From Podarcis pityusensis (taxonomy: Eukaryota), in NCBI GenBank assembly GCA_964106645.2, contig OZ067041.1: a stretch of 64,000 nucleotides of DNA, one strand, 5' to 3'. Position 1 is the stretch's first letter, and each line of letters begins with the position of its first letter. The notes beneath the pieces were generated by a model that was given only the letters and a program-made list of their open reading frames with translations, did no database searches and had not been told where the DNA came from. Shown piece by piece: positions 1 through 64,000 of this stretch. The position numbers and the translations under genes are program-made.

Positions 1-332
1 ATATAAACAAAAGGAATTGTCTAAATATCTTTTCATGCATCAGCATGTAAAATAACAATTTTTCCATGCTCTCCTAATTTTAATTTTATGTCTAAAATGT
101 ATACATAGATGCTTGCAGAAAGAATTGGTCTGTGCTTGAAATGAACACACTTTCAATTCAAACATTTATTAATTTTTAAGAACTCTTATTACTTAAAGTA
201 TGTGAATTATAATGTTTTTTAAATAAAATGAAACAGTTCTGTATTTACACCAAATGACGGATCATGTAGGGAAGGAAACAGTAGGAGGAAATCTGCAATA
301 TTTACAAAAAGGAAAAAAAGAACAACTTTTAC

Positions 333-476
333 CAGTGCTTTTTTCTGGGGGGATGCAGGGGTACACATACCCCTAAACATTTTGTGAATCTAAGTTTTGC
401 CTCATTGAGGGGCAGTATTTCAATATGAGTAGGAAAATGAATACCCCTAAACATTTTATTTTATTTTAAAGCAGTG
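333..476. mobile_element. hAT-type MITE with 8-bp TSD
   Basis: Termini CAGTGCTTT...AAAGCAGTG; ACTTTTAC duplicated at 325-332 and 477-484. Confidence 0.85.
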
Positions 477-994
477 ACTTTTACAAAAATAATTACAAAA
501 GGTTTGTAAAAGTGTCCATAGTTGACAAGCTCACTCTGGAGTTCTGACCAAATGCAGGACATTTTGCTATTGTGTTGCAGCCATTTCAGTACAGAAGCTG
601 CAATTCTATTCTATTTTGTTGGGATAAAGGTGTGTAAGTGCTGCAAATGGAGGTGCCTAGAAGTCCACAATAGAATTACTGCAGGTATCTTTCAGACCCT
701 TGAATTATTTGTGCCCACAGGAAAAGAGCGGAAGAGAGTGTTGAGTGTGTGAGATGAATGAGTCACAAGAAAATCACTAGCTCTGTGAAACCTGAGCAAC
801 TAAAAATGGTTGATAAAAAGCTGATCAGGAGGCAAATGACAGTTTAGATCTCAATTCCTTCATCTGTTGCAGAAAATATACTGCAGCAGAATGCAATTGT
901 TGGCTCCATTTGTTGTCTACCTTATTCAGAGCCTTGTATGATTTAGCACCCAAAGGTAGCATTTTCAGTCGCTTCTAGAAATTTCTGCAAAAAA

Positions 995-1134
995 TAGTGC
1001 TTTTCCCCCCCTGTGGGGACACATACCCCTAAACATTTTGTGAATCTAGGTTTGGCTTCATTGAGGGGCAGTATTTCAATATGACTAGGAAAATGAGAGT
1101 ACCCCTAAACATTTTTTTTAGAAAAAAATTACTG
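995..1134. mobile_element. Second copy of the 333-476 MITE
   Basis: Shares ACACATACCCCTAAACATTTTGTGAATCTA...ATTGAGGGGCAGTATTTCAATATGA. Confidence 0.8.
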
Positions 1135-3228
1135 AAAAAATGTAAGTGATTAAAAGCAGCTCTTACATGCCTGATTACCAGCCTGTGATCATCCTTATGA
1201 AAGGAAGAGGCATCTCTACACATCTGGGTCTCCAACTGCAACCATGGTATAATATTGTTATCAATACAGGAGACGACCATTTTGCACACATCCTTTGAAC
1301 TCACAACTGTGCACATGATCCAGGAGTAGTCCCTAATGGGGGTGGGGAAGGGAAGGCTTATGCGTGCTCTCCTGACTTGTGCAATGACACAGAAAGCAAC
1401 CTCCACACAAATTGGGGGGTTGCCTGTATTTTAGATTACAATGCTTTTAGTTTATGCTTCACTCTCAGCAGTTTTGAATTAGATAAATGCTGTAAATAAG
1501 TGTATAAACCAGTTGCCTCCCCCCAACTGCAAATTGGAGAATAAAGATTAAAAACCTGGTGCCTCACAAAATGCTAGGAACAGAAGTGTCAGTAAAATGC
1601 GAGTGTGAAGGAACCCAGTGTAGTCTTTAACCTGTAAAGTCAAGGACCTGAATATTCTAGGATAGTCATGTTAAGAGAAATCGATTGGTTGCAGGGTGGG
1701 GAAGCAAAAATTAATTTCAGCATGCTCTGTAACTTTGCGAGTATATTGCATTTGAAGGTGTTAAAAGCATTTCAAGTATATTATCTAAGTTATCTTTACA
1801 TCAACACTGTAAAGCAGCCATTTTTTAATAATTGTCTCTAAAATAATGCTGTTTGGGTTATTATCTTTATAGTTTGTCCAATGGTTCAAAAAATATACTT
1901 GGCAGTGTAGTGCCCCAAAAGGGTGGGAATAAAGATGAAAAAGTGTGCCTACAACAATCCTGGCATGTAGGCCACTGTTATCACAGACTGCAAACATTGC
2001 AGAGATCTCCAAGGCTGCTTAGCAGATAAGAGGAAGTGAACCAGGTCTGTGGCTGCAAATCACGTGTTATGTCAGTTGCATTCTCTCTGTCACACAATCT
2101 CATACACACAGAGAGACATGTAGCGCCCAAACATGTGGAAACATGCAGCAATATGCCACGGAAAAACACATGCAATAGCATATAATACACAACAGCATGG
2201 CATGTGCATTTCATATGGAGCAGCACATAAAACAAACATACAGTATAGTGTATTTGGCAATGCATGCACCAGCACTTTCCCCACATTAGAAAGTTGCACA
2301 TTTTATTTTTTAATAGGCAAAGGCTTCACAGGGAATTTGTGTCTTCTATATTTTGTTAGACTCAACCACCAGCCCCAATCAGCATGGGGGTTCTAGTCCA
2401 ACAACATCACTGCTTTAACAGCCGCCTGACTGGCCGGCATCAACAGCTGAAGCTCTTTCTATTACAAGATCTCCATATTCACATCTCCTCTCTATAACCC
2501 AGTTAAGCCAATGTAATTCATTTATAAGACTAACATAGCAGAATCTGAAAACCACCCTGTAATGCTCAGATAAAGGGCAGTATAGATATCATCATCATCA
2601 TCAACTGCCTTCATTATTCACAGATAAGCATGCTTATTTGGCAATATGTTCTACTGAAATCAATGCATCTTAGTACCAAGTAAATGCTATTAGGACTTAG
2701 GTGCCAAACAATTTAAATCCAAGTGCATCAGCTTCTCTAGACTATGGGCTGGTCTAAGGGGGTGAATTTGGTCAGCAGCAGTTAAATCTTATCAGTTTCC
2801 TTTCTAACTTGGCCAAGGTCACAAGACAGAGTATTTACAGCACAATCTGTCTCCTGCTACTGGATATATCAGAATTACTCTCCTCTCCCTGGTGTTTTCC
2901 CCAATGCATACAGAATGGACTCTAGCATATAGCCTAACCCCCAGACCACCTTTGTAACTCACAAGGTCATAAATAACACACAATCATTGCACTTACCCAA
3001 GATGAACCATTAAATATTTCACGCAAATACAGGCACTCCTCCTAGGACATAGACATTACTTCCAAAATACCTAGTTTATAACAACTATTATAGTACCTTC
3101 TTATGTGGTTAGTTAGAAACATGTTCGAGATAGGAAGTTAAATCAAACTTACAGTGTGTAGGGACTTATACAATTTAAAGTGAAAATTCAGTAGTATTGT
3201 GCAGTAGTATTGTGCAGACTTCCTTATA

Positions 3229-3501
3229 CAGTGGTACTCAGGTTAAGTACTTAATTTGTTCCGGAGATCCGTTCTTAACCTGAAACTGTTCTTAACCTGA
3301 AGCACCACTTTAGCTAATGGGGCCTCCTGCTGCTGCCGTGCCGCTGGAGCACGATTTCTGTTCTTATCCTGAAGCAAAGTTTTTAACCTGAAGCACTATT
3401 TCTGGGTTAGCAGAGTGTGTAACCTGAAGCGTATGTAACCTGAAGCGTATGTAACCTGAAGCGTATGTAACCTGAAGCGTATGTAACCCGAGGCACCACT
3501 G
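3229..3501. mobile_element. Tc1/mariner (pogo/Tigger-like) MITE, TA TSD, with internal 4x16-bp tandem repeat
   Basis: ta|CAGTGGTAC...GCACCACTG|ta; near-identical to 49308-49533. Confidence 0.88.
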
Positions 3502-6500
3502 TACTGCTATAATGTGTAGAACTGCTTATCACATAGGAACTCCTGATGGAGTGGATTGCTTCCATACTACTTAATAGGCTGATTTAGGCCAGTATAGGTG
3601 AAGATGGAGAGAGGCTTACAGTGCAGTAAGGTTGTTTCTCCCAGCTGTCTTTCAAGTCTTGTGAACCCCCTGAACTTCTATTCAGGGAATTTGTCATCTG
3701 TGCATGAGCAACAGATGTAGGAAATGTACATACTTCAGCTTAACCATGGCTTACAAATGGCCACAGCTTGTCAAATAAGATAGAAATTGATTTGAAGGAA
3801 AGCACATCTATCAGAAATATTTCTCAAGAAACTGCATTATGTTTATGGATTGTGGCTAATGTCACGTCTACTTGGCTTCAAACATCAGTGGTGAGAGTGC
3901 ACTGGAGCTGGAATAAATGGTAATGTGTACACAATCAAAGTCAGTTTGTTCTGCTGGAAGTTGAATAAGATTTCTGGTCTCTTATCACCTTGTATAAGGT
4001 ATGCGTCCTTCAAGATTTGGTGTTTTAAACATTGCCATTTTCTATGGTTTTCCTGTCACTTTGGGACAAAAGCTGTATGCATGGAGTAAGTTTTGAAGTG
4101 TTCAGCACCTTGGTGAACTAGATTAAATGGTTGGACAGGTTGGTTTTCTATGCAGGTTTTTTCCTTGTTCTGTGGACAGTGGAACTATTTGTTCCATTGT
4201 TATTGTATTAAATAGATTACATATAAATTTAGTTCTATGTGGGCAATTGCTGTAGTATATTGTTCGGTGTGAATGTGGTTTCAGTTGAAGAACGTTTGTT
4301 TAATTCAGATCTTTGCGAGTTTTATTCCTACTAACCTCTGTAGGACCCAGGCAGGTGGAGGTCATATTAGCACCTGCACCAGATGCTCCTGCAAGCACAA
4401 AAACACCCTGCATCCTCATCTACATGAGAATCATTTTTGTTTATTACAGCATCACCATTTAGAAGTGGCCCCAAGTTTGGCAATGTGGCCTCTTCCGGAA
4501 TGAACTAAGAAAAGCAGGATATTATTGTCCTTTTTGATAAGAAGTTTTATTGACTTTCTGTGTAAAAAAGGAGATTCTGTTCCACAATCTACTCCTCACA
4601 AAGCCGAGCTCTTCCTTAATCCAGAAAACAAGGTTTTATAAGTAGTTTCTGATATTAACAATATGTGTCAATATGTGTTAGTCAGAGGCAGGAAGTATAC
4701 CCCCACCATGTTTATAGCACAATAAAAGTGTAGTTGTTTCTTAGGATCCAGCTCTTTCTCCCTGAATGAAACATTTTTGTTTGGGGGCTTAGGCATTATC
4801 TCAGCACTCAGACTACAATATTATGTTTTTAACTATTTTGTCCTCCTCTGCAGGTCTTCATAAGCTTGGTAGCAATTGTTGGTTGGGCCATTAAAAAGTA
4901 ATGCTGGAACATGAGTCACCTCTATCAGCCCAGGCAGGAGCTGAAAACTGGTTTTGTCTGTAAAGATGGGAGACCTGAAGTTTATGCTAGTTAAAAATGG
5001 AAGAAGAAATCTATTATTGCCTGTAGTTTACTCCCATATTCTCTGGTCAAAAACCACCTTGCAGCATGGTTAACTGCTCCTGCCACCACTGCCACCGTTC
5101 CATTATATGTAGACTGCCTATTGTAATGTTATCCTTGAGTCAGAATGTGCACGACTCTTTCTAGAATCTGGTGGAGGGAGCCTTTGAAATGATTGGATAA
5201 GAAGTATTATACTGTTTATATAGCACCAGCAGCCGCCAGTAAATGATAATGCTATTCTGAGGGGGACATTTTCTTTTTCAAACTGCCATTTCAAATATAA
5301 TTGCATCTGAATTTCTCAGTATTTTGAACAGGCACCAATAGGTAACTAATTTACTGCTAATGTAAAGAATGCTCTATTGTACATACAACAATCACTTAAC
5401 AATTGACAAACCAATAGTTTGTGACAGCAAACTGAATATACTGGGAATAATACTGTCACTAATGGGCCCAAATGTGGGACATGTTATACTACATTTCTTT
5501 GATATTAAAATGTTTATAAATAATTCTAAATTGCATTGCACAAACTATGTAGGGAGACACTTTTAGTAATAAATGATTGTTACAGTGGGAAGCATAAGGT
5601 TATCTCTCTCTCTAGATATAGATAGATATAATGGTATGTTGAACTAACACTTAAAATTGCTAGAAATTTTTCTGACTTCTTGCATCTACAAATTTATATT
5701 AAACCTTTAATATAATTTTACAAATGAAGGTGGTATTGAGGTAGAAGTTTCTAAGTAGTAAGTTCCCTTCTTGGCTTAAAACCCTTAGCCAATTTTGTAT
5801 ATTAATGTTGAATATTTTCTGTTTATATTATTTTACTTACTTTTAAATAGCAACTACAGGAATTAGTACAGGGTTGGTGAATCTGTGGTCCACCAGATAT
5901 TGTTAGATTCCCTCTTTCCTGATCATTGGTCATGTTGGCTAGGTCTGATGGGAGCTGGAGCCAAGAGTCTCATAGAGACAGTATAGAGAGTGGGGTTGAC
6001 TGTTGAGGAAAAGTGGGAGGAGATCAGAGAACTGGAGGAGATCAGCCTGTAAGAAGGTTCTAGTGGGCAGGGGATAGGAATGTAGGACCCCAGGAGGAGT
6101 CTGAACTTAGGGTCCTAGGGCTTAGGACATAGAGCTCTGGATCCAAGGGGAAGAACAAGTGGATTGTCAGAAGAACAGCCCACCTGTGTCATTGGATACC
6201 CCAAACATAGTGTGACCACCTGTTGAGGTGTCTCAGGGACCTTTCTCTGTTAGTGAAGAGTTTGTCACCGATCTGAAATAGGGCTGTTGTTTTGTGACCT
6301 ATCTGAAACTGTCAATTAATATGATGATGAGAAATATTTTACTAGTGGTTGGTTTTGTTTTAAACTGTATTGCTTTTGCCATTGTAACACATCCTGGGAT
6401 CCTATAGTGAATGGCGGATAAGAAATCTAATACATATAATAATAATGCAGATGAAAAAAGTAAGATTTAAAACATGTACTTGGATCCAGTTTTTGAAGGA

Positions 6501-7899
6501 TTGCCAGTTCCCAAATGAACCTGCCCGATTGTTACTTTCAGAAGCCCTTTTCTGTGTACCCCCTGCCACCTGAGCTGAGGTGGCAGGAAAAAGCAGCTGC
6601 TCAGTGGTATTGCCTCAGTGTGGAATGCTTTATGCTGGCCCACTGCCCTGGTACCAAGTTTGATGAGGCTGGATAATGAGCTGCCTAAGGCAACTTCCGA
6701 ACTCCAGGGCTGATGAGAGATTTCCATTTCACGCTTGCTATTACACCACACCAACTCACTACAAGCAATTCTAAATCACATTCCACAATATAAAAAAAAA
6801 CTATGGAAAGTGTTAATTTATGAATTTTTTCCTGCTTTTGAAGGGGTCTAGTTGTTACTGCAAGTTGACATGGCTTGTTTTATGCTGGAACAAGCCCATT
6901 AAACTGATAGAAAGACTCAGGAGTAAAATGGAAGTGATCAGCTGGAGCCTGGCATCCTAAACAGTACCAGTATATATGGTTATTTTTCCTGACAAAGCGT
7001 CTTTAACTGTTGCATGATTTGCAGGAGCAGCTTCTCTTCCTGTCAGCATGAAGAATTTCAGCCTGTTCTGAAAGCTGTTGAAGGTACAAGAACTGTCAGG
7101 AGAAAAAAGGAGGAGCCGCAACCTCTTCTCGAGCCAGGAATGCGCGCAGCACAGCCCGCTTTAGGCCTCTGTGACTCTGCGGCGCCTCCCTCTCTGGCGA
7201 GGGCTTCAGACATACGAAGGCCGGTAAAGCCAGGCCGCCCCCATTGCTTTCCAGAGAGTCTATACTATCGAGATTGAAGAGTAAAGTCGTGATTCAGATG
7301 CCTGAAGAAGGAAGTTCCGGTTCCTGTTGGCGCTGTTTTCTCCCTGGAGAGGAAATGAGAGTTGCCAAAAGAAAATTAGAGTTTCTTCCGTCTCGTAAAA
7401 TAGTAATAATAATAATAGCAAAAAACGGGAGCTTATGTTCTTGCTATTCAAGTTTGATTTCGGGTGGGAAATGAAGTCGTAGAAGCCATAGTTTTAAGCA
7501 TAAAGCAGTGTCATTATTTTCATTATTACTCAGAAGCTCCATAAAATTCAATGGGGCTTCATCCCAATTTAGTGGATAAGGAATTGCAGCTAAATGCACA
7601 ATGCAGCTCCGTGCAAGTCAAGGCTTACTCGTGAAGCAGTGCTAGGTGTGCGCTGGGTGATAGATCGGTTTAGTTAATGTTTATAACTCACTTTCCTATT
7701 AGGTTAATAGCGAAAGTCGCCTACATTAAAATAACTCAGTATGACGCAACATAAAAATAAAATCGCACGTTTAATTATTTGTTTAAACGGGCGACGATTT
7801 AAATCAATTTAATTGAACACTATAATTTAACTCGAGAGTGTTTTGCATGGGATGGATACCATTTCTGAATGGAAAGCGGAAAACGACCTCGGTCCATCT

Positions 7900-8830
7900 T
7901 CAGCCTGCAATAAAGATCTGCGCTTACAGGGCTATTGCTAAGCAACTTTCGGGCACGGCAGGCACCTCCCACTTGGGCTTGGTAGTCATGCTATGTTAGA
8001 AAGATGAAATGTATTTCTACGCCGCCTTTCATTGAAATGAACGCTACTACCGTTGGCTTCTTAATGGACAAACCGCTGCTCAAACGCAGCTACATTAAAA
8101 CTTGGGCTTCCGCCAGCGCTTCCTGTGAGCGGTTCTTTCTGACTTCCTCCCTGGGAGGCTAAAATGGAGCTCAGAGCGAACCCGGAAACTTGGAACCTTT
8201 TGTCAGTCTACTAACGGGTGACTAAAAAAGCTTCTTGCAGAGACGGGGGGAAGTCTATGATCCCGTGCAGGCTACCGGAAGAGGTTTCTTTCCGGTCCGT
8301 CGCTGTCCTGGGATTGCTTCCGGTGCGGTGTCCGCCCCCAGCAATGGTGGCGGCAGCCCCAGCGACGGCGGCGCTCGGCGGCCGAAGAGGCGCGTTGTGA
8401 TCGCGGCTGCTTCTGCTTGCCCGCGAGGGAGAGCCGAGCCAGGCGAGGAAAGGACGCCGAAGACCCGCTCTTGTCGGCCGGCCGCCTAGTTTCGGTTTCC
8501 GCCGAGGCAACGATGGCGCCGGTGCAACTGGAAAGCCACCAGCTGGTCCCGGCGGGTGGAGGGCCCACCTCGGCCCCAGCTCCGCAGCCTCCGGGAACGG
8601 CGGCGGCGGCGGCCAGCGCCGGCTTCCGACTCAGCACCCTCATCGATTTCCTGCTGCATCGCACTTACGCGGAGCTCACCGTCCTGGCCGACCTGTGAGT
8701 GCCGGGGGGGGGGCTTGCCCACCTGCCTGCCTTGCCCACTTGCTTCCCCCCGCGAGACAGTTCACTCTCCGACGGACCCGTGTTAGGCGACCTTGGCTTA
8801 TGGAACGCCTCTTCCCCATTCGCCCAGGAG
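7900..8830. promoter_or_regulatory. CpG-island promoter of MED14 with clustered ETS/GABPA-type CCGGAA motifs
   Basis: High GC/CpG against AT-rich background; CCGGAA or TTCCGG near 8182, 8275, 8289 and 8318; overlaps exon 1. Confidence 0.8.
8513..8694 (+). CDS. MED14: MED14 exon 1 (coding part)
   Basis: acgATGg start; [10 protein letters not shown]...ELTVLADL; donor CT|gtgagt. Confidence 0.95.
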
Positions 8831-11800
8831 GTCCTCCTCCTTTGTGGCTTGTTCTACGTGATGGAGAAGGAGGGTGGTGGTTTGGGGAAGCCTGATCTTC
8901 TGGTTCAGTTAGAATCTTCAGACTCTCTTCGCGCGCTGTGACTCTTAGGTGACCTGCCTAAGAGTCATATGTACACCCCAAAATGTAAAGGCTGAATAGA
9001 GTTAAACAATCGTTCAAAAACTTGAGTGTCATACATACAAGTGCATTTGTTAAAGAGCTGGAATTGATTCCTGGTTGAGTTTATGTTTGCTGGCAAACCT
9101 AATAAGGGCATCAAGAAGATAAGGGCTAAGTCTTAAACTAAAACTTGTGTTTGCTTGATTGGAAATACTGAATAAAAAAATTCCTTCCAGTAGCACCTTA
9201 GAGACCAACTAAGTTTGTTATTGGTATGAACTTTCATGTGCATGCACACTAGGGTGTAGGTGACAAGGGTGCTGTGCTCCCAGCTGGATGCTGTATTTTA
9301 GTTTGAAGGGTAGCCTCCTTTCACTGTAAGTCATCTGGATGGTACAGACCATTTTGGTCCAGTGAAAGCTGTTTGTGTGTAGACTATTGAGGGACAGATA
9401 CCGTTGGAAGCAACCTATGTGTCTAGATTGCAGGAAGGCCTTTGCTGTCTTTGTATTAAACAGGTTTTTAAAAAGAAATTGTATTTATACTTTTCATGAA
9501 GTTTCTACAATCTCCTGTCACATAGCTGGAACTTCTGTGGTTGCTTTATTGTGGCCTTTTAAAATCACTTCCCGTTGTGGCTACATCTTTGCAACAAGCT
9601 ATTCATGGAACCATAGAATTGTAGAGTTGGAAGGGACCCCAAGGGTCTTCTAGTCCAACTCCCTGCAATGCTGGAATCTCAAATATTGTAAATGATGGAC
9701 AAAGCAGCAGACCCTCTGTGTGGTCTCTGGAGTATTTCTTGTAAGTAACAGCCCAGGTAATGAATAGAAGGTTGGTTGGATGAGATTTTTAAATAATAAA
9801 TAGCCTTATTGAAGTTAATAGCTTTACTATATTCACATCAACTACTTATTTAGTCTTTTTCAGGAATATGCTCAATTAGGTTCTTGGCTGTGAAAATCAG
9901 GATAAACCAATTCCTTTTTTTACATATGCATCCCCATATAAATTAGACCTATAGTCATATCTGCAAATCTTTTCAAACTTATTTGCATTTTAGTTAAGCT
10001 GCATTACTTTCAATGGGGCTAAATGGGTTCAAAATATGTTTACTCCACCTTAACTCGTTTGTGATTCATAGCACTAGCAATATAGGGCCCTCTACAAAAA
10101 TATATTTCAATCTACTTTAAGTGTGATATTGTTATCTTTTTTCTGTTAATGCTTTTGTGGAAATATAACAGACCCTTTTATTTACCTTAAGGTGGTGTGG
10201 ATAAATGCTCCCAGAATTTAAAAAAAAGTCAGTGTTGTAACTCAGCTTGTTTAAGCATCACAATAATACAGTGCTGTTAGTAATAGTAAAGACACAGGAC
10301 ATGGGGATCTGAAATTGAATGACTGCAAGTTCACGCTTTATGATGTCAGTCACTTGTATTTGCACTGGTGTTGGAAAAACTTTTGGGGAAATCATCATCT
10401 GTTTTCAGTTATTTGGACACATGATAGACATTTGTTTATTATCTGTGTGAAGAAGTTTGCAGTCACACACTGTAGGTATCTGCCTAAGATTTAAATGTAC
10501 ACCCCAAAATGTAAAATGTGAATGAGTTACAAGATTGTTTAAAAACTTGAGAATTGTACAAGAACTATTGTCAGAGAGCTGAAATTAACTCATGCTTCCT
10601 GTTTAATGTTTTTGTAGTATTTGTCAAAACATAATAATTTGATCTTTTTTTTTTCACCACTCCAACTCCCCTTCCCAACAGATTACCAAGAAAAACAGAT
10701 ATGGAAAGGTGAGTAATGACAATTGAGGAGGATTTGTAATAAATTTTAATGAAATTTAGGTATTGAATCACTGGGTCAAATATTTCCTTTCTTTAACTTT
10801 ACCTGAGTTAAAAATAATAATATAGTGTTTCAGTTTTATTAAGTGCCTAGTTTGAAATTCAAAACATTTTGGGATGGTTTACATGTAATGGCAACCATGA
10901 TTTGATGCCAGAAGAATGAGCCTTGTGGTTTTATTTCCCACCCCTGCCCAGCACTCTAACTGGATGAATTTCCTCTGTAGTACAGATCTAAACTGCATTC
11001 AGATCAGAAAACCATGGTTTGTGCTTTCCTCTAGATCAGGATTACTGGATTATGAAATGTTGTATGAGACTTCACACTATTGCAGAGGAAAAGTCTATAC
11101 CAATAAAGGATTAACATTTGTGTAATGTGGGTTTTCAAAAAAAAAATCCTATGTAACATTAGGATAGTTTGCACTGTAAAGTTTTCTAATGCAAATTAGG
11201 AGTCAGGTTTTCAAATAGAGAACCCATAAGTTTTATCCTCTTCAGATAGAGTTAGCAATTGATAGGAGATATTCGACTTGTTTGAGTATGGGTAGAATTA
11301 TGGCCTCATGCAGATCCTGCTTCAGAATAATTTCTGAATACTAAATGTTGGTCATGATGTGAAACCGTGGGGTTGCAAACCATGGTTTTTATTAACTGTA
11401 TATCAATGATATATCTGCACAGAGTATGGTTAGGAAAATTAATCCACCTCTCCAGCGTCTCCTTATAAGATAAGAAATAGGTATTGCTGGTGTCCCACTA
11501 TACACATCAGCTGAGGGCAGAACTAACTTTGCCAAACTAAACCATAATCTCTTGTACGTCTGACATGTTAACCATAGTTAAGTTTAGGTCAGCATTGGGT
11601 CGTGCAGCTCTCTGTGCCCATGTTCACTTGTATTCTTTGAGGATTTCTTCTAAAACTGTGAGCTTTGTAATGCATAGATATTTATCACACAGTTAAACCC
11701 TGTAGCAGTGTTCTGGCCTTTGCCTGAAGGTGTATAGGGTTAAATTGGGGCAGGACACAAAGTCGTCCCTCCAAAATTTCCAGGCTGTCACTGCTGATAC

Positions 11801-14800
11801 TTGCCAATGACTGTAACTCAGCTCTGAAGAGTTTTTCCTGCTTTTTTTAGTGCGGCTGCTTTAGGGAATGTTTTAATTAACTAGCGTGCTGTCCTTCATT
11901 GAAAATGAATGCTTGCAGCAGTGCTCTGGTAAAACTGACTAGCAAGTGAGTCCATAAATCTCCTGCATGTACTATTTTATTTGAGAAAATTAGTTAATTG
12001 GCCTCCAGTTGTTGTTGTTGTTGTTTTTAAAGCTTGGCAATCTATAATCAATAAAATTAGATAGATCAGACATTACAAAAGCAGTGTCAACAAAATGGAA
12101 GGCAACTGCAGACAATTAAACTACTTAAAGGACAATAGAAAAGAGGGAAAAATAATTTATTTTCTACTAAAATACCAATATTGAAGTGGTCTGGGAGACC
12201 TCTTAAGAAGCTGGTTCGAGAGCCTTGCTGTAAGCCCCATGCATGAGAAGGAGCAAGAATAGTGGTTGTTGCATAGGGCACTGTCCAGAGGGGCAGACAA
12301 AGCAAGGACACATGGAGGACTCTTGGAGGATCAGGCCACCAATAACTGTTAGTCATTATGGCTAAATAGTAATCCTGCTTGTGGGCTTCCCATAGGCCTC
12401 TGGTTGGTCGCTGTGAATGGCAGGCTGAATCTGATAGGCCGTTGGTCTCAACAGGGCTCTTATGTTCGCAAGTTTAATCATGAGATTGACATGCTTCTTG
12501 CAGCCAAAACCTCCGTTGTTGTTTTTTTGACATAATAAATAATGACCTTTCCTGAAATTCTACAAATAAAGTCAGCAGAAAGCCAGCAGTTTAAACGTCA
12601 TGTTTTCCACATACAAGACATAAAACTTAGAAAGCAGACTATTAATATTTAAAACTTGCAGTGTCATGTTGTGCATTTATATTGAACAATAAGTGGGCTA
12701 AAACTAAAAAATATATACTAGTAATATGTAGCATCTGTACGCAACTAACTATGGGGCTAGTGCCAATAACTAGCCCCATATGATGGCTTTATTACTGGGC
12801 GTGTAATACCCAGTTGGATCGCATGCAAAACAGATAATTGCTTTGGAACTAGTTTGATAATCTATGAGAGTTCCTTCAACAAAGTTGAGCATATATACAT
12901 GAGACGGTCAAGTTTCATGTATACTACCAGCAGTGAGCAAGGGAAACAGGGCATGTTGGGGGCAGTAGAATCATAAATGCCCTTGTTCCCTTGAAACCCC
13001 CTTTCCCCCCTAAATAAAATGGAGTCCTAGCTATGCCAGCATTGGCATAATGAAGTGCAGTGTGCTGCATTGTGAGGTGGGAGCAGGGGGAAGTAAAGCC
13101 CCTCCCCCCAAAAAAAGGAAAGGAAAGGAAAGGAAGAAAATTGTAGAGCACCAGCACAGAAGTACAATAAATCAATCAATTAAAAAATTGGAAGCGGTAA
13201 TAAAATAAAGTAAAGGGGTTGTGTTCATGTGAGAGTGTGTATAAGAGTATGCAGGCAGCCCCTAGAGGGTTCACCGAGAGTGAATGCAGACTTTTGGCCA
13301 AAAAGAGTTATCTAATGTGTCCGATTGCAATGTTAGTCTAGTATCTCATTCTGCATCTGGAATAATTATTGGCATATCTGATTCCCCCTTTCATGTGCTG
13401 CTTTTTTCAAAATAATTGAACTACAGATTTTCTAATGCAATTTGCTTCTTTACAGAAAAATAGAAATAGTGCAGTTTGCAAGTCGCACACGGCAGCTGTT
13501 TGTCCGATTGTTAGCCTTGGTAAAGTGGGCAAATAACGCTGGAAAGGTGGAAAAATGTGCGGTAAGTTTGATACTATTCATTAGCTCTCAGCTGAAATTT
13601 ACAGAGGCAAGGGATGGCTTCTGTACTTCACCCAGCTGAGAAAATTGAGAAAATGGGTCATTCATTCATTCAGCCTTTATTGGCATAATTTAGACAATAA
13701 GATCATAAAAGCGGAGGAGGAACCATCCATAAAGCATTGAGGGAATAGTTACTGACATTCCACATGTTCAAATATAGTGGTCATAAATTTCAAAATTATT
13801 TTTAGTAAAAAAGTTATGATTTCATTTTTTTTAAGATGCAGTGAATGATTGTCTCTTGGAAAACTTGCCTACAGCTGGGTGGACTAGAAACATCTGAAAA
13901 ATAGCCTGTTCGTGGTTTTATTCCTGATCTTTGATATAGCAAAATCTTCTGTTTTCAGAATGTAGTTCTGCAGTTAGTTACAAACTAATGTAGAATAACA
14001 AATGACAGCTAAACAAAATTCTGTATCATGATGTAGTTTTATATTAAATGTTGACATGCCCCCATTATTGGGAAATGTTTCAATATGGTGCATGTAATAC
14101 TAGTGGCATCATATTTGCAGAAATTGTTCCTGTCCAAGATCCTTCCTTAATTTTATGTACCTTTAAGGTGTTACTGTAACAATAAAGAGAAATAAGTCAT
14201 TTAAAGTGAATACATGCTCCTAAGTGATGTTCGGAGCTTTGCCATGATTTCTTAGGCTTTTCTAGTTTTAGGTTAGCAGTTTATATATTGTGCAAAGATT
14301 TTGGCCTGGTCAGGCTTTTCTTCCTGACCTCAGCTTCTCTCTAGCCTTCTGCCTGGTTTCATACTCTGCCCCCACCCCTATTTCTTCTCCCAACACCTTG
14401 CCCAGCTGAGCTGTCACTGGCTCTTAGTAATCAGAAAGCACTTCATGTAGGTAAACTGAATTTTTGCCAGTAGTTAGTCTGTTTCCTTTGGACACAGGTT
14501 AGGGTGGTCCCAGTGTTACATTTCTTGTCATTCTGACTGTCTTGAACAGTGGGCTTGTTATCTTTCCCACTTTATGACACTGCTGTATGTATTTCTTGGA
14601 TAAATCAGTCTACAGTGGTACCTTCGATTGCGCATAGGATCCGTTCTGGAGCTCCGGTTGGATCCCGAGGAATTTGCAACTGGAGGTGCCGCTTCTGCGC
14701 ATACGTGCAGTGCGGTAGAGCACTTCTGCGCTTGGCGCGTAGAGCGCTTTTGCGTGTGCGCCTGCAACGAAACTCTAAAAAATACTTCCGGCTTTGGCAC

Positions 14801-17800
14801 GTTCACATCCTGAAGGATACGCACCAGAGGTGTGCGTATCCACAGGTACCACTGTATATGTATAAGGGTGTTCTTTAGGCCATATAACAAGAGCACCACA
14901 CACACGCTCATTTATTGGTATGTGTTCTTTTTTCCTTTTTGGTCTTCTCTTCCCTTGGTTTTCTTTTAGGGCTACTTCCAGAGCTATAATTTCCAAATTG
15001 CCTCTTAAAGGCATGCTCTTGTCCTCCTGGCAGCCTTAGGTCTTTGAAAGGGTCTATAGTATGATAATATATTTTTGAAAAGTTTACTTTACCTTTTATT
15101 ATTTATTTATTATATTTGTTTACTGCCCTTCATCTGAAGATCACAGGGCAGTTTACATCACAATTTATTTCACAGATCAGCTGCAATGTTTATTCCACCA
15201 AAGACTTTGACATTTTGAACAGGAGGTATATAGTTGGCTTTTGTGGAGGAGTTTAGATGTGGGTAAATAATTTTAAATTAATTTATATTTATATTATATT
15301 ATATATATTACAGATGATATCAAGTTTTCTTGATCAACAAGCTATTCTGTTCGTGGACACTGCTGATCGTTTAGCATCACTAGCCAGAGATGCTTTGGTC
15401 CATGCTCGTCTGCCCAGCTTTGCTATTCCATATGCTATTGATGTACTGACAACTGGGTCATATCCACGGCTGCCAACATGTATACGGGTAAATTGCTGTA
15501 TAATGTAAAAACAACAAAAGACTTAGACCTCTGTCCCAGTTTGCTTTCAGCAGGAGCTTTTTCCTCGCAGCCTTGTTGCATTGGATAAAAGGCTTATGTC
15601 TGAGATAACTGATGCCAAATACTTCTCATTGGCCTAAGACACCTTAGTTGGCTGAATCATCACCAAATAAGATTTTTTTAATCACTGGTGTATTTAAAAA
15701 AAAACTTTTTATTTTGAAGATTTTAGAGTCATGATTAAAAAATATGGCCCTTGCCCTACTGCTCACTGTTTAAAGGCTAAAATTAGCAGGTTTCTTTGGT
15801 ACAGATAGATATATTTAAGACATTGTTTGTTTGTTTGTTTGTTTGTTTGTTTGTTTGGCTTATCCCTGTAAACAGGGCTTGGTTCCAAGTAAATAAGCAA
15901 GGGCCACCAGGTTTCCATGATGTGGTTTATTTCATGTTTCCTTTTCTGGGTTTTGATTTGCTGTGTTAACTTACCCATTATGAGAACCCTACACCCATTA
16001 TGAGAGCCTTCTTTCCCCCTCTATCTAGTCCTTTTCTGTCAAAGGCTCAAGTCATTTCCACTATTGTTTATTTTAACAACAGCAAAGGCCAAACTATCTT
16101 GTGTGTTGCACTGTGAAGGCCACAAAATTTGTACCTTCACTTATAAAAGCGGATGATATTTTGTGAGACTCAACTTTTAAAAGAAAAAAGTAAAAAAATA
16201 ATAATCCATGAAACCGTAGTAAGTCCTTTGCATGAGCCCAGGCCGTTGTGGATCTATAACATGGATGATGAGGTTTGTCCTTGCAGTTTATTCATGTTTA
16301 CAAAATGGTTAAATGAATTCGGGATAACTTAAATTAGTATGTAAAAATGCACATTTGTAACTTTACAGGACAAAATAATTCCTCCTGATCCAATAACAAA
16401 AGTTGAGAAACAAACAACGCTCCATCAGTTAAACCAGATTCTTCGCCACCGACTGGTGACAACAGATCTTCCTCCACAGCTGGCAAATCTTACAGTTGGT
16501 AAGCCATTGCACTGATCCCTTCACTCCTTTAGTTCATAGAATCATAGAATTTTAGAGTTGGAAGGGACCCAAGGGTCATCTAGTCCAACCCCCTACAATG
16601 CAGGAATCTCAGCTAAAGGATCCATGACAGATGGATTACTCTCAGCTAATTAAAATGTGTAATAAAGATTTATTGAGAGTAACTTAAAAGGAATGTCTGA
16701 AACTCAAAACTACCAGAAAGAGGAGTCATTATTGCTAGAGGAAAGGGAATCTTTTCCATATCCCCCCCTTGTTGTTTTTTAAAACAAACAAACTGGAGTT
16801 TTATTTTGCTTATGCTTTGTTTCGCACTATGTATGGTTTCTGTTTCTAGCTAATGGTCGTGTGAAGTTTCGTGTTGAGGGTGAATTTGAGGCTACTTTGA
16901 CAGTGATGGGAGATGATCCTGATGTCCCATGGCGTCTTCTCAAACTGGAAATTCTGGTTGAAGATAAAGAGACTGGAGGTAATGCCCATAGACATTATGA
17001 TAGATCTAATGCTTATGACTTGGGGCACTCATCTAAACTGATACACTCCATTAACCTCTTCTATTAAAGTAAATTGAGCTGTTTTCAACCATGCCATCTT
17101 AAATGTTGATGGTGTCTGCTCTTCAGCATGTTACTCTGTATCCCCAGCTGCGTGTTCTCAAAGGGAACATTGCATCAGAAGCCACTCTCCAAGCATTAAT
17201 ACTTTATACTTTCCACTATTGTTTGAGGCTTTTAATAAACCTTTTAAGTAGTGTTACATCATCTTAAAGATTCATAAAAAACACAAAAGATTCATTTTCT
17301 TTTCTTTTAATGGAAGATGGTCGAGCTTTAGTTCACAGTATGCAGATCAGCTTCATCCATCAGTTGGTCCAGTCCCGGCTCTTTGCTGATGAGAAACCTC
17401 TGCAGGACATGTACAACTGCCTACGTATCCTTTTCAATGACTTTTTGTGAACCCATAGAACTAGCTCCCAATCTGAGATGTGAAATGCAGGGTAAGTATA
17501 TTTTTAGATGGTAAGGATTGTTTGGGTAGTTGACTCAGTAGATTGTAGATATACTTATGTGTTGGAAAAACACCCTGGGGGTGCCTGCAAGCCCCCGGAA
17601 CTCTGAACATCCTCCGTTATGCGCAGCTCTCAAAAAGGCATCTCCCTTCTCTTCCAGTGTGCTTCTAGCAACATACATCATAATGATATATGCACACTAA
17701 GCTTCTGGCATAACACAGCAAGAAGCGTTAGACATAGGAGCTCATCTACTATTTATTTACACACTATGTACAGACAAAAGCATAATGGCTTCTGTTCTCT

Positions 17801-20800
17801 CCAGCTCCAAGAGAACAAAACAGAAAAAAATGAAAGCGAAAGTACAGTGTAATAGTACCCGCAGCGGAAGAGATAAGACTTGTCTTCCTTTCCCAGACTC
17901 ATCCAAGACAGGCATGTGATTTACAACAATCTCATCTGCAACATCGGAGGAGTGAAATTGCTAACATGAAGCTGCACCTGTTCCTTAGACCCTGATCTGC
18001 TACTGCTTGTTAGTCTCTTTCTCCCTCTTTTTCCTCACACAGAAGGATCTGGAACACCTTCAGTTAGAGCAGGGCCATAAATGAGTTACAAAACACAATG
18101 ACAGCTGCACATGTTGGTAGTATTCCTATTGCATTTCAAAGTATTCTTTCGTAAAGGATTTTTAAAAACCCTTTTCTTTTGATGAAGATGACTTTGCATG
18201 ATTTTTCCTCCCAAGCAGTTTTTATTAAGGAATATGATTTCTTCCACTTCATTGGGAAGAATTGTTTGAAGTGCCTTTGGAATCATACCAATTTGTGCTG
18301 CCTGGTTTTGCTGTCCTTTTCTATGTAGCAGATTCTGTGTTTTTTGGATCTAAACCCAATCAAAATGCTTTTTCTTCACCTGGGTGCTAGAATCCTTCTA
18401 TCTGCCAATGTTGAGAACACTGATGGTGCCTTTTGACTTGATAGTGGGAAAGGGAAGCAAACATTAGTCCGTTTCTTTCCTTAGTCCTGGGGAACAGGGG
18501 AAGTAGGGTGGAAGGGAAGAGTGAGCACTATCCTTTCTCCCGGCTCGAACTTTGAGATTTTGGTTGTATTCTGTACTAAATACAAGAGATTATTACTTGG
18601 TGTTCCTGGTAACCTGAGTAGCTATTGAGCTGGGGTAGGGAGGTTGGCATTGGGTGTCCTCAGTATGGTGTAATGATCACTGTAAGCTTAAAGGTAAAGG
18701 GACCCCTGACCATTAGGTCCAGTCGTGGATGACTCTGGGGTTGTGGCGCTCATCTCGCTCTATAGGTCGAGGGAGCTGGCGTTTGTCCGCAGACAGCTTC
18801 CAGGTCATGTGGCCAGCATGCCAAAGTCGCTTTTGGTGAACCAGAGCAGCGCACAGAAACGCCGTTTACTTTCCCACCGGAGCGGTACCTATTTATCTAC
18901 TTGCACTTTGATGTGCTTTTGAACTGCTAGGTTGGCAGGAGCAGGGACTGAGCAACAGGAGCTCATCCCATCATGGGAATTCGAACTGCCGACCTTCTGA
19001 TCGGCAAGCCCTAGGCTCTGTGGTTTAACCCACAGTGCCACCTGCGCTTATTAACAACATAAAAGGCTAGGCTAGGGAGAAATCTTCCACTTATGGAAAC
19101 CACATGTGCCAAACACAGTTGGGAAAGCATACATATAACTGTCACATGAATAATGTGTTAATACTTTTTAGATATGTTTGGGAGGTAAAGTAAGTAATTT
19201 GGAAAAGAAGGCCTAGATTGAACACATTTATTCTAAGTATAGCATCTCATCTTAATATGTAAGTTGCTTGGTGTGGATGGAACATACATATTACAGAATG
19301 ACAGCATTTTGTCATTGAACCCAAGACACCATACATATAGTTCCCAAGTAATCACTATCCAGGCACTAACCAGAGCTGCTTAGCTTTAGCATGCTGGTGG
19401 CCTACAGACCTAAACCCTTGGATATTCTACAGTAGATCCTGTTTGATTATATGGGGGGGGGGGAGGGCTTGGAGGGAGAGAGATTCCACACAAGAAACCG
19501 TTCCCTGGTGTGACTGTCAAGAATTGCTTTAAAATCTGCTTAACAAGACCAGTGTTGACTTACCATGTATATGAGTGTGTACAAAGGCCAGCAAGTCTTT
19601 GGTTTAGTGTAAGTTGAGAACTATCAAAAGTTCCTCCAATATTTTACTGCATTTACTTAACCTGAATTCTTTAGACTCCTTCTGCTTGTCACTGCAGTTG
19701 GAAGTTTTGCATTCACAGACTTTAATGCTGGTTCGAGAACGCTGGGGTGATCTTGTGCAAGTGGAGAGATACCATGCGGGCAAATGCCTCTCTCTTTCTG
19801 TCTGGAAGTAAGTGAAAAAATTCATGAGATCTGTAAATGTTCGATTGAAATATTAAATTTCAAGTAAAGCTTGGAAACTTCTATACAGTACTAGCATATT
19901 TAGATGCCATATAATATTAATTGCCTTTTACTGAAGCATAGGAATTGCTGATCTTTTGGGTTTAGAGGGGTTATATTAGTGTCAGACAAATAATGCATAA
20001 TTGGTTTTTGGAATATAGACATTTATGATGATCATTTCTGGCCTTTGATAAGGCTATCGGTCCAATAATGTTATTAATTATCATAACATATGTTGCAGCC
20101 AAAATATTTGCAGTTAAGATTAACGTCTTGTTTATATTTAATGGTACCTTAAAACAACGTGTTTAGGCAGTTTTTTGCATGCTCACTCAGTCAAGTTTTG
20201 CTTTATAGAGAAAGCCGTCGCAGTATTTCAAGCACTATCCATCTGAAACACATAGTCAAAACAGTAAATATTCCCAGGATGTATTCCAAATTAAATAAAA
20301 AAAATTGCACAAGGATGAAACACAGATAAAACATAGCATTAACGTAGTCTCAACAAAAGTTAAGAGGCATGGGAAAATAATAAGGGGTTGTGCTGGAAGT
20401 CAGAGTTGGCATCAGCTGAGCCTCCCCAAATAACATTTTCAGGTGCAGCAGAAGAAAGAAGTAGACAATGGTGATTGTCTAGATTGAGATGGCATCTTAA
20501 TTTAGGCTTTATATTGGATCCCACATGAAAAACAAAGCTTTCAAGAATTTGAAGCAGCAAATTGTAGTGATTCATAGGCTGCTATAGGTGATGGTTGTGT
20601 ATCTGTGAGAGGAGTTTGATAGTGGTTCTTTAGAGACTTGATACAGGAATAGGGCGCTAAACTTCTTGGCACAACACAATTGTATGGTATTGTTTCATGG
20701 TATGAAACTGTAAATATTATTCATGTGTTTCAGTATTCTACAGAGGGAGTTTTTTGGCTTCTTTATCAGCTAACACAACATTTCTGTATTAAGCCAACAG

Positions 20801-23800
20801 GTAGTTGGGAGAAAAACAGGGACTGCATCTCTTCATAAGGTCACCATTAAGATAGATGAGAATGATGTATCAAAACCTTTGCAAATTTCCCATGAACCTC
20901 CCCTTCCAGCCTGTGATTCCAAACTAATTGAAAGGGCTATGAAGGTAAATATTGCCAGGTGAAGTTGGCATATAATTTTAATCGATCATTGTTTTTAAAA
21001 TAAATCTCTCTTAAGCAATGTATTGTGTTTGGGTTATATCCCAGTCATTTGATGTCATAATGATATGTGATTGACAGGTGGGTGGGTCATCCACCTGTCA
21101 AAAATTGGCCCCCAGCCCCATTTCTGACTTGGGTCCATCCCATGGAGTCCAAACAGTGCTTAAACCTTCCTTTTACAATCTTGCCGCCACCTCCTAAGTG
21201 ACTGAAACCCAAAAGGTATGTTGGGTGGGAGGCATATGTTACAAATCAATTGTCTGAATCCAGGAAGGCTAACTTGAGACAAAGGCCAGAGTACCTTTCT
21301 TCTTTAAAAAAAACCAAAAAAAAAAACCACCCATCTACCGCAAGTTAGATGAGCTTTGGGCCATTGCTGTGAGCAGCGAAGACTGTGGACTCTCTGAGGG
21401 GATCACAGAGAGGAGCAGGAGGAGGGGTTTGCATGCAAATTGCCACTTGGCTGGACTGCACATGAATCAACTCTGCACTTTCCCCATCTCAGCTCATTTT
21501 TTTCAAAACCTGATTGCAGTAAAGATTACAGTCGTTTGGTAAGCCTGTGGGTAGTTAAGTAAATTATAAATAGCTGATCAGTTTTGAAGAGCCTTATTAC
21601 TTTGATCTTTGTCGTGTTGGAAACTGGGGGATGGCAGGCTAGGGTTCCAAATCACAAAGTTCATTTCCTGTTTGGAGTTTCAGAAAAGGACTCTAGTTGT
21701 CTGTGATGGAAAGGCATTGTTGCTTCACTAACCAGGCTGCAGAGATACTTCCTTCATGTGGTCTTGTTGTATAGAAATCAACATGCTGGATTTAAGAAGA
21801 ACTTTCTAAAGTCTAACCCTTTTTAAAGTTCTTCTTAAATCCAACATGCTGCTGATTTTTGTGAAACAAGGCCAGTATGGGAAGTTTGCCTGAGCAGCTC
21901 AAAACACATAGTTTTTAACTGTGAACCTTTTTAGAGTACATATAAAATACAGAATAACTGCTTTTTCTTTCTTTTTTTATATAGATAGACCACCTATCAG
22001 TAGAGAAGCTTCTGATAGACAGTGTCCACGCAAGAGCTCATCAGAAACTCCAGGAATTGAAAGCCATTCTTAAGAATTATAATGTCAATGACAATTGTAA
22101 GTGATGGTATCTGAACTACATTGAATTGGGTGGGGGAGGGAGGGGATGTTGTTCTACATTTTTATGTGCCCTTTATTAACTTTCTTCAAAACCAGAAATT
22201 CCTCTGCTAGCCTGCCTCTGCCTAACCTAACCAAAGTTGTTTAATGCACTTTGAACTGAATGCTTCCTTTGGTCCTTCATTGCCTTGAGCATCCCCTAGG
22301 AGAGTGACAAAACCTGAGAAAGAAATGAATGGCAAACATTTTCTTATTTCTGTGAGGCAACTATAATGATATGTATAACTAGTGCTTTCCTTTGGAATTG
22401 ATTTTGGCGCTTTTTAAGCTCTACTTAAATGATCAGTGAGGATGGGGTTTGGAAATTTTCGTATTTCATTTGACTTGCATTTTAGCTTCTTAAACACAAC
22501 TTGCCTGTGCCTGATATTGAAAAACTCTTCCTGTCTCATTGTCTGCCCTGTTCAGAAGGGTTCTTGACCTTCATGAAAGGTTTTTCAGGGGGCTTGGGTA
22601 GGTATAGGTAAGAGGGGGTGAGAAAGTCTTTTTCAACCAACTGTCTTCCATGAATGCTTTTTTAGATTGCAGGTCATAGGAGACACATGGGGGGGATTCC
22701 CCTTCATACTTTGATATAGCAAACTCTCTCCTTCCAATCCCTCACCCAGGTCCTGAAATCTCAAAATGAGAGCTGCATAATTGTGATTTTGGGGTTGGTG
22801 GGAATGGGTGTATGGTGCCTTATATGGGAAAAAGCAGCTGGCTTTAGTATACAGATTGTTATCTTTGAAATTTATTAATTAGTGTACATTCAAGTTAGTG
22901 AACAAGGGTATTATATATCCAAACAAGCTGCCAAGGAAAAGGGCAAAGTTAGCAAGAATAGCATACCTTTAAACAAATGGTCATTTTTTTGTGCTCACCA
23001 TAATCTTAATTGAATAAAATAGCTTTGATTCAAAAGTACTTTATTTATGATGGGGCTGTGAAGGCTTTTTTAGTTTCGTTTTATTACTCTGAAGTCTCTA
23101 CATTGCTTAATCAAGTAAAACTTTGTACCTTGATTTATGAATTCTTGATTCTTTAATTTTAGCTTTTATAGAAACGGCTCTCCCCACACTTGTCATCCCT
23201 ATTCTGGAGCCATGTGGTCGATCCGAATGTCTACACATTTTTGTAGACCTTCATTCTGGAATGTTTCAACTAATGCTTTATGGGATTGGTATGTAAATAA
23301 AACTTTCAGGTGCTTCCTTCTAATACCTTCCTTAGTAGAATTCAACACTCTATTTTTGGCCTTGATGCAAAAAATGAAAATTGAATCTTCTGGTTGGCTG
23401 GCTGGTTGGTAAGGATGCAGGAGTAGAGGTGAATATAGATTAGCATTGTATTCAGTGAATTAACATGCAGCTTACTTAAAGCACAGTGCAGTGTGATGTT
23501 TTAAGCTGCCCAACAAAGGAAGTAGTTATGGCTAGCAGCTTAACTGAAGCTGAAAAGAGTATGGTGAATTTGTAGAATGTATTTTGCAAGTGACCTGATT
23601 TCAATGAGCTGAGAAATGCATAAGCCTTTTGCTCCTTCCTTCATCGCACAGTTTGATAAGCCACAAAGTCCCTAATTAACTGTAGTTTACTGCTTCAGGT
23701 GCAAAACAAAACTTACTTGGTTACAAGCTTTGGGACAAGATCCTGGCTTGCTCTGAAGCTTTTAATCATGGTTTCCTGGTTAGGACAAAACGGGAAACTG

Positions 23801-26800
23801 TGGTTCACTAGGAATGTCCTGGCTTAAAGAGGACTGCAAAGGGACTATGTGCATTAACGAAAAGGTTATTTGTATCTTGGCTTAGTAAGGTGAGACACAA
23901 CTGCCTGAATGGGGCCTGTGTGAGTGTGTGCGCGTGTGTGTGCTGAAATTGCATGTTGAATTGTCTTTTATGGCACTTCTTGCAGAGGGTGGTTTGATTT
24001 TTAAAGCACCATAAACCTATGCGTGTGCTTTGACTTACAACTCTGGATTTCATTGTTCTGGATAAATGCAGAAAATGCCACATTTGAGTAGTAACTAATC
24101 CTGTTTCCCTGCAGACCAGCAAACGCTGGATGACATAGAGAAATCGGTCAATGATGACATGAAACGCATCATTACGTGGCTCCAGCAGCTCAAGTGAGTA
24201 ATATGTAGCTATTCCTGTTGGTGCTATGCCTATTCTTTGCCTCCAGAACTGTGAAAATAACACTCACTTCCAGAAACTATTTTTGAAAACTAAACTTCTT
24301 CCCCTTCCCTTACTCAGGGTAAGATATTTATGTAGAAGGTTGTTGTCCTTTAAACTCTATGCCAGTTTCCCTTCTTTTTATTGTTAATTGCAAAATACAT
24401 TGTTGCAAACTTGCTGATCTTACAAGAAACTGGTAAACCATTCAGTGTGATTATACTCTAATTATAGTCCCCTCGACTCCACTGACTTTACTGACTTCAC
24501 ATGCCTTTACTGCGACTTTATCTCCCTTCCCATCTCCCTTCCCCTCAAATCAGTCTGCCTTCTTGCTCTGAGTAGCAAGAAGGCAGACTGATTAGTAGCT
24601 AGTTAGTAGCTAATAATAATAATAAAATTTATAATTTATTTATACCCCACCCATCTGGTTGAGTTTCCCCAGCCACTGGGCAGCTTCCAACAAAAGATTA
24701 AAAATACATTTAAACATCAGTCATTAAAAACTTCCCATTAAAAAGTTTGGTCAAGGGGGCAAATAAAATCACTTTGTAAGCTGTGTATCACTAAGCTCTT
24801 TAGAATTTTTCAAGAGTGCCAACAAATGTGTGGTGAAGGGGTAATCTAGTAGACATTGTCAAAAGCTTTTTGAAAATCTAAATAAAGTCCCTCACAAGAG
24901 GCTCCTGAGAGAATTTAGTCATGAGATAATAGGACTGGTCCTCTTAACAGGAAGCAGCAAGTAAGAATAAATGGGCAGTTCTTGTGGTAGAGGGGTGTAA
25001 GATATGGGGCACTCCAAAGTTCTGTATTGGGACTTTGGCTTTTTAACTTGTTCGTAAGTGTTGGATGAGATGGTCAAGATAACATTAACATCACCAAAAT
25101 GGGGGGGGGGGGATGGGTAAAAAAGGTCAAATATGATTTACTGTGAAGTGATGTACACACTAAAGCAAAAGACTAATTTGTATTTGCTACCACAGAATGT
25201 GGCAATGAGCCACCAACTTGGGCTTTGAAAGAGAAATAGGTAAATTCGTAGAGGTTAAGGCTGTCAATGATTATTAGTCATGATGGGTATATACTTCCTC
25301 CAGGGATGCCTCTGAATATCGGTCGCTGGGGAACAGCAGCTGGAGAGAACAGCAGTTCTCAAGTTCTGCTTGTGGCCTTCACAGAGGCATCTGGTTAGCC
25401 ATTGGTTGGGAAACAGGAAGCTGCGTTAGATAAAACTTTAGATCTGGTCCAGTAAGGTTCTTACAGACTTATGAACCTGGTTGCCATTTTGGCAAAGCTG
25501 TTAAAATTTAAAATATTGCAGCGATGTGGCTTTGAAAGTGGAAGGCTCTCTAAAAATGTCCTTATTTACTTCCAGTAACTTTATTTACAGATACAACAGA
25601 GCAAAAGAACAGTGTTCATGCTAGAATCCCTTGTTTAAAATCTTTAGGTTTGTTTGTGAACATATTAGTTAATAATTTTATTACCGACTGGTGCCCACAG
25701 TTGATAAATAACTCATTTACTATGTGATATTTTATACCAAGGAGAGAAGCAATTGGACATTTAAAAGCAAAAACAAAAGCAGATTGCAAGCTACTTTTGG
25801 TAGGCACTAACTTATCCCTACTATATATTAAGTACCATATAAATTATCCCAAATAAGAATTGTATTTGTGTAACTTGCAAGTCCCCAAATGTGACAGTCT
25901 TATATACAAGCAAAATCTCATAAGACTTGCTAATGTTGGGTTTGTGTTGTGAATACACATGTAAAAGCCTCCATTCCTATAGTTATGAGTCAGTAAACAT
26001 GGGTTTTCTACCATATGTACAGTTACCAGGCAGCTGCAACTGATCTTATGCAAATGTCAAGTGTGTGTGTATAAGGTACATAAACATGTCTGCCATCTTC
26101 ACATCTTCCTTTTGAAGTACACATGTAAAGTATTTTAGATGTGCACCCAAAAACCCCAGAATTTGTATAGTAGCCCTGTGAGAACAACTTTTTTTTTAAT
26201 GCAAGTCCTGTTCTGTTCTGCATGATTGCAAAGAGGTCAAAAGCAGTCTAGAAGGCAAATTAGCAATGCTACACTCTATCTAATGCAGAAGTGCCAATGT
26301 TTTTGTATGTTCTTTTTTTTCAATTAAGGTTTTGGCTTGGACAGCAGCGTTGCAAACAATCAATAAAACATTTGCCTACAGTCAGCAGCGAAACACTGCA
26401 GCTAGCTAATTACGCTATGCACCCTGTGGGAAATCTCTCCAATCACAAACTCTTCATCAAGCTCACCCGACTTCCACAGTACTACATTGTAAGTGAATGT
26501 GGAATCTTCTTATGAACTGGACCCTTAGAATGAAGGAAGCAAAATGTAATAGGCTAAGCTGTGACTACTGCTTTGATTTTTACCACTTTGAATTGCCTGA
26601 ACATTGCAAACTAGCAGTTGGGAATTTAATTTAACACTGGCAATGGCAAATGTCTATATTTTAATTGGGGGACACTGTTTTTGACAAAATTACGTATTGC
26701 ACATATTGTTGAGTCCAGCAATGTAGTAAGGAAGTACACAAATTTTAAAATGAAACTTTCTTTTATAAAAATGCTTCATGCGAAATAAAAAAGGTGAAAG

Positions 26801-29800
26801 TTTGGAATCTATTTCTTACAACTAACAAAAATGTTGAGTAAAACTACAGGCATGTATTGATTAAAATTTGGTAGAATGACTAGTGAGTAGGCTGCTTTGG
26901 GGCTGGATCAGGCGTGGATCAAAGAGGTGGGAAGCTAGGCAAATTTAAAGAGTTGTAATTGGTGGCAATACATAGAGGGCTTTTTTTGGTCATACGAGTG
27001 CTTGTATATTCGAAGTAGGTTTTTTCTGTTTGTATTTATTTATGAGCAACAAATCTCTCAGCTTCCCTCATATCACAATTAGCTTTTGAAATGTACCTCC
27101 ATTTCAAAAGCACTTCATTATGAAGTATTTGTGGTGGGTAGTTCAGGAAATGCAATTCTTAACTCCTGTTTGATATGCAGACCTAGTTGCGTATAATTTA
27201 CCCAAGTCATTCATTTACAATAAGGTCTGCTTCAATTCCCCACCCCACCCCCATTTGATTGGAATTTTTTTTCTAAAAGTCATTGTTTCTATAAACAGTT
27301 TCTATAAACTGTTCTATAAACTGTAGTTTGATCTTGGCCGTGTTCATGCATATACCCAAATTGTGTTCGCTAGAATGTTTAAACATGTGAACGGTGTGCT
27401 CATTATGAGAGTTCAGGATTTCTTGTTGCAAACTTGTTTTTTGCTTCCTGCAATGACAGAATTCTTAAATCTCTGAAAATTCTCAAGCTCCCAATGTAAT
27501 TTTTTTAACAATTTAGGTAGTAGAGATGGTTGACGTTCCCAACAACCCCACACAACTGGAATACAAATACTACTTTCTTTCTGTGAGCTATGCTGAAGGA
27601 GATGACAGCCCTGCCACTGCAGTTCTGCTGCAGCAATTTAAACCAAATATTGAAGAGCTGGTTTTGGACACAAAAAGTGGGAAGCAAGCAAAAGGTGGCA
27701 CAAAGCGCAAGGTATGGCTTTGAGAGCAGGCAGTTTTTTAAAATTGCATTTCCAGAGAAGTACCAGTCTGTTAACAGCAGAGAGTCTAGTGACACGTTAA
27801 AGGCTAACAATTTTATTAAGGCAAAATAAATAGCCAGCTTTATTATGGCATAAGCTTCATGCCATTGTAAAATTGTTAATCTTTAACGTGCTACATGACC
27901 AGTTGTTGTTTATTTAGTTTGTTTCCTACGTAAAAAGTCTTGGAAGTGGAATGCCAAAATACAATGTATTGCAATTTTCAGCAAACCTCTCAATTGAAAA
28001 ACATCACCACCACACCAGATATGTTAATCTACAAAAATCATTTGCCACATATGCAATCTATCCCCTGCACAACACCAGCATGAACACTCAAATTCTCCTA
28101 GTTGAAGGTAAGCAGAGAATTATTGAGGTACATCTTGGCTTCTGGCTGAGTGAATCATGGTCAAGAATAAGTGCAACTAGATTTCTTTGGTTACAAGGCA
28201 GAAATGGAAGAAATTGGGTTTGAGGAGCATTCCAGTATTCTGCCATTCTAGCCATCATTCTCCATTTTTAAATAATGATACTCAAATTACCGTAAGTATT
28301 TAATGACCTAGTCCTCTGTGGTTCAGTAACTTGCATATAGTTTTAAAGAAATTTTCACAGTGCTTATGTAAGTAATGTTTGCTTACATCTTTAGAGGCAA
28401 TTCCTAAAAGCACATTATAGGAGCATGCTGTTGTATGGCACAGCCACCTAGGAACCTGAGTATTTAATTTCCTTACCTAACATGGAAACATTAAATCCTG
28501 AGGCATAGATGCACTGTCATTTACTAGTATGTGTGTTTTCTTGAGTAGCAACTTTTAGGGCTGTAGAACTGATTCAGAAAATATGAATCAATTAATCCTT
28601 TAGCTTTTAAACTGTGCAAGATTTCATGGGAATAAAACTATAGTTTTGAAGTGGAAATATGTTTATAGAAGCATGTATATGTCTCAGTAAGCCCTGTCTG
28701 CGGAAAAGTAGTTGTGGGCCCCTATGATAGAGGGCAGGGCTGACCAGCTGACATGGCCATGGTGTTGTGTGAAGTATTTTCACGCCATCTTAAATTCAAG
28801 CTGGTCTGCAAAGTACAAATGTTCCTTTGCCTGCAGAGTTTCAAACTGTGTGGGCAAAGGAAGCATTTCTCTTTCTGCTTTATTTGTCCACATGATTTGA
28901 AATCTGACCGTTTGACAAAGAAAGCAGAGTTTTCAGCCATTGGCAACCTGTGTTTGGCAGGGATGGGTTCCACTTGGGAATTCCTGAGTGGAACCCATCC
29001 TATTGAGGCTTGCATTTGGAGCCAGAAATTTAAAAGACACTGAACACAAGCCCCTCTTGCCAAGCGCAATGGAAGGCTCCAGATAGTTCTTCTGCAGCTG
29101 CCCCACATTGTCAGAGGCATGCCTGCTGTTGCTTTACATGAAAAAGACAAATTCAGTGCTGTGACCCGTATGCCTATAATTAGAACTTTGAACCCAGCTT
29201 TTAACTGCACTTGGCTAAAAGAGGTTTCCTGCTATTCTCTAGTTGTCTGGTGATCCGTGTCCTACTGAACCCAAGAAACCAAAGCGGTCTGGAGAAATGT
29301 GTGCCTTCAATAAAGTTCTAGCTCACATTGTAGCAATGTGCGATACAAATATGCCATTTATAGGACTTCGTATGGAGGTAAGTAACATAATTTCCGTTGT
29401 GCAAGAGACGGTCATGTTGACAAGTCTTTTTAAACAGGGACTTTTCTTTGTATGGGAAAGAGCCTAGACCTCAGCTTCAATAGTAGGGAGGAACAATTAG
29501 ACTGTAAAGCCATTGGGGATGAAAGAGACTCTTGCTTTGACTTTCCTGTTCAGCTATGCTAACTGCTGGCTTAGGCACAAAGCTCAGGGTTTGCCAGAAT
29601 GTGAATAATTTAGTCATAGACCAGAAAGCATTGTGCTCAGCTTGGTAAAACATTTTGCTAACTACCATAAATATCCATTGGTGTGTTGGGTTTAATCGGT
29701 TTTAGGGATGACTTGCGTGGCGAACCTTGGGACTTGCAAATAAATCATTTGTGTGATAATTTGGGGAAACTGTTACGTAGAAGAAGTTGGATGTATTATG

Positions 29801-32800
29801 TCAATGGTGAGGAACCTGTGGCTGTTCAGATGGTGCTGGTTTACAACTTCCATTGTTACTATTGACCATGCTGGCTAAGACTGGAGGGCCACAGGTTCCC
29901 CAACACTATATATAAACTGGAAAGGAGGAGGTGTAGCCATTGTTGGGAGTGCCGTTTCTAATAATCTAATGGGTGAAGGGTTTGGAAAGTAGATTGAAGC
30001 AGAGTTCTCAGCAATAATCTGCAATGAGGTAGGAGCATAGATCCTTCACTTAATGCTGCAGAAGATACTGATACCTTGCCAGGTACAAGGAAGTTCAACT
30101 TTCTCCATTCTCTTAACCCCTTGTGAAGGGCGTCTCAGCCTGTCATTGCCTCTGGTACCATCTGAATCACTACCTGTGTGATATATAGCTCATACTGTAG
30201 ATGCTAAGGATCAGGTAGGCCATTTAATACCCTGTATTAGGACGGAAAATGTTGGAAGTTTCACTTGGCTGAATGGGCCAGTTGTGGTGGCAGGGGGGAT
30301 GCTCTTTAGCCTGGACTTTTCTCTTGCTATGAAAATATAAAAAATGTGATTTGTTTTGTTTCAGCTATCCAATATGGAGATCCCACACCAAGGAGTCCAG
30401 GTTGAAGGAGATGGCTTCAGTCATGCTATTCGTTTATTAAAGTAAAGAGATTATGCCACACTTTCATTAATGTGTACAATATTCCATGAGTGATGGAAGG
30501 GGAGGAAAGTATTTAATATACAACATGTTGTAGAATTAAAACTCATCTTGTATTATATTATACGTTTATTCATTTATAAAACTGAAAGTTTTACAACAAT
30601 AGTTGTAGAGTAAAAAAAACACCCACCCATCTTCAGACACTTTTTAAAGGCATACATAGTGCAGAAAAGTGAACAGCAGGTTGACACTAATTTTGGCACA
30701 ATAATTTTATTTCCTGCCGCCCCTTACTTATCCTTAATTTTTCTTAGCTTTATTTTATGTAGCAGCATCCTGGAGAAGTATCAAAACCAAACAACAAAAT
30801 TTCACTACTTCCTCGTTGCTATGAATTATGTGAATTTTATTTTTTCTCCTTTTTTTTGATTGATTAAAAATTGCATAAATTGCTGAAAGATTATACCTCA
30901 GTATGCTGTTACTATTTTACATTTTCTAGTAACTTCAGAGTTTCCTTGCAGGGACACATTTTATTGTACAAATTATATTCTCCAGAAAACATTGAGCAGC
31001 TTACGTTGAATTGTTTGGCTGTGAGACTAAAATAAGTACATGGTCTTACCTTTATCCTTTTCAACAGAATTCCTCCATGTAAGGGTACAAGTGAAGAAAC
31101 CCAGAAGGCTCTAGACCGTTCCCTTCTCGATTGCACTTTTCGACTGCAAGGTAGAAATAACCGCACATGGGTTGCTGAACTGGTGTTTGCAAATTGCCCA
31201 CTTAGTAATAGCACTTCCTCCAGGGAGCAAGGTTAGTGTTCCAACTTATGCTTGTTCTGTCTTGCACTTCCCTACTTTCTGCTTATGTTTTCTGTGTGCC
31301 AATGTGATTTGACCATATTGGACCATTTCTTTCACTTTGTAGGACCTACCCGTCATGTGTACCTCACATATGAAAGTCAATTGTCTGAACCAGTTGGTGG
31401 ACGAAAAGTAGTTGAGATGTTCCTCAATGACTGGAATAGCATTGCTCGCTTATATGAATGTGTGTTGGAATATTTCAGATCCTTACCAGGTACATAAATA
31501 CATTCTTCTTCGTTCTTATGTTGCTGTATGAGGTCTACCGAAACAATTCATATATCTATTTTTGTATCTTTCCCCATCCACTTTCTTTCACCTTATGAAG
31601 AAATACCCAGCCATCTAAAAGTTTTCTCGGAGGTCCGAATCTACAATTATCGGAAGCTAATTCTTTGTTATGGAACTACTAAAGGAAGTTCAGTAAGTAA
31701 TTTTTTTGGAGAAGGGATAAACCAGGATTTAGTTTCACTTTGCCTGATTTCTAGCTTGTCTTTATGTACCAACCAGGATTTGTGGTTTAAAATTAATGCT
31801 AGTCATTTTCTAAATAAGCCAACTTCTAACCATGGATAATGAAGCTGGCTTGTTTTAACAAACAAGTTTACTCTTAAAGTACGATTTTCTGGTTCACAGG
31901 GAAGAACAAGATAGGAATAAGTGAAAATGAAAGTGAATTTGGGTCTGTTACTCTTCCTAGCTGTGCTAAACCATAGTTTAGTGATTACATGCACACCCTC
32001 CTGCTGAGTTGTGAAACAGTTGCTTGCTTAGATGTTGTTGGATTATTTTCCATTAAAGCTCTTACTTGTTTTTTATAGATCAGCATTCAGTGGAACTCTG
32101 CACACCAGAAATTCCACATATCATTAGGAACAGTTGGACCAAACTCAGGTTGCAGTAACTGTCATAATACGATCCTGCATCAGCTCCAAGAGATGTTCAA
32201 TAAATCACCAAATGTAGTCCAACTTTTACAGGTAACTAACCCTTCTCCCCAACCTGCCCTTGGAAGAGAAATGTTTGATTCAAAATGCAAAAAGCACCAA
32301 AGGACAAATTCTGTTCCCAGTTCTCAGGAGTATCATTTAGCACAAGAGGCCAATAATGACTTGTGTGTAGGGCTGTAGGGGAGAATAAGCTCATTCATTA
32401 CATATTTAACCTGCTGTTAAGAGTTTGCTTTTGATTAAAAAAAGAGTGTGTGTGGGAAAGGTTGATATGAACATTTAATACACAATAAATAAGCCAGCAG
32501 GTTCTTACCACTGGTAAAAACAACTTTAAAGCTGCATTTATGTTGATGGTTTCTAAAGGCTAAGTATATTTCGTTGGCTATTGTAAAACTAAACAAGTTT
32601 TGTTTTTACTTGCAGGTTTTGTATGATACTCAGGCTCCATTAAATGCTATCAATAAGCTCCCAACTGTGCCAATGCTGGGACTGACACAACGTACCAACA
32701 CTGCCTACCAATGTTTTTCAATTCTGCCTCAGTCACCCACACACATCAGGCTGGCCTTTCGGAACATGTACTGCATTGACATTTACTGTCAAAGCCGTGG

Positions 32801-35800
32801 GGTGGTGGCAATTCGCGATGGAGCATACAGCCTTTTTGACAACAGTAAAATTGTGGAAGGCTTTTACCCTGCACCAGGACTAAAGGTCTTTTTATCTTTA
32901 TTTTACAGTGTAATTAAATAAGGCTGGGTTCCCATTAATATTTCAGAAAGTTTTGCTTAAGAGGAAATGCCCTTTGTAAGGGGCTGGCAACTGTAGCTCC
33001 TCCAAATAAATTTTATTTTTAGGAATCTAGGTTGTCCAGTGCTAAGGGGATTAAATAGCTTGCTCTGCACTTTTTTAGGATATAATGACAGTGTTGGGCA
33101 TGGGGTTTGGACAGTAACATCCTTCAGATCACTTTTGGGTGTTTTCACAACTGCTACTCAATACTTTTTGGCTACTGAAAGCCAAATTCAGGTAGCAAGA
33201 TGGAATAGACTCCTGCCTGACATCTTGGAGAGCAGCTGCCATTCAGAGTGCTCACTGCTGGGCTGAATGGACCATTCTGTGACTTAATATGTCATATCCA
33301 TCATTTTATGGCGTTTTAAAAAACTTGAGTTTTCTATGAGTTGTGCTTTTTCAAGTGTAGTGCAGCTGATCTTATCGAAGTAACTTTCAGTTTCTGTCCT
33401 GGATGCCATTTTTTAATGGTACAGAAAAATCTTTAAAAGGAGTACTTTTAGAAGACATCTGAAGGCAGCCCTGAATCGGGAAGTTTTTAATGTTTGATGT
33501 TTTACTATGTTTTATATATGCTGTAAGCTGCCCAGAATGGCTGGGGAAACCCAGCCAGATGGACAGGGTATAAATAATACAATTATTTGTGATTTATGAT
33601 CCCTTTCATGGAACAGAATTCAGCTGCTTCTACAGACACTGACTAGCTGAAATAATTATAAAATCCTTGAATATTGCTGTTAAGATTGATCTAGATGTCT
33701 GGTAGATACAATAGGAAGACATGTTGACTCATAAATCTGAATACTCTATATCCACAGACATTCCTGAACATGTTTGTTGACAGCAATCAGGATGCACGAA
33801 GACGATCTGTCAATGAAGATGATAACCCACCATCTCCTATTGGAGGGGACATGATGGATTCATTGATATCACAGCTTCAGCCACAGCCGCAGGTTGTATG
33901 TGTGCAGTATAAGGCTCCCAGTATAAGGCTAAGCCCCTATGATTATGGTGATCATTTTTGACAAATGTGTATGTCCAAAGAGATAACAACAGCAAGTGAG
34001 GCCATATCCTCCTTATTGTACTTGCGTAGCAATATTTATAGCTCTTCCTGGCCAACAGTAAGTGAAAACTTATACATAACAACATATTTTAAAATGTAGT
34101 GGTGATTTATGAAGACCTTGGGAGGGGGCAGAATGAGGATGGCAACTGACCTCTCCCCAGGCCTTAGACATTGCTAGAGCATATTCATGGAATGCCAGAG
34201 GTTCTAAGTATTCTGTCAGAATCCCCAGTGAACCACTGTCGTCAGTGTAGACACTGAACTGGATGAAGTAATGGTCTGAATTTGTGTAAGATACGTGCCT
34301 AATACATCAACGTGTGTAAGTTAGAGTGGATGTTGATGTCCAGTGCGTAAGCTGTTGGCTAGAAGCAGTAAAGTACAGACCATATAATAGACTTGGAGAT
34401 ATAATAGAAAGGGAAAATGGCTCTTGGAATCAATGGCTTATGTTGGTAGTTTGTGGAAAGGTAGTGTAAAGAAGTGAAATGCTACTCTAGAAATTCAGCT
34501 TTAATGAAGTCCAATGCCTGAGGACAGAACTTCTAAGTATTAGATATTTAAGCATGTAGAATTGTTGGGATCTATATTTTACTATATCTAATAAAGGTCT
34601 TATTTCAACAGTCTTCAAAACAGACAGGAGCACCAGGGGCTTACCCATTGACATCACCGCCTACATCGTATCATAGTACAGTCACCCCATCACCTTCCAT
34701 GATGCACACGCAGTCCCCAGGTAAGACGGCTGCCTTTTATGCATCACCAGTAGCAGTTCATGGCATTTAGTGTTCCTAAGGTGTTTCATAAATGAATTGT
34801 GATGCGCCCTGTGTTTTTATAAATCACTGTACCTTCAAATAATCTTGACAACTTACTAAAAAGAGAGTTCTCTTTAAACTTGGAGAGGAATAGTTGGGCA
34901 GTACGTAACGTAGTTGCTGTCCTGAATGTCCCCTTTAGGAACGCTACATCCTGCAAACTCTCCGAGCGGTGCATTAAGAGCACCGTCACCAGCATCATTT
35001 GGTCCAACTCCTTCTCCTTCATCTCTTGGAATCACAATGGGACAAAATACGAACTATGCTAGCCCACATGGTAAGCCCATGACTTGTACAGCTGGATACT
35101 GATAGAAAACTGACACTTCAGATACCGTAAAACAAACAACCCCTTTTCCTGACTCTGGGAAAGCGCACTGCTCCATTCCCTGTTGGGATGCAGGCTCTGA
35201 AATGACAGCAACTGTTTCTTCACACACCTGAACTGTTGCTCCTACTTAACCAGGAGCTGCTGCTGCTGACAAATCGCTGACTTTATCAGCCCCAACATAG
35301 CAGGGAGGAAAAATTGGAGCAAATGGTTTCTAAAATCTCTTGAGTCAACAGACATTGTCCTGCAGCCTTCTGTGGTAAGCAGAGCAAGCAAGCCCCCTAT
35401 CAATGAATAGACTGAGCAATAAAGCATTCATTTTTTAAGATTCACCACTTAAAAATGTACGTAATCAAGGCATGTTTGATGTGTTAGGCTTTAGATAGGC
35501 AGGGTCTAGGAAGGCTATGGATCCTGGTGTACAGATAGTACACCCAGAGAAAGCTGCCTACAATTTTCTTGCAATTTCCATAGGTCCTATAGATCCTACT
35601 TCACCGTACACAATGATGTCTCCAAGCCAGCGTCCAGGGAATTGGCCAGGCTCGCCCCAGGTCTCTGGTCCCTCTCCAGGAGCACGCATGCCTGGAATGT
35701 CACCAGCGAACCCTTCTTTACATTCTCCAGTACCAGATGCTTCCCATTCCCCAAGAGCGGGAACAAGTAAGTAATATCAACAAGAGGCTGCAAAGCCAAT

Positions 35801-38800
35801 AGAGGGAATGTTCAAACTTAGTATTTCACTACAAAATGCTGTTGACATGGTTATGGCAACCCAGTTAGACAAAGGCAGGCAGGCATACAGGCAGGGATAG
35901 CTTAATTGGTAGAGCATGAGACACTTAATCTCAGGGTTGTAGGTTTGAGCAAAAAAATTCTGCATTGCAGGGGATTGGACTAGATTACCCTCATGGTTCC
36001 TTCCAACTGTAGAGTTCTGTGATTCTATGACTGAGTTATTTGTTAATGCAAAATAAACAAAGTACATTAATCAAACATTATTGTGATTTGAAGCTAAGGT
36101 GACTGTGCAATCACCTTAACTCTGGAATAGTGATCTGAGTAGTTAATCCTCTCCGTTTGCATGAGGGAAATAGAGGGATTTGGACACAGCCATTAACTGT
36201 TTCTTAGTCTTTGGAATTGTTGGGGTGCTGAGTTTGGGAAGGTTTCATTATGCCAAGTCTTACAGGGAACTGCCTAGCATTTTAAATGTATGTAAATAGC
36301 CATGCATCCCTAGACAGGAAGAGTGAGGTGTGCTTTTTCTTATTTCTACTAGGTTCCCAAGTAATGCCAACAAATATGCCGCCACCTCGTAAACTACCTC
36401 ATCGCTCTTGGGCTGCATCCATACCCACAATTCTCACTCACAGTGCCTTGAACATTCTTCTTCTGCCCTCTCCCACCCCCGGGCTTATGCCGGGGCTGGC
36501 CGGAAGCTATCTCTGCTCTCCACTTGAACGTTTCCTTGGATCAGTTATCATGAGAAGACATCTCCAAAGGATTATCCAGCAGGAGCCGGTACGTAAGGAC
36601 TCAACATGTTTAGTTCCTTACACAATCACTTTAAATTTAGACTTCTCCTAGCTTCTGTGCAATAAGAGAAGTAAATTTTTGTTGTGCAGCCACAAGGTCT
36701 TGTGCTAACGGAACTGCTATGTTGGGTTCTGCCCATTGAAATTAATGAACTTGTATGAGTCACGGCCATTACTTTTAGTAGCTCTACTATGACTTCGTTG
36801 GATACAGCCTAATAGATGTTAACCATTCTGCATTTTAAGAGGTGTGAAATGGGATGTGATTTGTGATGTTTTAACCACATTGAGTTGGTATACTGCATTG
36901 CTGAAGTTGAGGACAGTGGTTTTTATTTTTTCTGCCCATAGGGAATACTTTCTACAAGTCTGCCAAAGAACTCTTACATGTTGACTGTGGAGTCCTGAGC
37001 AGAAAATTCTGGGGTGCACACTCAGTTTGTGTAAGTGGTGGTGGGGCTAGCTCCGCCCCCCCATGCAAACTAAGACTGCATCCTTGAATCATTTGGAATG
37101 GTGCTCAAGTGGCTTTCAGACAGCTTTTCTGCCATTACCAGTTTCTTCAGCAGGTAGCTCCTGGATTCCTAGCAATGCAAGTGGAAAACTGCTTATTTAG
37201 CACTTCTGTTTGGAAAAACATGGTCCAAACTTTGGCTAAGCTGTAAACTCTTATTTGCGTAGGACCATCCAGTATTTGCTAGGATTAGTGAAACAGGAAT
37301 TTGTATTGACAAATCTCAGGGCTTGTAGGGGAAAGCCAGAGGGAAGAAGTTGAATAATAACAATATAAGAACTGGTTGTTGTTGTTTTTAAAAAAGCAGA
37401 AGCAGCACTTTCCTCTTAGCAGATAAGACAATGCACCCTGCTGAGACAATAGAGAGCACCTCATTTTCCCAAGCCTGCTTGGTTAATGGTCAGGGATAAT
37501 GGGAGTTGTAGTACGGCAACAACTGGGAACCCAAGATTGGGGAAGGCAGGTGGAGATGTACCTGACAAGCTACATGCAGCCAACCTTAAAATGCTTAGGG
37601 TTTGTGAATTTTTTGCTCCTGCTGCTTAGAGTATAATGAAGTGTGGGCAGCAGCTTATTTCTTGCATTCTAATCAACTGTCTTGGCTTTTAAACAGCTAC
37701 AGCTTATGAACTCCAATGAACCAGGTGTAATAATGTTCAAGACAGATGCCCTGAAATGTAGAGTTGCCCTCAACCCTAAAACTAACCAGACCTTGCAGCT
37801 AAAAGTAGCACCTGAAACTGCAGGGCAGTGGAAACAAGAAGAACTGCAGGTTTTGGAGAAATTCTTTGAAACCAGAGTATGTACCCCATCTTAGTTTATT
37901 TGTAATTTGAAGTTTGATAAGATTTTTGAAAACCACATTCATAAAATAAGTTCATAATACATCACACATATGTGATTCATGTCCAGTGAGCTTATGCAGA
38001 ACATACTCATGCCGGTTCAGCACCTCCCTAAAAGCTGCCAGGCTGACATTGATGTTCCATGTGATTTTTCTCCTTTGTATGTTCCTGTGCTGATGCTTGT
38101 GTTGATCATGAACTGGGCCACTTCATATTCTTACGGTTTTTACCTAACTTTCCAGCATTTATTGTAGAGAATTTCAATTTGTGAGATTGCCATAATGGGA
38201 ATTTCGCATCCTTGTGCTGTTATTTTGATTTTAGTAGGATTTGTGATATGGATTAAGAGCAGGATTGAAGAATCATTGAGCTGCCTAAAGAAATTCTAAT
38301 AACACATTGCATTCACTGTAGGTTGCAGGACCACCCTTCAAATCCAATACTCTAATAGCCTTTACAAAGCTGTTAGGGGCACCTCCACACATTCTCCGGG
38401 ACTGTGTACACATTATGAAACTAGAGCTGGTAAGTTAGTTTTAACGTCTTCGCAACATTCTGTATTTTTTCTCATAAACCAGACTGGATTGTTCATCTGT
38501 CTTTTTCTGTGGCATGTTTTATTGAAACAGTTTCCCGATCAGGCCAGCCAGCTGAAATGGAATGTACAGTTTTGTTTGACAATTCCTCCAAGTGCTCCAC
38601 CAATTGCTCCTCCAGGAACACCGGCCGTTGTGCTGAAATCCAAAATGTTGTTCTTTGTAAGTAGAGCAACTAAGTCAGTTCCATGTTTGGTGCAGTCTTT
38701 GACAGTGTCCAGTTGTAAGGAGTAGTCTAAATATGACTTACGTCAGCCATTGTGTAAGTAGCAAATGATATACCTAATTACAGAATATATTGTCCTATTC

Positions 38801-39132
38801 TCATCCCCTTGAAGTCTAGGAACTGAATTGTTCTGGTTATACATAAAAGTGAGGGGCAGATGGGGTCATCAACCTAGGAATGTAGCCCATGAAGGAGAAG
38901 AAAAACTCTATTCCTAAACCTCTGCTGCCTTGTGGGATATCCTCAGAAGGACAAGCTAAGGAGTAAAACCTACACAAATCCGGAGTGGAGTCCATAAGAC
39001 AGTTGGATGACATCTTGTATGCCTTCTGGCAACTCCTGCAGCCAAGCTGGTTCTAAACATATTGCTCTGCTTCCCTTTGGACGACATCAGTATGTCAGGA
39101 GGAGGGATCTTGTCGTCTGGGCAGCCCAGGAC

Positions 39133-39171
<39 letters not shown>

Positions 39172-42100
39172 CCAGGCTTGTGCCCCAGGGTACTACTAAC
39201 ACAGTGGACCCCGGAGGTGCACTCCATTATCTCTCAAGACATATGGATGCCAGTAACAATATATGAAACCAAAATATAAAATTTCAACATGTTCCATTGC
39301 TTCAATTGGGGTTAAGGATGACTAAATGCTGAAGCTGCTGCTTCTGCTGTAAGAGGCCGTGACTAACACATGACTCTATGCAATTAGACCCATAATCAAT
39401 TTCTTTACAAACAGGGCACTATATTTGATTTGTGCTAGTATTTCTTTTCACATATGCCATGTAAAAGGCACCTACTTTTTCCATAATACGTAGCTTTGAA
39501 AGTTTGCATGTGTGGAGATGGTTATGTAGACCCATTTTGATAAGCAGTTTATGTAATTGCCAGTGTGTTTAAAGTGAACACTTCGGATTTAAAAAACCCA
39601 GCTGACATTGAAATAGGATGAATGGTGAAGATAATCTTACTTTTTGCAATATCACCATTCCAAATTTCTTTAAAGAAAAATTGGACAGTACATAGTGCTT
39701 ATTTCTAAATCTCCCAGTTTCCCTTTTGTACTACAAAGCAATTTGGATTGTAAAAAATTGTGTTCATATATTACTCCTGAATGCCCAGTAGGGAAATTAG
39801 GGCATTTCAAGCTGCACTAGGACTTTTGGTGCACTTTGGTTTAGTTATCAGTTTGAAACGGTTCTGATTTAAGTTTGGATAACTAATTTGTGTCGGTCGT
39901 ATATTGGCTTTCATTTTTCCTCTTGAGCTAAGGAATGCATTCAAACTGGCACAGTAATAAAGACCATGCCTTAACTCATGTGATGTTGCCATATCTACAT
40001 CAAAGGTATATTGCAAGATTGCTGTGATTACTTTTTGCATATTCTATTCTGTTCACAGCTTCAGCTAACACAGAAGACTACAGTTTCACAGGAAGCCATG
40101 AGCATAATAGTCCCCATCATTTATGATATGGCTTCAGGTACGACACAACAGGCAGACATCCCCAGACAGCAGAACTCTTCAGTTGCTGCTCCCTTGATGG
40201 TTAGCAATATTCTAAAGAGGTTTGCAGAACTGAATTCGCCACGACCAGGTACTGTACATGTCCAGTAGGTCAAAACTTCTGCATGCTTGAATGGACAGAG
40301 TCCAACCTTTTAAAGTTTTTAAATTTCACTTTACCACCAGTGTTGCTTTGCCTTTTTTTTTGGTTTCCTGAAAACTGACCTCATAAGACCTGGCTTCGGA
40401 TTACTGCATGTTAGTGATAAATTGTTGAATATATACCTCTCTGTGGTGCCAGAAGGGTTGTATTATTGACACAACATGGACTTTATGACACTGACCAAGG
40501 AAGTGTAATGCACTTAATGACTTGGCTCATACTACTGTAGTCACAGCGACACGATTTTAACTTTTGTCATGTGAGCACTGTGTATATATTTCTGTGAAAA
40601 CTAGTGCTTGTTAAGTCATATTGCACTGTAGGAATGTCTTCCCATTTCTTGTAATTTTACTGTTACAAGGTTTTACTACCTGTCTTGTTCTCAATTGTAC
40701 TCCTCTGAGGAAAGCCTGGGGTCCAGGAAGATGGAACTACTTATAAATCATTCCATAAAGTATCACTTTACAGCTCTGGCTTATACTTTCTGTATCTCAT
40801 GACTAACATCTTGCCTTGACTGTATCTTCTCTCTTATTTATGCTGCCTGCTTTGTTTCTGTGAGAAACTTTTGTATTCAGTTTCACTTTTCCTTTAATAA
40901 AAGTGTTAGAAACTTTTGAAAAGTGATTTTTTTAACAGTTTTATTCTTGGGTATGATATTTTTACCCAAGACACTAACTTCTTCAATGGAAGATTTTCTC
41001 CCCTCAAAGGATACCTTTGTTGCTTACTCGTTCTTGGTTTAACAATAAAAAAATCATTATATTAGTTTAGGGTTGTTTTTTTAAAAAAGTGCCAGCATAT
41101 TCTTAGTGTAGTGTTATAGCATAGACATGAACACTGATTCTGAGACTGCACTGTGTGGATACACATACCATTTGACTACATTGAAGCAGCTTATAGGATT
41201 GATGTGGTATGTGTGTGTGCCTCTTCAAATGCTTGCCTTTACTTTTGGCAACACTCCATCCTGAACCCCTGATCGTCACTGAGGTAACTGCGATGTTGGG
41301 AGGGGTTAGCCTTGTGTTTCTACCTGGGCAGTAAGGTTCAAGGTGAGTTATTCAACATCCATGCTGCGTGTCACTAGCAGTTGGAATATCGTGCATGCCA
41401 CCCATAATTCATGCATGCTCCAAAGAGCAACTTTCAGCTACCTTGGCACTGACTATTGTGGGAGGGAAATGCAGGTATAGCTTCTATACATAACTAAACA
41501 AGCGTCATCTTTGCCAGTGAGGCATTTTGTCATCAGGCTTTACTACACAGGGCCATGGGGCTTTATTGAAAGGGAGGGGGGAGTTATTGGAATTGGCATT
41601 TGCAGTTTTGTTCCATTACTCTAAAATATAATGGCATAAAAATAATAAAATGTATGCCATCTAAACTGAAGTTTAGAGAAGACTTCATGGCTACTTTTCA
41701 CTGCTTTGTCATTCTGAAATTGTAAGTGGAAGCACAATGCACATGTAAGTAACCTATTGTCTATTAGAGCATTCCTGTAAAATCAAATCCTCATCAAGAT
41801 TCCTAATCCTTAGAAGTGTCCACAGCAGCACCAACAAACCAGCTCCAACACCAGCAGTATAGCTTAGCTTGCTGTGATTGTATTTGCCTATCAGGAGATA
41901 CTGGCTGAGCTGTTACTTTTGAACTGGACAATTATCTTTGTCTCCGAGTCTTTATTGCCAAGGAAGTTTGGTTATCAGTCAGCTTTGCATCCCTCCTTTC
42001 CTCCAAGGAGCTGAGGGTAGCACATGTTGGGGGGTGTTGTATGAACTCTGCTGGGCTGAGAAATAGGCACTCACCCAATGCCATATGAGGCAGGGTTTTG

Positions 42101-42558
42101 AATCCAGGTCTCCTTGGCCCAAGACCAACATTTTGCACCACTCTTGGGTTTTTTGCTGCATGGAGGGCGTGTCTTTGCTGCATTTGGAGACTCCTAATGG
42201 TCCAGTTGTGGTTGAGTGGGCAAACTGCACCTTATCAACATGTTGATTTATATTTTCCACCCAAGCTGGCTACGCTATTTCCAATAGGTTAGAATAAAGC
42301 AAACTTGCTTAACGTTGAAGTTCTTTGATTACTGTTGCACCTGGTTGTAATTGCCTATTTACAAAAGTTTGAGTTGTGGCGTGCCTTGTGACAAAAATTG
42401 AAATGCATTTGATTAAGTTTATCACTTGCCATAACCCAGCTTGTTTTTTCTCCAGCTAACTTGTGTTTCTTTCCCTTGTTCTAGGTGAATGTACAATCTT
42501 TGCAGCTGTTCGTGATTTAATGGCTAACCTTACACTGCCCCCTGGTGGGCGTCCATAG
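8513..42558 (+). CDS. MED14: Mediator subunit 14, whole gene span ATG to TAG; 31 coding exons, 4323 nt, 1440 aa
   Basis: Exons join in frame with GT-AG boundaries from [13 protein letters not shown] to [11 protein letters not shown]; peptides such as [38 protein letters not shown] and [25 protein letters not shown] match vertebrate MED14. Confidence 0.97.
9612..9680 (-). mobile_element. CR1-type 3' end fragment
   Basis: CATAGAATTGTAGAGTTGGAAGGGACCCCAAGGGTCTTCTAGTCCAAC. Confidence 0.7.
10682..10708 (+). CDS. MED14: MED14 exon 2 (27-nt microexon)
   Basis: Long pyrimidine tract, cag|...|gtgagt; encodes (L)LPRKTDME(R); phases fit exons 1 and 3. Confidence 0.93.
13456..13561 (+). CDS. MED14: MED14 exon 3
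   Basis: [35 protein letters not shown]; cag|...|gtaagt. Confidence 0.96.
14613..14854. mobile_element. pogo/Tigger-like MITE, TA TSD
   Basis: ta|CAGTGGTACCT...AGGTACCACTG|ta; CpG-rich interior. Confidence 0.85.
15314..15487 (+). CDS. MED14: MED14 exon 4
   Basis: [34 protein letters not shown]...PTCIR; cag|...|gtaaat. Confidence 0.96.
15823..15857. repeat. (TTTG)n microsatellite
   Basis: Directly visible. Confidence 0.9.
16369..16498 (+). CDS. MED14: MED14 exon 5
   Basis: [43 protein letters not shown]; cag|...|gtaagc. Confidence 0.96.
16534..16635 (-). mobile_element. CR1-type 3' end fragment
   Basis: TCATAGAATCATAGAATTTTAGAGTTGGAAGGGACCCAAGGGTCATCTAGTCCAACC, with the CR1 octamer tail. 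Confidence 0.72.
16850..16978 (+). CDS. MED14: MED14 exon 6
   Basis: [42 protein letters not shown]; tag|...|gtaatg. Confidence 0.96.
17317..17424 (+). CDS. MED14: MED14 exon 7
   Basis: [35 protein letters not shown]; followed by U12-type donor gtatccttt. Confidence 0.95.
17425..19674 (+). other. MED14: U12-type (minor spliceosome) GT-AG intron, MED14 intron 7
   Basis: 5' site GTATCCTTT equals U12 consensus; branch-like TTTACTTAAC at 19652-19661 close to the AG, without a long pyrimidine tract. Confidence 0.88.
18690..19046 (-). mobile_element. Sauria SINE
   Basis: Minus strand has a tRNA-like head with A/B boxes (TGGCACTGTGG, GTTCGAATT) and an (ACCTTT)n tail; homologous to 47637-47966. 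Confidence 0.88.
19675..19807 (+). CDS. MED14: MED14 exon 8
   Basis: [43 protein letters not shown]; tag|...|gtaagt. Confidence 0.95.
20794..20944 (+). CDS. MED14: MED14 exon 9
   Basis: [50 protein letters not shown]; aag|...|gtaaat. Confidence 0.92.
21736..21898. repeat. Long imperfect palindrome in MED14 intron 9
   Basis: TGGATTTAAGAAGAACTTT (21787-21805) pairs perfectly with 21825-21843; imperfect pairing extends outward. Confidence 0.85.
21985..22096 (+). CDS. MED14: MED14 exon 10
   Basis: [37 protein letters not shown]; tag|...|gtaagt. Confidence 0.95.
23163..23288 (+). CDS. MED14: MED14 exon 11
   Basis: [41 protein letters not shown]; tag|...|gtatgt. Confidence 0.94.
24115..24193 (+). 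CDS. MED14: MED14 exon 12
   Basis: [25 protein letters not shown]; cag|...|gtgagt. Confidence 0.95.
24613..24737 (-). mobile_element. LINE (L2/CR1 group) 3' end fragment
   Basis: Reverse-complement homologue of 33437-33585, with TAA/TTA-type simple-repeat tail. Confidence 0.65.
24790..25470 (+). mobile_element. Decayed CR1 LINE fragment (RT region and 3' end)
   Basis: Remnants reading [31 protein letters not shown], typical of CR1 ORF2; many disablements. Confidence 0.7.
26329..26488 (+). CDS. MED14: MED14 exon 13
   Basis: [17 protein letters not shown]...[14 protein letters not shown]; aag|...|gtaagt. Confidence 0.95.
27517..27711 (+). CDS. MED14: MED14 exon 14
   Basis: [23 protein letters not shown]...GGTKRK; tag|...|gtatgg. 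Confidence 0.94.
29243..29377 (+). CDS. MED14: MED14 exon 15
   Basis: [45 protein letters not shown]; tag|...|gtaagt. Confidence 0.95.
30365..30441 (+). CDS. MED14: MED14 exon 16
   Basis: [25 protein letters not shown]; cag|...|gtaaag. Confidence 0.94.
31068..31231 (+). CDS. MED14: MED14 exon 17
   Basis: [54 protein letters not shown]; cag|...|gttagt. Confidence 0.95.
31343..31489 (+). CDS. MED14: MED14 exon 18
   Basis: [48 protein letters not shown]; tag|...|gtacat. Confidence 0.95.
31601..31692 (+). CDS. MED14: MED14 exon 19
   Basis: [30 protein letters not shown]; aag|...|gtaagt. Confidence 0.94.
32079..32231 (+). CDS. MED14: MED14 exon 20
   Basis: [51 protein letters not shown]; tag|...|gtaact. 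Confidence 0.95.
32616..32885 (+). CDS. MED14: MED14 exon 21
   Basis: [26 protein letters not shown]...[10 protein letters not shown]; cag|...|gtcttt. Confidence 0.95.
33437..33585 (+). mobile_element. LINE (L2/CR1 group) 3' end fragment
   Basis: GCTGCCCAGAATGGCTGGGGAAACCCAGCCAGATGG...TATAAATAATA; homologous to 24613-24737. Confidence 0.65.
33758..33892 (+). CDS. MED14: MED14 exon 22
   Basis: [45 protein letters not shown]; cag|...|gttgta. Confidence 0.92.
34612..34720 (+). CDS. MED14: MED14 exon 23
   Basis: [36 protein letters not shown]; cag|...|gtaaga; an in-frame AG lies 15 nt upstream, so the 5' edge is slightly uncertain. Confidence 0.88.
34939..35070 (+). CDS. MED14: MED14 exon 24
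   Basis: [43 protein letters not shown]; tag|...|gtaagc. Confidence 0.94.
35584..35766 (+). CDS. MED14: MED14 exon 25
   Basis: [31 protein letters not shown]...HSPRAGT; tag|...|gtaagt. Confidence 0.95.
35891..36030 (+). mobile_element. SINE: tRNA-Lys(CTT)-derived head with CR1-type tail
   Basis: TAGCTTAATTGGTAGAGCATGAGACACTTAATCTCAGGGTTGTAGGTTTGAGC resembles tRNA-Lys; tail GGACTAGA...CCTTCCAACT...GATTCTATGA. Confidence 0.78.
36353..36588 (+). CDS. MED14: MED14 exon 26
   Basis: [29 protein letters not shown]...[12 protein letters not shown]; tag|...|gtacgt. Confidence 0.95.
37697..37876 (+). CDS. MED14: MED14 exon 27
   Basis: [25 protein letters not shown]...[11 protein letters not shown]; cag|...|gtatgt. 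Confidence 0.95.
38322..38429 (+). CDS. MED14: MED14 exon 28
   Basis: [36 protein letters not shown]; tag|...|gtaagt. Confidence 0.95.
38531..38656 (+). CDS. MED14: MED14 exon 29
   Basis: [42 protein letters not shown]; cag|...|gtaagt. Confidence 0.96.
38851..39255 (+). mobile_element. Probable RTE-related non-autonomous retroelement containing an (AC)n tract
   Basis: GGAGAAGAAAAACTCTATTCCTAAACCTCTGCTGCC resembles RTE-clade 5' UTR motifs from memory; GC-richer than its flanks. Confidence 0.45.
39135..39168. repeat. (AC)n microsatellite
   Basis: Directly visible. Confidence 0.9.
40059..40248 (+). CDS. MED14: MED14 exon 30
   Basis: [38 protein letters not shown]...FAELNSPRP; cag|...|gtactg. 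Confidence 0.95.
42485..42558 (+). CDS. MED14: MED14 exon 31 (last, coding part)
   Basis: [23 protein letters not shown]; pyrimidine tract and tag acceptor. Confidence 0.96.
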
Positions 42559-43040
42559 GCTATTTTTAAGCAAAGGGTAAAAATGAGATGAAGAGGCAAA
42601 AACATTTCTCTGAAATAAGCCTTCACTTATATAAAATGGAAGAGACATTTTCACGTGTCACATTTTAAAAAGAGCTAATACAATGGATTGGCCCACTTTC
42701 AGGGATGCACTTTCATCAGACTTTTTGTACAGCACTCTGTATGATGTTTTACGGAGACATTTCAAAGTCGTAATAGATTTATGTATCCGCTTGCCAGTAA
42801 ATAGAGTTAATATTCTGTTTTATACTACAAAGATTATGAAAATGCCAAAATTTGTTTATTTAAATGTTTTTTCTTATGTCTTGGTGTAATAGTCTTTTTT
42901 TAAAGGCAGGTCTGTCATTTTTTGAATACTGTAAAACTGTGACAAACTTTATATTGAAACTGTATTTTAATATGACTGCTTTGAATCCTTACATTTAAAT
43001 CTGGGCTTGTTGTAAACATGTCCCCCCAAAAGCAATATTT

Positions 43041-43046
43041 AATAAA
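43041..43046 (+). terminator. MED14 polyadenylation signal AATAAA
   Basis: AATAAA about 480 nt after the stop, followed by GT/T-rich tgtttctgtgtttg. Confidence 0.7.
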
Positions 43047-44499
43047 CTAGATTTAAAAAAATGTTTCTGTGTTTGCTTTAAAAATGTTTCATTTTTATAT
43101 GTGAAAAAAATAATGCCAGATTGCTTGCTTATGGGGCTGTTTCTGGGTAGTTCGTCACTGCCTTAAAAGCTCAACATACTCAGTGCACCAAATTTAGAAG
43201 TAGGAAATTGCCAGTTCCTTTTCAAGTACAGTGGTTTATTATCTCTAAAAGTTGGATTGAGCAAGCAGTAAGTGGTATGATTTTGCAGATCTTCATACCT
43301 GATTTAAGGCAAGTTCCTGAAGCACCCTGAAACAAGTTCAGTAGGCCTTTTGAGAGCAAGGGCGGCATTCTGTGCTGCACAGCAATTGACTTTGAAACTC
43401 AGGGATGCAGCAGAAGCAGTTTTTAATGGAGGGACTTACTTTCATGCATATGGAGAGGGAAAATGGGAAAGACTCAGTAAGTGTACCCAACTAAAGCAGT
43501 AGCTAAGGTTGTTCTCTGAATTCTGACTATTCTTCACATTGAAAGTGTTGCATGGAAGCAGCTTGAAACAGCCTCTGGGGAAAATCTCCCACTTGGCAGT
43601 TGTACCTTGTAGAGTAGCTTGCCACATGGAATGGCAACATTACATAGTCTTCCCCTGTTCACCAGTAGCTGCCACAGAGACAACTGGTGCTAGCATGGTG
43701 ATTCCACATGACAATCCCAAGTGGTAAGTTAATGCATGTTAAAAGATTCCCATGTGGTGCAGCTAGTAAGTGGGGGAAATTTGACAGCTTCCATATCAGT
43801 AAATATAGATGATCTAGGACACAAAACACTAGGACACTGAAGGAAACATGACAACTTTTATAAAGCGTGTATATGGAAGCTAAAGAAAATTGAACCTTGT
43901 TCAATATCAGTAATAACTGTATTTGGAGGTTACATTATAGCCATTAATAGGCAAAATATAGGTTAGCTCTGATTAAGATAATGCCCATCACCACATCTTG
44001 TGGCAGTGAATTCCATGAGTTAATTAGTACTTCCATTTATGCGGTTGGCCAGTCAATTCTGAGGGTAACTCATAAGTTATAATTCTTCCATTACATTTAT
44101 CCGAACCAGGAATACTTTATCAACTTTAATCTTGCTGCCATTTTGGGTTTGTCTTTTTTTCAATTGCCAATAGAAGCTTCCTCAGGAAGTTGGCGGTTTC
44201 TGGTATGTAACAGAATACTAGTGGCAAATGGTCTGACAAATACCTAAGAACATATCCTGAGAATATAGATCATATATTGAAATATATATATATAGGGTGC
44301 CATGGACTTTTCTGAGGAATCAAGAACTGTTTTAGGTCGAATTACCACTAAAAAAAGTAATACCACTGTTTGCTTTTCTGAATTTCATTTCCCACGGACC
44401 TCGCCTTTTACATTTCTCTCAAATTTCACACAACTGGCGGCGTGGACTGTACTCCACAAAATCTTATGCCATAATAAATTTGCTAGCCTTTAAGGTGAC

Positions 44500-44522
44500 T
44501 ATATATATATATATATATATAT
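44500..44522. repeat. (TA)n microsatellite
   Basis: Directly visible. Confidence 0.9.
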
Positions 44523-44749
44523 TGCAAAGGACTAAAAAGGCTACCATCTGGAAATTAACATAAGTGTACACTATTTTATTTATGAAGCTAACACTGCTGA
44601 GAAAAATATGTGTGCCCTTGGGTAGGGAGGGGTCAAGATTTTTCCTCGTTTTAAATAGTCAAAGTGTGGTTTCAAGGAAATCGATACCTACCTCTTGCAC
44701 CGTTGCTTAGGAAAGGGTCTGCAAGTGTGAACCTATAGCTGACAGGATG

Positions 44750-45530
44750 ACCTCGGGATGAGCGGCAGCTCCTGCCTGCGCTCCCCTGAGGCAACGAGCG
44801 ACAGAGGCCGGCCGGCTCCGCCGCCTCTAGCCCGGCCCCCTGGAGGCTGGCGCGCAAGGCGGCAGAGTCGGGCATGCCATGGCGCTGGCGGAACTGGCCT
44901 CTCGCCTCAACTGCGCCGAGTACAAGAACTGGGTGAAGGCCGGGCACAGCCTGCTGCTCTTGCGGGCCGCCCTGCAGCGCTTTGCCGGGGAGCAAGTGCA
45001 GGCCTTTCACCGCCAGCTCGTCGCGCGCTCCTCCGCGCGCCTCAGCCCGTCGGGCCTCCGCTGCCGCGGGCGCTGCACCCCTCGAGGCAAGCAGGTGAGG
45101 CTCCGCCCTGGGAAGCGGAGGTCGGAGGGGGCTCCTGCCTCGCTTGGCCTGGTCGCCCCTCTTCCGCCAAAAGCGCGTTCGAGAAACAAACACTCGCGCG
45201 TCGTTCACCCGACCCTTTCCGAAGTGCACGTGGCGCGCCCCAGAGGTCCCTTCAATGCCGGGGGGGGGGGGGACTACTTTTGCTCAATCAAAGAGGAGGG
45301 AACGATTTTGAACAGGAAAACAGGAGAAGGGGTCGCGCATCCCTCTTTTCTCGCGCGGAAAGATACGCGCCGCGCTCGTGGCAAGTTTCGGCCAGAACAA
45401 AGAACTCCGGCTTGTCTCGGATCTCGAGCGCTTTCTGTAAAACTGTTTCTTTCGAACAGTGCCCCCTTCTGCAAGCCGAGAGATTCCCTGCTTTATAATA
45501 CAGTACTGTACAGCATACTGCGCGTTTTCC
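44750..45530. promoter_or_regulatory. CpG-island promoter of CXorf38 orthologue
   Basis: Dense CpG stretch spanning exon 1 and the start of intron 1. Confidence 0.8.
44879..45094 (+). CDS. CXorf38: CXorf38 exon 1
   Basis: gccATGg; [22 protein letters not shown]...[11 protein letters not shown]; donor CAG|gtgagg. Confidence 0.94.
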
Positions 45531-48500
45531 TATCTTTTTGATGTATTATAATTTCATTTGTTTATATATAAGCTCAGGGGCAGCGCAACACGGCCAGTTC
45601 TCTCGCTTCTTTATTTTAATGTGGTTGCAGAACTTCTGTTATTTCATTGTGAAATACTGAAATATTTTCTTCTATTATAGTGAAGCAATAGCTGCAGTGA
45701 TGGCACCTGGCATCCTTGAGAAATTTGAAATGTTCAAGATGGTTGCCAAATTAGTTTTGATGTGAAGGAAGAAATCCCAAGAAATGCCATTAATTCTTAG
45801 ATTTTAAAAAAACATTAGGGATGCTAGTTACAAACATGAAGGATGCTGAGCAGTTTTATTTTTAGAGTGCCACTATGATGCACCTACAATCGTTAATAAA
45901 AATGCACAGTTGTTTCATGGTGCCAGTTTCACTTTTGCTTTGCAGCAGAGGGGAGGTGGGCAGAGGGTTGCTTTTCTGTTCCAGATTATGTAATCTCTCA
46001 TTGGATTTTCTCATTTGGGGTTTAAAATGTGTATTTGATGCCATTAGTAGCATGATGGCAGCCAAGCTTTGGAATGGTACATCAAACTAAATTCCACATC
46101 AAACTAGACATCCAGGTTTTAGCTTTTGGCACGCCATATATTTTGGGGCAAAATGTGCACCTTCAGTCGCAATCCTAAACATCATAGCTGATCGGGGAAT
46201 ATTATGTGTAGAACTGCTAATTACAGACCCCAAATGAAATCCTTACAAGGAACAATCTTAGAGGTTTTGAAGGCTTACAATGATGTTGCGTGCAGGCAAG
46301 ATAAGTGAGAATGATTAGAGAAGTCAGTGTGCAGCAGCTGATACAACATATTGCACTGATCGCATACATAGCAGTGAACTTTGTTCTGCAATCAAGGCTT
46401 CAAAGAGAAACAGTTTCACTAATGGAAGCAGGCCAGGATTTTCAAAACATCGTAATGAAGAGACCCTGCCCTCTCAGAGTACTTGCACAGAATTATTTGA
46501 ATCAGAACTTCTTACTTTAACATCTATGGATAGTTAATTTCATGTTTTGAAAAACTGCTGCTGGTGTGCTTTACTTAGCACCAGATTAAGATAATGACCA
46601 GGTACCACTATGAAGGTTGCAAAGAAAATTGCATAGAAGCCAAAGGTATGGAGTCCTGCCAAGAATGAAGCCCAACTGACGCTTTATAAAGATGTAGTTG
46701 AAGACAGCGTGACTCGCTGCTTTGAAATATTTCGGGAAATGATTATGCTTGTCACCAGAAAATGATTATTTCAAAGCACTGCAACAAAAGGGAGTCTCTA
46801 ATCCTGCCTGTTTTATTTATTTTTTATGTTGATTCCTACATACTTTCACTGCTCTTACCCTGTAAATGACGTGTGTGGAGTGCTTGTTTTCCTATATCTT
46901 TGAGACTTGAGTGGGAAGAGAATTTTGGAGGCGGGTCTTCCACTAAGAGACACACAAGTCGCCCAGATCTCAAAATATACTTGGTGGGCGGCATTTTCCA
47001 ATTCTTTTGCGAAGCTGCCAAACTAATTTGGCAGCCATCTCAATGATTTCAAATTGCTCAAGGGTGCCAGGATGTCACCACTCAAATTATTATTTCACAA
47101 AATGTTATAGCACAAAAATTATATTTAAAAAATGGGCAGGCAGCAGTTCACAGTTAAATAACTGAAGTTCCGAAACTGGACTATATAATCTTATGCTGTG
47201 CATCATCATGGCAGTTTGTTTGACAGTTTGTGTAAAATTTGTCAGTGATGCCAAAATGGCACCATTCGTATTTGAATTATAAAGAAAGCATCAGAAATGT
47301 TCTGGATAGATGGAAGTTTGTGGCTTTTTGCTTTGCTGCATGACTAACATGACTGGAAGAATTCAATCTGCACAACTTTTACCGTCACAGAATCTCCATG
47401 CTGGTGAAGGCTTCCCCTTTTTGAATTTTGGGGAATTTTCTGGCATGGGTTGAAATCGCTGGAACTACATAGGAACAGCCACTTTATGCAAATGCCTTGC
47501 CTCATGGAGCTGTCTCTGTGTATGTGGGCTTCATGTACCCACACATGGAGCTGCTTGCAGGCATGACTCAGCCACAATCAGAGCCATAGCTAGGTGATTT
47601 TGCGCCCCTGGAAGAACTGTCCAGATTGTGTCCCCTAAGGTAAAGGTAAAAGGACCCCTGACCATTAGGTCCAGTCGTGGCCAACTCTGGGGTTCTGGCG
47701 CTCATCTCGCTTTATTGGCTGGTCATGTGGCCAGAATGACTAAGCCGCTTCTGGCAAACCAGAGCAGCGCACAGAAACGCCGTGTACCTTCCCGCCGGAG
47801 TGGTACCTATTTATCTACTTGCACTGGCGTGCTTTCGAACTGCTAGGTTGGCAGGAGCAGGGACCGAGCAACGGGAGCTCACCCTGTCACGGGGATTCGA
47901 ACCACTGACCTTCTGATTGGCAAGTCCTAGGCTCTGTGGTTTAACCCACAGCGCCACCTATGTCCCCTAGCTCTTCTTTCTGCCCCTCCTCCAACCCCAA
48001 CCCCTTCCACCCTTTCAATTCACCATCTATTTAAAACCATTTCTTATGAGGCAATACACTAATCAATATTTATATTTATGGACATATTTTTAGCCGATTT
48101 TGTGCACCCCTCACCGCCTATGCCCCTGGCGAGGGCCCACCTCACCACACCCTAGCTACAGTCCTGGCCACAATAACAGCAGCAGAGGGTGCAGCCCAAC
48201 TTCTGTGATGCTTCAGATATCTTGCCTCACAGGAAAAAAGTTACGGGATATAAAATGATTCATTGACCACTCTTGTGGTACTTTTTGGAGCAGCTTGTGA
48301 TACTTAGGCCTGACTCTGCAGTACAGGACCATACTGAACAAAACATTTATTGACAACAAGGCTGACAATCCCAGGTTCTCATCATGTTTCAATCATGAGT
48401 AAAATTCACGGAATTGCTTCCTTGTGGGTTGGGAAGAAGTGGAATTGCCCAGAGGTCAATTTGGGTTTTGAAAATGAAGGATTCAGTGAGAATGTGTGAT

Positions 48501-51500
48501 GTTCTGGGAAACTGGGAAGCTTGCCTCTGCCACCTCTTCCCACACAGCCTCAAGGACACATGAAATATCAAACATTCCACACATCGCTCTGATTACAAAC
48601 AGTACTCTCCATGCTCAAGGAAAGAGCAGTGGGCCTAGATAGGAATAGATTGATTTTTAAAAAACAAACAAACGGGCAGGGTTAATGGCTCCATTTTGTT
48701 GCTGTGCTCTGAAACAATAATTTATCTCCCTACTTTCCCCAAATTGCAATATGTTCTCTGGATGAGCATTCGGTGCATGGCAGTATTCTTAAGTGTTTAT
48801 GAGTAAGAGCTGCCCCTTGCTCTTCTCAGCCGCAATGCTATGTAACCAGCAGAATTTCAAGGAACCTTTCACTCTGCATTCAGAGTATGTGATTTACCAG
48901 AGAGACAGAAAAGAGAGATAATAGTTAGAAGAAAGAAGGGGTGGTGGAAGATACATGTTTTTGGCCAGACATTGAAAAGGAAACCTTAAGAACACTGTGG
49001 TACATGTTTTCAGTTCTGACCCTCTATGGGTACTTTGGCATTATAATGCTGGGCTTCATCTCATATCTGTCAGAAATTCAATAGGTGCAACTTTCTGTGA
49101 TACTTTATCTCCATGATCAAAGGAAGCTGTACCTGTTAAATTTCTGCATGCCTCAGCCTTTAAAGACACAGGAGCCAGCACACACACCCCCCCCCCCCAA
49201 TATTTTTAGCCCAATGTATTTTAATTTTATTTATTTAATAGATTTAAGCTTCCTTTCAGGGTATTTTCCCTTACAAGACAGTTCATAACATGGCAAATAA
49301 TAGTATACAGTGGTACCTCGGGTTAAGTACTTAATTCGTTCCGGAGGTCCGTTCTTAACCTGAAACTGTTCTTAACCTGAAGCACCACTTTAGCTAATGG
49401 GGCCTCCCGCAGCCGCTGTGCTGCCGGAGCACGATTTCTGTTCTCATCCTGAAGCAAAGTTTTTAACCTGAGGCACTATTTCTGGGTTAGCGGAGTCTGT
49501 AACCTGAAGCGTATGTAACCCGAGGTACCACTGTACTTAGATTACACCTTATTAAAATAACTTGCTTTCTACTTGTTTTGATAGAGAGGACATTATATTT
49601 GCAACACAATGGAATCTTAAGTTATGCTCTGATTTCCTTTAAGAAGCCGGTGATGCCATTCTACCCAACCCATCTCCACATGTTAAGTTTATGCTTGACA
49701 TGTGGCATTTAAAAACACACGAGTCCTGCTTGCAAAGAGCACTCTGAATTCTGCTGTGGTGGCTGCGGCATTTTTTGTGCAGCTTCTTTTGCGTTTTGAA
49801 AGGATAAAGCTCACAATCGTTTCAAAGCATTCAAAGCAAACTTTCTATTTGCATTTCTCCCCCTCCCTTAATTCCAGAGTATTTGCGGCTTTTCTTAGCA
49901 TGCACATGCAGGAATCTCTCAAAGGGTCTTAGAAACCGGAAGCCCACTAGAGAGACACTACGACTATGTAAACCCGTATAACCTCAGCATCTCTGCCTCT
50001 TTCCTGCCAACAGTAAGCAGTCCCATCCCTAACTCCTTTTAATCCCTTTTTATTTACTGAATTGTAATTTGTTGACTTTGGGGACTGGACATTGTTTGAT
50101 TTCTTGGACAATCCAAATTGAGTCCCACCCCCTTGGATAAAAAAATTTGAAACCAATGATTTAAATTACAGTACTTGTATTGGTGTTCATTTTGCTTTGT
50201 AGTTTCAGCCTGCGTGCTCCTTGTGTAAAGAATGGAAAAAAGAGATTTTGAATCATCACACGCACAAGAATGGGGAAGTCCACTGGGGAAACTGCAGGCC
50301 TTGGCTCTGGCCATCTAATGCATGGGAGTTGGCAAAGGTAATGCCTGGAAGTTCTGTTATGTAAACAGAGGCATAGGAAGGTCAGGTGGTACCCGGTGCA
50401 GAAAATTTCTTGTCACCCCCCCATTGATTTTTTATTTTTTTTGCCTGCAAAAATGGTTTTATGTTATTTCATATTTTCTTACAAAGGAATAATAATAAAT
50501 AACAATAATAAACTTTTATTTATATTCTGTCCTCCCTGGCTGAAGTCAGGCTCAGGGCGGCTAACATCAGATATATAACATTGGTATAAAATTAAACAAT
50601 AATTAAATTACCTCATAAAAACATGTCAGAATCAAATTAAAGTCTAATTAGATGGCTTTCTGCAGGGTTAGGGTTGGGAACAGTAAGTGCTCCACTGAAT
50701 TGAAATTTCAGCCTTCACAACATAGGAAAACGGCCAAGTAAACAGCTATTTTTGTGGAGGAGGGTCAAGATATTAACTGATATGCATGAAATTTCATATA
50801 TAGCTACATAATCCCTAGTGTAGTAAGATAAGACCTTTGGAGCAGGATGTTTTTTTATGAACCTCCCTAGTAGGGCAGTAATTGTTCCTTGATAATTTGT
50901 CACCCCCCTCTACGATGGAACCTGGGGTGACCCACCCACCCCCTACACCCCTGTATGTAAAATGGATGTTCTGCTCCAGCTTTTGCAGCATGCAGCAGGG
51001 TAGGATATAAATCGGGGATAGAGAAGCTGTGGCACTTCAGGTATTGTTGGACTACGAGTTCCCATAGGCTGCAGACAGCGTGGCGAGTGGTCAGGGTGAT
51101 GGGAGTTGTCCAGCAATATCTGCAAGGCCCTGTGTATGATATGGCTAGTTTTGAAACTGCTTCAGGAGCAAGAAGCAGCTCGTGCTGCTCTGAATTCTAG
51201 GCAACCAATTGCTACCCTCTTTTGTTACTGCCACCTTTTGTCTTCTATGAGTTTATTCAGGTTTCTATTCCTTCTTTATTTCTGGATTTGAACAGTCTGA
51301 GAATTCGCCAAAGCAGCATTTGTAAGTTTGTATTCAGTTAGTAAGACCAAACAAACTCATAATAGCATTTTATCATATAGAAGTTGCATCTCTCTTTCTC
51401 AGCAGAAGTTATGTGATTTTGACAAAAGCACAGCAGGCAGATATTCAACACATGAAGCTGTGGACTGTGGTTGGCAAACAAATCTGTTTAATTTTATGTC

Positions 51501-54500
51501 CGTATTAGTGTTGCTGGGCCTTGTCAGAGAAAATAGTGCCTCCATTTCCTCCCATTCTCCCAAGGAAAGACAGAAAGCCCATGAAAACTGATGTGTGGTG
51601 ATCATACATGTATCTGTTTCACTGTGGCTTCCCACAGTGTAGGTGTGTGCTCTGGGAAACTGTGCCTCGTTGTGCCTCCCAAGATGTAGACATGCTGTGA
51701 AATAGACATCAGTACAATCAACATGTGATGAAAAGCATGTTGATGAGCTTTGCAAGGCAATACATCTCACCCTAAAAGTCTCACCTACAAGTTTGGTGCT
51801 TCATTATGGAAAGTGGAACTTGTTTTGGATTCAAGAGGGAGTGGCAGCCTAAGGCTGACTAACAGTAGCTGATCAGAAAAGTTCTAAATTGTGTCCTCCT
51901 GTATGGTGTGGAACAGTACGGAATGACTATGCAGGACTCCAGCGAGAGTATCCAATGGGATTGTAAAGAGAAAAAGGACAGCAACAAGATGTTAATTAAA
52001 CCACTGTTTTAGTGTTTGACAAAGCTACAATTAAATAAACATGAGTTCTGATATAACTATCAGTTAGAAATAGTGTGTTACTAATAGCTTCTGAATCAGA
52101 CATTAACTGCATGCGTTCTCCTTTGCTGTGTAGGCTTACATGCCTCGTGGGAAAGCAGACATTTGTGGTCCAGACAAATGTGATGCATCTGCACTCTTAA
52201 ACCTTTTCAACTTCTGCGATCACTTCAGTAACATCGATCAGAAGAAAGTCAGAGAGGTAATCCAACTACCGCTATTGACATCTTTTCTTAGCAGGGTTCC
52301 ACAAACACCCTCACCAGGTTGCAATCAGTGACTGCCTCTTCCATTTGGGCAAGCATCCTGTCCTGTCTACAGAGACCTCTATCCGCCTCACAGAGCTACA
52401 GTTCCCAGAGTTGTATAACAATAAATCCCAGAGAGCCAGTGTGGTGTAGTGGTTAAGAGCGGTAGACTCGTAATCTGGTGAACCGGGTTCGCGTCTCCGC
52501 TCCTCCACATGCAGCTGCTGGGTGACCTTGGGCTAGTCACACTTCTCTGAAGTCTCTCAGCCCCACTCACCTCACAGAGTGTTTGATGTGGGGGAGGAAG
52601 GGAAAGGAGAATGTTAGCCGCTTTGAGACTCCCTAGGGTAGTGATAAAGTGGGATATCAAATCCAAACTCCTCTTCTTCTTCTCTTCCCAAGAAATCTGG
52701 AAACTGTAGCTGTGTGAGGGGAGTAGGGGCCTCCTAACAGCTCTCAGCCCCCTTAACGAACTACGGTTCCTAAGATTATTTGAGGGAAGCCATAACTGTT
52801 TAAAGTGTTATGAGACTGCTTTAAACATATAGTGCAGATGGAGCTTAAATTGTGCATGCCTACAAGTATAAAATGCAATATAATAAAGTGCTTAAGGCTG
52901 GTTATCATATAGCAGCCTCTGAGGAGGAGACAGTCGAGGAACATAACATTGGCAAAGTGTTCGCCACACGGGGCATTTCCATTCTAGTAACAACAATATG
53001 TGGCTCTGATGTGAAAACAGATCACTCAGTCAGCAACCCCTAATGCAGGGCTGTAACTTGAGGGTTGGTTTTTGCTTACCATTGCCCTACACTGAGTTTT
53101 CAGTCTACTGGTTTTGCTTCATGTTTTTATCTCTAGGTGATTAAGTGCCGCAATGAACTAATGCATTCTTCAGATATGAAAGTCTCTTCTTCCTGGCTGG
53201 AAGAATTTGGGAATCATGTTCAGAACTTGCTAACTGAATTTCAACACATTCCAGAGGCCCAGACGGCTCGTACAAGGATAGAAAAGGTAATAGTTGCCAT
53301 TCTTTCAACTTGTAGGCTGGCTGCTATTCACCTTTTTTTATTTTAGCTAGGCACAGTATTGAATATAGAAATGCAACAGTCTGTATCCAGATGGTTTGCA
53401 CTCTAAATCAAAGCTTTTGTGCTTGATCAAGGATATCTGAGGCTGTTTCATAATTTGTTGATTCAAGGTTTTTGGGTACATTGATACAATTTAGTTTTAC
53501 TCTTGAGATTACCATATCAAAAGTTTATTTTTTGGGGGGAAACAAAACAAAACAATAGTACAGCATTTTATCTGCATGTTATATAGATGGAAAGGTAAAA
53601 CTTCTGTAAGGCAGATAGCCTTGCATGGAGGCAACAGGCATTATGCTATGTGGCATTTAAAAAAAAATAATAACTGGTTAAATAATGTACCTATGTGGGA
53701 GAACACAAAAGCCAGGATACAAAATCTATTTTGGGCCCACTACTGGAATAAAAAAAAATCTTTGTTCAGCAGACTTTTATGCTGTATCACATAACCTGCT
53801 TCTGAAACTTCCCATAGTTTCAAAACAGTTCATTTGTTTTAGAAAAGAATTTAAGTAAAAAGAGATTATTTAAAAATAGAATTAGTAAATGGCAGGGACA
53901 TTGCTGCAGAGGAATAGCCAAACCACCATTTTTAAAATTCTTTTAAAGAAGTTCATTACTATGCATACCTATCTGGAAATAAGTCCCATTGAAGTTTACT
54001 TCTGAGTAGACATGCATATGATTCCACTGGGAATTGTTTAAATGTGTTCTTTTGCAGTGAAGGTATAGACTCCAAATAATGTTTTTAAATCCACAGAATG
54101 CCAGTAAGTTTCACAAACTACAGTGGTACCTCAGTTTTCGAACGTAATCCATTCCGAAAGACCATTCGAGTTCTGAAATGTTAGAAAGCCTAAAACTCAA
54201 CAGCCGACAGCTAGGCCTCAGGATCTTGCACTCAGCAGAAGCATGTTTGAAAACCAAAGCATTTACTTCCAGGTTTATGGTGTTCGAAAACTGAAATGTT
54301 TATCAACAGAGATGTTCAAAAACCGAGGTGCCACTGTACTTGGCATACCTCAGTATTGTCAAATACTGTTGCTCATCTCTAATGTCACAAACAACATTGA
54401 CTGGATCCAAAGAAATGTGTAACTAGTTTCATCTGTATTTCTCAAACAGCATCTTGTGCTTTTGGGGCTATTGAAGCCCTTAAGTGTATTATTTTGTCAA

Positions 54501-57500
54501 GAAACCCATAGCTTTTCATGTTCATTTTGTTTTTACTAAAACCCAATAGCTTCTGTCATCTGATTGGGCTGTGCATGTACCAGGGGGAGATCAGCTTGAT
54601 GGATTGGAGGGTGAAATGAATCGAAGCCAGATCAGTGAAATAGAAGCAGAACTGATAAAAGAGAGACTTCATGAAATCAGTCTTCTCGTGGAAGAACAAG
54701 GAATGATGTCAGAAGAGGTAACCTAATTTGAAAACATAAAAGCAGGCTTGCACTCATGCTTAAGAGTTTGATGCTAATAGGTCCATCTGTGTAATAAGAG
54801 CGGTGCATTTAGAGGATTCCTCAGAATTTATTGGAATAAACCTTTTCAGATGAATAGATTATTGCTTGCCCAAGGAAAGCTTGTTCCATGCAGTTGAGCT
54901 CCCAGCACCTCCATTGTATTTGTACCCTAATAGAAAACACTGCTTCGCTTTAAAATTCAACTGGAATACATTTGCCAGGGTGCTTAAAACCTACCCCTAG
55001 GGCATGGACTGATAACACACAAATATAGACATTTTGCCTCACACTAAGTGGCTTTGGGTCAAGTCAGTGCCTAGATGCCACGAGGGATCCGCATATAAGC
55101 TGGCTTGAGTGCTTTGATGGAGGAGAGGTCCTATAGAAATTACTACTCAGTGTTGAAATTTAGAATAGTGATCTCTTTTTTTCCTGTGAAGCTTCTTTCC
55201 TTCAGTTTTAGCAGATGTGTCTCTGCTCCGAGAAAGAAGCTAACTGCTCAGCCACCTTAGATCTACGTTACCTCTGGGACAGAAATAGAATCATAGTACT
55301 GGAAGGGACCTGAGGGTTCTCTAGTCCTACTCCCTGCAATGCAGGACTCCTGCTCACAGCTGTCCCTGGGTGGGCTTGAACCACCATCCTTTTGGTTGAT
55401 AACCAGATGAACTGACCCATTGCGCCACCTGTAACGGAAATGGGATAAGTCCTTTCACTGAGTAGCCCAATTGTGCACAGAGGTTCCCAAGGAAGCTGTA
55501 ACTGTACCTTCTGCCCCCCAGACAGGAGGGGGTCCAGGACAGGTTTTTTGAAGGGCAGACAGAAAGAGCACCCAGCCTACAAGGCTCTTCCCTGAGCCCA
55601 AGGTAACCTGCTTTTTTTCTCTCAGGCCCCTGATGTAGCTTGTCACAAAAGTGGTTCAGAGAGGAGAAGTCCTTTTGACTCTGGCAGAAATGTACCCAAG
55701 ACGTCAACGGCCAAATTTTACGAAGTTTATTAAGAATCAAAAAGAAAGGTAGAGGAGAAATGAAAGAGGCAGATTGTTTCTTCAAGAAAATAACAAGCAG
55801 CTTTTAGATCAAGTGTCCATCCTGTTATAGCTACTTACAGTGAGGTGAGCCATCCAGGTGTAGAACAGCAGCTTTTCCTCTACTCCTGGATGTAACTCCT
55901 CCATATGCAGATTATAGAAGACTGGGGAAATTTAGCAAACTCAAAGGGACAGATTGAGGAGAGCAGGTGGAGCTTCCATTTTATAGTTCCTTGTGTCTGC
56001 TTAGTTGTAGGTGATCAATGATGGAGAAACACGTATCTGTTAAAAACCATCCTCCCCTAGTATTTCAGTGAAAAAAGGAATTACTCATCTGTTTGCAATA
56101 CAAACAATTCCAGCTTGTGCAAGAACGTAGCGACCTGAAAGTTGACATTTGGCGTCTCTTTATTTTGTGTTCAATGAATGTAAATTATACTTATAGCACG
56201 TATGAGCCCATCAACTAGGTTTTGAGGCCCTGTGGTAAAGGTCACAAGTACTTTGAGTCTGTGAAGGCTTTGAATCTTGCACTGATCACAGAGTTGACAT
56301 TACGTAACTCCCTCCAAATGCCAACAGAGAGTTACTTAAGACGCATGATCTTGCCATTCATGAGAGAACAACCTGCTCCCCGTGATCTTGCTGGTTGAAG
56401 TGGCCTCATGCTCCCTCAACAACTATCAGTTGGTTACTTCAGAATTACCTTGCCCCCTCCCCCTGAGGTAAAGGCAGAGGAGCCTGTTGCCAGAAAAAAG
56501 AGCAGGCAGCAGCATATAGTTAAACCTGCAACATGCTTGGGAGGCAGCTACTGAAAAGCTTTTGAAGCCCACTTCAAAATATATGTATCTGAAGTGTTTC
56601 TGTCATGTATTGCCTTGGGAATTTTGTGTGCGTGTGTCTGTGGAAACATAATTAATAAATGCAACAGAATGTTTAGGGAATTAAATGCTGAATATAAGGA
56701 AATTCCATCCCCCTCTTAGTTTGTGAACTGCTTAAATCCATTTGCATAGTAATTAAATAAATGGAATCAAGTAAGTTATTCATGTATTCACTGGATATAT
56801 ATTTTTTTAACGGCGAGAACCGGAGACCACTCAGTGTCTGAACTAATGAACTCTTCTAGTATTGCGAGAGACATTGCAGTGTTCTTTTTTCCCTTCTTTG
56901 TATTGTGTTGGTTGATAGTGATGAATATAGGATGGAATGTAGTCTTATAGCTGAATGGGCTTCTTGTCCTGCCCTTTACCTGCCACTTTAGTACAGTCAG
57001 CAAAGGGCTTGCTGCCCACAATTGTGGCACAATTAATTTTTGTCCGATGCTGCATTTTCCTGTGCTTCACTGATATGCCTAACATCGCTCACTTCATTCA
57101 TTGCTCTGCTGTCAGGTAACTCGTGGCTTTTTTTTCCATATTAGCTTCCTGATTTCAGCTTTAAAGATTATATACTTCTAGCTTCAGATGAAGTGGCAAG
57201 TTCTGCAGGTAAAATAGTAAAAAGGCTTTTTTTAGAATAGAAACATTTGTCTACTGCTTTATAGAAACCTTTTTAAATTAGGAATTGCAGGTCTTGCAAG
57301 AAGCATTGGAAAGAGTGAGAAGCCAAAGACAAACCAGAGAACAGGGTTGGTGTAGCAATTTGTGTGCATTGGGTTGGCGGTGATAAGCTGAAATTCAGAT
57401 CCATCTTCTGCTATGAAACTCTCTAGGCAGTATCAAACACTTCCTTGCCTGAGATGCTTTTGGTGAGGTGGTAATAAGAACAAAATAAGATCCTGGCAAA

Positions 57501-58033
57501 GGCCCATCTAGTCCATCATCCTGTTCTCATTTCACATTTTTTACTCACAAGGTATTTCTCCCCTTCTTAGGATTTAAACAGAATACAAATTGTAAAGGAT
57601 TTCTTAAATGGCAACCATGATCTTCAAAGAAGTTTGCAGGCTGAAATGCAGAACCTAGAAGACCTCGTGCAAAAATTGTACGGCCAAAAACAATCCATGA
57701 AAGAAACCCAGGAAGTGAACGATGAGGAGACAGATGAAGGCAAGTGCATATGTTTAAAATGAAATTTGTGTTTTATCGCTCTAACAAGTCGCATAGCAAA
57801 ACTCACTGACACATTGTAAGGTGTTAGGAAAGAATACCACCTTAGGAAGGAATACCGCCTTACAGAAATCAGAATATGCAGCTTTGAGATTGCTTTTATT
57901 TGGATTGCCATGAGGCAGACCTTTGGTAAATAAGGCCAGGTGCTATTCTTAAGTATGCAAAATATGTAATGTTGTCTGTGCTTTTGTTTAATTTTTAGAT
58001 TGTCATTTAGAAAAAAGGAAGCGTACGATATGA
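44879..58033 (+). CDS. CXorf38: CXorf38 orthologue (DUF4559), whole gene span; 7 exons, about 331 aa
   Basis: [69 protein letters not shown] match vertebrate CXorf38; lies between MED14 and ATP6AP2 as in human. Confidence 0.93.
47579..48166. mobile_element. hAT-type non-autonomous element with 8-bp TSD
   Basis: Termini CAGAGCCATAGCTAGG...CCTAGCTACAGTCCTG; GCCACAAT at 47571-47578 and 48167-48174. Confidence 0.82.
47637..47966 (-). mobile_element. Sauria SINE (internal deletion) nested in a hAT MITE
   Basis: Same body as 18690-19046; B box GTTCGAATCC on minus. Confidence 0.88.
49308..49533. mobile_element. pogo/Tigger-like MITE, same family as 3229-3501
   Basis: ta|CAGTGGTACCTCGGGTTA...TAACCCGAGGTACCACTG|ta, perfect 18-bp TIR. 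Confidence 0.9.
50203..50337 (+). CDS. CXorf38: CXorf38 exon 2
   Basis: [45 protein letters not shown]; tag|...|gtaatg. Confidence 0.94.
50366..50953. mobile_element. hAT-type non-autonomous element with 8-bp TSD and nested LINE 3' fragment
   Basis: Termini CAGAGGCATAGG...CCTACACCCCTG; TATGTAAA at 50358-50365 and 50954-50961. Confidence 0.8.
52134..52256 (+). CDS. CXorf38: CXorf38 exon 3
   Basis: [41 protein letters not shown]; tag|...|gtaatc. Confidence 0.94.
52431..52686 (+). mobile_element. tRNA-derived SINE (Squam3-like) with (CTT)n tail
   Basis: A box TGGTGTAGTGG, B-box-like GGTTCGCGTCT, L2-like 3' end; interrupts an older element carrying CTACAGTTCCCAG motifs. Confidence 0.78.
53137..53286 (+). 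CDS. CXorf38: CXorf38 exon 4
   Basis: [24 protein letters not shown]...ARTRIEK; tag|...|gtaata. Confidence 0.94.
54121..54336. mobile_element. pogo/Tigger-like MITE, TA TSD
   Basis: ta|CAGTGGTACCTCAGTTTTCGAAC...GTTCAAAAACCGAGGTGCCACTG|ta. Confidence 0.85.
54550..54717 (+). CDS. CXorf38: CXorf38 exon 5
   Basis: [20 protein letters not shown]...[23 protein letters not shown]; tag|...|gtaacc. Confidence 0.92.
55285..55430 (-). mobile_element. SINE: tRNA-Asn-like head with CR1-type tail
   Basis: Minus strand GGTGGCGCAATGGGTCAG...AAGGATGGTGGTTCAAGCCCACCCAGGGAC resembles tRNA-Asn; same tail as 35891-36030. Confidence 0.72.
57571..57739 (+). CDS. CXorf38: CXorf38 exon 6
   Basis: [30 protein letters not shown]...NDEETDE; tag acceptor; probable GC donor AAG|gcaagt (read-through stops at 57762). 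Confidence 0.85.
57999..58033 (+). CDS. CXorf38: CXorf38 exon 7 (probable last coding exon)
   Basis: T-rich tract and tag acceptor; phase matches the GC donor; (D)[10 protein letters not shown]. Confidence 0.65.
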
Positions 58034-58149
58034 AGAATGTGACTCTACTGTGAAGATGTCATGCATTACCAAATAGGAAACTTGCATAATTCCACAGGAA
58101 TGCTCATTTAAAGAGCGATCCTTTTTTCAAGTTATATTGGAATTTGGAG

Positions 58150-58155
58150 AATAAA
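58150..58155 (+). terminator. Candidate proximal CXorf38 polyadenylation signal
   Basis: AATAAA 117 nt after the predicted stop. Confidence 0.4.
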
Positions 58156-58508
58156 CCTGAAGGGTCAACAGTCATTTCCTTAAAAATTCCAGTTTCCTTT
58201 GAACTGTATTATGGCTTGCTTTCAGAGGTTTAGTATTTTGCTGTCTACCCAGGACAGTTTGATTTGTTTCACCCCTGTGCAAATGTTTTGACCATACTAC
58301 TTCCTCTTGACAAATGGAACTATCAATTTTGTAATCTCTCTATTTTACATTGCACCAAATGCAATCTTAATGTGCGTAGCCCCATTAGGACATGACCCCT
58401 CCTCACTCTTTTGTTTAACACAGCCTTTTTCTCATGAAACTAAATAGTGGCTGCATTTACATGACAGTTCTTTTCCATATCCATGATGTTTCCCTGTTAA
58501 ATTCTACA

Positions 58509-58866
58509 TTAATGCAAGTCCAAGACTCAAAATTTAAATTCTTCCAAGTTCACCATGAGCAAAATCATGTGAGGATTCTTTGTATTCATTAAATAAGTTA
58601 TTATAGTCCAGCAACAATGATCATTTACTACTGTGTCTTAATGTGCTCTTTCCTAAGTGTGAAGTGGGGGGGGGGGAATTAATACACGGAGCTCCAACTT
58701 AGGGAGTAGTTGCAGCAAGCCTGACAATTAATGTTTGTCAAATACTCTAAACCTGAAAGAAATTACTTGTAAGATAGGAAAAAATCCAGTAAAGGGGCCC
58801 TTTTCACAGCAACTGAACCTGGTAAACTCGAAAGAATTTAAATTTTGAGTCTTGGACTTGCATTAA
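58509..58866. repeat. 47-bp inverted repeat pair (outer 35 bp perfect), 264-nt spacer
   Basis: 58509-58555 is the reverse complement of 58820-58866 with 3 mismatches. Confidence 0.9.
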
Positions 58867-59144
58867 CCAAATTCCTGGGCAGAGGATCAGTAGCTGTGCA
58901 GGAACACGAAAACCACCGTGAGTTATTTCAGAAAATCATTCAGGTAAGCTGAATGCCTCTGGTGTAACTGCTGGCTTTTCTCAAGTGTAAAGGGGCTAGC
59001 GTAGGGTCTTGCTCTGTTCAGAAATTTAGGATTACATTTGAATGGCCAATATAGGACTTGCATGAGTTAGTATGTTAAACAGGAGAGCAGGAGTGAGTAC
59101 CCTCGCTGAAACTGCCTGCATATAAAGGCAGAAGAACGGTAATA

Positions 59145-59489
59145 CAGTGGTACCTCGCAAGACGAATGCCTCACAAGACGAAAAACTCGCAAGACGAAAG
59201 AGTTTTTCGTTTTTTGAGTTGCTTCGCAAGACGAATTTCCCTATGGGCTTGCTTCGCAAGACGAAAAACGAAAACGTCTTGCAAGTTTGTTTCCTTTTTC
59301 TTAAAACCGTTAATACCCAGGGTGACTTCGAGGAGCAACTCATAGCACGCGGTGTGGTAGCCTTTTTTGAGGTTTTTGAAGACTTTGGTGATTTTGAAGA
59401 CTTTGGGAAACCGTGCTTCGCAAGACGAAAAATTCGCAAGACGAAAAAACTCGCAGAACGAATTAATTTCGTCTTGCGAGGCACGACTG
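59145..59489. mobile_element. pogo/Tigger-like MITE with reiterated CGCAAGACGAA motif
   Basis: ta|CAGTGGTACCTCGCAAGACGAA...TTCGTCTTGCGAGGCACGACTG|ta. Confidence 0.88.
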
Positions 59490-60641
59490 TATGAAGAAAA
59501 AGCAGGTGCTTAAGTAATAAGCCATTAGAATAACACAAATCTTGACAAGCACAAACATTTATTCCATATAAATTAGGAGGAAAAACATTGTCCTCTAATG
59601 CACACATGATCCATTTAGGGGAGAGAATGTGCTTCAATACCTGTTTCATTATCTGTTAGAGGGATGCGGTTTAGAAGGCTGATGACAGACTCTCAAAAAT
59701 TCATCCAAATCCAAGGTTTGGTCGCTTCAACATACATAACAACGAACTGCCACACTGATACAACTGTATAACATGGCATTATTTGTTAGGATCATGTCCT
59801 ATTTGATATCTCAGGTAGGACTAGGTACAAAAATGGCCTTCTCTCAGCTGTCTCGGTAAAATCACCTGCGTTTTCAAAAGGCTTCTTGCATATATCACAG
59901 CTATAAACTACAAAATCCAGTGGTCTACTCAATGCCAGTAAAAAAAGAATGGAATAGTTTGATAGTGATGAACTTGTCCAATTGGTTCCAGTGGATAACT
60001 TACTCCAATTGTGAGTCAAAAGCCTTATGTTGTCCCAGACTATGAATTACTGGAGCCCAGTTAATAAATACAGGCTCCAGAATAGAACGAAAACTTGAAT
60101 CAGTTAACAGTTGATAAAGGGCACAAGAATGCTAATGGATTTAGATATGTCTAACTCTGTGCAGTTTTCATATTACATTACTAGGTAGTTTTAATTTTAG
60201 ATTTCATTTTAGGACTGATTTGTTAGTTTTAGGATTGAAAAACAGATGCTTGATCTAGTAATAGATCTGCTGATCTGCAACAGGACTGATCAATCTTTTA
60301 ACTTATATCAAGTGGCTTATGCACCTGGTAACCATTATAGCAGGTTTTTTAGACTGGAGGACACTTAAGTTAGAAAGTAAAAGTTTCATACAGAATCTTT
60401 GTATATAAAGAATAAGTACTCTAAAGCAGAAAACATTTATGTCTACTGCTAGAGATGGAAAGATTGCACTAAAACTGGAAGTAAAGTATTCTTCATATAT
60501 CGTTTTTGCAATTGTACATATAATTTCACCTCTAAAAATGGAATTCAAGCAGCTAGTTAATGTAATCTGGGAACACACACCTATCATGTTTAACCTCAAT
60601 TGGGTTGGAAGACACAGGCCACTTAACACATTTCAGTGTAC

Positions 60642-61497
60642 ATGTTGAAGACTCTGCCCTGACAGAGACTGGAAGAAGCTGCCATGAAGAAACCTGTTGC
60701 AAGATGTGACCAACACAGACTTTTTGTGACTGAAATTCTTGAAGAAGCCATCAATATTTTTAACAGCAGCTCTGATAGTGAACCCAGTTGATGCCAAAAA
60801 TACAAGTGCAGAAGAATCACTGGGGAAAAGGATAAAGCCGGGCAATGAAAAAGCATTTATAAGCAAGATCGACAGCACTCAGAAGATGACTTCTCATCGC
60901 AAAAGGAAAAGGGCTGTATCTTCTCAGTGCCCCGCTGACAAGGTGCTTGAGAAAAATCTGGTAGAGGACAAAGTTAAGAAGAAGTTGAAAGAACTTGAAG
61001 CTAATCACCAAAAAAAGAAGGTCATTTGTAGAGCTCTACAGCTGGAAAAGGTGAAGCGAAGGAAGGAAGAAGAGGCTGAACAACAAAGGAAACAAAACTG
61101 GAGGGGGGAAACAGCAGTTGGGAAAAAAGAGTCAGAAGTGTAAAGGTCACCTTCGCAAGGCGCTGCAGGCTTGGGAGCAGATGGAAGAAGAGAACACAGC
61201 TTGAGCAAAAGCTTGCTCAGCAAGTTGGAGAAGCATGGAGAAGAAATCTACTAATACCAACAGCCATACACCCATAATAAACACTACTTGACACTAGTGT
61301 AGTATTTGAGATTGTGAAAAGTCCTCAGTTGGAAGAAATCTTCAACAGCAAGCCATGCTACTTCAAACACAACTGTCCTATAGCGCAGAACTCTCCACCA
61401 CACCCAGGTGGCAAAACATGCTCGAGAGAGAGACCACCTAGATCTCGTGTATCTGGTGTTTTTGTGCATGACAATTTTTTGTCGCTTTAAAAAATAT
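60642..61497 (+). pseudogene. INCENP: Intronless, internally deleted INCENP-like (inner centromere protein) pseudogene or retrocopy
   Basis: Across frameshifts: LQDVTNTDFL*L/EILEEAINIFNSSSDSEP/LMPKIQVQKN (N-terminal domain), LEKVKRRKEEEAEQQRKQ/HLRKALQAWEQMEEE/LEQKLAQ (SAH helix), AWRRNLLIPTAIHP**TLLDTSVVFEIVKSPQLEEIFNSKPCYFKHNCPIAQNSPP (IN-box); several stops and frameshifts. Confidence 0.8.
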
Positions 61498-61651
61498 GTT
61501 TGAAGATCCATTATTGGTTAAAACTGATTTTCTTCCTGGTAGGTCTGGCACTCTTAACTTTAATAGTTACATGCCAAACAAAATGGAAATCTTCACTGCA
61601 AGAGAAACTGAGAAGCCAAGGGTTCGCACCTCAGGCTCTGATACCCTGTGG

Positions 61652-61741
61652 CATAGCTGTCAACTTTTCCCTTTTCTTGCGAGGAATCCTATTCGGAATA
61701 TGGGAATTTCCCTTAAAAAAAGGGAAATGTTGACAGCTATG
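61652..61741. mobile_element. 90-bp hAT-type MITE with 8-bp TSD
   Basis: Perfect TIR CATAGCTGTCAAC/GTTGACAGCTATG; CCCTGTGG at 61644-61651 and 61742-61749. Confidence 0.9.
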
Positions 61742-61849
61742 CCCTGTGGATATGAGAAAACCAAATCCACAATTAAGCAATGAATCTTGGATGCTTATTT
61801 GCAATGCCATGTGCATGAAATGGCCAGGTATCCAGAAATTAAAGGTAAT

Positions 61850-62390
61850 GGGAGGGGGTTTACTCCAGCGAGGTATTTATCCAAGCTAGAAAAACCCAAA
61901 TTTAGATGATCGTTTACCCTTGCCAGGCTCAATGTCCTACCATCTGCATTACTGCAGGCTGATTTGAAGGTAAAACATTCAGAGAGAATATGCCGATGTG
62001 GTTTGAAGGAAGTTGAAGCTGTTACTCATGTCCTACAATACTGTCATTATTATAGGGACATATGTTCTATATTTATCACTCCAATCATGCAGCGAATCCC
62101 AAGCAGATCTGATGACCACTACTTCAAATATCTAATAGAGGAAAGTGGCTAAATTCTGTGCTGCTGCTGCTATAAAATTAAAGAGACAAGCTCTGAATGA
62201 ATTTAATGGCCAATGTCTTTAACACACGTATTTTAAAATGGCAGTTAAGGTTTTAGCCTACATATTTCAATTGTTTTATATCTGTATTATTTATCGTGTT
62301 CTAGCTTATAGAGTTTAAATTTATTTATATTTACATGTTCTCTATTGCTGTATATGTCTGCATTTCTGGTCTGTGACTGTAATAAATCAA
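61850..62390 (+). mobile_element. RTE-X-like LINE 3' fragment (ORF2 CCHC knuckle and 3' UTR)
   Basis: SFTLARLNVLPSALL...ERICRCGLKEVEAVTHVLQYCHYYRD; 3' end GGTCTGTGACTGTAATAAA. Confidence 0.75.
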
Positions 62391-62814
62391 TTTAAAGCTG
62401 CTCTCCTTGAAAGGAGAACCAACCCAGAAGATCCTGGACCCCCTCCCCACTGATTTACAGCCAGTAGGTTGGCCCCCACCACAAAATCACACCTCTCCAC
62501 TCTGTCTTGCACTGGTGGTTAACTCAGGAGGTTAAGAGGGATAAAAAGCACCAGGCCAATGTGAACGGTTTTTTTTGGATGGGGGGTTAGGAAGAAGGGT
62601 GGCAGTGTGCAGTTTTTATATTCATCTAGTAGTTAGTGAATGGCAGCATTGCTTTATTGTTTGTATATTGCTTACATTTCTACCGCTATGTGTTGAGCTG
62701 CTGTATTGTTTTTGTTCCCAATAGGAATAAGAATAGGCTGTATTTACATATTTGCGGTCATTGCAGTTGCACTAAACCAACCCTTGTTTTCAACCTCTGA
62801 CACAATCCATGACA

Positions 62815-62820
62815 TTTAAT
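62815..62820 (-). terminator. Candidate ATP6AP2 polyadenylation signal (ATTAAA on minus)
   Basis: TTTAAT on plus about 620 nt past the stop; an alternative AATAAA (minus) is at 62653-62658. Confidence 0.5.
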
Positions 62821-63435
62821 TACAAGAGCCTGCAAATTCTAATGTTTTCTGTTATAGTCACATGTATTTTCTTCCTTGTTCAAACTCCTGTACATTTTTA
62901 AACAAATGTTCAATCTGAACAAAATTTGTAGGGTGCCTTATAAGTGTGTACACACAAAGCAGGAGCTGCAGAATAGAAGTTCCACGGTAGATCTCTAAAG
63001 ACGGCAATTTAAAGTATTTACATTCACAACATATTTAATTCATAATCTACAACAGAGTCTCAAGGTAACATCCTAAATCACCAGTGCAAAGAATTTAAAC
63101 AAAGCAACTTACTAGCATATGTTCAGTGCAGTCATTTCACACATTTAGTCACAACAGTACAGAGGAGCATATTTAGAACTCAATGCATATTGCACAGCCA
63201 CAAAATGGAATCATTTTCACATAGTGTCAATAGGCAATTACTCATGATTTAACAGCAGTGTACAGCTTCAGCTCTGCAAGCTGACTATGCCCACTGCTAG
63301 CCTTTTAAATATATCCTAAAGGAAAACACAAGGGGATACTCCACATTGCACCGCTGAAGAAAACCAAGAGAGTCCATACTGAACCAGGCCAAAGCCCTGG
63401 AAAAGCCTTACGCCTTTAAAACCTGACTCTAAACC

Positions 63436-63630
63436 TTAATCCATCCTAATCTTCTGGTTTGTCATTCTATAAATGATGCTGTCGTAGCCTGGATCCATAT
63501 TCCAGAGGTTGTAGGAGATGACTATCACAGCTATGGTAAGGGCTATCATCATCCAGAAGACTATGTTGAAGACCACAGCATAGTTAAAGTTGTATTCATA
63601 TCCTAAATTATATGGATTTTCATCTTTGGG
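63436..63630 (-). CDS. ATP6AP2: ATP6AP2 ((pro)renin receptor) last coding exon; the rest of the gene lies beyond the window
   Basis: [64 protein letters not shown]: TM helix and cytosolic tail; AG acceptor at 63631-63632. Confidence 0.97.
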
Positions 63631-63721
63631 CTATGAAAAGAGACAAAAAGTTTTGTTAAAAAATAAAAGAGGAGTGGTAATCCAACACCATACTGATTAC
63701 ACCTGCCTGAAAGAAACGGGG

Positions 63722-64000
63722 AGTTCAAAGTTCAAATTTTATTAAACGGTCACAGACCAGGTTAACTCGTACAGCTAGTCAGCGAAGCATAACACCGGAA
63801 AAAACAAAGGACAATTTCAATACAGATTAGGCCATAACAGCAATTTGAAATTAGACAGCATAAATAAAATTAAGTATTTGCCTTCGCCTGCATATTGACA
63901 TTGGAAAGCTCTTGTTTCCTGCGCCTAATAGCGGCTACACAGAATTTAGCAACATTGATCGTAATTTCAGGAACCTTATCTTCTACCAAGGCTCTCATAC
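63722..64000 (-). mobile_element. RTE-X-like LINE 3' end in ATP6AP2 last intron
   Basis: Minus strand CTGGTCTGTGACCGTTTAATAAA with (TTTGAAC)2 tail; matches the 3' motif near 62366-62386. Confidence 0.6.

What the first reader, a model, noticed from the sequence alone, without database searches (positions are those of the whole stretch)
60642..61497. Hidden, compacted INCENP-derived pseudogene between CXorf38 and ATP6AP2
Seen: about 0.85 kb with no evident introns. Read across frameshifts it gives LQDVTNTDFL*L-EILEEAINIFNSSSDSEP-LMPKIQVQKN (60697-60815), K/E-rich helices (60937-61225) and AWRRNLLIPTAIHP**TLLDTSVVFEIVKSPQLEEIFNSKPCYFKHNCPIAQNSPP (61233-61400), ending in RFKKY. Known: these match the Survivin/Borealin-binding N-terminus (DLVWLEEIQEEA...EPELMPKTPSQKN), the SAH helix and the Aurora-B-activating IN-box (AW..GN.L.QAI..QYY...SPKLE.IF.KSKPRYFKRTSSAVWNSPP) of vertebrate INCENP. 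Inference: a retrocopy that kept the three functional modules, lost most of the disordered middle, and has lost the TSS phospho-motif. It may be the relic of a once-functional mini-INCENP paralogue. The ORF track shows only a fragment of it.
Basis: partly seen in the sequence, partly recalled or inferred. Interest (0 to 1): 0.82.

Follow-up and report, generated by a model that had tools for sequence, protein, structure and literature searches.

The report
Dead, scrambled INCENP retrocopy in lizard
An 0.85 kb stretch between two lizard genes is most likely the decayed, shortened, intron-free copy of the cell-division gene INCENP, an ordinary dead pseudogene with no sign that it ever worked as a "mini" version of the protein.

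Summary
They need at least five frame changes and five in-frame stops to read through.

[quoted passage not shown] Its stop-free piece (61281-61487) hit nothing but INCENP chains among solved structures (E 0.06, per-target 4e-7). That alignment also shows the TSSxxW activation motif replaced.
- **INCENP tie, not shown:** the N-terminal and K/E-rich parts gave no hit in Pfam, PDB, the word search or the 1.84-billion-protein HMMER search. Their INCENP likeness rests on memory.
- **Other species:** four related species carry the relic at about 95-99% identity. They differ by +4, +1 and -3 letter indels. The window species also has a private deletion of about 379 bp at the relic's stop codon.
- **Second locus:** another single-copy locus in these genomes joins two relic segments in the opposite order and in one open frame. 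It is probably the parent gene, so the relic looks rearranged as well as shortened.

Verdict: an old processed INCENP pseudogene. The "once-functional mini-INCENP" idea is unsupported. Interest is low.

The parts
60688..60729 (+). Frame-1 piece (RNLLQDVTNTDFL) ending in TGA. It may be the start of the N-terminal CPC-binding helix. The same bases read in frame 3 give an alternative (..CDQHRLFV..), so the ancestral frame here is ambiguous.
   Evidence: sequence. The likeness to INCENP is recalled from memory only. No database hit.
60732..60791 (+). Frame-3 piece (EILEEAINIF...SEPS) ending in TGA. It resembles the INCENP N-terminal helix that binds Survivin and Borealin.
   Evidence: Pfam and PDB searches of 60663-60788 found no INCENP. 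Untested lead.
60782..60832 (+). Frame-2 piece (..LMPKIQVQKNHWGKG), the continuation of the N-terminal module after a frameshift.
   Evidence: At 17 residues it is too short for the search tools.
60730..61143 (+). Longest open piece: 137 codons in frame 1, closed by TAA at 61141-61143. The first ~29 codons are out of frame with the N-terminal module. A basic Ser/Arg/Lys-rich stretch follows, then K/E-rich helix-like sequence from 60937.
   Evidence: No hit in Pfam, PDB, the word search, the 1.84e9-protein HMMER search or the Atlas.
60936..60984 (+). Segment Y (DKVLEKNLVEDKVKKK, frame 1). It is matched at 85% or more by a contig from a second locus in organisms B, C and E.
   Evidence: joints 61222->60936 and 61222->60941, with extra depth in bins 60861-61054. 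for the translation.
61175..61222 (+). Segment X (..KRTQLEQKLAQ, frame 3). In the second locus it lies directly before Y, 12 letters apart, in one open frame. In the relic it lies 287 nt after the start of Y, in another frame.
   Evidence: joints, table 5c, depth bin 61152-61248; the composite reads open over 36 codons.
61230..61280 (+). Frame-3 piece (EAWRRNLLIPTAIHP) followed by two stop codons, TAA TAA. It is the putative first half of the IN-box and runs on from segment X in the same frame.
   Evidence: No PDB or Pfam hit on its own.
61281..61400 (+). Second half of the IN-box (..SPQLEEIFNSKPCYFK..NSPP, frame 3). The TSSxxW motif is replaced by NCPIAQ.
   Evidence: all four PDB matches are INCENP. 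4c2w_C has E 0.061, conditional 4.1e-07; human 9si3_N aligns at residues 872-907.
61384..61503 (+). Frame-1 tail ending ..RFKKYV and TGA (61501-61503), the putative C-terminus. All four other species break at 61499/61500, and organism D carries 379 extra letters there.
   Evidence: table 8: X15 record 13, X11 records 2 and 3, X7 record 24, X17 record 17.

Best explanation
This is a dead processed pseudogene of INCENP, the scaffold of the chromosomal passenger complex. It lies on the + strand in the gap between the convergent genes CXorf38 and ATP6AP2 of a lizard; an earlier scan note says Podarcis.

An INCENP mRNA was reverse-transcribed and inserted without a promoter. The copy never needed to work and has decayed. 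It now carries at least five in-frame stops and at least five frame changes. It has lost about two thirds of the coding length, namely most of the disordered middle and most of the single alpha-helix region. It has also lost the TSSxxW activation motif.

The shortening came from internal deletions and at least one rearrangement. These arose either by template switching during reverse transcription in the purine-rich repetitive helix region, or by later duplication and deletion. Deletion is still going on, as the private loss of about 379 bp in the window species shows.

**Shown:** the sequence and its breaks, IN-box similarity, loss of TSSxxW, presence in five related species with non-triplet indels, and a second locus with the other segment order.

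**Inferred:** retroposition as the origin, the identity of the second locus as the parent gene, and the mechanism of compaction.
For: - Translations and breaks are as described.
- The IN-box half hits only INCENP in PDB. The same alignment shows KHNCPIAQ in place of KRTSSAVW.
- Parts that lie far apart in human INCENP sit within 0.85 kb with no introns. Human layout: N-terminal domain 1-47, SAH 528-791, IN-box 835-903 (PMC11116813).
- The locus is single-copy. It is present in organisms B, C, D and E at about 99.3, 98.9, 96.5 and 95.4% identity, with +GGGG after 61102 (D, E), +T after 61228 (D, E) and -3 at 60881 (D).
- In organism C the relic has 9 differences in 862 nt, against 15 in 987 nt of flank. 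That shows no excess conservation.
- A 379-letter difference sits at 61499/61500.
- The second locus joins X and Y in one open frame.
- No CpG island or promoter-like composition at the relic.
- No other copy in the window.
Against: - Only one of the three modules has database support, and that at E 0.06.
- Pfam's INCENP models did not fire on any piece.
- No poly(A) tract or convincing target-site duplication was found. The 32-nt direct repeat at 60158 and 62606, 78% identical, is probably chance.
- The letters of the second-locus contigs could not be read, so its identity as INCENP rests on my recalled INCENP sequence.
- The X-to-IN-box junction is in frame. A once-selected short ORF would also predict that, although chance gives it one time in three.
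Confidence: 0.8

Rival explanations
1. Relic of a retrogene that once worked as a shortened INCENP (N-terminal CPC-binding helix, short helix, IN-box) in an ancestral lizard and died later.
For: - Only the parts that resemble the functional modules are recognisable.
- The junction between segment X and the IN-box is in frame.
- A 137-codon open piece survives.
Against: - Segment order is scrambled relative to the second locus, and the segments lie in different frames.
- TSSxxW is gone.
- Relatives differ by non-triplet indels, and conservation is no higher than in the flanks.
- No related intact protein turned up in the word search or in 1.84e9 proteins. Those searches could only see close relatives of the middle piece.
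- The modules are also the only parts a reader can recognise from memory, because the rest of INCENP evolves fast.
Confidence: 0.05
2. Chance resemblance: purine-rich, K/E-coding non-coding DNA with a fortuitous IN-box-like peptide next to it.
For: - The best E-value is only 0.06.
- An unrelated piece reached E 0.02 against designed repeat proteins.
- Every other search was blank.
Against: - The target was named before the search, and the per-target probability is about 4e-7.
- All four hits are INCENP, and they align at the correct C-terminal place, with NSPP at the right distance.
- A second single-copy locus shares two of the K/E segments in one open frame.
Confidence: 0.07
3. INCENP fragments brought in or shuffled by a mobile element (transduction or capture), or by DNA-level duplication of a cDNA-like copy from another pseudogene, rather than by direct retroposition at this site.
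For: - The relic is flanked by mobile elements: inverted-repeat elements at 59142-59492 and 61650-61743, and a multi-copy LINE-like fragment around 61800-62400.
- The segment order is permuted.
- No poly(A) tract or target-site duplication.
Against: - Depth over 60600-61500 is single-copy in all DNA runs.
- The flanking elements are separate insertions. The 61629-61759 element is absent at this site in organism D.
Confidence: 0.06

Closest known systems
Vertebrate INCENP (inner centromere protein), the probable parent gene
   Same: - IN-box-like C-terminal peptide aligned to Xenopus and human INCENP.
- An N-terminal helix-like peptide, a K/E-rich helix-like middle and a similar C-terminal end, in the same overall order as the domain map in PMC11116813.
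   Different: - About 285 codons instead of about 900.
- No open reading frame.
- TSSxxW is replaced. That motif, with R891, S893, S894 and W897, is needed for full Aurora B/C activation (PMC6639382).
- The HP1-binding disordered region and most of the SAH are missing.
- Two helix segments are permuted.
- It is not a member of the family as a gene, only a derivative of it.
Processed pseudogenes (retrocopies) with internal deletions or rearrangements
   Same: - Intronless, promoterless, disabled and single-copy.
- Evolves like its flanks.
- Lies in an unrelated intergenic or 3'-flank position.
- Earlier notes report other retrocopies in this genome (s1-716477, s1-716481; unchecked).
   Different: - No recognisable poly(A) tail or target-site duplication remains.
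- Unusually heavy internal loss and a permuted segment order.
Engineered shortened INCENP constructs used in cell biology (SAH or coiled-coil deletions, N-terminus fused to the IN-box)
   Same: On paper, the same idea of an N-terminal module plus a short linker plus an IN-box.
   Different: - Those constructs are intact laboratory ORFs with a working TSS motif. This natural copy is broken everywhere and lacks the motif.
- The resemblance is one of layout only, and my knowledge of the constructs is from memory.

Membership tests
INCENP (functional gene family) | C-terminal IN-box that binds Aurora B (Pfam INCENP_ARK-bind) | tested here: inconclusive
   PDB phmmer on 61281-61487 found only INCENP chains, at E 0.061-5.2 with a conditional E of 4.1e-07. 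Pfam gave no hit on either half. The domain is split by TAATAA at 61275-61280. This is enough to call it INCENP-derived, but not to call it a domain.
INCENP (functional gene family) | TSSxxW phospho-activation motif with the preceding Arg (human R891, S893, S894, W897; PMC6639382) | tested here: not met
   In the alignment to human 9si3_N the relic reads KHNCPIAQ opposite KRTSSAVW. Thr, both Ser, Trp and the Arg are all replaced.
INCENP (functional gene family) | N-terminal helix binding Survivin and Borealin (human 1-47; Pfam INCENP_N) | tested here: inconclusive
   No Pfam or PDB hit for 60663-60788. The likeness is spread over three frames, each piece is too short to score, and it is recalled from memory.
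INCENP (functional gene family) | Long single alpha-helix (SAH) domain (human 528-791) | tested here: inconclusive
   A K/E-rich stretch of about 95 codons (purine fraction 0.70). No hits. Indirect support comes from a second locus that shares X and Y in one frame.
INCENP (functional gene family) | Intact open reading frame | tested here: not met
   Stops at 60727, 60789, 61141, 61202 and 61275-61280, plus at least five frame changes along the reading path.
Processed pseudogene | Parts that are far apart in the parent protein, and encoded by separate exons, lie contiguous without introns | tested here: met
   N-terminal-like, helix-like and IN-box-like parts lie within 60688-61503 with no intervening sequence. 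That the parent is multi-exonic is general knowledge, not tested here.
Processed pseudogene | Poly(A) remnant and target-site duplication | tested here: not met
   No A-rich tract downstream and no convincing flanking direct repeat. The 3' flank is disturbed by a deletion and by mobile-element insertions. Absence is expected for an old copy and does not exclude retroposition.
Processed pseudogene | No coding constraint | tested here: met
   +4, +1 and -3 indels among close relatives. Divergence in the relic is 9 in 862 nt, not lower than the flanks at 15 in 987 nt, in organism C. Numbers are small and no dN/dS was possible.
Processed pseudogene | A separate parent gene elsewhere in the genome | tested here: inconclusive
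   Contigs from a second locus at about single-copy depth in three species join X and Y in one open frame. The locus itself could not be fetched or read.

The most novel reading that the evidence does not exclude
The copy was for a time a working, much shortened INCENP paralogue in an ancestor of these lizards. [quoted passage not shown] That would be a natural experiment on how little of INCENP suffices.
Probability: 0.04. Interest if true: 0.5.

Novelty: new member of a known kind. Interest (0 to 1): 0.12.

Why it matters
It matters little.

- **Annotation:** it is an unannotated-looking INCENP pseudogene. It should not be called as a gene, and its 134-codon ORF is not a protein.
- **Mechanism:** it is a small illustration of how a retrocopy in a lizard genome is whittled down by deletion and rearrangement, with one deletion caught as a difference between sister species.
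- **What would raise its value:** only an intact orthologue under purifying selection in other squamates would bear on INCENP biology.

Tried and rejected
**Searches that gave nothing**
- Pfam on five stop-free pieces: no INCENP family.
- PDB phmmer on the N-terminal piece, the 137-aa piece, the first IN-box half and the frame-2 K/E piece: nothing, or unrelated hits to bacterioferritin and designed PPR repeats.
- Word-index protein search on 61281-61487 and 60730-61140: no candidates, or none at E <= 1.
- HMMER search of 1.84e9 representatives with 60730-61140: 0 hits at E <= 0.001.
- ESM Atlas on two pieces: no usable hit.
- Rfam on the whole window: nothing.
- blastn of the relic against the window: no second copy.
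- Self-alignment of the K/E region: no internal repeat.
- Literature search for INCENP together with retrocopy, retrogene or processed pseudogene: no paper holding both.

**Steps that failed or were left out**
The frameshift-aware alignment, a read-through of the IN-box across its two stops, and any dN/dS were therefore left out.
- The CXorf38 exons were checked one by one. The joined spliced model was not built or searched.

- The stretch laid with reads (59600-62500) was kept clear of both neighbours' coding exons.

**Rejected idea**
- The 32-nt direct repeats at 60158 and 62606 as a target-site duplication: too long, only 78% alike, and no poly(A) before the second copy.

Full report
**What is in the sequence.**

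- Frame 1 gives RNLLQDVTNTDFL (60688-60726), closed by TGA.
- Frame 3 gives ..EILEEAINIF...SEPS (to 60788), closed by TGA.
- Frame 2 gives ..LMPKIQVQKN.. (60782-60832).
- Frame 1 then stays open for 137 codons (60730-61140, closed by TAA). It first codes a basic Ser/Arg/Lys-rich stretch and, from 60937, K/E-rich helix-like sequence.
- Frame 2 carries ..HLRKALQAWEQMEEE.. to a TGA at 61202.
- Frame 3 carries ..KRTQLEQKLAQQVGEAWRRNLLIPTAIHP (to 61274), then TAA TAA.
- Frame 3 continues with ..SPQLEEIFNSKPCYFK...NSPP (61281-61400).
- Frame 1 ends with ..RFKKYV and TGA (61501-61503).

Reading it as one protein needs at least five frame changes and passes at least five stops. The purine fraction of 60930-61230 is 0.70. 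There are no N runs in the window, and CpG is depleted here (o/e 0.25).

**Context.**

- CXorf38 lies on the + strand. Exon 1 from 44879, an exon at 53137-53343 and the last coding exon 57571-57759 each match Pfam DUF4559 at the expected profile positions, the last one at 256-301 of 305. I checked these exons one by one and did not build or search a joined model.
- The last coding exon of ATP6AP2 lies on the - strand, with its stop at 63436-63438.
- The relic therefore sits in the tail-to-tail gap. It is 2.9 kb after the CXorf38 stop on the same strand, and 1.9 kb beyond the ATP6AP2 stop on the opposite strand.
- It is flanked by mobile-element debris:
  - inverted-repeat elements at 58509-58866, 59142-59492 and 61650-61743;
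  - a multi-copy LINE-like fragment around 61800-62400.

**Is it INCENP?**

The only piece that a database search ties to INCENP is 61281-61487. Against all PDB sequences its four matches are all INCENP:

- Xenopus INCENP A 4c2w_C, E 0.061, conditional 4.1e-07, 14 identities over 26 columns through SP.LEE.FN.SKP.YFK;
- 5eyk_C, E 0.072;
- human 9si3_N, residues 872-907, including NSPP at the right distance;
- 9n9f_S.

E near 0.06 is weak by itself, and one search shows that an unrelated E of 0.02 can occur. Here, however, the target was predicted before the search, so the per-target figure is the relevant one.

Everything else was blank:

- Pfam on five pieces;
- PDB on the N-terminal piece, the 137-aa piece and the first IN-box half;
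- the word-index search;
- the 1.84-billion-protein HMMER search with the 137-aa piece;
- the Atlas.

The pieces are short, K/E-biased or split by frameshifts, so these blanks are not strong evidence against the reading. They do mean that the N-terminal and helix assignments rest on recalled INCENP sequence, which is a lead and not a test. The frameshift-aware alignment was therefore left out.

**Loss of the activation motif.**

In the alignment the relic reads KHNCPIAQ where human INCENP reads KRTSSAVW. PMC6639382 defines the motif as TSSxxW. S893, S894, W897 and R891 make the activating contacts, and all of them are replaced here.

**Other species.**

The stretch is held by the source organism A and by four further organisms. 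An earlier scan note calls this genome a Balearic wall lizard, Podarcis (s1-716477; not checked by me). Contigs of one run each of B, C, D and E were laid on 59600-62500.

- The relic is present and single-copy in all four, at about 99.3, 98.9, 96.5 and 95.4% identity.
- Indels inside the relic are not multiples of three:
  - +GGGG after 61102 (D, E);
  - +T after 61228 (D, E);
  - -3 at 60881 (D).
- In organism C the relic has 9 differences in 862 nt, against 15 in 987 nt of flank. There is no sign of extra conservation, though the numbers are small.
- All four species break at 61499/61500. One contig of D carries 379 extra letters there, so the window species has a private deletion of about 0.38 kb exactly at the relic's stop codon. 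An independent sample of organism A holds all sampled words across that junction (X1), so this is not an assembly slip.
- The inverted-repeat element at 61629-61759 is absent at this site in D.

**A second locus and a scrambled order.**

In B, C and E a further contig, at about single-copy depth, matches 61175-61222 and then goes back to 60936 or 60941 and on to about 60984. In E there are 12 letters between the two parts (tables 2, 5, 5c).

- Read with the window's own letters, this gives one open frame of 36 codons..KRTQLEQKLAQ-HEEKN-DKVLEKNLVEDKVKKK.
- So elsewhere in these genomes the two segments are adjacent, in the order X then Y, and in one frame.
- In the relic, Y comes first, X comes 287 nt later, and they lie in different frames.
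- From memory, the X-Y reading is collinear with the start of the vertebrate INCENP SAH region. The second locus is therefore probably the parent gene, but I could not read its letters.
- The relic is therefore rearranged as well as shortened. The alternative is that the parent has an internal repeat. I could not decide between the two (note 2).

**How it most likely arose.**

- A reverse-transcribed INCENP mRNA was inserted here.
- Large internal losses and the permutation arose in one of two ways:
  - by template jumps of the reverse transcriptase in the repetitive purine-rich helix region;
  - or by later duplication and deletion.
- Point mutations, small indels and further deletions have followed, and are still visible between sister species.
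- The in-frame junction of X with the IN-box (frame 3, 61176-61274) is the one feature a formerly selected short ORF would predict, but chance gives it one time in three.

**Transcription.**

Two small runs guessed to be RNA (D, E) have contigs over the whole laid stretch, with uneven depth. In E the depth is about 80 over 61700-62400, 44 at 61540-61636 and 10 over the relic. An ATTAAA on the - strand lies at 61559.

This fits the relic lying just beyond, or in a distal extension of, the ATP6AP2 3' UTR, antisense to it. It could equally lie in a long CXorf38 3' UTR. Contigs show neither strand nor ends, so this is unresolved. RNA coverage here would not show that the relic itself is expressed.

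**Verdict.**

This is an ordinary, old processed pseudogene of INCENP, heavily deleted and apparently rearranged. The INCENP origin is likely (about 0.8-0.9), though formally shown only for the IN-box. The 'once-functional mini-INCENP' reading has no support (about 0.04-0.05).

Noticed in passing
window 61499-61503: All four related species break at 61499/61500. One contig of organism D carries 379 extra letters there. This is a private deletion of about 0.38 kb in the window species, confirmed by an independent sample of the same species that holds the junction words.
   Followed up: partly
window 61629-61759 (inverted repeat arms 61650-61687 / 61706-61743): A small hairpin (MITE-like) element of extremely high copy number; summed contig depth reaches about 6e5 in the DNA runs. 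It is absent at this site in organism D, so the insertion is young or was excised.
   Followed up: partly
window 58509-58866 and 59142-59492: Two more inverted-repeat elements. One has 47-nt arms 94% complementary. The other has 25-nt arms with internal 16-17-nt TCGCAAGACGAAA repeats. Both lie in the probable CXorf38 3' UTR region.
   Followed up: no
window 61800-62400 (ORF 61964-62152): A multi-copy LINE-like fragment on the + strand with a Cys/His-rich C-terminal ORF. Depth is raised 5-30 fold in the DNA runs. No Pfam hit.
   Followed up: partly
window 44000-46000 and 8000-10000: Two CpG islands (o/e 0.82 and 0.71). The first covers CXorf38 exon 1 (ORF from 44879, DUF4559 positions 1-54). 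The gene at the second was not identified.
   Followed up: partly
window 59600-62500: Contigs of two small runs guessed to be RNA cover the whole CXorf38-ATP6AP2 gap with stepwise depth. This suggests long or overlapping convergent 3' UTRs. A minus-strand ATTAAA at 61559 coincides with a drop in depth in organism E.
   Followed up: partly
window 60158-60189 and 62606-62637: A 32-nt direct repeat, 78% identical, brackets the relic and the downstream mobile elements. It is probably chance, and there is no poly(A) before the second copy.
   Followed up: partly
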